DNA from: Bigelowiella natans CCMP2755
Lineage: Eukaryota; Protista; Cercozoa
Assembly: GCA_000320545.1 (NCBI GenBank)
Contig: ADNK01001322.1
Location: 25,070-89,069, forward strand
Length of the DNA stretch: 64,000 nt
Direction: 5' to 3'
The notes under the pieces are model-generated. The model worked only from the letters and a program-made list of their open reading frames with translations. It did no database searches and was not told the DNA's origin. A program made the translations under genes and the position numbers. Below, piece by piece: positions 1-64,000 of the stretch (position 1 is its first letter; each line of letters opens with the position of its first letter).

Positions 1-2094
1 TCTCTCCCTTTTCTTGCTTCGAGCCTGGCTACTGCTTCACGTTGTGATTTTGGACTACTATCAACGATGCGGGTTCTTCGACTATCTTCTCGCCCTTCTT
101 CCTCTCTAAATGCTTCCGTATCCTGGCGCGACAACATACTCTCCACGCGCTCTTGGACTACCCTGAGTTCCTCCGATTCAGCATATTCAGTGGCAACGAC
201 GTCTGTAGAGCGAGGATTGATTGTCCTACTTTCCCTTCCTTTATTGTGAGGTGGTGGCATATGTGCGGCAGTGGTCCATGATGCTACGGACCCGGAGCCT
301 CCTGACACGGTGCGGACTATGGAGTCTGAACGGGAAGAATTTGTAAAAGAGTTTTCATCCTCTTTTCGCAGAATTTGCTGTTGTTGTAGTTGCTGCTGCG
401 GACTACACTTTTGTCTCCTAACATCATGGATATCCTCATTATCTAATTCCTTTACTCGAACACGAGTACTGCGACTGGGGGAAGGTGGTGGAGGAGATGG
501 TTGCATAGACACCACTTCGCTGGTGTTTCTTATATTATCCCGAGTTGCTTTCAGACAATGTGAGAGCTTATTATCCTGGGTTAATTTGTTAGAATTTGAG
601 AACTTTCCGGAAGAAGGAAGAGGCGAAAGACTGGTATTCTGCTGTGTGTGGACGCCGAAAACATTATTCGTATCTGATCTTGACGTACTAGTAGGAGTAA
701 TTTTCTCGGCATCATTATCCGAGAATTGCAACTGCGTGAGCGGAATATTCTTTCCAAGTTTATTGGTTAATGGCAAGTGACCCGCGTTTGCGCTCAAAGA
801 GGAAAGTGAACTTGTACTTTCGAGCCTACACAACAATGGAGATAGTGCATTATTTCTAGGCGCTTGAGAGAGGACGCTGAGAGAGCTACGACGGTGGCTT
901 CGAGCCAAATTTTTGGTAGCCATGTTGTCTGTATCTGAAGTACGATATCTTCGAAGAAGAGTGCGCGACTTATTACTTAATGTAGCTCGTACAGCAGATA
1001 TCCGATGGTTGTTAGCGCGATAGGGAGTTCGTTGAGCGGTAAGTCTTCTCAGCTGCTTATGCGATAGAGCAGAATGTCGTCGAGATGATATCCTCTTAGA
1101 GTGGGACGACGATTCAATGTGAAAAGCATCTATTCTCGGATCTGAAACTTCCACATCAAGATGGGCTTGGAAGTGATCCCGAGTGCGTGAGTTCATTTTT
1201 GATATATCTTTTGTGGATTTGGGTGCATGGCTCAACGGCGGGAACTTATTTTTACTGTTCGTTGTAATCGCAGGAGCTGAGGCTGCTCTGTAAGATTTTA
1301 TAGGACCGGAATCGAACTCCAGGCGCTTTGCACCCTGGTCTCTACCACCACTCTGACCTATCGGCCAGAAGGTAGGATTTCGAGCTCCCCCCTTCAGCTT
1401 TGGCACATGGAAATGCTTCTTCTTCAAATCCGTTGACTGACGAGGAGAGAGGGGTCGGAGCGAATGCTTTGGGTGATAATGGGATGGTTTTCGTTTAAGA
1501 TGGGGACGCTGCAGATCACTGCCGAATGAGGGCGCACATTGCTCCTGAGTAAAAACCAAAAAAAGGTGTGATCATCAATACCCTACTATTTCCTCAACAG
1601 ATTATTTGCTTTCGACCGTGGAGTGTAAAGGAGGCCGTAGATTTAAACCCGAGTGCTTTCGACTCAACTCCATCATGAAAACGCTATCTTCAGCACATTG
1701 GCTGCAGAGGCAAAGGCAGGAGGAGGAGACACCACCGTAACGCTTTTGATTCGAGCCGAACCGACAACGAAGAATTACTGAAAAGGATCGCAATAAATAT
1801 GTGCGACAGCCACAATTTGGACAATTCTATTCTAGATCTAATTTTAACTCCAATTGTTCGATCATTCGAAGTTTCTCACTTTTCCCGTCGTACAATACGC
1901 TCTGCTTTGTCTTTACTGCGAAACAATCTCAATTTCTTTGCTCTACTGGGTGGTGTACGCAAATTGCTGCTACTGGAAAGTTCTAGGTTTTTCTTCGTAA
2001 ATTTAGGCTTTCTTGTCCATGATATCACTGTCGTATTTTTGCTCAGATGCACAGGCAAAATAGAGCGCCTTATCTTCCCTTCCGTCATCATCAT
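1..2094 (-). CDS. Hypothetical Ser/Arg/Lys-rich low-complexity protein, 5' part; runs off the window start
   Basis: The minus frame reads open where translated between about 1544 and position 1 (EQCAPSFGSDLQRPHLKRK...KSYRAASAPAITTNSKNK...EAVARLEARKGR). Upstream exon MMMTEGKIRRS ends at a GTGAG donor near 1880. No recognisable domain. Confidence 0.55.
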
Positions 2095-2677
2095 GTACCT
2101 TCGACATGCTGTCAGGGAAGACGGACACATAAAAAGTGTCCTAATTCAATATATTACGAAATCGGAACCTAACTTTCATCGTTGAGTAAATTACATGAAG
2201 CCGTTGAAATTCTACATACGTCTTTAATTTGATGAGACTATTGGATACTAATCTCCAGCTATTTCTTTCTCTCTTTGAGTCGGGTGCTGGGAGATCAGTG
2301 TTTTTTTGTCATGTGGGGTACTCAGAATTCTAATAATATACTCTTACGACATGATATATACATAATTTCTGGGAAAAATATCATAAGTTCTAAACGCAAG
2401 TGATATTCAGCTTCAAACAAATGTATCTGAGAGTTGCCTGCCAGTGCTCGCCGTTCGCTGGGAATGAATTCAAATCAACCTTGTCTTCTATTGGAAGGGA
2501 TATACTTTGAATTGTTCATAAATTTGTTTGATCCCTCTGTCTCTATTGAATATTGTAATGGATTTGAATAGTAATGACATTGTTGACTGAGCTCCCAGTA
2601 GCTTAAAATCGTCTGCAGCAGGATCGATCGCAGGAAGTCTTGGGCCTCGACCTCTAGCTCACACACAACAAAGAAGC

Positions 2678-3373
2678 ATGCAAGCTCAAGAGAAATCACT
2701 ACCATTTAAGCTTGTCCTACTGGGAGACTCTAACGTGGGCAAGTCAAGCATCGTCCTCCGATTTGTCCGAAAACAGTTTTTTGAGTACCAGGAGAGCACA
2801 ATCGGAGGTAGTGAAGAGAGGCTTTGGAAGGCTTTTCGAAATAGACAATGCTCTGTGAGATTAATGGGAATTTATGATCAATAACCACCAATCAATAAAG
2901 AATATAGGAGAGAAGGACTATGTTTAATTCCTTCAGCTTCCCCCACCCCATATTCTGCAAATTCTTGGCATTAGTATTCTTGACTTTTTCTTTCCACTTC
3001 GAATGTTCCTCCAGCCGCCTTCTCCACCCAGACCGTCAAAGTAGATGACTACACAGTAAAGTTTGAGATTTGGGACACCGCAGGTATGTTTCCCTGTCGT
3101 TTATCAGGGACCTATGATGCAAAATCAGTTCTGGTGTGGAGAGAAATAAGTGATTTCTTCTAGTTTTTTTTTATTTTGGAGGTTGAGACATACATAATAC
3201 TTAATTCAGCCCATTTTTTTTTGGCTCGCAACAGTGATTCGTGTATTCCATTAAGATAACATTATGTGTGAAGACACGGTTTATAAATGGGGAATTGTTG
3301 GATATTCTAGAACGATTATCTAATACATCCGAACATTTTGAATGCCGGAAGATAAAAACAAACCACTTTATAA

Positions 3374-3423
<50 letters not shown>

Positions 3424-4084
3424 TTGGGTACGCAATCTTGGATAATGTTCCTCTGAATCCAGGCCAGGTATATCTTACAACATTTACCTACATTCATAAT
3501 TTAAATACAGTTTTTCTCTTTCAGGAACGATATCACAGTCTTGCACCTATGTATTATCGAGGGGCCTCTGCTGCAATCGTAGTATATGACATCACAAATG
3601 CACCAACTCTACAGAGGGCGAAAGCTTGGGTTAAGGAACTGCAACGCCAGGTACACTATCAACACATATTTAATCCCGGTCTTTTGTTAATTGTGTTTCT
3701 TTTTTAGGGCAACCCAAACATTGTAATAGTACTAGCTGGAAACAAAGTGGACCTAGCGGGGAGTCGGGAAGTTGACTCTGGGGTATTCTTCTTGTTTCAC
3801 CCCTTTCTAATTCAAATACTAAGAAGTTTCAATTAGGATGTTAAGGGCTATGCACAAGAGAATGGAATAATGTTCATGGAAACGTCGGCGAAGACGAACT
3901 ATAACGTTAGCGAGCTATTCGAACAGATTGCGTATAAACTGCCCAAGAAACAGACACCTCAAAAACGACCTGGAATTCTCGTGGTAACATTAATTACATG
4001 TCGCAATAATTTATTTTTATATGAGACTCATCGTAATAACAGGATCCAGTTGATTTGCAGCCCGAAAGAAAATCTTGCTGCTAA
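2678..4084 (+). CDS. RAB5: Rab5-family small GTPase, multi-exon
   Basis: [68 protein letters not shown] and a C-terminal SCC* prenylation motif. Includes a 5-nt micro-exon at 3463-3467. Confidence 0.95.
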
Positions 4085-4249
4085 CCTTGTAAATTCTACG
4101 CTACACGAGACCTGAACCAAAAGCCCATTACGATTGTCTTCGATTGTCTGTAGGTTCCAGAGAATGGAATCTATATAACCCTAAAAATGCAGATGTTTCC
4201 TTTAAATAAAATCTCATCGAAACTATAAAACCCCTTTTACGATTAGTAC

Positions 4250-4812
4250 ATGAAGCTGGCAACTATCTAGCTAGATAGGCATGCGCGCTATGCTGGTCTG
4301 TCTTTCTAGCTTTGCTGATCGATGCTACACACTATTCACACATACACATGCAACCTGCTCTCACACACAAACGCGCGCGCGCACAATTATAACGTACGTG
4401 CTAGCGTGGCTCTTTCTATATAGCCCTAATAGGCTAGTAGGCTATGTAGCGTACGTCACGTATGAACGTTTGTAGTTTCTACGTACGTACACCTAATAAG
4501 AAGCATATAAGCACATATGTCACAAAAGCACACATGCTAGCATGGGCTGTCGACATGTGCATGCACTAATAAGTGAGCCACGCTATAACGCGCACATCTC
4601 TAGACTAGGCCTACACAAATACAGCGATTGCACCGATACCGTCATTAAAACAGTAACGTGTACGTAAATGCAGCATGTGGAGCTAATCGCAACCATGGCT
4701 AGATATAGTAGAGCGCGATGTGTGTGTACCCGTTTCAGGCGGAGACGTCTCATAACATGTAGCATGGACTAGTGGAGCTTACTAGACAATAGACATAGTA
4801 TATATTATAGTA

Positions 4813-4854
<42 letters not shown>

Positions 4855-4908
4855 AATGTATCATATATACATTGTCTATAGTCTAGCTTACGTATGCTAG
4901 TATGGTAG

Positions 4909-4980
<72 letters not shown>

Positions 4981-5000
4981 ATTAAGATACCAATCTCTAG
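4250..5000. other. Alternating purine/pyrimidine, CTAG/CATG/TACGTA-rich convergent spacer (representative copy)
   Basis: Same texture at about 10860-11500, 17000-18260, 24660-25400, 32820-33180, 47860-48500 and 59800-60900, always between 3' ends. Confidence 0.75.
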
Positions 5001-5250
5001 ACCTAGCCTATTTCATAGCAAGACGTTTGACATATATTGAACCACTGTAAATTGTCGCATGATAGCAATGACACATTAGTGTGGCCTTTATGCTAGTAGG
5101 TAAAAGTGCAGACAATTTAGCGTGGTGATGTATGTGGAGATTCTGTGGCTTGCATTGAAGATTTACAAATATCCTACTTGGGAAAGATCTATGAGTTTTC
5201 ATCCAAGAAATTGAAACCCAAACTGCACGTTTTATCTCGCCACGTTTTAT

Positions 5251-7105
5251 CTAGCTAAAGAAGGACATGGTCTCCGACCCCCTTTCTTTCTGGAACATCT
5301 CGTAGTACTGGAAGATGATTGTGACTGCGAGAAGAATTCCAGTACCAGACCCGATTGCTCCCATGAAATCCGCAACTACAGTGAGAGCTCCGATGCACAT
5401 ACCTCCAAAAGCAGCAGCGATAGGAATGTAACGTTCAAGGACCTTAATGACACTTTGCTTACGGAATCCCTTGAATTCCATATGCTGGTCACGGAATTGC
5501 TTCGCAACATCCTTTGGCGAGGATCCCGAAACTTCAATCCAGGTGATGGAGAACAGAGCGCAGGTGATTAGGATGAAAGCAAGATAGAAGAGAGCATGGA
5601 AAGGGTCGTACAGGATCTCCGCCAAAGAGGTAGGAGGAGATACATAGTACGCCAAACCACTTACTGGTACAGAAGCACCACGCTCCTGTTCTTGCCATTT
5701 TCCTAAAAGCTTAACCAAAAAGTTTGTAGGGTAGCGTTTGTGAAGCAGCTGGGAGAAGAAGTAAAGGTTGGACACCAAGGCGGTTTGTAGGATAATTGGA
5801 ATGTTGGAAGTGTAGAACAGCTTAATTGGGTAAGTGGAGGAATGGCCACGGTACCTATTGCATACACAATTAGGTATTTAGCTTTAGCTTAAGCATAACA
5901 AAAAAACGACTTGTATCGAATGCCTACCTTTCATATTTGACAGGGAGGTCGACACGGAATCCTTGGAAGTAAATTACGATAACGAAGACGAAAACGGTAG
6001 CCAACAAGTTGAAGATGTTAGGAAGGTTTTGTCGGTAGAAAGCTTCATTGATGGCACGAACCTGTCGAAAAAACTAAAATGAGGACTTCCACTTCCGATC
6101 TTATTCTTAAACAAACCTTGTCTGTGCGAGTAACAAGCATATGGAACATGGCAATGATAGCTCCTTCAAACTCAGTACCACGACCAGTGTTAATAGTTGT
6201 GGGTGAGAATGCCTTCCAGATGATATTCTCACAGATATTAGTCGCAATGAACAGAGAAATTCCAGATCCAAGACCGTATCCCTTGGTGAGCAACTCGTCA
6301 AGAACAAGAACGATCACACCAGCGAAGAACAACTGGAGAATGATAAGAGTTGCATTTCCAGCACCAAGCTCTTTGACGTCCCCATACATACCAGACATGA
6401 CGTAAGCAAGAGCCTCGCCAATTGTAATGAGAAGACCACAAAGCTTCTGCGCTCCTTGGAAAAGAGCACGGTCCTCCTTGTTGTTCTGATCGACGTGAAT
6501 GATTTTTGATCCAGCAAGAAGCTGCATGACCATACCAGAGGTAACGATAGGGGAAATTCCGAGTTCCATCAATGTTCCACGGTTCGAAGCAAGAATCACA
6601 CGCATCCAGTAGAATGGATCCGCTGGTGATAAAATAAGATGCGTTTTTCATACATTAGAAGAAGTGATTCACAAATTCGTATCAGAACTAAAGTTGGTTT
6701 ATATCTAAAAAATCAAAAAGCCTCTTTATAAAAGGCGTTTACAAGCCAACTGTAAAAAGTTCCTCTACCTATTTTCCATCACACTACCCCCCCCACCCCC
6801 CCCACCCCGTTCACGCCATTCGATATATGAATGTACGAGTTGATATAGGAACTCATGAATTTCTAATTCATAGGCGGACATGTTACTCGACCTCGAACTA
6901 AATTGAATACAAGTTCTATCGGGTATGGCGACTTACCGGAGCTAGAGGAACGAATGCCGTAAAGCGGGATCTGACAGCAGACGAGGAAAATAAGCAGGGT
7001 AATGATAGTCCACATCATCCTCTCCTTGAACTGCACATTTCGCTCCGGAGCACGAACTTCCGGAAGCACGCACATAACGGGCTTTATCAGATGGAGAAAC
7101 CTCAT
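5251..7105 (-). CDS. SEC61A: Protein translocon subunit Sec61 alpha
   Basis: [101 protein letters not shown]. About 4 exons. Confidence 0.97.
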
Positions 7106-8076
7106 GACTACAATGACGCAGTGGGGGGGTAGGCAGAAAGGTTTTTTTCTGGCTTCTGTATTCAATAAGTTCCCGCAAGGAAAACACCAATAAGCAATCG
7201 CTTTGATTTTGATATACGACATCAAATATTAGAAGTCTTACAGTAAATTATAAGCACATAAAAGTATTGTAATCATTCATTTTGCAAAGTATGTATTCTT
7301 GAAACTGTAAATGAGACTCATCTGTTTAAATCTCTAAATTTCAATATTGCCATTTTATCTCTGAATTGCAAAATAAAGGCATTCTTCGATGAAACTATCA
7401 TCTATTTTTACACAATATCATGTCCTATCAGTGAGATGTAGGTCTACTGCGAGATTCTGCCAGCTCTGAGCGAAATTTTGCAAAATTTTGCTGTACTCTG
7501 TATGAACATGTATAAATGTCATCCTTTTTTCATTTTAACTGGGGATTCGGACTTTTACGGCCAAAAGCCTAAGATATGTTTGTTGAATATGTAAGGGCAA
7601 AGTTCCCAAGGATAGCTAATTATTCCATATCGACATGATTTAAAATGCTTATTTGGGATAAAATTGTAAGAGTCGTATAACAGAAGTCTTTTCGAGCTCA
7701 GATTAAATCTGAGAAACTCTTGATGTGATGCTGTGTCATCATACCACATGTTTCAGTATTAAAATTTGTGTCCCACTATGGTAAATGTGCCACCTTGTCC
7801 TTTTATTTTTGTTCTTGCAGATATATCTTTGTCGTAAATGAAATTCTGGATTCCTAAAATTAAAATGGGAAGTATAAATTGAACAAGCTACTAGCTGAAT
7901 TCGAACTCCGTCGAGATCTTTAGGATATTCTCAAGCTCCACTCCATGCTACGACGCATAACATTAATAAAAACTAGTTGTCGCAAGATAAAATAGAAGTA
8001 ATGTTCAACAAGCAGGATAACAAGGCACAAGCGACAACGTGTATGACATGTCGCTCATAATTTCTTACTCTCGGCA

Positions 8077-10256
8077 ATGGCGTCTCCGTCCATCGGCACA
8101 CACAGCGGCACGTAGGGGAATTTACTGACGTTACTGATACATCGATCAAATTGTAACTCATTCGTCTCGCGCTCTTCTTTTCACAGGTTTCACTGCGATG
8201 AGGCTCTGGCCTGCTTTATGCTTAAGAGCTTGCCTGAATACAAGGATGCAACAATTGTTCGTTCGAGGGATCCAAAAGTGCTCGGCCAACTTCCCATCCT
8301 AGTGGACGTTGGGGGAGTGTAAGAACCTATTTTACCGTTTTACTGCTGCAAAAAGAATATGCACTTTTTGACGATTGCATCATTCCGTCGTTGTCTTTGT
8401 CGTTCGTCGCAAGATATGACCCAAGCAAACACCGTTATGACCACCACCAACGGGGATTTGGTGAGGTATGCTCCACGCACAGACACTGTATGGACATGAT
8501 TGATTCATCGCTTACTGAATATATGAAAAGCATCGTGAGTTATCGTGGTACTGGCAGTAGCAATAGTAAAGTAGTCAATACATGACGCAACAACCAGGTA
8601 TTTGGACATGGGTTCAAAACGAAGCTGAGCAGTGCCGGGCTGGTATACAAGCATTTTGGCAAAAAGGTAGCCCATAATCGCAAAATTAACAATGTTGGAA
8701 TGGTGGAGAAGTTGAACTTCTGACAAATTTGATTACACATCAGGTGATATCTGCCATCTCTGGGATTACTGATGAGAAAGTTATCGATACGCTGTTCCTT
8801 AAAGTATATGACGGTTTTATTCAAGGTGATGGTTCTCATATATATTCAATAGAGTCCAATTTCGTACTATTGTATGAATCGGCATCTCTTTTTTCCTTCC
8901 TCCCATCTAAGATGGATGTGATATATCTCCCTCGTTATCTGATACTCCTAATATGAAAGAAATCGATGGGATTGACAATGGCGTCGCAGTGAAAGATGGT
9001 GAACAGGCTCCCAATTATCGTATTTCGACTGATTTATCGTCCCGTGTTGGATATTTGAATCCTGGTGTGATACAACACTATGCACTAAGCAATGACAACA
9101 ACAATCCACCTTTCTGCGTCGTAGACTATTGCACATTATTTATCATTCCAATCCGTCGTCTGTGCTGCTTTCCAGCTCCTATTTCATCACGCATACACTT
9201 CTTGCAATTCATCGTTATATCAAAATGATGATCATTCCAGGTTGGAATGAAGAAGCTAGCGACATTGAGCAGAGATTCCACAAAGCTGTTGCAATGACTG
9301 GAAAAGAGCTTACGGATAGAATAATGGCTTATAAGAACGTCAGTATTAACGGATGCGATAATTCCTATATTCTTCTTTTGCACCAGTGCTGCTGCTGCTA
9401 CTGCTGCTACTACTGAATCTAATAATATATCCGTAGCATTGGCTTCCAGCACGTGATCTAGTTGCGAAAGCAATAGCTACGCGACACGGCGTTCACAAGT
9501 AAGTGTGGGAAGAGAGACGATTTCTATTCTTTCCCTATTGCTGCTTTACCGAGTCTTCATGCTGCTAACGCTGATACTGCGTTGTCGCTCATAGATCTGG
9601 ATCAATCGTATTGTTTGAGAAGTTCTGCTCTTGGAAAAGCCACTTGCACGAGATTGAACAGGTTATGACCAGGGGTGAGAGAGAGGGGGGGGAGAGGGAG
9701 AGAGAAGAGCAGGCACCGTGAGAGTTCAATGGTACATGCTTGTATTTAAATTCGATCTCCTTCCTCATTAGTAACTAGCGTTGTTATTATCAGGAATCAA
9801 AGTTTGAGGTGGGGAGGGCACCACCTTCTATTTTGTACGTTCTCTATCCAGACAGCAGGTTGCTTGCCTAGCCGCCTTTTATGCATTATACACAAACATA
9901 GATATATCCATGTAAGAAAAAGAAGAAGAAGAAGAAGAAGAAGAAGAAGAAGAAGAAGGGACTTAGGATAACTAAGGAAATTGTCTTCTAATTCTGCGGC
10001 ATTTTCTTTACCCGCCGCCCCACCCCCTACCCCAACCTCAGCATTCTTTTTTGTACTCTTCAAATAATTATTTCTACCCACATCAGCGGTAAGTGGAGAA
10101 TTCAGTGCGTTCCTATGCGGGAAGGGTCTTTCGAGTCAAGATTAGCCCTTCCAGAGCCTTGGCGCGGGGTACGAGGCGAGGAGCTCTCCAAACTCACAGG
10201 GATTGATGGATGCGTCTTCACACATGCAGCGGGTAAATGTATTATATTTGTACATA

Positions 10257-10301
<45 letters not shown>

Positions 10302-10791
10302 AATGTTTGAACTTACAATTTCTCTCTCCTTTTTCTTTCTTGCCTTCTATCCTACAACTACTGGTGTTGAAATGACATTAAAAAATGAAGATGCAAAAAT
10401 AGCAATAATTACGTCAAAACAACGAGTTTTTGGTTTGCTGATTCACACTATATTACTGTTATCTGCCAGGCTTTATCGGAGGAAATAATACACAAGAAGG
10501 AGGTGACTATTATATGATGTTCTTGAAAGAAGTACTGTCGTAGTTTTGTCGTTGTTGATGTTGATAATGATGCAAAAAAGGCAACTTACTAGTTTGATGA
10601 GTGTGTAATCCCCCCCCCTCTCTATTGTCTCTCTCTCCCACTCTTTGTCTAACCATATATGCTATGAATACTGGTCGTATTTAGTTCTGGCTATGGCTAT
10701 TAGCAGTCTTGCCTACTATGCTTCCAAGTCTGCTACTGGCGCTACTGACGACGAACAGCCTAGCTCTAAGAAACCAAAGACCTCAGTCTGA
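8077..10791 (+). CDS. MYG1: MYG1 family (DHH-like) exonuclease, multi-exon
   Basis: Spliced [108 protein letters not shown]. Start codon approximate. Confidence 0.9.
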
Positions 10792-11515
10792 AATTGAAAC
10801 AATCATCCCACTGATGCCTGAACGACTCCAGGACAAGAAGTAGTAAACATGGTCACGCATTCGCCAAAGCGATGCTGTACGTGATAATCAGTAGACGAAT
10901 ATACAGTCGGGTTATCATGCTATTACACTACTGTACGCGGTTAGACAGACGCGAGCAATCATGCGCGACAGTGATTAGGGCTACTGACATAGACTGTTAT
11001 CATTATTGTGTGCGAGGCAACTTGCCGCCAAGTTTGCAACAACATAGCTTATTGCTGCTTTGCATAGCTTTCAGTCGGACAGACGTAGTCGTGCACGTAT
11101 GTATATGCATATAACATGCAGCAAGGGCCCCCATGTACATAGAACTACAGATTCACATACAGTCTATAGTTGTTATTCGCATTATTGCGCATCCATCGTA
11201 TAATCGTATAATCGACAGTAATATAGAGTACAATCAGTGCTATAGTGCACACAGACGCAGATCGAATCGATGCCTCATTCTAGTATACTAGCATTGTATG
11301 GTGTTTGCGTAAGCGCTCTGACTCGATCGTGCTACTAACACTGGCTAGCTGATGATACGGCACTATGTATGCAGCTTGCTCGTCAGATGCTATTGCTGAC
11401 AAGGCAACGCTGCTTATTAATGGCATGGCCTGTGCTGCCCTGTGTGGCGTGCACGTTGTATACATACCAACAGCAGCTCTATATCATTCATTACTATCAT
11501 ATCGATATGCCATCA

Positions 11516-11983
11516 TTAGTAACACACCGCTTCTGTAAAGGGCACGTTCTGCAGAACTCGATTGTAGCCGAATGACGAAAGATCAACTGTACTATATCTT
11601 CCGTCCAATATTAGTTCTGATATCGCACGTCCCACAGGCTGTATATTGTCCAAAATAATATAGAACGAAAGCAAAGAGCGAGAGTGTTTGTATGTGGGTT
11701 AGCTATACATGTTGGAAGTAAGTCATCCACATAAACGATGTACGACAACTCATGGTAGCGGTGTTCCTCGTAGTGTATGCTGCTACACTGGCATTGTTAG
11801 TTGAGGTCTTAAAAAGAATAAATTACCGGACAGTGCTGGATTCCGTGGCCACTGAAACCAGCAGCAAAGTATAAGCGTGATCCTTCCTGATACTCTCCAA
11901 TTATAGCATTCTCGTCGAATTTGTTAAAATCGTAGAACCCATGCCAACCACCCTGCACCCTACTCACAATATTACGCATACAA

Positions 11984-12034
<51 letters not shown>

Positions 12035-12625
12035 CACACACATACACACACAATGTATATATTCACAACAGCTTCAACTCGTCCTTGTAAAGTAGGAAGA
12101 GACATTAGAGGCTACCGCACGTGTGAAGTGAGACAAACAGACAGAGAAGGGGAGAAGGGGGGGGGGGGGGAGAGAGCGCACGTTGACAACTTGCCTTAGA
12201 TTCTCAAACGCTGGAACTCTGTTTGCTAGCGGTTCCCACATGTGTTCTTCAAAAAATGCTGTGTCATTGACACCCCCCCCCTCAAGTTCTTCTGCAACTC
12301 CCTCACAATCCTGGGAGTATGAAAATTATATCTTATATTGGACATATATGCTGTTGTTGTTGTTGTTGATGATGATGATGATGATGATAATGATGATAAG
12401 TTTATGATTGCTACGGTGGTGGAGATGGGAAAATAGTTATCAAAAGAAAAGAAAAGTAGAAAAAACAACAACTATGACACGCTCAAACAGGAGCTTCAAT
12501 ACTTCTATACTATCAGCATCGGTATCGTCGTTGTCCACAAGAAGAATGATTGCTTACTCACCGGATCTTCACCCACCGCCATTCCAGTCACGAATAGCCC
12601 TGTTTGTGTATGTGTTTGTGTTTCC

Positions 12626-12662
<37 letters not shown>

Positions 12663-13168
12663 AGGCTTTGCAATTGATTGTTTTTAGTTCATGAAGCATT
12701 ATAAGCATTACTTCCTAATGCAAACACACACTCAAGCTTCCTCCCCCCCCCGTAATAATATCGGCTTCTCTGTCGCTGCTAATAATACTGTTACCTGCTT
12801 CTGGAGCGCCCTCACGTCGGAACCACAGTCCGCTCGGGTCAAACACCTGCCAAGCCAATCAAAAGCATGGTGAATGGTGGCGTGAGAATCACATGGCCAC
12901 TGGAATTGCAGTCGTAACACATAAAAGAAACAATGAGCGACAAAAACAGTAATAACAATAGTAATGAATCATAAACCGTTGCTTCTTCTACTACTATTAC
13001 TACAACAACAACAACTACTACTACTACTGCTACTACATAGCCACTAACCATAGGAACTCCTTCGCCTTGTGAAACCTCTGCTTCAGGGCAATGAAATACA
13101 AATACTCGTCGCAGCCTTGGAACTATTGGTACTCCTGGTATTCCCTAAGGTAGTTCGTATCAAAGGAC

Positions 13169-13205
<37 letters not shown>

Positions 13206-15387
13206 GACTTCTACTGAGCAATCCCCAACCTACTACTAATAACTACTACTGCTATTACTACTACTATAACTACTACTCCTACTACTACTACTACTACTAC
13301 TAACTTCTCAGGAACACACAAATCCACCATGAATACACTACTTCACTACTCCTACCGCCATCTCTGCAATTTGTGCTGCCCAGCAGCCCCCAGTATTCAC
13401 AAGAGCACCTGCTCCAATCACAGTGCTGCTACTGCTACTACCACTGCTACCACTGCTGCTGCTGCTGCTAGTAGTCGATGTTGTTGGCTCCGTGCTGTCC
13501 ACGCGCACAGACGATATCTTATTGCCTTCTCCTCCTCGAGAAATCGTCGAAACAGTTCCTTGCATATATAAGGCCCCAAGAGCAATAGCGTGCTTTTTGA
13601 ACCACATCATCATGGAGTAAGGGTCAAACCAGCCTTCATTCTCATATCCCCAAGACCCCACAGCCAATCCGCGCGTATTCAGCCACGGAAACTGTCGTAT
13701 TGTATAATTGATGCCCAACATGAGGGAGAAGGGGGAGGAAGGAGAGAAGGATTAGGAGTATAAAATAAGAGTAGGGAGAGAAAGAGGAGACAAGACGAAC
13801 AGCAAGATAGATATAAAGCAAGCAAGGTGTGGTGGCTCAAAACACCTTCTGCCTCATTTCGTCAGTGGGGAGCATCTTCACCTAAATCAGTGCCGATGAC
13901 AATGAATAGTGAGGCATTAGTTGGATCAAATGAGGTTGTACTGCTGCACGAGTAGTCACACGTTAGCCACTCGCAATCGTCCGACCTCCCTCCCTCCCCA
14001 AATCTTGAATATTCAGCATGATAGTTTTCACTTTCTCTGTTCTGTTTTAGATGATTCTAGCAGCTAGAGCAGTAACAACCATAGCAACCATGATGTTGCT
14101 GTACTGTGCAATGGCTACAGATATTATTAAATTGAGAACTGATCACACCGCCATCACCGCTACTACTTAGTACCTACCTTGGCATTTTGCTGGCGTTGAA
14201 TAATGTGGTTGGCTTGTAACGCTGTTCTGGATTTCTCAGTTCCTAACACTAAGTATCCTGCACCGGCACACCATTAGGAAGCAAAGTTGACAACAAATGC
14301 GTGAGTTGATAATGAAGATCCAACTACACATATACTCACCATCAGTTATTCATTTACAAAGTGGCAGCAGATGATGGATGAATCATGGAGAAAGGGTTAG
14401 TTCAAGGCATTGGCTTTGTTGGAAGGATTACGAATACTGACCTCCCTCCTCAAAATGGATCGGTTCTGCAACGTCTGGATCAAATTCGTGCTGCGATTCC
14501 TGCAGCAATCAATAAATTAGTAGTGATACATCTGATACTTACTCTTACAAAATCAATATAGATCATTTGAACCATGTAATATGGATTAAATTCTAATAGT
14601 GAACAATATTACAGCTTTCAATGTAACATGGTGAATGATCCTCTTTTCTACTACGACGACGACGATGACAACGGACCAACCTTAAGGAATTTAGCGGTCA
14701 TCATAGACATGCGCGTGTTCTCCGAAATACTATTAACAAAGGATTTATAGTAATGTCAATCTAAGATTGCCTCTTCGATTACCCCCCATCCCAGTTATCA
14801 GAAGCAACTGGCTAGAGCGCATAACGAAATAGAAAGGAAAGGTTGCGGCACTCCTACATATCCCGAGAAATGGTCAACACGAGCACCCCACCAATCCAGG
14901 CTAGGTCTTCGAAATACCTAAATTGCTGCCTTATAGATCCAACAGAAAGCGGTGATGAGGCGATTTTATACCTACAAAACATCGTCATCATCATCATCAT
15001 TACCATCATCATTGTCTCCTCACATCGGTCAATGTGACAGTCAAAATTTGTAAGTTTGGATTTATGGCGGACAAGATTCGATGGTGTAGGCCATATGATA
15101 GTTAAAATTAAATATTAGGATCCATTTTAATCAGGATGCTTGTTTTATCACGTTGGGTCCTTCTCCACTACGCAGACTTTAAGAGTTGGATCCGCCTTGA
15201 GCAAATGGAAGGCAACACTCGAGCCCATGGCACCGCCCCCCGCAACAACCACATCGAAAGATTTTGAGGAGGATGCAGTCACTAGTGATCGCGATGCGAA
15301 GGCTGTTTTCCCAACCTTTGACAGCAATTTCGCAGTGGTGGTAATGGTTGTTTGGCCACGAAGGCTGAGGGGGATTCGGGCAGGCAT
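11516..15387 (-). CDS. FOXRED1: FAD-dependent oxidoreductase (FOXRED1/DAO family), probably mitochondrial
   Basis: Arg/Ser/Thr-rich presequence, then FDVVVAGGGAMGSSVAFHL (Rossmann motif), ENEGWFDPY, LVNTGGCWAAQIAEMA, GFYDFNKFDENAIIG, YFAAGFSGHGIQH, VGRAISELILDG. Many microsatellite-rich introns. Start approximate. Confidence 0.85.
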
Positions 15388-16041
15388 TGAAGCCGAGAGG
15401 TTCCGAGAGATACAATGCCCAACGCTCAATGGCGCTTTATGCACTGCGACATGCCATTTGAGACATTCTTCAGCTTAAGATGGCACCGCAACGTGTCGGT
15501 CTGTTTTGGGGGAAAAGGCACCGAAAATCATCCAGAGAGTAGGCAGTTGCCCAGCTCGAGCAGGCACACGGAGTGAGGAATTCAGTTTTTTTTCAGGAAT
15601 TTTCACAGGAATAATGCTAGTATGATGACAATTTGTCGCAGACCGAAAGTGGCTTGCATTTTCTTCTCATCGATGCTGTGTGAAAGTATGAAATACAGTG
15701 CAATTTGAAAATAATTGCTGGTAGCTTTTAAACATCACAGAAATTCTTTGGTCGCGAGACTCGATTCGGCTAAAACGGAATGGGTCAGGTATGTTACGAC
15801 ATTAACAAACGGACATTAGAATAGATAAGTGGCCTTTCCATCCAGAAGAAACGCTGCCGAATGTTTCCAAAAAAACAACTGCAAAGAAGAGGGCCGTTAG
15901 TTGCTCACCTTGCTCGATCGGCCGAACCAATTCGAAATTCTATCACCTTCTCTGGCTCGTGCCCTTGAATCCACAGGAAGCCAGTAGGCCCCTACGTCCT
16001 GGCCGAGCGCTGGGTATTGCTACGGCTAGAGAACATTGGAT

Positions 16042-16653
16042 ATGTCCAGCATGCCCCGCGCCCCGACAATTGGCGGGAGGAAAGACAGTTCGTTACCCAC
16101 TCTTGATCCCGCCCCTCTTAAGCTTGCCCGAAGCGTGAACAACACCCCGTCTCTCAAATTGCCAGAAGTCAAATCATTTAAAGTTTTTCAGCGGTCTTCG
16201 GCACAGCAACATCTCAAATCGAGACGGCTGGAACCTGATATTCCGAAAGACTACAACCTAAAAGACACTAGTGCTAGCCTGTCTCTGAATTCAGGGGTGG
16301 TAGATTCAAGCAGATCCAGTTTAGTAAATGAAAAGAAAGACAGTTCGGACTTCAAATCTAGGATAAGGAAAACTGGCAGCTCCTTAACTATCCTTTCATT
16401 CATGCGAAAGCGTACCTTCAATTACGCTTCTACGCATAAATCTATTGACAGGCATGCCCACCATCGACAGGCACATAACAAAAAGGCTCGCAGAAGTCTA
16501 ACCATGGCCAGCCCCCAGGCTTTACTTTCTTATCCTCCTGATGTGACTCCCACAGTAGATTTCTCCGCTCCAATCGACGCAAGTATTAAATCTAGTTCTC
16601 TCGATTTGTCCCGACGGTCCGAGGATATATCTCTCAGTGATATTAGTTTATAA
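16042..16653 (+). CDS. Hypothetical Ser/Lys-rich protein; may splice onward to about 16960
   Basis: About 200-codon ORF with coding-like composition in the expected plus-strand slot. No domain recognised. Confidence 0.45.
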   Translation: MSSMPRAPTIGGRKDSSLPTLDPAPLKLARSVNNTPSLKLPEVKSFKVFQRSSAQQHLKSRRLEPDIPKDYNLKDTSASLSLNSGVVDSSRSSLVNEKKDSSDFKSRIRKTGSSLTILSFMRKRTFNYASTHKSIDRHAHHRQAHNKKARRSLTMASPQALLSYPPDVTPTVDFSAPIDASIKSSSLDLSRRSEDISLSDISL

Positions 16654-18303
16654 GTGACAAAGTCAGACTTGCTTGCAGTATCTTAAAATCTACAACAATC
16701 ACCTGTTAATTAAGCGTCGCTATCTTTTTCAATAGCACTAATGCTGGTAGCAACAGCAGTAGTGGTAGCTATCACAGTAGGTGGAGCAAGATAAAAAGGA
16801 GCTCTCAGCCGCTAAGAAGTTATTAAGACTACTGTCGGCACAATGAAAACTAACTCCATGGAGTTGAGTCCCCCTCGAAAATGAATAAGCTTGATGATCA
16901 TGAAAATGATAAGAATGAGTCTTCGAAAATCGTCGATCCTATGCTGTATGGAGCATGTGCTAAGTAATTTTTTATTGATGCAGCCACAGTGCCTAAAGTG
17001 TTTTAGCTTGCATATACAAAAACTAAAATATGCGCTATGTGCGTATATGTTATCTTGACGCTACGATAGATGTGCGTTAGAATGGCTATTTCGTTCGCTC
17101 GCTAGCATAGCGATAGGTCTCTCGCATGTACTGCGCACTATACGTGCACCGCCGCCAGTATGACACAGCAGATGATACGACGAAATGAACTGTACGTTGC
17201 ACGCGCACGCTGCCGGAATGATGTCAGCCATATGGCATGTGGCTGACATTTTTGTGTGTCCAACTATACAACACATGCTCTATAATGCTCTACATGCACA
17301 CATTGTAGTGCTGTGTCAGCTTGTGTATGTCATCACCTGTACCATGCACAGCATGACGCACATACAGACAGACTCTGCGCTAGTCTGCACCACTTCTATG
17401 CGATCTAGATTTTGCGTACCGGCGCGCCTCCGCTGTAGCAGTTATTGTTAGGTTACACAGCAGTTGTACGTGGTCGTACGCTACATGCATGCATGACAGT
17501 ACATCCTGCACAGCTAGCTCTAGACATGTATGCCTATCTAGAGATGCATCTATGTGCTTTCTTGTGAACTAGCCATAGTGAATGCTAGAATGCATGCGCG
17601 CGCAGCTAGCTAGTAGCTAGCTGCTAGCACTAGAGCAGCTAGCACATGCAACGTACCATGTAGCACAGAAACAAATTTGCACAAATCATGCAGGCATACA
17701 CACCTGTGCAATAGCCGCAGCCCCGCATTGCTAGATTGCTCGATTACTTATTAGACACAGCATATGTACATGAGGGTGACTGAAGCCGCTGCATTGCATA
17801 GTATAATAGCCACGTACATGTTAATTAGGATGACAATTGAAGAAATAGGATGACAATTGAAGAAATTTAGACATTTCTTTACATCCGTCTTATCTAGTTA
17901 TGAGGGTGACTGGCCATTGGTATATTGGGAAAATTAATTTATTCATGCATCCGTCTCACTATATAGGGCTAGAGGGCCTTACTATAACTAGCTTGGCCGA
18001 GCAAAAATTCGATTTTACATTGCGATAGATATAGTTGTTTTGCGAACGCGCACCAGCAGCGAGATACGATCGATTGACTAAGCACTGCAATTTGTTCGCG
18101 CATGATTATTTCTATTGTGCGACTATATTGTGCGACTATACACACACTCTGTGACAAGGAAGCACACATAGTTCGTAGGGGAGTTGCGACGCTGATGAGT
18201 TGCGATACTAAATTTAAGTTTGTTATCATGCTAATGTTCCACGTACTCACATCGCATTGGGATCAGAGTTCATCATTACTTCGATAATTTGACGCTTTGG
18301 AGC

Positions 18304-19187
18304 TCAGGATTCTTCTGCCCATTTGTTCTCTGCGCGAACAGCTTCTTCCTCCTCTGAAAATTACTCTGTAAGGATATGACTTTTTATTCATGAATGAAAG
18401 CTGACCTGGTGTGAAATCATTTTGGATGTGGAATAACTTTCTGATTTGCTCCGGAGTTTTACCTGAGTACCGCATTAGGTGTGTTTAAAATAAAAATTAC
18501 ATTTTTTCGAGAACAATTTTCCGACCTTTGATCATACTAGCAACTTTAGCGCACGTCAATTCAAGTAGGGGTTTAATATCCATGTAATTTGCAGCCTGTG
18601 AAAATACAATAATTAGAATAGAGAAGGCGAGAAAACATTGAGAAGCTACCAGAATTAGCTCGAAGAGTACATCTTGGGGGACATCAACAAAGTGGGCATC
18701 CCACTCGGTGGTGACGTCGGACATATTTGCGGATTTCAGGGGTTTCTCAATTTCTTTTGGAGCAGTGTCTGTGTGGTATTGCATGTAAGCAATAACTTTG
18801 CGAAGAATAGATCCTTTGACATTTGGAAGGGGAATTTCTGTTGATTCCTTATCTGCAAGGTATCAGATTATTGTTGTTAGAGCATCGCAATCGCGGAATT
18901 AATGGTGAGAGATAGTGCCATATCCCACCCACTTTGAACATGCTGAGTTTTTAACAAATATGCGCAGAAATTTGTAGACATATTTCTTAAATCATCGTCG
19001 CACCTCCTTCTACGACAGTCTTCACTAAGGTGGACATAATGGCTGTCTTCTTCTGAACTGGATATCCCTTGCATCCTTTGTCCTGTGACTTGAGAATGAG
19101 TTTATCATCTTCAATCTCGTCATCAAGCCCAAGGGGTTCCTGTTTTGTATCCTTGTCTTCTTTCTTAAAGTGCTTAGAGTCTTCCAT
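18304..19187 (-). CDS. SKP1: SKP1 (SCF ubiquitin ligase adaptor)
   Basis: [94 protein letters not shown]. Short introns. Confidence 0.96.
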
Positions 19188-19382
19188 GGGTTGTGGTGGG
19201 CTGCGTAAAGATCAAGCGGGGTCCTCAACCTTTCACTAACTGCTTTCAGATTAATTCTCCACGCAAGGGCGAGAGGTTGACACACATTATACGAAAAAAG
19301 CCCATAATAATTGTCGTCTATATTTCGAAGACATAAAATCTAGACGAATTTTGGTACGACCGAAAGACTGCGCTGTTTATTA

Positions 19383-20944
19383 TTGCTGAACCTATGTGGG
19401 CATTTTCAACTCACAGATTGTGCCTGGCTTAATTTGAAGCCCTCATTAATGTTGGACGACAGAATCAAATGGAGAAGATCTGAAGAATATAGCCAATTTT
19501 TTCCAAAGTCAGCTGACAATTTTCTTCGTAAGAATCTGAAACTTCCAAAGCCTGCCAATACAAAGAGTTTTCTGGAAGGTATTTGAAAGATGATATATCA
19601 AAACTATAGTATGTACATAGATTACGACATCGAATGATATCGATTTATGTACATGTGTTGGTACCATTTCTGTGATGAATGACGACAATAGAATCTGATA
19701 ATTTTACATTGCGTCGAAGTTTACTTTTCGCTTCATTTTCCTGGGCTTGCAGGAGATTTTGGGTATTTAATGTGCCTTGGTGAGGGATTTCAAATAATTT
19801 GGCGCATTTTGAAGAAAGTTCCGAAACAGAGCGCATAATTTGCTCCTAGTCTTTCTCAGAGTCACCGAAAACCGCAACAAGGTAGGCAATCACATGGCAG
19901 CTTCGACACCGACAGAACATCTTATTTTCGATGCGGAATTTTAGTCCAACTAGCCAGTTCTTGAAACCTAGCCGGTTAAAAATGTGTTGACATTTTATCC
20001 TAAATAATAGTACGAATAACAAAATAAACCAACAACTACAAACAACTACCAACAACTACGACTACCGTTCGGTATACTCGTACCTCGGTTGGGACGGAAC
20101 CACGATGGCTGATGATTGCCAGAACGACGACGTATTTAACATCAGCATCAGCATTCCTTTCAAGAGATAGCGTGGTAACTCATGCATTTGTTTCCTACAT
20201 TTTCCAGAATGACAACGATACACCCAGGGCTGGTTAGCTTTGCACAATGCACAATGAAAACGATGTCGACAAGTAAACGCACGAATGCTTTCGTTTTCAA
20301 TGCACATTTAGTTGATATCTTCAAAGTCATCTCCAAAAATTGTCGTACCTGTACACGCATAGATCATTCCCAACCCGCATCGTCTTCAATGAAGGTCTCA
20401 GCTCTCGGCAAGGTGACAACTCGTAGCTTTGTGCTCATGTGCAATTTGAGGTCCAATTTGTGTTTTTTGATCATCCATTTGTTACCTCGACACGTAACTT
20501 TCAAAATGGGAGAAACGGGATAGATCCTCCTCATCCTCACCTTGCGGGAAAAAGTCAAGTGTTTTTCATGGAAACATCCGAAGCGCAGAATGCATGTGCG
20601 AAGACAAGGATGACATTGTGCAAGATTCGCATTTTGACATGAGGAGCATTCAACAGCAACTGCACTTCAAATTGATGCCCAAAGTTCAAGACAACGATGA
20701 CAAAAGAAAAGGCAATGTCTCGATAGATGGACAGTCTTGTTCGGCCAAACCAATGCAAAGTGCAGCCGAAGAGAGAAAAATGGACAGAAGTGATGAAGTG
20801 AAGGAAGTCGATGCCTTCAACTTTTTGGCCATGTTTCTTTCGGAGCGTTCATCAACAGCACATGAAGAAACTCCTGGAGTGTTGGAAGTCAGTGAAAGGT
20901 CGATGAAAATCATGGACAATTTGATTGGCGCATTTGGAACCTGA
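19383..20944 (+). pseudogene. Putative multi-exon gene or relic whose 3' exon lies inside TpA-depleted tract 1
   Basis: Coding-like ORF pieces (19383-19586 ending at a GT donor; 20594-20944 KRKGNVSIDG...GAFGT*) followed by a spacer-type sequence. The last ORF has no Tyr. Gene structure unresolved. Confidence 0.35.
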
Positions 20945-22065
20945 GACTGGCCACTTGTTCGTTTGTTCCATGTGCCACTGTCTGTCGGTGGTGAACACTG
21001 TGTCCACATTACGTTTTGTCCACCATGCAACTTGCGCAAGCTGCACACAGTGTGCACAGCTAGATGGCAGCGTGCATGGACTCGATGCTGAGCCATGTTG
21101 GCGCGTTGTCATTGCCAATGCACATGGTGCGTCACAGCCGCAGCACAGCAGCAGCAGTGCGTGACAGGACACAATGTCCACATGACAGGCCGCGCACACA
21201 TGCAACAAAGGTCACAGAGCTAGAGAGAGGCATTCATGTGCGACGCATGAGACGTGCGTGCTAGCGTGTGTGCCACGTGCATCTCTGGACCTGCTGGCCT
21301 GTCCCTGCTAGCCTGGCTGTCCAGCTAGCACAACTGTGCCATGTGTCCGCCCGGTGCACCTCTGGATCTCTGGATCACAATCTGGCAGCCCGGCATCGCA
21401 TCGCATGTGGCTGGGCGTGCGTGGCGCAGGGGCTGCCTGTGGCCTTGATTGGGCACTTGCTAGCTTGGCCGGCGGCGCACGCGCGATGGCACGTCTCTGG
21501 GTCCAGACGTGAGAGGCGAGGCCAGGGGTGTGGCACGTGTGGCACGGCTGCACAGCAGCATTTTGGTGTTGCGCCACGCCAGCACGCCTTTGCACAACAA
21601 CCTCGTGAGCCAGCAACAAGTGGCGAAGAAAAAGAAGCAAAAGTGGGTCACTCAACACAACACGCTGCACTTTTCTGGTTTTGTCCCTCGCAGCTTGCTG
21701 GCTTGTTCCGATCCGCCACTTCACCAAATTTTCAAATTCTTCAGAACGAATGAGGTTGCGAATGTGGTGCATCGTGTCTCTTTCCAGTCGTCCCGCTTTC
21801 ACTTGGAGCTCAGAGCACTGAAAAGGAAGCATGGAAGTGATTTCGTTGGAGCGCCAAAAAGCGGTCGAAGGGATCGTGAGACACAGTGACTCGTCTGTGT
21901 CCTCCCCCGAAAACAACTGGAGTACCAAGAAAAGTTGAGGATGATTGGACTGTGTTGACTCCCTGTGCAAGAGTCAACTTTCAAGATTCGTGTTCATTTG
22001 GCACAGCTGGCCTGCCGAGGTGTGTGTTGATGGTGTTGCGACATGGAAGGAGCAACGGTTTCAGG
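20525..22065. other. TpA-depleted tract 1
   Basis: About 9 TA in about 1540 nt by eye, 6 of them CTAG. Overlapping Tyr-poor ORFs in all frames. Confidence 0.9.
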
Positions 22066-22213
22066 TATCAGAATCCGAAGCAAACACTAAGATACCAAAA
22101 GATGTCTTGAGAAAGAGACATGCGACTAATCATAGATAGCATTTATTGGCATAAAAAGGACCATAATCTGACCCACATCTATCAAAATAATCTGAATTCC
22201 ATTTGGACAAGAA

Positions 22214-23416
22214 ATGACCGCTCGCCTTCTCTTCGTGGCGGTCACCGTCCTGGCCGTCTCCTGCGTAAGCCTGAAGGTCAAAGACGGGAGGACGCTGCTA
22301 GGTTGCACCGTTTGCAAGGGTGTAGCTGCTGGCCTGGACAAGTTTGCTGCAAATGAATCCAGGGTCTCTAATGTTTGTTACATCGCCATTTGGACCACCC
22401 TGTGTCTTACCTAGCCCTTTCTCGTATGTACGTACACAGGTGGAAGCTGTGATTGAGAAATGGCAACAAGGCTGCCATCATAAGTTTCCAGAGCACCCCA
22501 AGTTGTGCGACTCACTCGTGAAATCAACGGTGAACACACTGCCATGGATTCACAAGCAGCTCACAACCTTGGCCTGGGAAATCCCAGAGGTAATAATAGC
22601 ACTTCCTTATTCTGCCTCAACATGATTTATTCACTTACTTGGATAATGGTCGAAGGCTTTCTGCTCCGTTTTCATCCCAGCTTGCAGTATCGAGTGCTGC
22701 CAGACAGAATATGAACCAGAGCAACTGCGCCTCTCATTCACGGAGCAGGGCTTAGATACGATGAGAGTCTCTTGGTAGTACGCAAAACACAGAACTTTCT
22801 TGAAATAAGCGACAATTTTGAAATTGTACGTTTATATTTTGTTCGTCGTTTATCTAGGTCAACCCTGTTGGCTACCCCGACTTCAAGCGTAGAATGGTGG
22901 CCTGCTGCTGCTGGGCCCAAACCGCCATTAAAGGTCACAGCACGAGGATCTAACCACACCTATACGACCGGGGGCTGGAGAGGACAGGTACAGCGATCTC
23001 GTGCATATTTTAAAGAAACTTTCCGCTCATATGGGAAATGCTCTTAAAAAACATTCCGCTCAATTTGGATATGCGTTTATACGCAGATCCACACGGCGGT
23101 GATGACAAATCTGGCCTCTAATACGACGTATTCGTACCGTGTCGGCGATAACGTAACCGGATGGAGTGATGTACAGATGTTTCGCACTTTACCAAAAGAC
23201 GTGGGAAGAGGCAAAGAGAGACCCCTTCGAATCGCGCAGGTAGGAGACATGGGTTACGGGAACAAGTCGGACTCCACTATCAAAGAGCTCACACGCTTGG
23301 CGAGAAATGGCTTAATCGATGCGGTACTTATTCACTAATATTTCGGGAGTCTTGATTACAGTGAGACCGTATTTTCTTGATGAGCAAGCCAGGCGTTACT
23401 TCAAAATATGTCGGAA

Positions 23417-23460
<44 letters not shown>

Positions 23461-24554
23461 ACCACAACAATCACACCAAAATGAAGACCCACACTCACGC
23501 ATGATACACCACCCAGTCAATATCACTCACTGCTTGTTGCTCTCTTGTGTTGACTGCATGCTGCGTTAGGTTCTCCACAATGGTGATGTCGGGTATGCCG
23601 ACGGATATCAGAGGCACTGGGATGTGTTTTTGAGAAAAATCGAACCCATTTCTTCCCGAGTACCTTATCTCACTGCTCCAGGAAACCATGAGTTCTGGTA
23701 TGGCTGCTGCATACATACATACATACATACATACATACGTACGTACATACATGGCACTACCCAAGAAGATGATCACCTTTGCACTACATTGCATAAAAAC
23801 GTTGTGGTTGCTCATTCTCCTCCCTCTGTATTTGATTGTACTATCACCCATCATCATGGTAGCATTTGTTCTCCGCACAATATAATGATGTATGATGTGT
23901 GACGATAGGTTCAATTTTTCCGCCTACAAGTCTCGTTTCCAGATGCCGATGTACGAGCAGTACGACAGCATGCACTGGTCAGTGGATGTTGGGCCATTGC
24001 ATCTTGTGGTTCTTAACACCGAGTCTGTCCTCGACACCTCAAATCTTAAGCCCGAGCAGCTTCAATGGCTAGCAAGGGATCTTGCCGAGGCCACCAACGC
24101 ATCGAGACGCAAAGATGTTCCTTGGATTGTAACATCTGGCCATAGACCTTTCTACTGTTCTGACCACAACAAGGAGCAGTGCGGTTACTTTGCCGCATGG
24201 CTACGACTTCTTGGAGAGGCTTCCTTGACGTCACACCACGTCGATTTGGTCATCCAAGCTCATGAGCACAACATGCAAAGGTCATATCCGCTCAAATTCT
24301 CGAAAACAACATCGAAGTCCTACGTTAACCCCGATGCACCGGTATATATCGTCTCTGGAGCTGCCGGGAACCGCGAGCACAACTCCCATCCTGGTAACAA
24401 GACTTGGCTCGCCTGGTCAAGTTCCGAAATTGGATATTCCGTCGTTGAAGTTGTCGGGTCAAAGGACAAAGATATTACGAACTCTTTGGGCTTCTCTTTC
24501 TATCGATCATCGGATGGAAAAGTACTTGATCATTTTGAAATTGTGAAGACGTAG
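22214..24554 (+). CDS. Secreted purple acid phosphatase with an N-terminal saposin-B-like domain
   Basis: Signal peptide; CTVCKGV...C...LCDSLV...FCSVFIPAC; FN3-like PAP N-domain (YSYRVGD...WSDVQMFRT); metallophosphoesterase motifs GDMGY, GDVGYAD, GNHE, GHRPFY, AHEH. Confidence 0.9.
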
Positions 24555-25426
24555 TAGTTGTAGTAGTAGTTGTAGTAGTAGTGTGGTCAATGCGAGTCTT
24601 GTCATTTTATTCATCTACAGCCAATACTACATAGTCGCATTATTTTAAATTTCGGCTTCAAAGCTCAGCCGCATTATTGCACGCAATTGTATGCTGGTCC
24701 CTGCACCATAGCTAGTAGCATGATACATCCTCCATGCATGTGCTAGTACATGCTATCTGCTGTTGATTCAGATATGTATTGTTATGTGCTAGCTAGAGCT
24801 CGCTTCTTAGTGGCTACTACGCATCGTCACGCCGATATCACAGCATATTACCCATGGACATTAGCAGCAGCAGTACCATATACTGCTGAGATTAACTGTT
24901 TACAGTTTCACTTGTCGCTGCTATGGTTTATGTTCATAGAGCTATTGGAGGGGCGAAATCGACTGGAGGACGCAGACACTAAAGGCATGACTTGTGGACT
25001 AGACGAGCGCATAGCAGCTTAATCATTAGTTTTAGCGCAACATTGCTACTGACAATTCCCAATGGTGCTCTGGGAATTAAGCACTTCGGCCATGAGTTGC
25101 TAGCTAGCTAGACTTGTTACACCATTTGTCAACGTCGATCTAGCTCGATCGACGTCATCACGGCCTGCGACATGCCATGCTAGCACGGCGGCTGTCCAAT
25201 GGCGCATCATCTGAAGCTAATGCAGCTATGTAGCCGAAGCATTGCACAGTCACATGAACATGTGAATTGAAAAGATTCATTGCACCCGTCTCACGTAGTC
25301 GTGCATTGCACACATGCTGGGGAGCATGTGTGCAAACAGTCGACAACATGGCAGGGTCATGCATACTTCAATGATCTCTGCATATATATCACACAACATC
25401 TTGCCCGTGATCATATCATTTGAAAT

Positions 25427-25787
25427 CTAGTAATAATACGCTCCATTTTCCTCAGATTCGGGATCAATATCCTCCGCCCCATAGTCATCGACGACTCGCT
25501 CATAATTCACAGAACCAGATTCATCTTCTTTTACAAACGCACGTGGGAAAATGTTTGAAACTTTAAATATGTTCCTGCACCATAAGCAGAGGAATAATGT
25601 CACGACTAGACTCCCTAATATGGCTCCTACGAGCAAGAATATTTGCCCTTCCGAAAACGAGGATTTCTTGTTATTGCCAGGATCTCCGTCTGAATGGTTT
25701 GCCGAGGCAGAACTTAGTGCTGCAAATCCTACCCTGTGTTTATTGATTAATAGATTAATTTGTATTTGCAATTAGTATAGACATTAC

Positions 25788-25825
<38 letters not shown>

Positions 25826-27172
25826 ATATAATATATACATATATTGATACATAGGAACATGTATGTGAGTGTGTATGTACGGAAAAAACACACAATACTA
25901 CAGAAAATGAGATTGCAAAATTCGCTGCTTCTTCTGTAGTAGGAGTACCTCATTCTCTCTTTGTCGAAAAGAGTATAGTACTGCCGTAGGAATGTGTCTC
26001 CGAGGACAACTTCTTGGCTGCTATTGCTCAAGCCTATACCTGGTAATTATTATGATGATGGTGATGATGATGATGATGATGGTTGTGATGACGATCAATT
26101 TAAACGAAAAAAAGGAGCATTTGCATGCAATCTCTGATACGATTGTTGTAACTCATTATTTCCGTGATGATGTTATTGCAATGTTCTTACCAAGCTGAAA
26201 GTATGACGACTGAGCATTCTCCTCCTCATCATCTTGCAGCTCGAGGAATAATTTCTCCGCTGTAATAGTTAATGTGACCAGATCTCCCCGGTGATGATCG
26301 CCGAGAAAAATAGACAGAGAGGGGAGAGCGGTTAAGTTCGTGGAGTGCTGGCAAATAAAGGCTGATGAAGAATTGCCATCATCGGAGCCTATCTCGAAGT
26401 CGCATCCACCAGAAGCACTATCGTTCATCTAGTTTAACAATACACACACCACATATGCTCTACATCACTGACTCCATAGCTGCAAACACAATATAATATA
26501 TTAAATATATGATATATCACCACAGTGGCTGCTTGAAAATGACAAACATCAGCACCCATCATCACGGATTTGTCGCTCTATCTATAGTTCCAACATACAG
26601 ACTTAACTACATCGCAACATCGACATTCAAAATCTTCGTTTATATTGCCCAAAGTGCTAAAAGCTTTCATAGTCTCTGTGTTGCGACTTACATGCTGAAA
26701 CAACTTTATTCCCTGATCCATCGGCAAGATAATGAGTGAAGTCCCTGAATCCAGGAACGTTTTTGAGCAATTTCTCAAAATCTCCTGGTCTCCAAGCTTC
26801 ATTGACATCAAATGAACGCCCCAAAAGTTATACCTTTTTAAGATCAACGGGCATAAGAACCAATATGGCAAAAGGCAGTCCGATGAGGGGCCTTTCCAAG
26901 ACAGATTATAGTAGTACTACTAGGAGGAAGAGGAGGAGGAGGAGGAGGATGAATTGTACCCAAGAGAGTCGCCATATTTAGTCTCGGAAACGTCTACATA
27001 ACTGATTGGGCGGCTGCCAAGGATCTCTGAATCGTAGCTTTTGTTCCGAATATAGATAGATAGATAGACCGGCAGAATGCATCAGCATCAGCCAAATACA
27101 CTTCTTCTGCTGTCAAGATTGTACAGCAGAACGACAATACTACTGCTACTACTAATTATGATAGTAATAATA

Positions 27173-27209
<37 letters not shown>

Positions 27210-27937
27210 GCTCTCTGTATATTTAATGAAGAATATACAACAAGGATATTCTATCTGTACACGTACCCTCCAAATGTGATCGAGGATCCGTTTTCCGACG
27301 ACACCAAGAACAAGGAGAATGAGTTTTGTATTTGAAGCTAAGTTAAATATATCGAAGTAACCCAGAGGAGGAGTAGGAGAGGAGGGAGGGGTGGTGGTGT
27401 GAATTAAGATGAAACGCAAAATTGCTTTTCATTTTGCGATTTTTCATCAAAATCGCCCTACTCAGCAACTGCTTCGAGAAAAATTGAAAGCACGAGCGTA
27501 CAACGGGTAAAATGACGATAAACTACAAAATTCTTCCTCGAAGACCTGATTTGTTAGCAACTCATATGGTGCGTGCTTTGTGTATACAGCCAACGGGGGA
27601 AGGCCTAGACCAAGAACGCCTATATTTCACATGAACATCGTAAGCCAGGAAAAGAGGACGAGGAGCAGAAGGAGAAGGAGGGAGAGTGAAAAGGGAAAAA
27701 ACAACAGATGTAAAATCTTGCTTTTTACCATCGCAACCCAAGCCTGACAATTTGGACGCGTATCGAGCATTTCCCATCCTTCGCAATAGATTTTCATATA
27801 GAAGTAGTTTTTGAGATTATGAAACACTAAATTGCAAGTATTTTTTTGGAAGTAAGAAGGTAGAGGATGAATATAGACTTACTTTTTAAATAAGACGGTA
27901 CGTATGGTTAGTGAGACAGAGAGAGGCAGGGAGAGAC

Positions 27938-27982
<45 letters not shown>

Positions 27983-28095
27983 CGAACTCACGTTACTGGT
28001 GTTGAAATACTAACACCCCCAATATCGAGCCTAAATTAGAAAGCAAGAAGGATATCAATCACTATCTGAAATAAGAAGAATCTACATATACTACA

Positions 28096-28129
<34 letters not shown>

Positions 28130-28984
28130 ACAGCACCTATCTTCGAATATGGTGCCGAGAACATAGCTTCCATCTCCATATGAATCAAGATAGTCACTTG
28201 TCCCCCCGCATGATGAGCAACTATCTGTGTACGTACTTGAACGATCCTGGAGGAAGGTAGTATATATGCACGTACGTGCGTAGAGTTGGGATGATGATGA
28301 TGATGATGTTTGGCGTCTTGCAGGTAAAGGTATGCTAATAATTACTTGATAGAATCGTCGAATCCCGCCACATCCATCGCAGTCGGAGGCTACAATACAT
28401 TTCCGGTTAGCAAAAGAAAATCAGAGTGGTGTGTATGAACGAGAAATAAGAATGATGCATTACCCGAGATCCATAGATCTGAGGAGCCCGTGTCCAACTG
28501 CACCTCCTGCTCCTGCTCGCCAAGAATAAGAACGGAAGAGAATCAGACGACTTAATTATGGAAGAAGAAGAGCGAACAGTGTCAACACTGTTGCTGCAAC
28601 AACCTGCGGTGGCGTTCCAACTCCGATTCTCATCGTGTAAAGCAAGCCACCCTAAATGGTAGAATTAGTAGCCGATTTGCGTAGATGATTAATTTTGTGA
28701 TATTCGACTGGAGATAATGATGATCAAAAGAATGATGATTCACTCACTCTGAGATTTTGTACTGGAATCTGAAATTTGGTTACTAATGCTCCCTTATTCT
28801 TTTGCCGTCCATTTGTCGATGACAGAATGCTAGGTTGTTGAGCAGTGTCCCTTCTTCGTGACATTGCAACAGTTACCACCACTTTGTTCTCCATGCCTGC
28901 TGCTGAGCCATCGGCACTTACGCCGCGGCTTAAGACATGGAGAGTGAACAGAAGTAGCGAATGCAACTGGAAAGTACTCCTCAT
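25427..28984 (-). CDS. Pepsin-family (A1) aspartic protease with signal peptide and C-terminal transmembrane helix
   Basis: VQLDTGSSDLWI (about 28470-28505), FLDSGTSLIILP, VVLGDTFLRQYYTLFDKERMR/VGFA and TM segment IFLLVGAILGSLVVTLFLCLWC. Confidence 0.88.
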
Positions 28985-29091
28985 TGATGTTTCTCCACTT
29001 CACGATCTGGAGAACAAGCTGTCTCAGGAACAAGCAGACTCCCATTTCCCGCACTCCATCTCAACTTCCCATTCTCTCATTCTCTCTCTCT

Positions 29092-29143
<52 letters not shown>

Positions 29144-29635
29144 AACTATGATCGATTTACCGTGAAATTCCTCAGCAAGGAGGGACCTAGGCATGAGTGG
29201 CTAATGGTTCCGAAGGAATGTGATTCTCTTCGGTTGTGTGTTCCCGTTTCGCAATCCCCCCTGCCATTTCCTTTCTGCGACTACCAAAAATGTCATGGAT
29301 CCAACAAAACCATGTGCAATTTCGTGACAAACTGGTTCAACTGACTGCGTGTCGCTGCCTGAAACCAAGTCGGTCAAAAGCCGTCTGGGGTCTGGATGCT
29401 CGCTTGTTGGAATGTTGAACCAGCTTCTCCTGCCTGTTCTTCATTCTTTGATGCTCCTGAATCCTTCAAAACTGAAGTTTTGCTGGGTGCTCCTTCGGTT
29501 GATCCAAACATGGATCGTCGTGTGGATGTTGCGTTCAGGAAGTTCCTGCTCAGAGTGGATGACTTGCGCCATCGCCACGTTGCTGCCAGTGCAACAGCAC
29601 ACAGCTAGATCATTTCAATTTGAAAAACCTGCTAG

Positions 29636-29757
29636 TTCACTAGTCATTGTCCTCACTGAAGCTAGTTCGAGGCACTGCGTTTCGCACTCTGCAAGTGTCT
29701 TGCAACACTTTGGAAATGCAGTTCATCATCGCATCGTTCATTGTTCATTGTTCATTG
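29636..29757 (+). repeat. Dispersed repeat copy A (TCGAGGCACTGC...CTTGCAACACTTTGGAAATGCAG...(TTCATTG)n tail)
   Basis: Matches 29788-29841 (+), 30514-30647 (-), 31033-31110 (-), 37899-37937 (+) and a tail-only piece at 52268-52296. Confidence 0.85.
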
Positions 29758-29787
29758 AAATGAACGCGAATCTTTGTTGTTTTCAGC

Positions 29788-29841
29788 TCGAGGCACTGCA
29801 TCTCACTTTGCAAGTTTCACGCAACACTTTGGAGATGCAGT
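29788..29841 (+). repeat. Dispersed repeat copy B (partial)
   Basis: TCGAGGCACTGCATCTCACTTTGCAAGTTTCACGCAACACTTTGGAGATGCAGT. Confidence 0.8.
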
Positions 29842-30513
29842 CACTCAACATTTTTTCTTTCTTTCTTGATTCTGAAATGAACCTTCAATGTTGGTCCCGT
29901 GCGTGTCGCACCCTGGTTGTTGGAACAGCAGGAACGCGACACGCAAGCTGATTGGTGTTGTCCTTGCGTGAGCAGTGTCTCTTGTAGGTCGTCTGTCTCC
30001 ATGCTCGTGGCCGGCGGATGTGAAACAAATCTTTGATGTTTCTTTGGTTGCTCTTGTCAGGAGAGGACGTGCACTCAAAGCTTTCCAGCTTTTCCCGTCA
30101 ATGCATCAAGCAGCCATGCTTGTGCGTGCTGGCATGCCACGCGCAACAAACCTTCCGCATCACGGAGGAAACCGGTCATCGACCGGCTTCTGAAGTGATC
30201 AAAGGCTCTCTGCACTTGAACACAGAACGAACAAAGAGTGAAGTCATTCCAACTTTGCACGGTGGTGGACGTGACAGGTCCAGAGTCCAGAGGTCGTTGG
30301 GCACAGACGCACCAACAACTCCTTGAGCAACCCTTGTTGTTGGCTTCAGTGAGGCACCAACACCTTCTTTGAAATGGCGCCAAGAACGTTGAGGCCACGA
30401 TGACACCTGATGAGAAGTGAGAGAAACGTTCTCATTGGAGTTTCGTGGCGGTCCAGCGGTGGCGCTCACGAACTTGACGTCTGTCACGCCCTGCCAGTTC
30501 AGCCTGGCGACAA

Positions 30514-30647
30514 AGTCACACAATGAAACAATGAAACAATGCCGAAACAATGACGACAAACCACACTTCCAAAACGTTGCAAGACGTTTGCAGTGTGCGA
30601 AACGCAGTGCCTCGAACCAACTTTGGTGAGGCGGTCCAACTGGTGAA
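30514..30647 (-). repeat. Dispersed repeat copy C (inverted relative to copy A)
   Basis: Reverse complement reads TTCACCAGTT...CCTCACCAAAGTTGGTTCGAGGCACTGCGTTTCGCACACTGCAAACGTCTTGCAACGTTTTGGAAGTGTGG...(TTTCATTG)n. Confidence 0.85.
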
Positions 30648-31032
30648 ACCAAAGCGAATCAAGCGAATGGCACTTCAGCCAAAACGAGGAGCTCAAAGAT
30701 CTCACTTGAAATCCTCGAAGCTGAGAGAACTTCACAGCGCTCTTGTCGAAAGCTCACGACACGAATGCTGGAATGACTGATGGTTGTGTCACAGTTGCGT
30801 GACTTGTTCGTGTTTCGTGTTCACTTCGCGACACTCTGATGAACGATTGGATGAGTGTCAGCGAAAGAAGCAATTCATTGGCGGTTGAATGAATCATGGG
30901 GTCTTTGATTCATCCATCCTCTCCTCAATCAACTGTTGTGCAAAGAAAAGTTGAAGAATCAACGAAAAGAAACAAAGCAAAGAAACGTGACGCAAGAAAG
31001 GTTTCAATTGGGGTTGAAGTGTGAGGGTTCTG

Positions 31033-31110
31033 AGTCACAATGAAACAATGAAACAATGAAACAACGATGAAAAACTGCATTTCCAAAGTGTAGCAAGACA
31101 CTTGCAGTGT
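31033..31110 (-). repeat. Dispersed repeat copy D (partial)
   Basis: Reverse complement reads ACACTGCAAGTGTCTTGCTACACTTTGGAAATGCAG...(TTTCATTG)3. Confidence 0.82.
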
Positions 31111-31408
31111 CACTGTTGGCAAGATGAGTCAAGTCACACTTGCACCAATGTCCTGCATTTGTCCAGAAACTTTCATTCCCAACTGGTCCTTCCTTCAGCA
31201 TCTGAATGACCACAGAATCTGCTTGTTTGTCCAGCCAGCTGCGCTGTGATGCACTTCGGGTTGTTCGATTGGAATGGGATCGATATTGAACCTGCGACAA
31301 ACCCAAATGATTGTCGCATAGCGCGTGCGCACAATCGTCACACTATCCCACGTGCCACTCTCCAATTGCCACTCTCAATCACCCTCTTTGTCTTTCTGTG
31401 CAGGGAAC

Positions 31409-32554
31409 ATGTTCCGTGATATTTTACTTCAAGTTGTGGTGGTTATGCTGGCTGCTGGATGGTATTTTGTCAAGAATCCTCCAGTAATCGTCATTGAAAA
31501 AGGCATCGAATTATTCGAGAGCGGCCAGCTCCCTGACACTCTAGCTCGAATCGGCATTCGCGGAATGCTTTCAGCGCGTATTAAGGAGAACACATATTCC
31601 AACAACACAGCTGCTCAAGACGCACAGTTGAGGTTCATAGAGGAGCTGAGAAACAGCCCCATTGCTATCGAGACGAAAGCTGCAAATGAGCAACACTACG
31701 AAGTGGACTCAAGGTTCTACCCCCTTGTTCTTGGACCCAATCTGAAATATAGCAGCGCTCTTTATGAGCCAGGAACTCCCGTGAGCTTGGCAGCCGAAAA
31801 ACTAGGAGATGCAGAGACTCGCATGTTTGACCTTTATGGCGAGCGAGCACAGTTTAAAGATGGAATGCGTGTCCTGGAGCTTGGTTGTGGCTGGGGGTCG
31901 CTTACCCTTTATAATGCGAAGAAGTACCCAAAATCGACGTTTGTCGGTGTAAGCTACTCTAATTCGCAGAGGGAATACATCATGGCCAAGGCGCAGAAGT
32001 TGGGGCTCAGTAACGTGAAAATTCTCACCTCCGACATGAATACATTCCAGCTTCCTAACGGTATGCCGGAATTTGATAGAGTTATCTCAATCGAGATGTT
32101 CGAACATATGAAGAATTACGGGAAACTCCTCGCCAAGGTAGCCAGCTTTCTAAAGCCGGGTGGGATGCTCTTCGTCCATACGTTCAACCACAAGAGCTTC
32201 TCCTACCATTTTGAAGTGCAAGGACCCGACGACTGGATGTCAAAGTATTTCTTCACAGGGGGTACAATGGCATCAGCACACACCCTCCACTACTTCCAAG
32301 AGGACCTCAACTTAAAGTCTCACTGGCACGTCAACGGTATGAACTACGCGCTCACGTCCGAAGCATGGCTCCAAAACACCGACAGGAATAAGGAGCAGGT
32401 GTTAGCACTGTTTGAGGAGTACTATGGAAAGGGGCAATCACAGCTCTGGCTTGCAAGATGGAGGGCTTTTTGGATGGCCTGTGCAGAGTTATTTGCATGG
32501 GATAATGGCAACGAGTGGTTCGTGGGCTTGTACCTGTTTGAGAAGCCCCAATAA
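31409..32554 (+). CDS. SAM-dependent methyltransferase, cyclopropane-fatty-acyl-phospholipid synthase / coclaurine N-methyltransferase-like; intronless
   Basis: PIAIETKAANEQHYEV, LGPNLKYSS, VLELGCGWGSL, FDRVISIEMFEHMKNY, DDWMSKYFFTGGTM, WRAFWMACAELF. N-terminal membrane anchor. Confidence 0.93.
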   Translation: MFRDILLQVVVVMLAAGWYFVKNPPVIVIEKGIELFESGQLPDTLARIGIRGMLSARIKENTYSNNTAAQDAQLRFIEELRNSPIAIETKAANEQHYEVDSRFYPLVLGPNLKYSSALYEPGTPVSLAAEKLGDAETRMFDLYGERAQFKDGMRVLELGCGWGSLTLYNAKKYPKSTFVGVSYSNSQREYIMAKAQKLGLSNVKILTSDMNTFQLPNGMPEFDRVISIEMFEHMKNYGKLLAKVASFLKPGGMLFVHTFNHKSFSYHFEVQGPDDWMSKYFFTGGTMASAHTLHYFQEDLNLKSHWHVNGMNYALTSEAWLQNTDRNKEQVLALFEEYYGKGQSQLWLARWRAFWMACAELFAWDNGNEWFVGLYLFEKPQ

Positions 32555-33199
32555 GACCATAGTAGCAAGCAGGGACAACAACGAGTATTCGTGAGAAAGA
32601 ATATGTAATAAAGAAAGATTCTTCGAGTATACAAGTACACATAGTCTTAATTAATTCAAGGTTGTATACCCAAATTTGATGTGAAAATATATACGAAAGA
32701 TGATTTTGGTGCAACAGGAGTCTCAGGCTTTGATAAGAATTCTGTGCAAAACTGTTGTTGGATCATTTAATTTTTTTTGTACTTTTGAGCATTAAAATAT
32801 CAAGCATATCAGATTGTGAGTAGTGCAGCATCGCATCGGTTGGACGCGCGCTCTGAGCAAGGCAAGCGCAACATCGATCAAGCACATATATAATCAATTC
32901 ACGGGAAGATTGCTTATTATATATATGTGGTCTACTATAACTATGGACACACACATGCTAACATGGACTAAATTGTGTACATGTTTCAAATGTGTTATAA
33001 ATGCATGTACGCTACTAGTACGTACATAGGAACACACGCTAGCATGTCTCTACATACAGTGTCATGAACGCATGCATCCATGTACAAATGTACGCATACA
33101 CTGGGCGCTTAGCTACACACGACTACATGCGCGCTCAACAACGTGAGCTACGTACACAGTGCGCACAAACAATAACTCTAATGAACATGAAGTATTTAA

Positions 33200-34747
33200 T
33201 TAACCAGGAGTGCATCCATTCGTCGTAATCGTAATCAATTCATCCAGTGCTTTTACTGCTCGCTGAAAAGCCCTTATATTCGCCTGAGTATGATTCGTGT
33301 CTGTATTCGTGTCAGGCACGAACGACCTGTTCCAACCAGCAGAAATGAGATCCGATCCATATATCATCCGTACTGTTGGCGTTCGCTTCCACGTACATCC
33401 TTCACTTCCGAGTAACGCATCCTCATCACATGCAGTCGATGCAGGAAAGTGATAATTAAAACCAGATGGGATTGAGACACATTCTGGAGGATCACAAGGT
33501 CCAAGCTCCACGCCAACATAGGGGAGGTAGACGGGGGACCTTCCTATATGTGTCACTGAATCGGAAGAGGAAGAAGGAATTGGCGAAGATGTATCAGGGC
33601 AGTTGCACACTGTCTCATTAACCCACGGTATAGTTTGATTACTCGGGCAGTCTCTAGCAAGTTCAGCTGATGTCTGATGAGAGAGCATTCTATCGTCTTT
33701 GACTTGGCAAATACACTTAGGCTCCCGTGCAGTGCTACCGTACTGAGAGGTCTCATCAGAGTTACACGAAAGATAGAATGAAAATCCGTCGGATTCTCCT
33801 GCTCCCCCTCTTCCTGCCTTTTGTGGTGATGTTTTTTTACTTGGGTAGTACTCAATGCAAAACTCTTGAATTACACCTTCCTCCGGTGATGACTCTGGCC
33901 AACCAACGCCACAGTGCCAGTGGACACCAAATGACCCTTCTCCCTCGGTGGTATCCCCATCCGAGAAGCCACCGCAAACCGATTCCACCTCGGCCCGATT
34001 TGCGTCTGCACAGCTCATACATTCAAAGCCTTTCCCCCTCTGATCTGGACAGAGGCGGGACATGGCTGCCTGGCATGCATTCCAATTTGGCGTGAGATTA
34101 GTTGCCGACCATGGAGCACAATCTCCAGAGTTATCACATGTCATCAAGTAAAGTGGCATCGCTAGTCTGTCTGCTGCGTTGTGGTTTCGAAGGAAATCGG
34201 GCTTGAACGAATACTCAGAAATGCGGTACGCGCGGAGAAAGCGCGAATCCTTGGACGCAATCTTAGAGTTTCTATCTTGATAAGAGATAGATTGGATTTC
34301 TGGTGCTGCTGTAGTACAGTCCACCGCCCGCGACGACGGCAACCACGACGGTCCCCAGGTAATAGGAGGGCCTTCACTTGGATGGGATCGGATAGATAAA
34401 CGGTACATTGTCTCAGGAGACAGTCCGTTAATTTCAACAGGAAAGTTTCGCGTAGTGACCACAGCGAATGGACGGCTACCATTCTTTGGTGCTCGAAGCT
34501 CAACATAGTGCAGATCAGCGTCTATCGGAGCAGAATCGAAGGAAAGGGTAAGCGAAGAGCTTGAGATATTCAAGCAGTTTGGTGAAGAATTCTCCCATGT
34601 TATTGCTGAGGCAACTACAAATGAGCTCAGGATCCACATGTGCTCGAATGTAGTGCGTTGTGAGTATCTATCCACACCTGTAACGAGCTCGCCCCCCCCC
34701 ATCATCATCATCAACACCGTCATTAACACCATCACTATTGTTGTCAT
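33200..34747 (-). CDS. Secreted Cys-rich protein with an FN3-like domain; intronless ORF
   Basis: 515-aa ORF with a hydrophobic N-terminus, FN3-like SLTLSF...YVELR...INGLSPETMYRLSIRS, then many Cys. Confidence 0.7.
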   Translation of the reverse strand: MTTIVMVLMTVLMMMMGGGELVTGVDRYSQRTTFEHMWILSSFVVASAITWENSSPNCLNISSSSLTLSFDSAPIDADLHYVELRAPKNGSRPFAVVTTRNFPVEINGLSPETMYRLSIRSHPSEGPPITWGPSWLPSSRAVDCTTAAPEIQSISYQDRNSKIASKDSRFLRAYRISEYSFKPDFLRNHNAADRLAMPLYLMTCDNSGDCAPWSATNLTPNWNACQAAMSRLCPDQRGKGFECMSCADANRAEVESVCGGFSDGDTTEGEGSFGVHWHCGVGWPESSPEEGVIQEFCIEYYPSKKTSPQKAGRGGAGESDGFSFYLSCNSDETSQYGSTAREPKCICQVKDDRMLSHQTSAELARDCPSNQTIPWVNETVCNCPDTSSPIPSSSSDSVTHIGRSPVYLPYVGVELGPCDPPECVSIPSGFNYHFPASTACDEDALLGSEGCTWKRTPTVRMIYGSDLISAGWNRSFVPDTNTDTNHTQANIRAFQRAVKALDELITITTNGCTPG

Positions 34748-34990
34748 TTATGTACTGTCCAACACGCGTATTCGAGGTTGTCGCAAGGATGAAAATCCAT
34801 CAGTTAGTTTACCATGTAGCTTAGTTGCGTTTTATGCATCATCATTCTGGAGTAGAAGTTGGAGCTGGAGGATGCTGTTGTAGGATGCGTTACACTCTTA
34901 CGATAAAATAGGCACAAGTTCTTATCAGACGTTATGTTTGAATTTGTTGGTAAGTGGGTGTTGTCTCATGACGGATATTGCGAAATTTTT

Positions 34991-35048
34991 TACAACAACA
35001 ATTACAACAACAATTACAACAACAATTACAACAACAATTACAACAACA
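34991..35048 (+). repeat. 12-bp tandem repeat (ACAACAACAATT) x about 4.7
   Basis: Directly visible in the divergent gap / 5' region of the PPR gene. Confidence 0.9.
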
Positions 35049-35102
35049 GAAGAGGGGGGAGGGAATAAGAAACTTGCAATACACAGCTTGCCTTCTATTC
35101 AG

Positions 35103-36890
35103 ATGCAAAGGATTCTAAGCTCCGTGGTTGCCAGAGCAGGAGCGAAAAGAACAAAAATTCCATACCAGGGCGTCGCCACACCACCCTTCACCGACCACGG
35201 TGGCATGAGGTTCGAATTTTACAAGTTATCTCACACAACGTTAAAAGTAAGCGTTGTGAACGCAACTAGTTGTCTTGTTCGCCGGCTCAATTCTCAAGTT
35301 GACACGGACTCTAAGACAAAATACGACGAATATCTCCTCAAATCAGCTCAGACTATTGGGCAGGCGAGAAAGCTTAAAAGGCAACTCGTGTCGCTCTACA
35401 AAGACAACAAACAGAGGAATAGATTTGATCACATCTTTCTGACGGTCTGTGCTCGCCAGGGAGGTCTGACTGCCGCCGAGAAACAAATTAATGGGATGAG
35501 AAATGTTGGTGAAACGATCACCGCCACCACATATGGCCTTCTCTTCATGGCAGCCGAGAAATTTGTGCAGAATGAGACAAAGGAGGCCCCCAAAGCAATT
35601 TCAGTTTTACAAGAAGCATTTAAATACATGAGTGGTGCTGATATTATCCCTACAACGAAACATTTCAACCTATTCTTGAGTTGCATTCAGCACGACGATC
35701 GGGCCGACGAACTCGCTCAGAATGTGCTTGTACAGATGGAGAATCTAGACGTCCAACCAGACCGCGAAACGTTCTTAAAGCTCCTTATTTGCTGTTCGAT
35801 TAGTTGCCAAAAGGCCAAGAAAAAAGCGAAAATCCTGAATAGAGCAAAAGATTATTTCAAAATGATGGTGGAGGATTACCAATATAGTCCCTCAACCACA
35901 CACTACCGTAATAGTGACATTAACATACCATCTGCCCCACTTGTTCAATGAAATACCGTGCTGGCCTGTGTTTCATTTTTAATATACACATGTAATTACT
36001 AGAGATGTAGAAACTAAGTAGTACTTATATTGACATCGATAGTTACTTAGAAACTGACAATATGATTTCATGTTTGTTATTAAGGAGCGCTAAAGAATGT
36101 TGGCTCAAGTGCAAGAAGGATTGATGAAGTTACTGAATATCTACAAGAACGAGGACTCCTCAAGGACGATGGACATATAGAAGATATGTTTCGCCTCGAA
36201 TCACATCTTCAGCGAATTCGGCGTACTAGTCGGCCCCCCCGTTCGCGCCATCCTAACCCGAGAGACATGGAAGCAGTGAAAGATCTACTTAAGAAGTTGC
36301 CCCGGCACCTAATAGAGGATAGAGATTTAGCTGATTTAGTTAGAATTACAGCAGATATGGACCAGCCTATGGAGGCGGAAAGTTTCTTGAATAAGATGAG
36401 ACAACCTAAGTTCGCCGTGTGCAAGCTCGTATTAGGTGCTTGGCATAACAGTGATGATTTCGGACAGTGTGAGAGGTTCTTCGAATCGTTAATAGAATCC
36501 AGGTTCCACGAGATGTTGGGTGTGGAGTACTACCTCATGATGATCCATAATATGCCTAAATGGAGAGATGGCACCATGTTTGCTGCTGAGAAATATTTTG
36601 ACTTAATGGAAAAAAGTTTTGGTTCACCAAAACTAAGCTGGTTCCATGCCATCTTTCGGGCTTGTAGCCACTTCCAAGATGTGAATAGGATGAAGTATTG
36701 GTGTGAGCGTCTGACGTATCATAAAAATCTGACCCCAAATAGTACAACCTTGCAACTATTGAATTGGTCCGAAGACTTAAAGCCTTACACGGAGAGAATA
36801 AATAGCATTGTCAATCGGAAGCAAGGCACTCCTGAAAGGTTAAAAGGACTTTCAGATGACAATGGAGCCCCATTGACCTGTGGCAAATAG
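35103..36890 (+). CDS. Pentatricopeptide-repeat-like protein, probably organellar
   Basis: MQRILSSVVARAG presequence and PPR-like units (ITATTYGLLFMA, IPTTKHFNLFLSC, VQPDRETFLKLLICC, PKLSWFHAIFRAC). Intron about 35908-36084. Confidence 0.72.
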
Positions 36891-37139
36891 TGCATAACCA
36901 TCACAGGATGTGAATGAGAAATTGAATAATAAAAGATAACGAGGATGAGACGAAAGCTAGATCGACCGACACTTTGGCATGGAGCACGCAAAGGCGTGGA
37001 GTTTCAAGCCAGGATGGGGATTCAGCGACGATGTGCATCGTGATTGTTAAATGCATTCGTTGCTTCATTTTCCATGAGAAAATCATCGCTTAGCAACATC
37101 AAAACAACGAGCAATGAGTAACTAACAATGCGCATAGCT

Positions 37140-38509
37140 GTCGCCAAACATCAACGTGGGCATGCGTGCAACTAGTTGATTGCCACTGCGATTGAACGTC
37201 GTTTCACTGATGGACACAGTGTCAGATTCACACCAAGCACACATCGCATCGCAGGCGCTACAGTCCATGTTGGACACACGGCATCCCATCAGATCTAGAG
37301 ATGCATGCACCACCCACATCATGCGACATCTCTAGACCTCATACTAGCATGTTGTAGTCTGTTGGTGCAATGAATCACTGAGTGCGTGCTTTGCGCAGGA
37401 CAAAATGAATGTTTGCATCGACAGTGGAATGATCGGTGCGATTGAACCTTGTTTCGACACGGAACGCACTCTCTCTCTGCACCACGCTAGCACGCCACAG
37501 TGGCCAGTCTAGCAGTGGTTCATGCCAGCAAGCTGATGTGTGTCACTCCGCGGCACCTCGCTCGCTAACTCAGCCTGTTTCGACTTCGATCGTGGTCATT
37601 GTGCTTTCTGCATTGCTCACTGCTTTGTCTCATGCATCTGATCAGGAGCAGCCTTCTCGTCAGCACAGAGTGGATGACTTGGTTCTAAAACGCACCAGCG
37701 CACACGTTTGAATCGGACGCGGCAGTGCATTTTTTTCCTGAACCACCCACTTCTCGTGTCTGTCGGGATCATCAGCCATCACTTTGATCGTTTTGCAAGG
37801 CGAAGCTGGCACTGCAGCGCCACTTGGTGGGTCATCACTCATCACCTTGGGCTGGTGGGGACAAGCGTGCAGAGAAGTTCTGTTCGACTTCATTTTTGAA
37901 CGTCTTGCAACGTTTTGGAAGTGCAGTTCTTCATCGCGTTTGCTTTGGTTGTTCAGGCTAGCAAGGCACTGATGAACGGCAATGGCGTGCACCAACCGCA
38001 CCAAACGTCACAACGGTGTGTCAGACACGCACACTGCTCCGTCCACTTGCTGTGCACCGTCCGTTCCATGCACAGTCTGTTCACAAGCTCCTAGTTGCGC
38101 TGAAGCAAGATGTCGGGAAAACCCCTCTGCACCACGTGGCAGGTGGGTCGCAGGTTTCACTTCAATCACTGCGTCGATCGTTCAGAGTCTCTCTGTCTCT
38201 CTGTTGCCCCACCCCCCCCCCCCCCCCCCCATCTTTTCAGACGCACGTGGCACAGGCACACGGGTCTTCCGAGTTGAAGACGCGTTCGCTGTCCAACAAA
38301 GCGTGTCTAGCCAAACTTGCTGTGCTCTGGTGGTGGGCGCACTCATTTCGTGTCGTCAACCTGTTCGACCCTGGAGCATCGTCGAGGAATCTGCCGGGTT
38401 GCAGAGCGGAGTTTTTGCACGTTTAGCATGTTCGTTAGTTGGTCAAGGAACAGTCGAATGCTTGACTGACCAGCTACAACTACTTTCACAAAGTGCAAAT
38501 TTAGTTTAG
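37140..38509. other. TpA-depleted tract 3
   Basis: About 20 TA in about 1370 nt by eye. 19 of them are preceded by C and/or followed by G (9 CTAG). Contains repeat copy E. Confidence 0.88.
37899..37937 (+). repeat. Dispersed repeat copy E (fragment)
   Basis: AACGTCTTGCAACGTTTTGGAAGTGCAGTTCTTCATCGC matches copies A and C. Confidence 0.75.
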
Positions 38510-38610
38510 ATATGCACGGATATTTTCAATCTCAGAATCAACGGAAAAGATCTAAAAATAATTGCCAGGATATCCACAACCGAGTGCCACCCTGGACCTC
38601 TCCCGTGGCG

Positions 38611-39128
38611 ATGAGGTATCAACCACCCCCTCTTCCTCCTCCCAATTTCCTTTAACGCATCGGTGCATCTATCAGACGACACAGAAATTATGTAAGACGC
38701 ACAAAGAAGGGAAGCGTCCTAAAGGTCCATTGTATACTCAAACTGGTGAAGAAGATCTGAATGGTTTGTTCTTGTTCAACGTGACACCCCGCAGGTGGTT
38801 GCAGAGCACTATCTACGCACCGACATATGGTGTGGCTCGGCCCTGTGCACGGTATCGAAAAAATCTTTATTTCCCCTTTACCAACCCCCATCATATTCTG
38901 GATGATAATTGGTCCTTGTGTTCTTGCAGGAATGCAACTCGGACACTGCCATCCTGGATGGAAGCGAGCTGGGAGTCCCCGAATACTTTATTCTCGATAC
39001 GAACGTTTGTCTTCATCAGATTGACGTTATCGAGGATGAAACATTTGGAAAAAATATTATTCTCACGCAGGTAAGTCTTCTTCCTCTTTACATTACCTGC
39101 TACTGCCATTGTCAGGGCACACACACAA

Positions 39129-39161
<33 letters not shown>

Positions 39162-42006
39162 CCACACGCTGTGGTTATAATGGAGGTGATGATGATCGTG
39201 TCATTACTCAACCAATAGACCGTGCTGGAGGAGACGCGACATCGTAGTATTAACGTTTATAACAGGTTAGACAACAACCACAGTGGTTGCAACTTGTGAC
39301 CTAATGATAAAGTTGCTTGCACAATGACGTGCCACGCTCTTCGTCTAATCATCGTTTCTTTTCTGAATTATTAGGCTATATGAAATCATCAACAACCAAC
39401 GTCAAAGAAAGTTCTACGTCTTTTCAAATGAGGTTTCTTATTTCGTTTCCAACCGGTTTCGAATATGCAACATTAACCGTTCTTCATCCCATCAGCACCA
39501 TATGTCCACCTATGTGGAGAGAGACAGGAAAGAGTCACCAAATGATCGCAACGACCGGGCCATTCGTGTAAGCTACAACTAGTATATGAGACCGTTGCAA
39601 GGAATGGCAGAGGGAGATAATTTTATGCATTTGCGTCAAGATGGTCATCATGAATAGCTGGATTATGCGTTGTTCTTCGTTAAAGTGCTCATCTTCTTCT
39701 TGATGTGCTTAGGTGGCAGCAAGATGGTACGATACCCATCTGGAAAAGGCCGCAAAGATTACCTTGATTACCGATGATAGGGATAATCGGTACTACTAGT
39801 AGTAGTAGTACTAAGAGTAGTAAGAGTAGTAGTTGTAGTAGGCTTTTAAGAACTTGCAATTTGGCAGTAAAGAAAGATACCCATCAAAGCACAATGCAAG
39901 GAATTCTCATTAATACATTTTGTAACTCTTAATCGTCATTATATTGACAAATGACAACAGCGAGAAGGCAGAGAAAGATGGACTGAGTTCCATGTCCACA
40001 AAAGACTATGTACGTATATACAAGAGACACCAATCATTCCTTGCGCCCCATAGCAATTGATAACATACGCGTGTGTGTGTCTACTTACAAATAAAATGAT
40101 GCTGTATAAACGAAATACAGAAAGAACACAACATGCTGCTGCTTCCATGCATATCTTCCTATATTATTAATGTATATTATAGGAGTATGGTTGTTATTAT
40201 TGTTGGGAATCAGTAATAGTAAGAGGTTGGAGAAGGACGGTTATACATTCACACTACTATAGCCACCATCGTCGTACTCTTCCATTGGACAATTCCTACC
40301 TTCTTGCCTCCTCCCGTTGTCATCACCATCAATCAATCATCCTTCTCATCTATCACTAGATATTGAACCGAATCCCTGTTGGGGAACCCCAAGATCGACT
40401 CTTAGATCTCCTCGCATCTCCCGGTGAGAAGAAGAAGAAAAGGAGAGAAGGGAAAAGAAGAAATATAAAATGTGCCTCATATGGAAGAGAGAACGAGGGT
40501 GAGATAGTAGTGGAGGTGGTGGTGGTGGTGGTGATGATGATGAGGAGGAGGGAGGAGGAGGGGACAGTAAATCACGACAAGGGGCAGCGCTCATAAATAC
40601 GTAACTAGAGAAGAGACATGGCTATGCTGATCCCGCATCTCTCCTCCTCCTCCTCCTACTTCGCTCTTCCTCTCTTCTCTCTTGATGGTGTAGGGGATGG
40701 GGTGGAGGCGGGTAATCAAAGTGGTGGTGGTGTGGGTCTCGATGGAAGGGGAGGGCTGCAGATCGGTGCTGGAACGCGAAAGAAGAGGTCGGGTGAGTGG
40801 CTCTACAAGGAGCACATCCCTCTCTCAAAGGCAAAGGTGATGTTGTATTGTAATGTCTTTATTGTTTCTCCCCCTTCGCCCCTCTTGCTTATTCTTCCCG
40901 TTGTTGCTCCCGAATCGTACTCACTGCTCCTGGTTACCTCTCTTTTATTCTTATTATTCCTATTCTTCTTATTCTTCTTCTTCTTCTTCTTCTTCTTCTT
41001 CTTCTTCTTCCATCCATCATGATCACCACCTTCCAGCAAGAGATCGCACTTGGCAAATTGTACCAGGGTGTTTTCAAGGTAAACAGGAACTACTGGAAGG
41101 AGGTCAGTCAAAACAACACTGCCTGCTCTTAATACTATAAGTAGGACAAGTAAAAGAGTAGAAGATAAGGAGGTGGAGGGGGAGGGGGTGGGGTAGGGAT
41201 ACACTCTTATGTGTGTGATTCGGTCAATGCATTGCATTTTCTTATTGGTAATTTGAAAGGCCTCTGTGAGGGCTCAAGGTGGAAAATTGGCCAAACCAGT
41301 GCTGATATGCGGGTTGGAGGACATGAATCGAGCTATTGACGGCGATGTGGTCGCCATTGCGCTTAATGGGAGGGACAAATGGGATAAAGCACGTCAGGTG
41401 TTGTTATTCCTTACACATATATTACATAAACATGTGTGTATTATTGATTGATAGCGGCCTTGAGTTAACCGGAGTATGGATTTCTCTCACCGTGAATAGC
41501 GATATGAATAGCGATGATTCTTCTTCTCCTTCTCTCTTCCTCATTCGTCATATATTGCCTGCTTGATGATTGCAGGTTCTACTTCCAACGGGGGGGTTGG
41601 GTGCTGAGGAGATCGATGAAACAGAAGCTGCACGGGTGGTTGGTGATGGAGGACAACAGACGACGCAATCAAAGCACAAAGAGATGGAAGTGGATGATGA
41701 TGATGAAAAACAGCAAACGACAGTTGTCCAGGCGACAGGGCGTGTTGTGGCAATTCTTCGGTCGGTAGTGGCAGCATAGCACACAGACGACGACACTATG
41801 ATGATAATGTGATAATATGATGGTAAGGGGGAGCACTACAACAAGGGTTTGGCGACTGCAATGCTTTGTAAACATGTGCCAGCAGCAGCAGCAGCAGCAG
41901 CAGGTGTTTCGACTAGGATCGATCAATACTGCTGCTACAACAATCATCATCTAGGCTGCCATCTCTCTCTTCTTTGTGTGTATTTTTAACTGTGTGGTGA
42001 TGGAAT

Positions 42007-42040
<34 letters not shown>

Positions 42041-43841
42041 CTAATCTGTCGTCAGACGGAATACACGGGCGTACTGTGGGTCCATCGAGCTCAACGACCG
42101 AAGCAAGGGCATGACTCAAGGAAAGATTAACTTTATCAGGTGCTTGTAGTAGTAAACATCGTTGTTTCCTTCGAGAATGGTTGTCATGGCAGTGTGAAGT
42201 AGATGAATTCATATTCATTTCAAATAATAGAGGATGGATGGGGACAACGTTATGCATGGCGAGTGATTGTTAATGTGGTGTTAGTGTGGACCGACGTATT
42301 CCAAAGATTCAGATCTTCTCACGCCAAATCCAGTCTATTTTAGACAAACGGTAGTAGCAGTAGAAGTAGTATGGTGATGATGATGATAACGACAGTAGCA
42401 ATGATAAACACACTTGTTGTGCTCTAACTCATTACCTAAGACGATTCCGATGATGCATGTACTCTTTCATTTTTGTTAAATTGACAGTGTGTGTATGTGT
42501 GTGTGTGTGGCATTGTGTGTGGCATTGGTAGAATCGTGGTGCAGTTTGATGGATGGCCAAGGAATTCAAGGCGACCGCATGGCCATTATGTTCGAACACT
42601 GGGCAAGATCGGTGCTAGTTTTAGGCGGCCAATAACCTGCTGCTACATCTGCAAACAAAAGACAACAACAACAACAACAACACTAATGACTACTATTAGT
42701 GATACTCACTGATACTCTCCCTCTGCCACCCCTCCCCCCCCCCCTCTAAGGCGACCTCGACACAGAGACGAATGTGGTACTCTTGGAGCATGACATACCG
42801 ACACAAGCTTGGTATTATAATGATGATGATGATGATGATCATGATCATGATCATGATATTATTGTCGCTGTGATGACGACAACGAAGATAGTGTGATATT
42901 AAGGATGGTGATGATGATGAGGAGGAGGAGGAGGAGGGGAGGATGAGGATGAGGATGAGGATGAGGATGAGGGTTGAACGACAGATCTCCTGCTGTTCTT
43001 AAGCGCCTTGTACGACAGGTCTCCCGCTGTCCTCAAGTGCCTCCCACCTGAGGACTGGTGCATAACCAACCAAGAAGCCGAGAAGAGACGCGATCTGCGC
43101 AATGAACCCGAAATCTGTACGTCTAAAACGATGAAAGGAAGCACCATCAACAACGCTCATATTTGTTATTAGAGAGAGTAATTAATGTACCAGGATTCTC
43201 TAGAGAAGTTTCATCCCCACCATCATTATTATCACCATTATTATCTGCTTGACAGCAACCCCCCACACAGACGACCGATCCATTATAAAACATAGTACTC
43301 ATCGTATGATTCACGCGGTGTATGTATGTGCCATCCTACTGCTCTCTTTGATGTTAGTATATACTACATTCATGGTGCATATGCTACTACTGCTTCCATA
43401 ACGAAGTACCAACACTACTTCGCATCCTACTTGAGCGTTGTATGGTCCATTTTCTGCGACTTAAACTACTACTACTACTCCTACTACTACTACTACTACT
43501 ACTGTGGTGCTGATGAAGCAGGCATTGTATCTGTGGACCCACCTGGGTGTACGGATATTGACGACGCTCTTCACTGCCGAAGATTGCCGAACGGCAACTA
43601 CGAATGCGGTTGCGTCTTTCAGCTAATAATATCATCATTTTATCATTATTCGTTGCGAATCCGCCAAATACTGCCACCGCACCTTTCTCTACAAAGAGAG
43701 CTATTACAGCTGCTAATACACTTTATTCCTATCTCTGACACATACAAGGGGTCCATATTGCGGATGTTACTCACTACGTTCGTGAGGGTTCTGCGCTTGA
43801 TCTAGAAGCTCTAAACAGGGCAACCTCTGTGTACGTATTTC

Positions 43842-43876
<35 letters not shown>

Positions 43877-43908
43877 AAGGATGATGCTGCGATTATTCGC
43901 GTAGTGAT

Positions 43909-43972
<64 letters not shown>

Positions 43973-44429
43973 CTATACCGCATGATTCTATCAGATGACA
44001 ATACTTTTCATACATGATGTGATTTGATAATACTCCGTGGACATCATCGTGTGTTAAATATGATGATCATCATCATCATCCCTCTATTCAGATATCTCGT
44101 GCAGCGCCGTATTGATATGATACCGTCAATGTTGTCTACTGATCTGTGCTCTCTCAAAGAAAAGGTACTACTACTAGTTGTAGTTGCAGTAGTAGTAATA
44201 GGATATGATTCTCGTTCAAGAGTCATGTGCACTATTCATCATCATCATCATTATCATTATCATTATCATCATCGTTACATCGTAACATCGTTGTAATCAT
44301 CATACACACCGCCACCAGGTTGATAGGCTCGCATTCTCCGTGATATGGGAAATTAACCCAACGAATGAAATAGTCCGCACGTGGTTTGGCAAAACAGTCA
44401 TTCACTCGAAACAGGTGCTCCTACTAGCA

Positions 44430-44463
<34 letters not shown>

Positions 44464-45675
44464 TTACTATTACTACTACCCACTGCCAGTCTCTTGCTGT
44501 TCTTTAGCCATCATCATCTACGTTCATATTATTATCGTCGCCATTCTTCACAGGCCTTAGCATATGGAGACGCACAGAAAATACTGGACGATGATACCGC
44601 CAAAGGCCCTGTGGCGTTTGCACTGAAGAACCTCAACCGAATTGCTAAAGTTCTGCGGGTGGTCTCATCATCATCATCATCATCGTCGTCGTCGTCATCG
44701 TCGTCATTTCTCCCCCTCCCCCCCCCTTCCTTCTCCTCCTCCCTTCCAGCCTTTTCCGTATTGGAATTATCCTATGTTGACCATTCTCTACAATCGTGTC
44801 TTTGTTATTACTACTACTACTACTACTACTACTACTATTGTATCATGTCTCTTCTATCTTAGGCAAGGAGGCGTGAGAACGGTGCCTTAACGCTAGCGTC
44901 TCCCCAAATCAGATTCGTCCTTGACAGTGAAAGTCAAAAGCCGCAGGATGCCGAGATGTATGTAGTCATTTAGCATCATCGTCGTCATCATCATCATCAT
45001 CACCATCATCATCACCATCCTCTTTTCTTATCTTCAGTAATACTAGCTACTTACGTACGCTGTTGTACTCTTTTTCTCTCTCCTTGTTCTCCTTTTGTCC
45101 TCCTCCTCCTCCTCCTGCTCCTGTTCTCCTTCCTATTTCTGCTTGGTTATTTTTCTTGTACTCTAATACTACGACAGGTATCAGCTCAAAGAGGCCAATG
45201 GAATGGTGGAGGAGTTCATGCTTCTAGCGAATATCTCGGTCAGTTATCGCCTCGCCAACAGCAGCAGCTTTGGTTGTTGTGGCGACTAATCTGCCTAAAC
45301 ACACACACACACAAACACACACACACAATGACACATACATCGACTATTTCTTTGGATAAATACAGTATATTCAACCGAGTTATGAATCAATTATGTTCTA
45401 CGGATTAGGTGGCCAAGCGCATCCTCCGCTCTTTCCCTTCCTTCGCCATCTTGCGGCGGCACCCGAAACCCTCAGAGACACAATTCGATATGCTTGTCAG
45501 AGCTGCAGCTGTCAAAGGCCTCAAAATCGATGCGCGGTCCAACAAAGCACTGGGCGAGTCTCTTGATCGATGCGTGATCAAAGGATTTCCATACTTTAAC
45601 ACGCTGATTCGTGTGTTGGCTACACGCTGCATGACACAGGCTGTGTACTTCTCCTCTGGATCTGTGGAAGAGCAA

Positions 45676-45717
<42 letters not shown>

Positions 45718-45810
45718 GGTGTCATGGGAAAGAAGCAGCAGAAGTACGATGTAATGCCGTGATTTAGGACTGTTGTTTCACTCAATGATTACTACGGAAC
45801 TGCTGCTACA

Positions 45811-45850
<40 letters not shown>

Positions 45851-45864
45851 CGGATGTAATGAAA

Positions 45865-45900
<36 letters not shown>

Positions 45901-46109
45901 GATAGATACCAGCACTACGGCCTAGCAACCCCTATCTACACGCATTTCACGTCACCCATTCGAAGGTACACTACTACTACTACTACTACTACTGCTGCTA
46001 CTACTACTACCACTGCTACATCTAGCAGTAGAGACTACCTACTATATATACATATTCTTATTTATATCAATTTAACCACTTCGCAAACACGTACGATGAC
46101 AATCGATTA

Positions 46110-46148
<39 letters not shown>

Positions 46149-46712
46149 GACTCACTCACGTGATGTGATCATCATATTTATTGTTATCATTACTCCTCAC
46201 ATCCTCCTTCCTTTCTTCTAAAGATATTCGGATATTCTAGTCCACCGACTACTGGTACTTACACTTACAACGATGCCAACGACGACGATGATGGTGATGA
46301 TGGTGATGATGGTGATGATGGTAATGATACATCTCTTTGGCATGGATAGAACCTTTGGTACGGAGAATGGCATCCATCATATTATAATTTGCAAAGTGCA
46401 TGCTGTACACATATTGCGTCTCTTATTTGCAGGCCGCAGCGCTCCGCATAGACCCTGTTCCAACAGCGCTCGAGAACGAAGAGAAGTCAAGATCCATGTG
46501 TGAGCATATGAACCATCGTAATCGAATGGCACAGCAGGTAATACCACTACTACTACTACTACGATGATGATAATAATGATGATGATGAGGATGATGATGA
46601 TTATGGCGATAGCTTGCAAGCAAGTTCTCCTGACTGTGTTACAGAATCAGTAGAAGCATGAGTGTTGATGCTAACTCCTTCTTATTTGAAGACATACGCT
46701 ATCACCCGTTGT

Positions 46713-46754
<42 letters not shown>

Positions 46755-47792
46755 TCTCTCTAATTTTATCTATCTACCATGTATGATTACATGCACGTGG
46801 TTGTTTAGGTTGGACGCTCGAGTTCCGCACTATACACCCTCCTCTATTTCCGAGATCGGTAGTACGGACACAGCAACCTCAACAACGACATAATGAACGC
46901 TATCATCATCATCATCATCATCATCGTCGTCGTGGTTAAAACCATCTTCGTTTTTATTGAAAACAAAATAACGAGAGAAATTAAGGGACGGTGGGGAAAC
47001 AAACATGCACACAACGCGTGTAAGCGATGTAAAAACCACCTTGTTCCTTCGGTTTTCGTTGTCCTCTAAGCCGTTGCTGCGTCTTAATCCTTTATCAGCT
47101 CAACTGATATTCTATGTTCTTTGTATTGTTTCTGCTGTCAAATGATACTACTACTGTGACGACGATAACACGATGTCCAATAATTGACCAACCAATGAAT
47201 GGATCACTCGCCCTTCATCGAAGTGACGTCATCGAAGAGGGCATTGTGCTGTCGGTTCGCAAAATGGAATCCGCGTCTTTCTGCTAAGTTTGGAATTGAA
47301 GGTTCTATCGCAGTAGTACGCGGGGGGGGTGGCGAGGCTGAGGCAGCAGTGGCGGGTGGACCCATTACCGAAGACAGTGATGACAACGGCGGTTGGAAAT
47401 TTGACCCTGAGAACTTAGTTCTTGCGCACAACCAAAGCCAAACACGTTATCAAATTTTCGATCGGCTCAAGATCCGTGTGTACGTGAAATCCTCAGAGAT
47501 GCGTAGAGAGTGGTTGGAGATGGAAATTCCTGAATCGGAGGCTAAGACGACGACGACGACAATACAACAGCAGCAAAAGCATAAGAAGAATAAGGAGGAG
47601 GAGAACAAAAACCTACGGAAAAGAGGCCATCAGTTGGGAGGCGACATGGATCTGGATGATGATGCTGGTGATGATATACCTGCTGCTGTGCCGAAGGGAA
47701 GAGTAGCAAAGAGGCACAAGAAAATGATGAGAGAGGGGGGAGGTTCTGGAAAAGCGAAAGGCAAGAGAAAGAGAAATCGCAAAAAGTCATAA
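38611..47792 (+). CDS. DIS3: Exosome catalytic subunit DIS3/RRP44 (PIN + RNB), highly intron-rich
   Basis: [139 protein letters not shown]. Confidence 0.95.
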
Positions 47793-48736
47793 TCTCAAGT
47801 TTAAAAGCTGCATCACACAATCCATAGTGTATGACGGTTTCCATCGCCACAACACATGAGAAAAGCGTGGTAGACGATGCACGATGTAAATTGCCTCACT
47901 ACTTATGACAATTACTGCAGTTGTGCGTTGATATGTGGACGTAGCATACACACGCCTATGTATCGTGTTTCATACGCGATCTGCGCTTATGTATGCATTC
48001 AATTATTCATACAATGATGTATAGAGATGAATTCGCTATGGCGCAATCAACAGCAAGCTAAGGGCAACAATAAGAGCATTGCATTCTACCTGCGATGCGT
48101 CTCAAGTATGCCCCAGCCAGCCAAGCTTCTAGTATTTACATGGCTCGCAAAATAACGGCGTCTACGCTCATCTAGCTAGGCGCGGTGCGCGGACCACGCA
48201 GCTAGCTTGCGTATTATTGTGCAGTGGCAAATGCGGTACAGTAATATGTAGTGCACAATAATATAGTTAGCATGGGCGCTGATATCTAGGACTATTAGCA
48301 GTTGCTATTGCACACTGCATGCAGGGAAAGTAGTCGACAAACGCCAGAGTTAGCTATATATAGCAGCAGCACACACAGCCTATCATGCCATGTGGCATAG
48401 CGCAGCAATAATATATGTTATTACTGTGTCTATAATAGCAAATTAACGGACAAAATGATAGGTTAAGCTTCACAAACGACATGTGTGGCACAGTTGCAGA
48501 TCTGATTTTTTATTTCACTTGTTAAGTTTGTTAACATTATAAAATACGCATGCAGAGCTGCTGTCAGTCATTGAATGAAATACCCAGCAATCTAGTGCTA
48601 AATACTGATACGTTCCGTTAGAAAAATACTGCCATTACTTGCATGGTGAGTAGTGAAGGAGGTGCATATTTACATTAGTCTTCCACAGATCATCATTGTC
48701 ATCACGCTAACTACGAGAGGGTGATGTTTTATCTCA

Positions 48737-51700
48737 CTATCTCGCATCCAAACGCGGTAGGTCATGAGGATACAAGGGCCTGCTGTTTTGGGTGAACTCA
48801 AGCTCGACTTCGGGGAATACCTGCTGAGCTTCGTTCTTAAATAGTAGCGTCAAGTAGAACTTTATCCTACGCTTTGTGATGTCCTTACCGGGCACGTTTT
48901 TAGCTTTGAGATACTTCATAAGACGTTTTGCTGTCTTATGGTCGGAGGGGTCTGACTCTGCACAGGCTTGGATGACAGTGTGATAGCATTCAAGATCCAT
49001 TTCGTCAATATTAGAGCCGAAGACGTAGTTGAGGAGCTCTTTGACTCGAGAGAGATTTCCTTCACGTGCGTACTGTTGTGCCATGGCTGTAAAGTCGTAT
49101 GGGCTCGGGTTAGGGAGGAGGTAGAAGATCTTCTCGGCAATGCTTCTCTTGTTATGCTTGACGAGGCTGTGCAACATGCGTGATTTGAGCACAGCTGAAG
49201 GCTCTTTACCGCCCTCCTCAACCTCTTTGATAAGCTCGAGGAAGAGTTTCAGAGCTTTGTCTATCTGATTGTTGTTCAAATGGTCATGCACGAGGGGCTC
49301 GAGGGAGACCACCGAATCGATGAGCTGTTTCCTCATCTTCTCATCGTGCTGGCCCTTGCTACTTCTCGACATCGCCTCTAATGCAAACCGCTTGCATTCC
49401 TCGTTTGGTGCGACGTTCTCCTGGTTCATCAGCTTCATGATACGATTCACACTTCCAGGGCTTGTTCTTCTTCCCTGTCGCGAACACTTGGCTGCCAGAC
49501 CCAGCATACGACTGAACGTATGTACTGAGGGAGGGATCCTGTCTTCCTTCATCAGAGCTAATAATTGCTCCTCTTGAGAGTAGTTGCTGGAGTTGTTTTC
49601 ACTGATTTGCTGCTGTAGCTGCTGATGCTGCTGCTGCTGCTGCTGCTGAGCCATGCTTGTTCCTAGCCCAATCGAGGCCATGAGGTCATAAACGCATGCG
49701 TCTCGCTTGACACCAAGTTCATGCATTTGTCGGAATCGGTTACGTGCGGTCTGGATGTTCGCCTTCTTGATATGAACCATGATAGCCATCGCAAACCACC
49801 GCGATTGCAGCTCTACGCGGGAGCTTAATGCTTTGTCCAGCCACTCGCTGACCTTCTTCTCGTCTTCCGAAGCGCTATAATGCCATATGAACGCCTCATA
49901 AACCGGTTGTGATTCCTGCTGCACCACCAACCACTCGGCAGACTGCAGTTCTCGCGTCCATTGTTCTCCTTCTCCTCCCTGAATAGTTCTAGAAGTTGCT
50001 TCCTTCATATCGGAGAGAAAGGCTTCAAAACACTCTAATGCAGCCGACTCTAGATTGGCCTCTAAAAGAGATCGAATGAGCGTTGACGTTCCATTTGCAT
50101 CCAATGGCCAAAGCCCCAGAGCAGATGAGGAGGAGCCGTGCAGCTCTTTCACCCATTCTAGGGCGCGGTACGCAGCAGCACGCTTCCTTCTCTGTGAATG
50201 AGCTTCCTCCTCTTCCCCCATTACTTCCTCGTTGCTGGCAGCTGTGGAAAGCTGCACCTCGAGCATCGCATTTAGGATGATACGTGAATTACCAAAACCT
50301 GCCTCCTGAGCGGCCTCAAGCCACTCCTTCGCTCCCTTGAGATCTCCATGATATGCATGGGTGCGTATCGCAATCTCGAATGTAGATGCGTTTGGTTCAA
50401 GCAACGACTCGGTCATTAAACCGATTAGTCCACGTACTGTTCTTGTGTCTCCAAAGCGTGAGCATGCTCGTAGACCGGAATTGTAATGGGCTACGTTTGG
50501 CGCGACACCGAGTGATAAAAGCATATTTAGCAAAAAGGACACCGCCTTCTCCGGGGAGCTCTTCTCGAGCCCAGATAGCATAATCTGGCAGGTTACTTGG
50601 TCAGGATTGAACAGTTTTTGAGCAACATTCTCCAGCACACTTCGTGCAGTATCAACATCGCCATGTTCGATGAGCGTTGACATCACCTCATTACACGATC
50701 TCAGGTCAAAGAAATGCTCTTGGTCATGCATTTTGCATAGCCATTCAATAATATGATCGGAACGGGCACCACTTGCAGATAGGGCCTTAAAGGTAGTCAT
50801 GTAGAAGTCACGATGTCTTGGCTGAACCCCGGCAGCATCCATTAGATTCAGGATTTTGATAACGTGTTCAGAGGCCTTAGGCTTCCCATAGTAAGCGATC
50901 AATCCCTCAAAACAATCCGAATCGACCGAATTATTATGGATAGCGTTGGTGAGCCATTTCAAGGCCACTCTGACTTCCCCCGTAGCACAACAACATGATA
51001 TCAGCTGCGCATAAGCATTTGCATTTGGCTTGATTTCCGCCTCTTCCATGGACTTGATTACCCTCTCAGCCTGCTCAACCATATGTGCCCTAGAATATGC
51101 TTGCAGCATAGATCTGTACATGCACTTTGTCGGCTTGATTCCTTTGCCATTCATCTTCTTCATCCAATCAGCCATCTGATTTATATCTCCCTCCCTCGCG
51201 CATGCATCTAACGCCAAAGCGTAGATGTCTACACTTATGGGAGTATTCATTTTGTCCATGCTCAAAACCCAATCGCGAACCTGTGAAAAGGCTCCGCTTT
51301 TGAATATAGCCTCGACTATGGAGAGGGAGGTAGTCGCATCGGGGTGGACTCCTGCAACAACATACAGTCAACCAAACATTATCAATATTCATCTCGCACT
51401 TATCCATTACAACTTATAAAATTTAGTTTTCAAACCCATTTCCGCCATGATTTCCACCCAGCGATGGGCGTCTTCGAAACTATTGGACCGGGTGCATGCA
51501 TTTATTGCAAGTCTAAATGTGTCTTGATCAGGTGTCTTCCCTGCCGCCGCCATTCTATTGAGCCAAATTTCGGCCTTGAGCAAGTTGCCCTCCATTATAC
51601 ATATCTCTATGATCTCGTTATAGATGGTTGAATCTTCAAGTTGTACGTCGCCTCCCTGTTTCATCCTATCATAGACCTGTTCAATACTCTTGAGGTCTCG

Positions 51701-52033
51701 AGACCGAATATGATTCTTGAGAACTTCGATCTCCCTCAAATTCTCCACGTGCTAACCAAAATATTAAAGTTAAAGAATGCTTAAAGAATGTTAAGCGGTA
51801 AAAACCTGTTTCAGGTGGTCGTTGACATTAGGTTCAGGGCTAAGCGCTTTGTTCTGAGCTTTGAAAATTTCTGATCCATTGGCGTCATAAGTCGCTAACG
51901 ACGATGCCTCTGTGGAGGACACGCATTCAACACTCGATTTCGCATCCGTCTGTCGCCTCGGACTCGCTGAATGAAGCAAACGCAGTGAGAGTCTGCACCG
52001 GGAAGCCTGCCGGCGACAGAACAGCGAAGCCAT
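48737..52033 (-). CDS. Large pentatricopeptide-repeat protein, probably mitochondrial
   Basis: MASLFCRRQASRCRLSLRLLHS presequence and many PPR units (IYNEIIEIC, PDQDTFRLAINAC, MYRSMLQAYS, PNANAYAQLISCC, PNVAHYNSGLRAC, PSVHTFSRML). Confidence 0.88.
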
Positions 52034-52140
52034 TCAGTCCTACAGAATCAGCAGTAATATGTGTGATTGATCTTGTGAGAAGTACAAATATTCCATGCTT
52101 TTTTTTCCATAATAAATTATTTTTTTGTCATATTACGATA

Positions 52141-53585
52141 AATCCCAATGTTTCTCATCGTTGTGAACACATCCAGTTCTGAAATGTTGTCCTTGACACA
52201 GGACGACAATCTTCTGATGCCTCACTTTTTTCTCAATCGAGTCGTCGAATCTTGTCAGAACCATGCTTCGTTCATTCATTCATTGTTCATTGAAATCAAT
52301 TCAGCGTGACACTTTTCAACTGCTCCGTTAGAGTCACTCCGCTAGCTCGGTTGGATTGTCTGCCACTTTGTCCCAGTCTTTTCCTTCAAGTTGGGCGGTT
52401 GCTGGGTTGGTTGGGTCACTTTCTCGCTTTCGGTCAGCCACTTTCAAGACCTCGCTTCTTCGTGGCCCACACAGAGGCCAGTTTCAGTTGCACCTTGATG
52501 CTTGAGGCGCGTCATCACGTGAGCAGCGCAAGGTGTTGTCTGTGCATCGTGGTGCGTGCCAAGTTGTGATCACAGTTCCAATGTTTCGTTCACTCGGCGT
52601 CCACGAGTTTGTGCTCTCACGTTCACGAAGAGTGCACAGACACAAAGGACCATCGAACTGCCTTGCCATCAGTGAAGGAGCCGCAAACCTGGAACACCAT
52701 TGAGATTGTGCCACTCTGGCACTGGTGAGTGAGAGCAGCGTGACTGACCAGCAAGAGAGCAAGTGCGAGCTCTGAACGACCACGCCCAGCCAGTCTGGCA
52801 GTCAGTGCGATGCACGCCAGCACGAAGAAACGCTGAAGCCAACACGTTCGTGAATTGTTCTGCAAGTGAAGAAAATTGTGGGACGATGGTGCACTCTGGC
52901 ACTTTTCCAGTTTTCTTTGCCAGTGAGCACGCCACTGGCTAGCTGGGCACGACGAGCAGGTCATTCCGGCATTGCACGGTGCATGGTGCACACAGCCGAT
53001 GTTGCTCATGCTGCCAATGAGAGCAGTCGATCCCAGGATTGCATGCATGCACACCACGTGTTCCAGCGTTGCCACACTTGTTGCACAGCATTGCGTGCAC
53101 GTGTGAATCGACAATCGAACGTTGTGCACGTGTCCATGCTGGCAATGCCGGCATGCCTGGCATGTAGCTACGTAGCTAAGCCTAGCTAGCTACGTAACTA
53201 CATGCCACGCGGTGTGTTTCAGTTTGATGAAGGGGAACAATTGCATCGCCGTGGCGTGCCGCACAGCCGTAGCGTGCCATGCCAGCATCTAGCTCTAGGC
53301 ATGCCAGCATGTCTGCTAGATGTCTAGATGTGTCGAATGAGAACTTGCACTGCTGCAGTCAAGCACAGCAGCCATCGCACGACGTTACAGCTAGCTGTTC
53401 ATGTGCACGTTGCGCTCGCACTCATCAGTGCATGTCACCCAACAGTGCTGTGGACGCGTGGGGTGGTTTGGTCGATCTGTGAAAAACGTTTCTGCCTGCT
53501 GTCCTGCATGCCCGCATCTCGTGTTCTCGTGTTGCTCATTCATTCACACAAGTCTAGAGGTGGAAGCAATGTGCGCGCACAACAA
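52141..53585. other. TpA-depleted tract 4
   Basis: 3 TA in 52141-53160. The remaining TA are mostly CTAG or inside one hairpin. Confidence 0.9.
53159..53206. repeat. Inverted repeat with 20-bp arms (1 mismatch) and an 8-nt loop
   Basis: GGCATGTAGCTACGTAGCTA-AGCCTAGC-TAGCTACGTAACTACATGCC. Confidence 0.9.
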
Positions 53586-53865
53586 TTAAATCGGTGAATT
53601 TTACATCTCTAGATTTGTGCTAGCAGGCTAGCAGGTCAAGATTTCATGTTGACTACAGACACAGTACACATTGTACATGTGTGTCTAATGTGTTGCTAAG
53701 TTTCTGATCAGAAGTGTTATCTTCATTTTGAATTTTGATATCTGTGGATCCAAAAGAATGATTCACACATCGCATGATGTAAATTTCTTTCATGTGATAG
53801 CTACCGAACCGTTTTGGGTGCTGATATGTGCCCCGATGTGGAACTAATTTCGAAATACATCCAAA

Positions 53866-56800
53866 CTACTTGGGACGCAACACTTCAAAACTGAAAAGAG
53901 CTTTCAAATCCTCAAATCTGACCTTCTTCAAATCTGCACCGGATTTCCCCTACAAAAAGTGAATTTCAATTTTCAATGATCTTCGGATCACTTTGAAAAT
54001 TATATTTTATTACCTCGACACTAGCTGCTAGATTTCGTTTACGATTCTGCAACTTCAATATCTTTTCTTCGATAGTGCTTTCTACAATGAAACGTTTCAC
54101 TGTCACAGGCCGAGTTTGCCCAATTCTGTGGACACGCTGTACTGCCTGATCCTCGGCCGCAGGATTCCACCTACAAAAGTCGATATTATAACAATTAACC
54201 GTTGGTAGAATTAAAATCATAAGTTTTACCAGATATCCAAGAAGAAAACATGATTCGCTTCGACAAGATTTAGGCCCACCCCTCCAGCTTTGAGGGAGAT
54301 TAAAATTATTTTGGTTTGTTTGTCGCTTCTGAACTGATGTAATACTTTTTCCCGGTTCTTCCGTGAAAGACTTCCATCTAAGCGAACAAACTTGAATCCA
54401 ACATCTTTCAACGGACATTCGATAAGATCAAGCATGTGGGTGAATTGGGAGAAAACCACACTCTTTATCGATGGGTCCTTTCGCTTTAAATCCTCGAGTT
54501 CTTCCACCAACCGTTTCGTTTTCGAACTGTGCTTCCAATCTCCTACCCCACAACGTGCTTGCGCGTTTGCATCAGCTGTTGGAACTTTGTAAAGATTTAC
54601 CTCGTAGATATCGTTACGGCAGATAGCACAACGCGCCCATCCCTTTTTATTGAACATTGATGAAACACACTCACGGCAATAGTAGTGTGCACACTGTGTA
54701 ACAACCGGATTCTCTGGAATATCCAGGCATATAGGGCATTCTGTATTTTCACCCCTTTTCAGATCTTCCACGACCTTTTCCACGAATTTTTTCGGGACAC
54801 TGCCCTTACTTCCATCACCCTTGACGGAGTCGTGCAGCTCGACTCGAGATGTAAAATTATCATAAAAAGCCTTGAGCTCACGATCCATTTCCTTTTCTGA
54901 CCGTTTTCGTCCGAGGGTCAAGATGGGATGGTCACATGCTTGACGCAACCGAAGTATGAGGGTAAAGATCTCGCAATACTTATTCAGTACAACACCTTGT
55001 CTCATATAGTGGTCGAATTGCGTCTTTGTTCGGGAAAAAAGAGCATCATAGATATCTTGCTCCTGAGGTGTGAACTTTAATCTTACGATGGACTCTTTCA
55101 TTGGAGGAATTTCAAGAATTCGTTTTCCTTTTGCATCTTTCATCATCTTTGTTCTACGAAGAAGTATTGGCTGAAGAACAGCCTTAAGTCTCATAACAGC
55201 CCGATCATCTCCTTTTTCGTGAGGTTTTGCGATGACTTTTCGCCACCACGCTGCCGATGCCCATGGTTCTTCTCGAAGAAAATGTAAGAGAGAAAACAAG
55301 TCATCCAGCTTGTTTTGAATGGGAGTTCCGGTTAGACACCACCTATGCCTGGCCTCAATTGAAAATACTGCCTTCGCAGATTCTGTGCCACAATTTCGGA
55401 TATAGTGGGCTTCGTCTAGCATGATGCGCCACCATATGAGACTATGGAGGTTTGCCCCAGAGCTTTTCATATCTGATGCAAGAGTACCGTAACTCGTTAC
55501 CACAACGTCGTAATTCGTTATGGGAGAACGGCAGCGATCGCTTCCATGGTATATCAATACGTTCTGGTGTGAATGGCGAAGAACTTCGTCATGCCATTGT
55601 CCGATCAAAGACATTGGGCAAACGACAAGGGTGCCGCCGCACAATCTCGTGATGCCCTTTTTCCGAGCCGTTGGGGAATCAGATAAGGTTTCCCTCAACT
55701 TTGATTCACAGTACGGGTTTGATACCATTAATGCAATGGCTTGAACGGTTTTACCCATGCCCATTTCGTCGGCCAGTATGCCACCAGGAGCTGCACAGTT
55801 GTTCTTTGGCATTAAAACAGATACCTCCATCGAAAAAGGGTTCACATAAAAACATGTCCCATCTCCAAGACGGAACTCATCCCAAAGTGGATGCCTCTTT
55901 GCCTGGTTCGGGGAAGGTATATTCGTATCGCTTGAATTTCCTTTTCCTTTCTTCAAAGCTACAGTCTGAGTATTCTTACTATGTTCATTTGAACCACTTG
56001 GGATTTTGCTCAAATTCGCTCCATTTCCTTTATCTGAACTTTGCAAGTGTTCTTGTATGTCTTTATTCTGGTTATCCTTCGAGGAATCAGATTTCGAATC
56101 ATCCATAACATCTTCATCATTTTCCAACGATCCCTCCTCTTCTTGGACTTCCTTTGCAACTCGAGCATGTTCTCTTGTCAGCATCCACCACAATGCCTGC
56201 TTCTGATATCCGCGAAGAGTGCATAAAAGACTGTCGGGTTGCCTTGCCATCGGTAAAGAAGCAGCGACACTATTAGAATTGTCAACGAGGGATTTTATCT
56301 GATTTTCTGTCAATCTGGCAGCACTGGAGTCATCATCAGTACTGTTGCTACTGCTTTTTTGGACAATCCCAAGCCCTCGCTTATTAGCATCCTGTATCGA
56401 CTTCACACCTAAGAATTTAAGTAGCTCCAAGAAATTCTGGACAGCTGCAAATTTATCTGAAGAATCCTCTGGATCATTCTCATGTGTAGCAGCTCTCAAT
56501 ATTTCTGGGTCTGGGGCTTGGAGGGTTCTAAAAAAGTTACTAGTAATGCTGATGCTTACCTCTAACACAACGGTTGAGAATATTTGTACGTTGGAGGGAG
56601 CTTCAATGCAAGTTCCAGATAGATCGATATACCCGGCATCAAATAAAGGAGTTATGCTCGTCGATATGTTCGTTGGCAGACGTCCTATCTCGGAATTATA
56701 CTTTCCTGCAGTGAATCTAAGTATTCTCGTGGACCTCTTTTCTGAGGCTGGAAGCCGTTGTCGTTTATGACCCTTCAGAAGCTTGTTTGAAAATTTCTTC

Positions 56801-58018
56801 GTAGATTCTACCTTCCTCCGTTGAAAACTAACAATATCCCCCGCTTTCAACAAATCTCTCCCCCTTGTAGTCGCCATTGCGCTTACAAGGAGAGTACCCA
56901 GAGGTTTAGTTTCCCAAGCCAATCTACTATTTATTTCTGATTCCCTCTCACGACGCGCTAATTCCATTTTTATTTGCCGTTCCTTCGTGATGATCTCAAT
57001 TTTAATTACTTCATCGGGTAAACTGTTTTCTTCGCAATTTTTGCTGCTGCTGCTGCTGCTACTGCTACTGCTACTCCTGCTGTTTTTCTCTCTTTTACTT
57101 GACGAGGTCGAATTCAAACTAGTACTTTTACGGCCACCTTTGAAAATAGGGTGCAGTTCCTTTGAGCTCCAGCTGGAAGATGGCATTTTCTTTGCCTCCC
57201 CGTACTTAGATATATTTCTTGATCTTTTGGATGTTTTTTTCCTGTAGAATGGATTTTAGTCATTTAAAAACAAATATATAAAGAATTGCTAGATTTGGTA
57301 CGATTCGCACCTGGTTGGAGGGGAATTTGGTTGAACCTCAAAGTCGCTTTCATCTGTTGTCTCATCTGAGGTTGTAAAGCAATACCGACTCTCAACTGTT
57401 ATTCAAAGATGGTCGAGCCATTGCTGTATTTCTACCTTCGTGTACTTCAAAAAAATGAGAATAGCTCTTCCCTTTGGATGCTTCTCGATGTAACCTACCA
57501 ATATAATTTCAGATCGATTCTAGCTTAGTTGTATCGTCATGCACCTTTTGGATCCTCGTTTCGCTTTGTGAACTGGGGAGTCGATGACTATAACCTCCCG
57601 TTCCTTTGCAGTTGTAACTGTGCGACTGAAATTTCCTGGGGGTCGGGTATTTTCGTCCGGAGAGTTCCTCGTGGTAGACTCTTGGGCTTTCCGAATAAGC
57701 TGCTTCTTGAGATCTTGTTGCCGCCTGATAGGTTTGCATACTTCTTTTTCTAGCGAATATTACGTGTATATTAAATGTGCATGGGAGTAAACGTACATCG
57801 CAGAAGCTGGTATCTTGCCACCATTATCAAAATAGAGATTGACAGCACGTGAAACATTGCCCTTTGCCTTGCTCAAGAAGTATCCCAGGACCCTGTTGGC
57901 GATCTGCAAAGTTGAAGTGATGATATTGCGGGTACACTTAGTAAATTACTCCGGATACCTCCGACCCAACGACTGCCTTGAACTCTGAAATTTTAGTCCC
58001 AGGGAGTGGAGTCGCCAT
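53866..58018 (-). CDS. RAD5: RAD5/HLTF-type SNF2 helicase with UBA-like, HIRAN and RING domains
   Basis: EFKAVVG...[14 protein letters not shown]; HIRAN EIGRLP; [13 protein letters not shown]; [11 protein letters not shown]; [11 protein letters not shown]; RING CPICLD...[10 protein letters not shown]...CAICR; [10 protein letters not shown]; [18 protein letters not shown]. Confidence 0.94.
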
Positions 58019-58525
58019 TTCAGATCGCTGATTGCAAGACTTGTGTATTATTTTCGACCACGTGGAGTTCCTCCACCATATTGAATTGATACAACAGCCC
58101 GCCAAGGCCTTCCCTTTTAATTCCTATTTTCCATAAAACAAATACGTTTATTAACTACGACAACAAGGATCCAAATAATTTGGAATTTTAATTGTAGCAA
58201 GTTCAGGTGAAGATAAAATGTAGAAAATTTAACTTGTGCGACATGCAATATGTGTCCTTCTCGGCAATATGAAGCATAAAACGCTTACAGAACGCTATTA
58301 CATTTTTAACATGTTGAGGTTGTCGTAGAATAGGAATCCCCTGACATATTACCAAGAAATGGGTCCAGCTTGAATTATAGAAACCGAAACAAAGGTTTAC
58401 AGCTTGGGTAACAGCTCAGTGAACCTGCCCAGCCCCTCGAAGAATCCCACTCCTTTTTGTGATTCAACGCAACACAACGCTTCCTCTTCTCTCCGAGCTT
58501 GCCATCAACGTGTAGAAATAGCAAG

Positions 58526-59692
58526 ATGATGAAGCCCCAGAACGAGAGCGTTTACAGCTTCAGTGTCGAGTATTACGACAAGATGGCGTCCATTGTGCGG
58601 AAGTATGTGTTGTTTTACCACCTCCAGAACGGGATGATAGAAATGTATGACCCTAAAAATCGCCGCACATTCCTGAAAAAATGTAGATACGAGTCTATTT
58701 CTCTTAAAGATCTTTATCTTGGAGCAAAGATATCCGTCTACTCCCGCTTACTGACCGTGGTCTCTTATGGAGATGATTTCACTCGTCGAATGTTACAAAA
58801 AGCAAGTGCAAAGACTCTTTGCATTATCAAAGCTCCTGCATACGAATCATCTGGAAAGATTCTAGACTGTCTCATTCAGCAGGGTTTCATTGTGACCAAT
58901 GCAAAACTGTGCAACTTAAAACCTATCCAAGCTGCTGAATTGGTCGGGAATGGAGAAGAAGCAAAGAGCTTGGCAATAGATAATATATACGCATTTGAGC
59001 TCGCATGCAAGGATGCAGTTTCTAAGCTTAATGAAATATGCTCTGGTGACACAAAACTTCGGAAAATATTGTCCAAACTTCCCGTTGAGGCAGCCTTGTA
59101 TGCTGCAAGCTCAACTTCAGATGTTCAAAAACAACTTGACTTTATTTTCAGCAAAAAAGTGGCCTCTGTTGCTACCTTCAACAATTGCACAACATGTGTT
59201 ATCAAACCACAAGCTTTAAAAGACGGATACGCTGGGGTTGTCATAGATAGCATCTTAAATGAAGGTTACGAGATATCTGCGTTGGAGATGTTCAGACTGG
59301 ATGTCGACGCTGCCAAAGGTTAGTCTGTGTGAAGACATTCGTAATATTCACCAATAACTAAAGGATCTTTTGTATCTTTTACATGGATTTTTTCAGAATT
59401 TCTCGAAGTCTACGACACGGTGGTGCCACATTACAGCGCAATGGTCAAGCATTTGACCGAAGGCCCCGTAATTGCTATGGAGGTTCGTACAGAGAAAGAG
59501 AAAACTGTCAATCTCTTCCGAGAATTTATTGGTCCAGCTGATCCAGTTGTAGCACGCCATATTCGCCCTCACACACTTCGGGCAAAAGTTGGAAAAGATA
59601 AAGTGAAGAATGGGGTTCATTGTACAGATCTCCCAGAAGACGGTGTTCTGGAAAGTGAATTCTTTTTTGATATTCTTCAAAAGGCAAAGTAA
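58526..59692 (+). CDS. NME7: Nucleoside diphosphate kinase 7 (DM10 + two NDK domains)
   Basis: YSFSVEYYDKMASIVRKYVLFY...IEMYDPKNRRTFLKK (DM10); TTCVIKP; EFLEVY; FREFIGPADP...RPHTLRA...KNGVHCTDLPEDGVLESEFFF. One intron, about 59319-59397. Confidence 0.94.
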
Positions 59693-60960
59693 ACGCCTGT
59701 CAAGAATATGGACGACTTTTTTTCCCTAGAAGATGAAATCCTATTGTCCGAAAGTACCACTTTCATTAGTGCGATGCAGATTTATTCACATTGTGTCGCA
59801 GTGTGAAAGTAGTCTGCATATGGTTGTGCCCGCTAATAAATCGTGGCATGCGCATCATTTCACACTATCGACATGTGTTCAGTTACAAATTACATGTGGT
59901 CATAGCAGATTCACAGAGAAGAAGCGATGATTTTAACCAGGCGGTGGTGCGCAACTCTAGAACTGTGTATGTACGTATCTAGGTATGTGTGTGCACAGGC
60001 AGCGCGCGTACGCACGCCTCGTCATCGTCCATGTCGCGCGTATATATATCGTACGCGCGCTGCATTACAGTACATGTACGTACATAACTGTCTATATGTC
60101 AGATAGAGTCCGGTGTAATACAATAGTTAATAAACATGTATACATAAATCAAATGCACAACTACAGAACTCCCCCTGTACTTTGAAATATAGAAACGTGC
60201 ATGCACGGCACTGCTGGTATACATGGCATAGCATGTGCATGTTGATGTGCTTGCGATGCGGCAGTGCGCGCGGATGCATGCTGGAATAAACCAATTTTTT
60301 AAATATCGTACGGTCATCCTGATTCCAACAATAATTATTTAGATGCGTGCAAACCTACGGGTACAGCGCTTATTAATAAACTGTTTGAGTGTCTGTGGCT
60401 GTTGCGAGATAGTAGGTGCATGGCAGAGCCCTTTAGGCTATGCCGCATACGCACGTACGAACATGTGTAGTTATAGTTTCATATTATACACATGTTCTTA
60501 ATATCACATGTGGTTTAATACATATGTACTAGCACATATGATCTATGTCACATATGTTCTAAAGTACACGTGTGTGCTAACGGCGGTACGCGGCAGAGCC
60601 CTTTATTAGGCTATGCCGCATGCTTGAAAATACGATGTGCACACACATGCATATGCTAGCATGATCGACCCTACGACGCTGTCATGTCTGCTTACTTACA
60701 TATGCACCATACTAGCGAATCACGCACTGCACATGCTGCAACAAAGCATGCGCAATCGCGCTTTGAATGCAGCAATTTCGATACTGCTGGATCTCTCAAA
60801 ATTACCTTTGTGAATTCACAAATTTGCATCCCAAACAAATACACCAATAATGCGATGCGTGTGTTCAAACAGCCTTGTCACCAATGCAACGATGCATTAT
60901 GATACCTCACTTGCACTTGATCTCCAGAAATCAAATCTGTCGGCCATCGATCAAATCGCA

Positions 60961-62862
60961 TCAAACAATCTGCATTGCAGTCTGAAGATTCTGTTTTCGG
61001 AAAACTTTTAGTCTTTTAGACGTGCGCTTTCCTTTTGGCTTCATCATCATGAAAGCTGCCACGTTTCTCACCATTTTTGCGGTTTGATCGAAAACAGCAG
61101 TCATTCCGTTCACAGAGTTTTTGGTTTCTTGACCCTGGGGTAGAAGATTGAGATTACTGTGCACATGCTTGCAGCTGTTGGCAGTGCTATTTGGATTCAC
61201 ATCGTTGTCTCCGTCACTGAGCGGAGGAACACTGCTGTCTTCATTGTCCTCATCGGTTGAACCATCTTGAATTTCTGACTTCACCTTTGCGGCAAGGATG
61301 TTTTTTATCCCTGGAACTCTCCCCCCCAGACCCTTTATGTCTTTAACTTCGTAGTCGATCATCTGTTGAAGGGTGTCCAGTATGTAGAGACAGCGCTTGG
61401 GACGTTCTGCAACCATCTTCATCTGCTCTTGAAAGTACAAGCGGTATGTCACAAGCCGCTCATACCACTTCTTGTGTAATTCCAACTTCCGCCGCTTGGA
61501 AAGCTTGGCATTATCAAGGTTCTCGTCTTGCACATACTTTTCTTGCAGATCGACAAACCGAATGAGGCAGACAGCCTTTCGAATATCGTCATCGCTGAAG
61601 TGATCCTCCTGCTTATTTTCGTCTTCATCATGATGATACTGAAACTCGATCTTTGCAGTGTGAGACTTGGCAAATTTTTCAATGCTTTTCCACGTGGTTT
61701 TCACATGAATCTCATGGTTTTGGGGAGGTAAATGCTTGAAGACAAGGATTCCACCCATTATTTCGTTGTCACAGGTCACAGAATTCGCAAATTCCCCAGA
61801 GAGGGTGACAGTTTTTGTCCCGCGTTTGAGTGCAAGAAGCTCTGAGGATCCAAACCCTTTTATGACATCTGCACCATTGAATCTCATTTTGATGTCCACA
61901 GCGATGGGTGCTATTTCGTATGGAAAATCTTCTACAAGACTCGCCTGTGCATCCTGGACAGAACTAATGGACATGTAGCGGCAACCAGCCACCGAACTGA
62001 TTCGCTGCACGCACCCAACAGAGAGGTCAACATCAATCCCAACCACAGTTGTGTATATCGACTCTTTCGCCGCATCCTTGATGTGCTCCAGCACCCTTTC
62101 CTCGTCGTGCAAGCCAGATTCCATATCTGTCAGGAAATACACTCTCTTCACATTCTCCCTTTGCTGTCTGCCACCCTTGAAACCGATCTCTTTCAGTCCA
62201 GCCATAAGGCCACCGGAAAGATTTGTGCCCCCCGACGCAATAAGGGATGAAACGGCTGAGTCAACGTTGTTCCTCCTGTTTAAGCTCTCGAACGGAGTCA
62301 AAGGCAGCAGAACTTCCTGATCATACGTGAATTCTACCAAGGCAAGACGATCGCCAGATTTCAACTGGTCGATCACTGTTCCGATTACGCTCTTTACTGC
62401 ATCAAGTTTGCTGGTGCGATTTCTGTGGTTGGTTGTAGCACTATTGAATTCAGAGTCCATGGAGCCAGAAGTATCCACGACAATTACTAGGTCTACAGGC
62501 GGCCTGCCATACTTTTTAATTCCGGCCCCATTAAACTTGCTAGCAAAAGCCACCGAAGACCAGTACTCACGGGCTCCGGTCTCAGGATTCACCGTGCATG
62601 CGTGGGAGAACCGAGGAACAAACTCAGATTTAGTTTCGGTAGGAACTGCTGCGTTCTTGAAACCATGAGCGAAAAATGTGTTCTCATAGTTGACGAATGA
62701 TGTCTTCGCCTTTCGTTCTTCGGAGCCGTAAGAAGCATTTCCTACCATCTGCCCAGAAGTCATGTAGCCTTTGAACCTCTTGCGAGACGCTTTCGTGGCG
62801 AGTTGCTTTCGTGGCGCGGAGCCTCCGGTCGACTTGCGTGCGGCCTGCTTGGTACGAGCCAT
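60961..62862 (-). CDS. Histone H3 N-terminal tail fused to a von Willebrand factor A (MIDAS) domain; intronless
   Basis: [28 protein letters not shown], then [16 protein letters not shown] (DxSxS), GGTNL and YFLTD. No histone fold. Basic C-terminus. Confidence 0.9.
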   Translation of the reverse strand: [633 protein letters not shown]

Positions 62863-62929
62863 TGTACTTCCGTTTTAGTCGTGTTTGGAGGGACTTTGGA
62901 TTTTGCTGTTTTTGAGTGAGTTTGGATTT

Positions 62930-63199
62930 TGTTGTTCTCGAGTGAGTTTGGATTTATGTTTTTATGAGTTCCAACACTAAAAGTCGGCTCGCAAATAAAC
63001 AGAAAGAATCACATGACATTTCATACCTGCGACATCATGGGATTAAACACAAACATTAAAACCATGTTGTTCTCGAGTGAGTTTGGATTTATGTTTTTAT
63101 GAGTTCCAACACTAAAAGTCGGCTCGCAAATAAACAGAAAGAATCACATGACATTTCATACCTGCGACATCGTGGGATTAAACACAAACATTAAAACCA
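62930..63199 (+). repeat. 135-bp tandem duplication upstream of the H3-tail-VWA gene
   Basis: 62930-63064 and 63065-63199 are identical except one A/G (GACATCATGGG vs GACATCGTGGG). Confidence 0.93.
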
Positions 63200-63347
63200 C
63201 ATGATGAAACATTCAAAACCACCTCGGCATGTCTCCTTCTCAAGCCGAACAAGAAAATTAAAAAGCGGTTCGCAAGCCTTCGAACAGACAATGATTATTT
63301 TGTCGGCAAAAAGCGCTCTTCCTCTTCTGATGACGACAACCTTCACC

Positions 63348-63401
<54 letters not shown>

Positions 63402-63858
63402 AGCGACTTGAAAGAATTTTCAAACTTCCAAGGAAAGAATTCAAAAAATACAGCTTGGCTGGTACTTGATCTCCTGCTCCCCTCACAAGGGTTGCGCTTG
63501 GATGGCAGATGTCGGGAGGCAGGTGGTCAATCGCTGCTGGAGTCATCGCATGGTTCCTCCTCATTTCATCCACGGTTAGAAAATAATTCCCTCATACAAC
63601 TGTTTCTCCCCCCCCTCCTAGTTGCTACTACCTCTTATGCATCCATGTCTGTATTCAACAATAATTTCAGTCTCAGGCAACCCGACGCACTGCTCAACGA
63701 ATGAATCAGACACGATCTTCTTTGACTGTCACTGTCCGAAATTCTCGGGATTCAGATAGGTACATGTACCCTGCGGGGAGGGAGGGTTATTGCACTAGTG
63801 TTTGAAAGATAAAATGTGTACCACACACAACATACATTTGTGTGTCTTCATCGATCGG

Positions 63859-63889
<31 letters not shown>

Positions 63890-63892
63890 AGA

Positions 63893-63942
<50 letters not shown>

Positions 63943-64000
63943 CCGTTCTTTATATCTCCCTCTGACCACTGTGACAAATTGAATTCCGAGAATTTTGGGA

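Follow-up and report, generated by a model that had tools for sequence, protein, structure and literature searches.

Several non-histone proteins carry an N-terminal mimic of the histone H3 tail. The mimic of PAF15/PCLAF is bound by the PHD finger of UHRF1, that of the SNAG domain of Snail and GFI1 by LSD1, and that at the N-terminus of Sgo1 by Survivin. These proteins share with the locus described here that a non-histone protein offers an H3-like free N-terminus to H3-tail binders. However, their mimics consist of only about 4–8 loosely similar residues and are lineage-restricted, whereas the protein family considered here displays 22–26 consecutive near-identical residues, occurs in several eukaryotic supergroups, and joins the tail to a von Willebrand factor A (VWA) scaffold that bears an E3 domain. 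To our knowledge, all other cases of histone mimicry involve short motifs that are convergent and specific to a lineage. Plant WAV3/WAVH and RGLG proteins likewise unite a VWA domain with an E3 domain of the RING type, but they differ from the present family in domain order and VWA subtype, and are not known to have a histone-like tail. Short internal or C-terminal histone mimics include the automethylation motifs of G9a and SETDB1, JARID2/PALI1, influenza NS1, and SARS-CoV-2 ORF8 (PMC8319299, PMC6028506, 10.1101/2021.11.10.468057, 10.1101/2025.01.21.634156); Sgo1 is the subject of a CPC-Sgo1 paper (PMC9253516). Here, too, a histone-like motif outside the nucleosome engages chromatin enzymes or readers, but these motifs are of the ARKS or ARTK type, span 4–6 residues, and are not N-terminal, and they represent neither a whole tail nor an ancient family.

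The window analysed here, a stretch of 64,000 nucleotides of Bigelowiella natans DNA, contains an open reading frame of 633 codons plus stop on its minus strand (positions 60961..62862). The frame starts with ATG, has no intron, and is equal to the cluster representative P0001. The gene sits on contig C2415 of a 91.4-Mb assembly, and in the homologue search its 633-amino-acid product is closest to proteins of Chlorarachnion reptans and Amorphochlora amoebiformis. Upstream of the ATG, the frame is open for only about four further codons (a 637-amino-acid open frame), so that an N-terminal extension is impossible without splicing. A 135-nt unit is repeated twice in tandem (62930..63199, no strand assigned; 99% identity between the copies), and this repeat ends 68 nt upstream of the ATG. 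Downstream lie the open reading frames of an NDK7-like and of a HIRAN-SNF2-RING gene.

Structurally, the protein begins with a methionine followed by a mimic of H3 positions 1–27 (62779..62862, minus strand). The canonical H3 tail starts at residue 2, immediately after the initiator methionine, and 24 of its 27 positions are identical to those of H3; the three exceptions are T6A, K14S, and A25S, and an arginine occupies position 28. Relatives of the protein reach up to 26/27 in the same placement. When searched with phmmer against all PDB sequences, residues 1–30 match histone H3 (E ~1e-6), and no match extends past residue 30. As dozens of distant homologues bear the same tail, the match lies far beyond chance. 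No histone Pfam domain (PF00125 fold) was detected in the protein at E ≤ 1, and the AF2 model shows VWA, β-sandwich, and helical domains in place of a histone fold, and no αN helix. Without an αN helix or a histone fold, the protein cannot enter a nucleosome. The tail itself is disordered in the model, with pLDDT values below 50 for residues 1–21.

A histone tail at the start of an otherwise unrelated protein could be an artefact, namely a chimeric assembly, an erroneous gene model, or a recent capture or conversion of the 5' end of an H3 gene, which would make the tail an unstable part of the protein. The MMETSP transcript-derived proteins P0121 and P0122 (632 and 633 amino acids) span the full reading frame and contain tail and VWA domain in one open reading frame, in independent transcript assemblies. 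Since the genomic frame is continuous and equals these transcript-derived proteins, the gene is intronless here. A third protein of the same cluster, P0123 (600 amino acids), begins at Met34, which could be read as downstream initiation; most simply, it represents a 5'-truncated assembly. The tail is identical in three strains. Six H3-like loci are present in the same genome (L002–L007), and over the 84 nt of the mimic only 57–67 nt are identical to any of them. At the approximately 25 codons where mimic and H3 genes encode the same residue, the same codon is used at only 8–13, and the 150 nt upstream of the mimic share nothing with the upstream DNA of the H3 genes. The comparison with all six loci, together with the unrelated upstream DNA, excludes a recent capture, ongoing gene conversion, and a chimeric assembly. 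Orthologues in other taxa write the same peptide in very different codons, and in the Amorphochlora orthologue, which has at least 20 exons, introns fall within the tail; both features indicate that the constraint acts on the peptide. As the architecture is moreover common to dozens of orthologues from unrelated samples, we regard an artefact as already largely refuted and give it next to no chance.

Downstream of the tail, a conserved linker (residues 29–80, 62623..62778) is recognizable in both of our alignments (A1, comprising 50 sequences, and A2). It is preceded and entered by a predicted helix (residues 26–36) with the motif F-x-x-[FY]-M-T-S-x-Q, and contains an invariant E60 within N-Y-E-N-T-F. 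Two β-strands, predicted with high confidence (residues 82–107, 62542..62619), precede the VWA domain; in view of the Foldseek matches to ArnB and Sec23/24, we infer that they may pack into the β-sandwich as in Sec23/24-type cores. The VWA domain extends over residues 123–316 (61915..62496) in the model and is matched by Pfam PF00092 at residues 124–304 (E 5e-14, 53.3 bits, cut-off 23.8), as well as by PF13519 (46.9 bits, cut-off 27) and PF13768 (30.3 bits, cut-off 27). Its metal ion-dependent adhesion site (MIDAS) is complete as a motif. The D130-x-S132-x-S134 element (62461..62475), T213 (62224–62226), and D246 (62125–62127) provide the five residues of the D-x-S-x-S...T...D signature, all of them invariant across the 50 homologues of A1. 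The VWA domain is followed by a β-sandwich domain (residues 319–406, 61645..61908; pLDDT >90, also supported by Foldseek) and a helical bundle (residues 425–532, 61267..61590) with conserved R428, K429, T497, Q500, and E505. The remaining C-terminal region (residues 537–633, 60964..61254) is disordered, with pLDDT values of about 30–40. It includes a basic cluster, K608–K623 (60994–61041), on the basis of which the protein is probably nuclear. All these features lie on the minus strand.

The AF2 model, computed on alignment A1, has a mean pLDDT of 81.6 and a pTM of 0.80. Its top Foldseek matches in the PDB are ArnB (8s05, E 2e-15), an actinobacterial VWA protein (4fx5, E 2e-15), ITIH1, and Sec23/24, and a structure search of the ESM Atlas retrieved bacterial VWA/YfbK_C clusters with TM scores of 0.5–0.6 over residues 30–525. 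Judged by the model, the core corresponds to a VWA, β-sandwich, and helical unit of the ArnB/Sec23-24/YfbK type. ArnB of the archaeal ArnA/ArnB complex, the Sec23/24 trunk, and bacterial YfbK-type proteins share this fold at only 10–16% sequence identity, and have neither an H3 tail nor an E3 domain; Sec23/24 are also not known to have a MIDAS. The Pfam domain YfbK_C of the bacterial YfbK-type proteins (PF12450/PF12034) was not detected in the 633-amino-acid protein at E ≤ 1. A preliminary description of the locus, made from the DNA letters, had named the tail with its three substitutions and the arginine at position 28, the missing histone fold, the VWA domain with an intact MIDAS, the basic C-terminus, the intronless gene, and a possible resemblance to prokaryote-type VWA proteins. 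The translation reproduces the tail exactly, and the Pfam, PDB, transcript, and structure comparisons given above bear out the other points.

Searching for homologues showed that this architecture is not a peculiarity of one gene. The first, word-based search returned about 48 proteins with 28–50% identity, nearly all with an N-terminal H3 tail and most with a precomputed U-box match. Bias from tail words was controlled by an exhaustive HMMER search with residues 45–633 only, which yielded 4714 matches at E ≤ 1e-3, of which 103 reached E ≤ 1e-30. In the top 150 matches of this tail-removed search, the H3 tail again starts most full-length sequences. The tail-less entries among these 150 mostly begin at an internal methionine of the linker motif or inside the VWA domain, and thus appear to be truncated gene calls. 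Delineated from the tail-removed search and the tree, the family comprises about 130 sequence clusters, in which full-length proteins have the H3 tail as their first residues. It never occupies another place than the very N-terminus; where a sequence seems to extend further upstream, as a few do, a methionine directly precedes A1. By both alignments and the tree, the B. natans protein belongs to this family, as it combines the mimic of H3 1–22, the linker motifs, the MIDAS-bearing VWA domain, the β-sandwich, and the helical bundle.

Phylogenetic placement was assessed by an unrooted maximum-likelihood tree of 176 core regions, calculated with a quick method and with SH-aLRT support values. Clade A (105 rows) has mostly intact tails and a U-box in most members, and includes a chlorarachniophyte subclade of five rows (99% support) into which the B. 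natans protein falls. Clade B (25 rows, 99% support) is characterized by shorter or partial tails and frequent RING domains; its members P0199, P0250, and P0251 also keep an αN-like stretch, without a histone fold. Clade C (46 rows) has no tail and is separated at 99% SH-aLRT. It includes N-myristoylation-like starts and two N-terminal ubiquitin fusions, and those of its proteins that have signal- or transmembrane-like N-termini are taken to be bacterial. With clade C as the outgroup, this unrooted tree would allow the tail to have arisen only once.

Most family members are metagenomic or transcriptomic sequences without names. Named members come from Rhizaria (the chlorarachniophytes), Stramenopila (the chrysophyte Epipyxis), Amoebozoa (Paramoeba aestuarina and Protostelium nocturnum), and early-diverging Fungi (Cladochytrium replicatum and Jimgerdemannia flammicorona), as well as from a choanoflagellate (Acanthoecidae sp. 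10tr), the last being a transcriptome record that could be contaminated. In a scan of viral contigs for a giant-virus origin or viral copies, only matches to the tail were obtained, almost all of them ordinary H3 genes, and no VWA relative was among them, so this origin was rejected. In the full-text literature that we searched, which covers papers available without subscription, we found no protein described as combining an H3 tail with a VWA, U-box, or RING domain. This is a widespread and conserved eukaryotic family of protists and fungi, with no prior description in the literature searched.

The selection acting on the tail is most clearly seen when its conservation is compared with that of the other domains. 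H3 positions 1–22 reach a mean pairwise identity of 0.87 in alignment A1, compared with 0.36 for positions 23–27, 0.37 for the linker, 0.43 for the VWA domain, 0.34 for the β-sandwich, and 0.31 for the helical domain. The conserved mimic accordingly covers H3 1–22, extending weakly to position 26. We further determined per-position identities to H3 in 64 tails; as these were chosen for at least 20/27 H3 identities, the percentages are somewhat overstated and the pairwise figures of A1 are cleaner. Positions 1–8 are H3-identical in 97–100% of these tails, S10–G13 in 94–100%, A15–R17 in 98–100%, and Q19–A21 in 94–95%. K9 is H3-identical in 78% (replaced by R and Q), K14 in 86% (replaced by M, S, L, and others), K18 in 83% (replaced by R and M), T22 in 78%, K23 in 42%, K27 in 17%, and S28 in 11%. 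Within the mimic, the freest positions are the classical acetyl and methyl lysines, whereas K4 and the non-lysine residues are nearly fixed. K27, which the preliminary description had counted among the retained lysines, is indeed present in the B. natans copy, yet it is kept in few of the family tails.

In sum, the tail is old, translated, and held by purifying selection on the peptide, and it is probably homologous to H3 rather than convergent. Its conservation suggests that binding partners recognise K4 and the N-terminal end in its unmodified state, and not marks at K9, K14, K18, K23, or K27; the low conservation of these five lysines argues against a role that needs their modification. The preliminary description had looked to a homology search with the combined H3-tail and VWA architecture, to a phylogeny of the VWA domain, and to transcripts across the junction, and it would have been undone by a misassembled junction or by homologues without a conserved tail. 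The search recovered the family of protists and fungi, the tree resolved the tail-bearing clades A and B, and both objections are countered by the transcript-derived proteins and by the conservation of H3 1–22.

Could the tail serve solely as an H3-type signal for nuclear import or chaperone handling, using the histone import route and having no role related to chromatin marks? The probable nuclear location of the protein, with its basic C-terminal cluster, would be in line with such a signal. An import signal, however, would mainly constrain basic residues, yet the non-basic positions Q5, T6, A7, S10–G13, A15, P16, and Q19–A21 are 94–100% conserved, while most variation falls on K9, K14, K18, and K23, among which lysine is even replaced by M or S. 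In addition, exact placement at the N-terminus matters to readers of the free A1 amine and not to importins, and many family members have basic C-terminal stretches separate from the tail. We therefore consider it unlikely that import is all that the tail provides.

As to the C-terminal end of the family members, a U-box was found in 76 fetched sequences by local HMM search, and RING candidates in others by local pattern match; Pfam confirms the U-box in P0152 and P0006 and the RING domain in P0173, P0148, and P0043. In the B. natans protein, Pfam detects neither a U-box (PF04564) nor a RING domain. Alignment A2 sets its disordered C-terminus opposite the U-box of P0012, P0006, and P0152, and all five chlorarachniophyte sequences likewise have no U-box and a low-complexity C-terminus at this place. 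A U-box encoded as a separate nearby exon or gene was excluded, since none of the 28 genomic U-box matches examined lies on the gene's own contig. Most family members carry a U-box or RING domain at their C-terminus; such an E3 domain is the commonest output domain of the family and has been lost in the chlorarachniophyte clade. With this loss, the unique T6A (1/64 tails), and K14S (2/64 tails), the B. natans copy is among the more derived members.

This derived state raises the question of whether the tail in B. natans is a decaying relic, the tail-plus-E3 function having been lost with the U-box, so that the protein would work through its VWA core only. Besides the absence of the U-box throughout the clade and the two rare substitutions of the B. 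natans tail, the chlorarachniophyte P0004 speaks for such decay, as it retains only about 10/27 tail positions (a manual count from the alignment) while its core is kept. The constraint on the tail may indeed be relaxed in the chlorarachniophyte lineage, as the derived B. natans copy and the decayed P0004 tail suggest. On the other hand, the B. natans tail still matches H3 at 24/27 positions although synonymous sites relative to the H3 genes are largely randomised, and it does not vary between the three strains. P0002, P0003, and P0005 of the same clade keep 23–26/27 positions, and a second clade without U-box (P0007, P0008, P0010, P0011, and P0018) keeps 23–25/27. The link between tail decay and E3 loss is not clear-cut, given this U-box-less clade with intact tails, whose existence indicates that tail and core are a functional unit by themselves. 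We give little credence to the view that the B. natans tail is a mere relic.

We favour instead, with moderate confidence, that the non-nucleosomal H3 tail at the free N-terminus of this MIDAS-bearing VWA family engages readers or writers of the H3 tail and couples them to an E3 domain or, in B. natans, to a partner of the VWA domain. The stricter constraint on a disordered H3 1–22 peptide with a free A1 than on the enzyme-like core suggests that the tail is a ligand or pseudosubstrate of the same modules that constrain H3 itself. The disordered tail would be recognised by the H3-tail-binding modules of the cell, for example by readers of the unmodified A1–R8 end or by K4-directed enzymes. As a soluble scaffold displaying this tail, the protein would bring H3-tail binders to the E3 domain, or the scaffold to the binders. 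As the scaffold usually bears a domain that recruits an E2, the family members may be bait-type ligases, whose tail would capture H3-tail binders for ubiquitylation or tether the ligase to them. Through its MIDAS, the protein may contact a further partner at an acidic residue, and the B. natans copy, which has no E3 domain, would connect H3-tail binders with the VWA partner as an adaptor or decoy. The preliminary description had proposed a decoy or substrate for H3 writers and readers, tied to a VWA partner such as an AAA+ ATPase. A role as decoy, substrate, or ligand of H3 writers and readers is the best reading of the conservation pattern. A simple stoichiometric decoy is nevertheless hard to credit in view of the far greater abundance of H3, except for a protein with a catalytic action or one that works away from chromatin. 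We saw no sign of an AAA+ ATPase as partner; what accompanies tail and VWA core across the family is instead an E3 domain, U-box or RING, at the C-terminus.

More tentatively, and with somewhat less than an even chance of being right, we postulate that the family represents an ancient module, possibly of LECA age, of soluble E3 ligases with a true H3 tail, moved off the nucleosome by domain shuffling, as built-in ligand or pseudosubstrate. Such ligases would wire readers and writers to ubiquitylation in parallel to chromatin, and would have been missed because they are absent from animals, plants, and yeasts. A tail of 22–26 residues on a non-histone scaffold implies a selected function for the H3 tail outside the nucleosome. 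The family also constitutes a natural experiment that can tell which residues of the tail are important, with the A1–R8 end and the non-lysine residues nearly invariant and K9, K14, K18, K23, and K27 the freest. It offers a handle for finding ancient reader and writer partners of the H3 tail, and culturable hosts exist among Bigelowiella-like algae, Paramoeba, Protostelium, and chytrids; B. natans strain CCMP2755 was grown for a study of chromatin evolution (10.1101/2021.11.30.470311). The family may also establish bait-type E3 ligases as a class of their own.

The window gene is intronless, whereas its Amorphochlora amoebiformis orthologue (L009:3001-18862, GCA_054601695.1) comprises at least 20 exons distributed across 15.8 kb, with introns positioned within the tail-coding part. 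This difference suggests massive intron loss or retroposition of the gene in the window lineage. A tandem duplication of a 135-nt unit, its copies being 99% identical, occupies window positions 62930-63199 upstream of the gene, leaving 68 nt between it and the start codon. Beyond it in the upstream direction come a stretch of repeated CAA and CCA triplets (window ~63340-63400) and a GA/TC microsatellite (window ~63860-63945). A neighbouring gene on the minus strand (window 54226-57186) encodes an HLTF/RAD5-like HIRAN-SNF2-RING helicase, with Pfam matches to HIRAN, RING and SNF2 (E 4.5e-67 for SNF2). A second neighbour, on the plus strand (window 58499-59692), codes for an NDK7-like nucleoside diphosphate kinase and appears to be split by an intron.

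Further H3-like sequence is found at L003 (G000:C3187), one of the H3-like loci of the same genome. Here, an H3 variant gene is followed, approximately 360 nt downstream, by a second H3-like start at locus position 2279 on the reverse strand; a similar upstream motif containing CCACGTGGC precedes this start. The first 14 residues encoded from it are H3-like, after which the sequence degenerates; identity to H3 is 44% across 52 residues, and a histone fold is lacking. This second start is probably a partial duplicate or a pseudogene of the H3 5' end. Separately, we observed a second, internal T-R-T-K-Q-T-A-R-R motif, resembling H3 residues 2-9, in P0012, the closest U-box-bearing relative of the chlorarachniophyte clade. 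The motif follows the U-box in the C-terminal region (alignment A2, columns ~860-880).

H3-like tails are also carried by two ORFs from IMG/VR. On the 130-kb contig IMGVR_UViG_3300020188_001558, which is binned as viral, an ORF (L049:3001-3507) starts with an H3-like tail of approximately 24 residues, directly followed by ankyrin repeats (Pfam Ank_2, E 1e-29). This ORF has no histone fold and represents a second type of H3-tail fusion. A 145-aa ORF of GVMAG-S-1101168-109 in IMG/VR (L044:3001-3435) retains H3 tail positions 1-21 intact and ends in a very basic C-terminus. The stretch following the tail reads as coiled-coil-like, and the ORF contains neither a Pfam domain nor a histone fold.

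Within clade C, the tail-less group in the tree of VWA core regions, two members (P0245 and P0259) bear an N-terminal ubiquitin at the position where their VWA-core relatives have the H3 tail, the Pfam ubiquitin match of P0245 reaching E 3.5e-27. The starts of other clade C members resemble N-myristoylation signals. The N-terminus of the VWA scaffold seems to serve as a slot for varied signalling tags.
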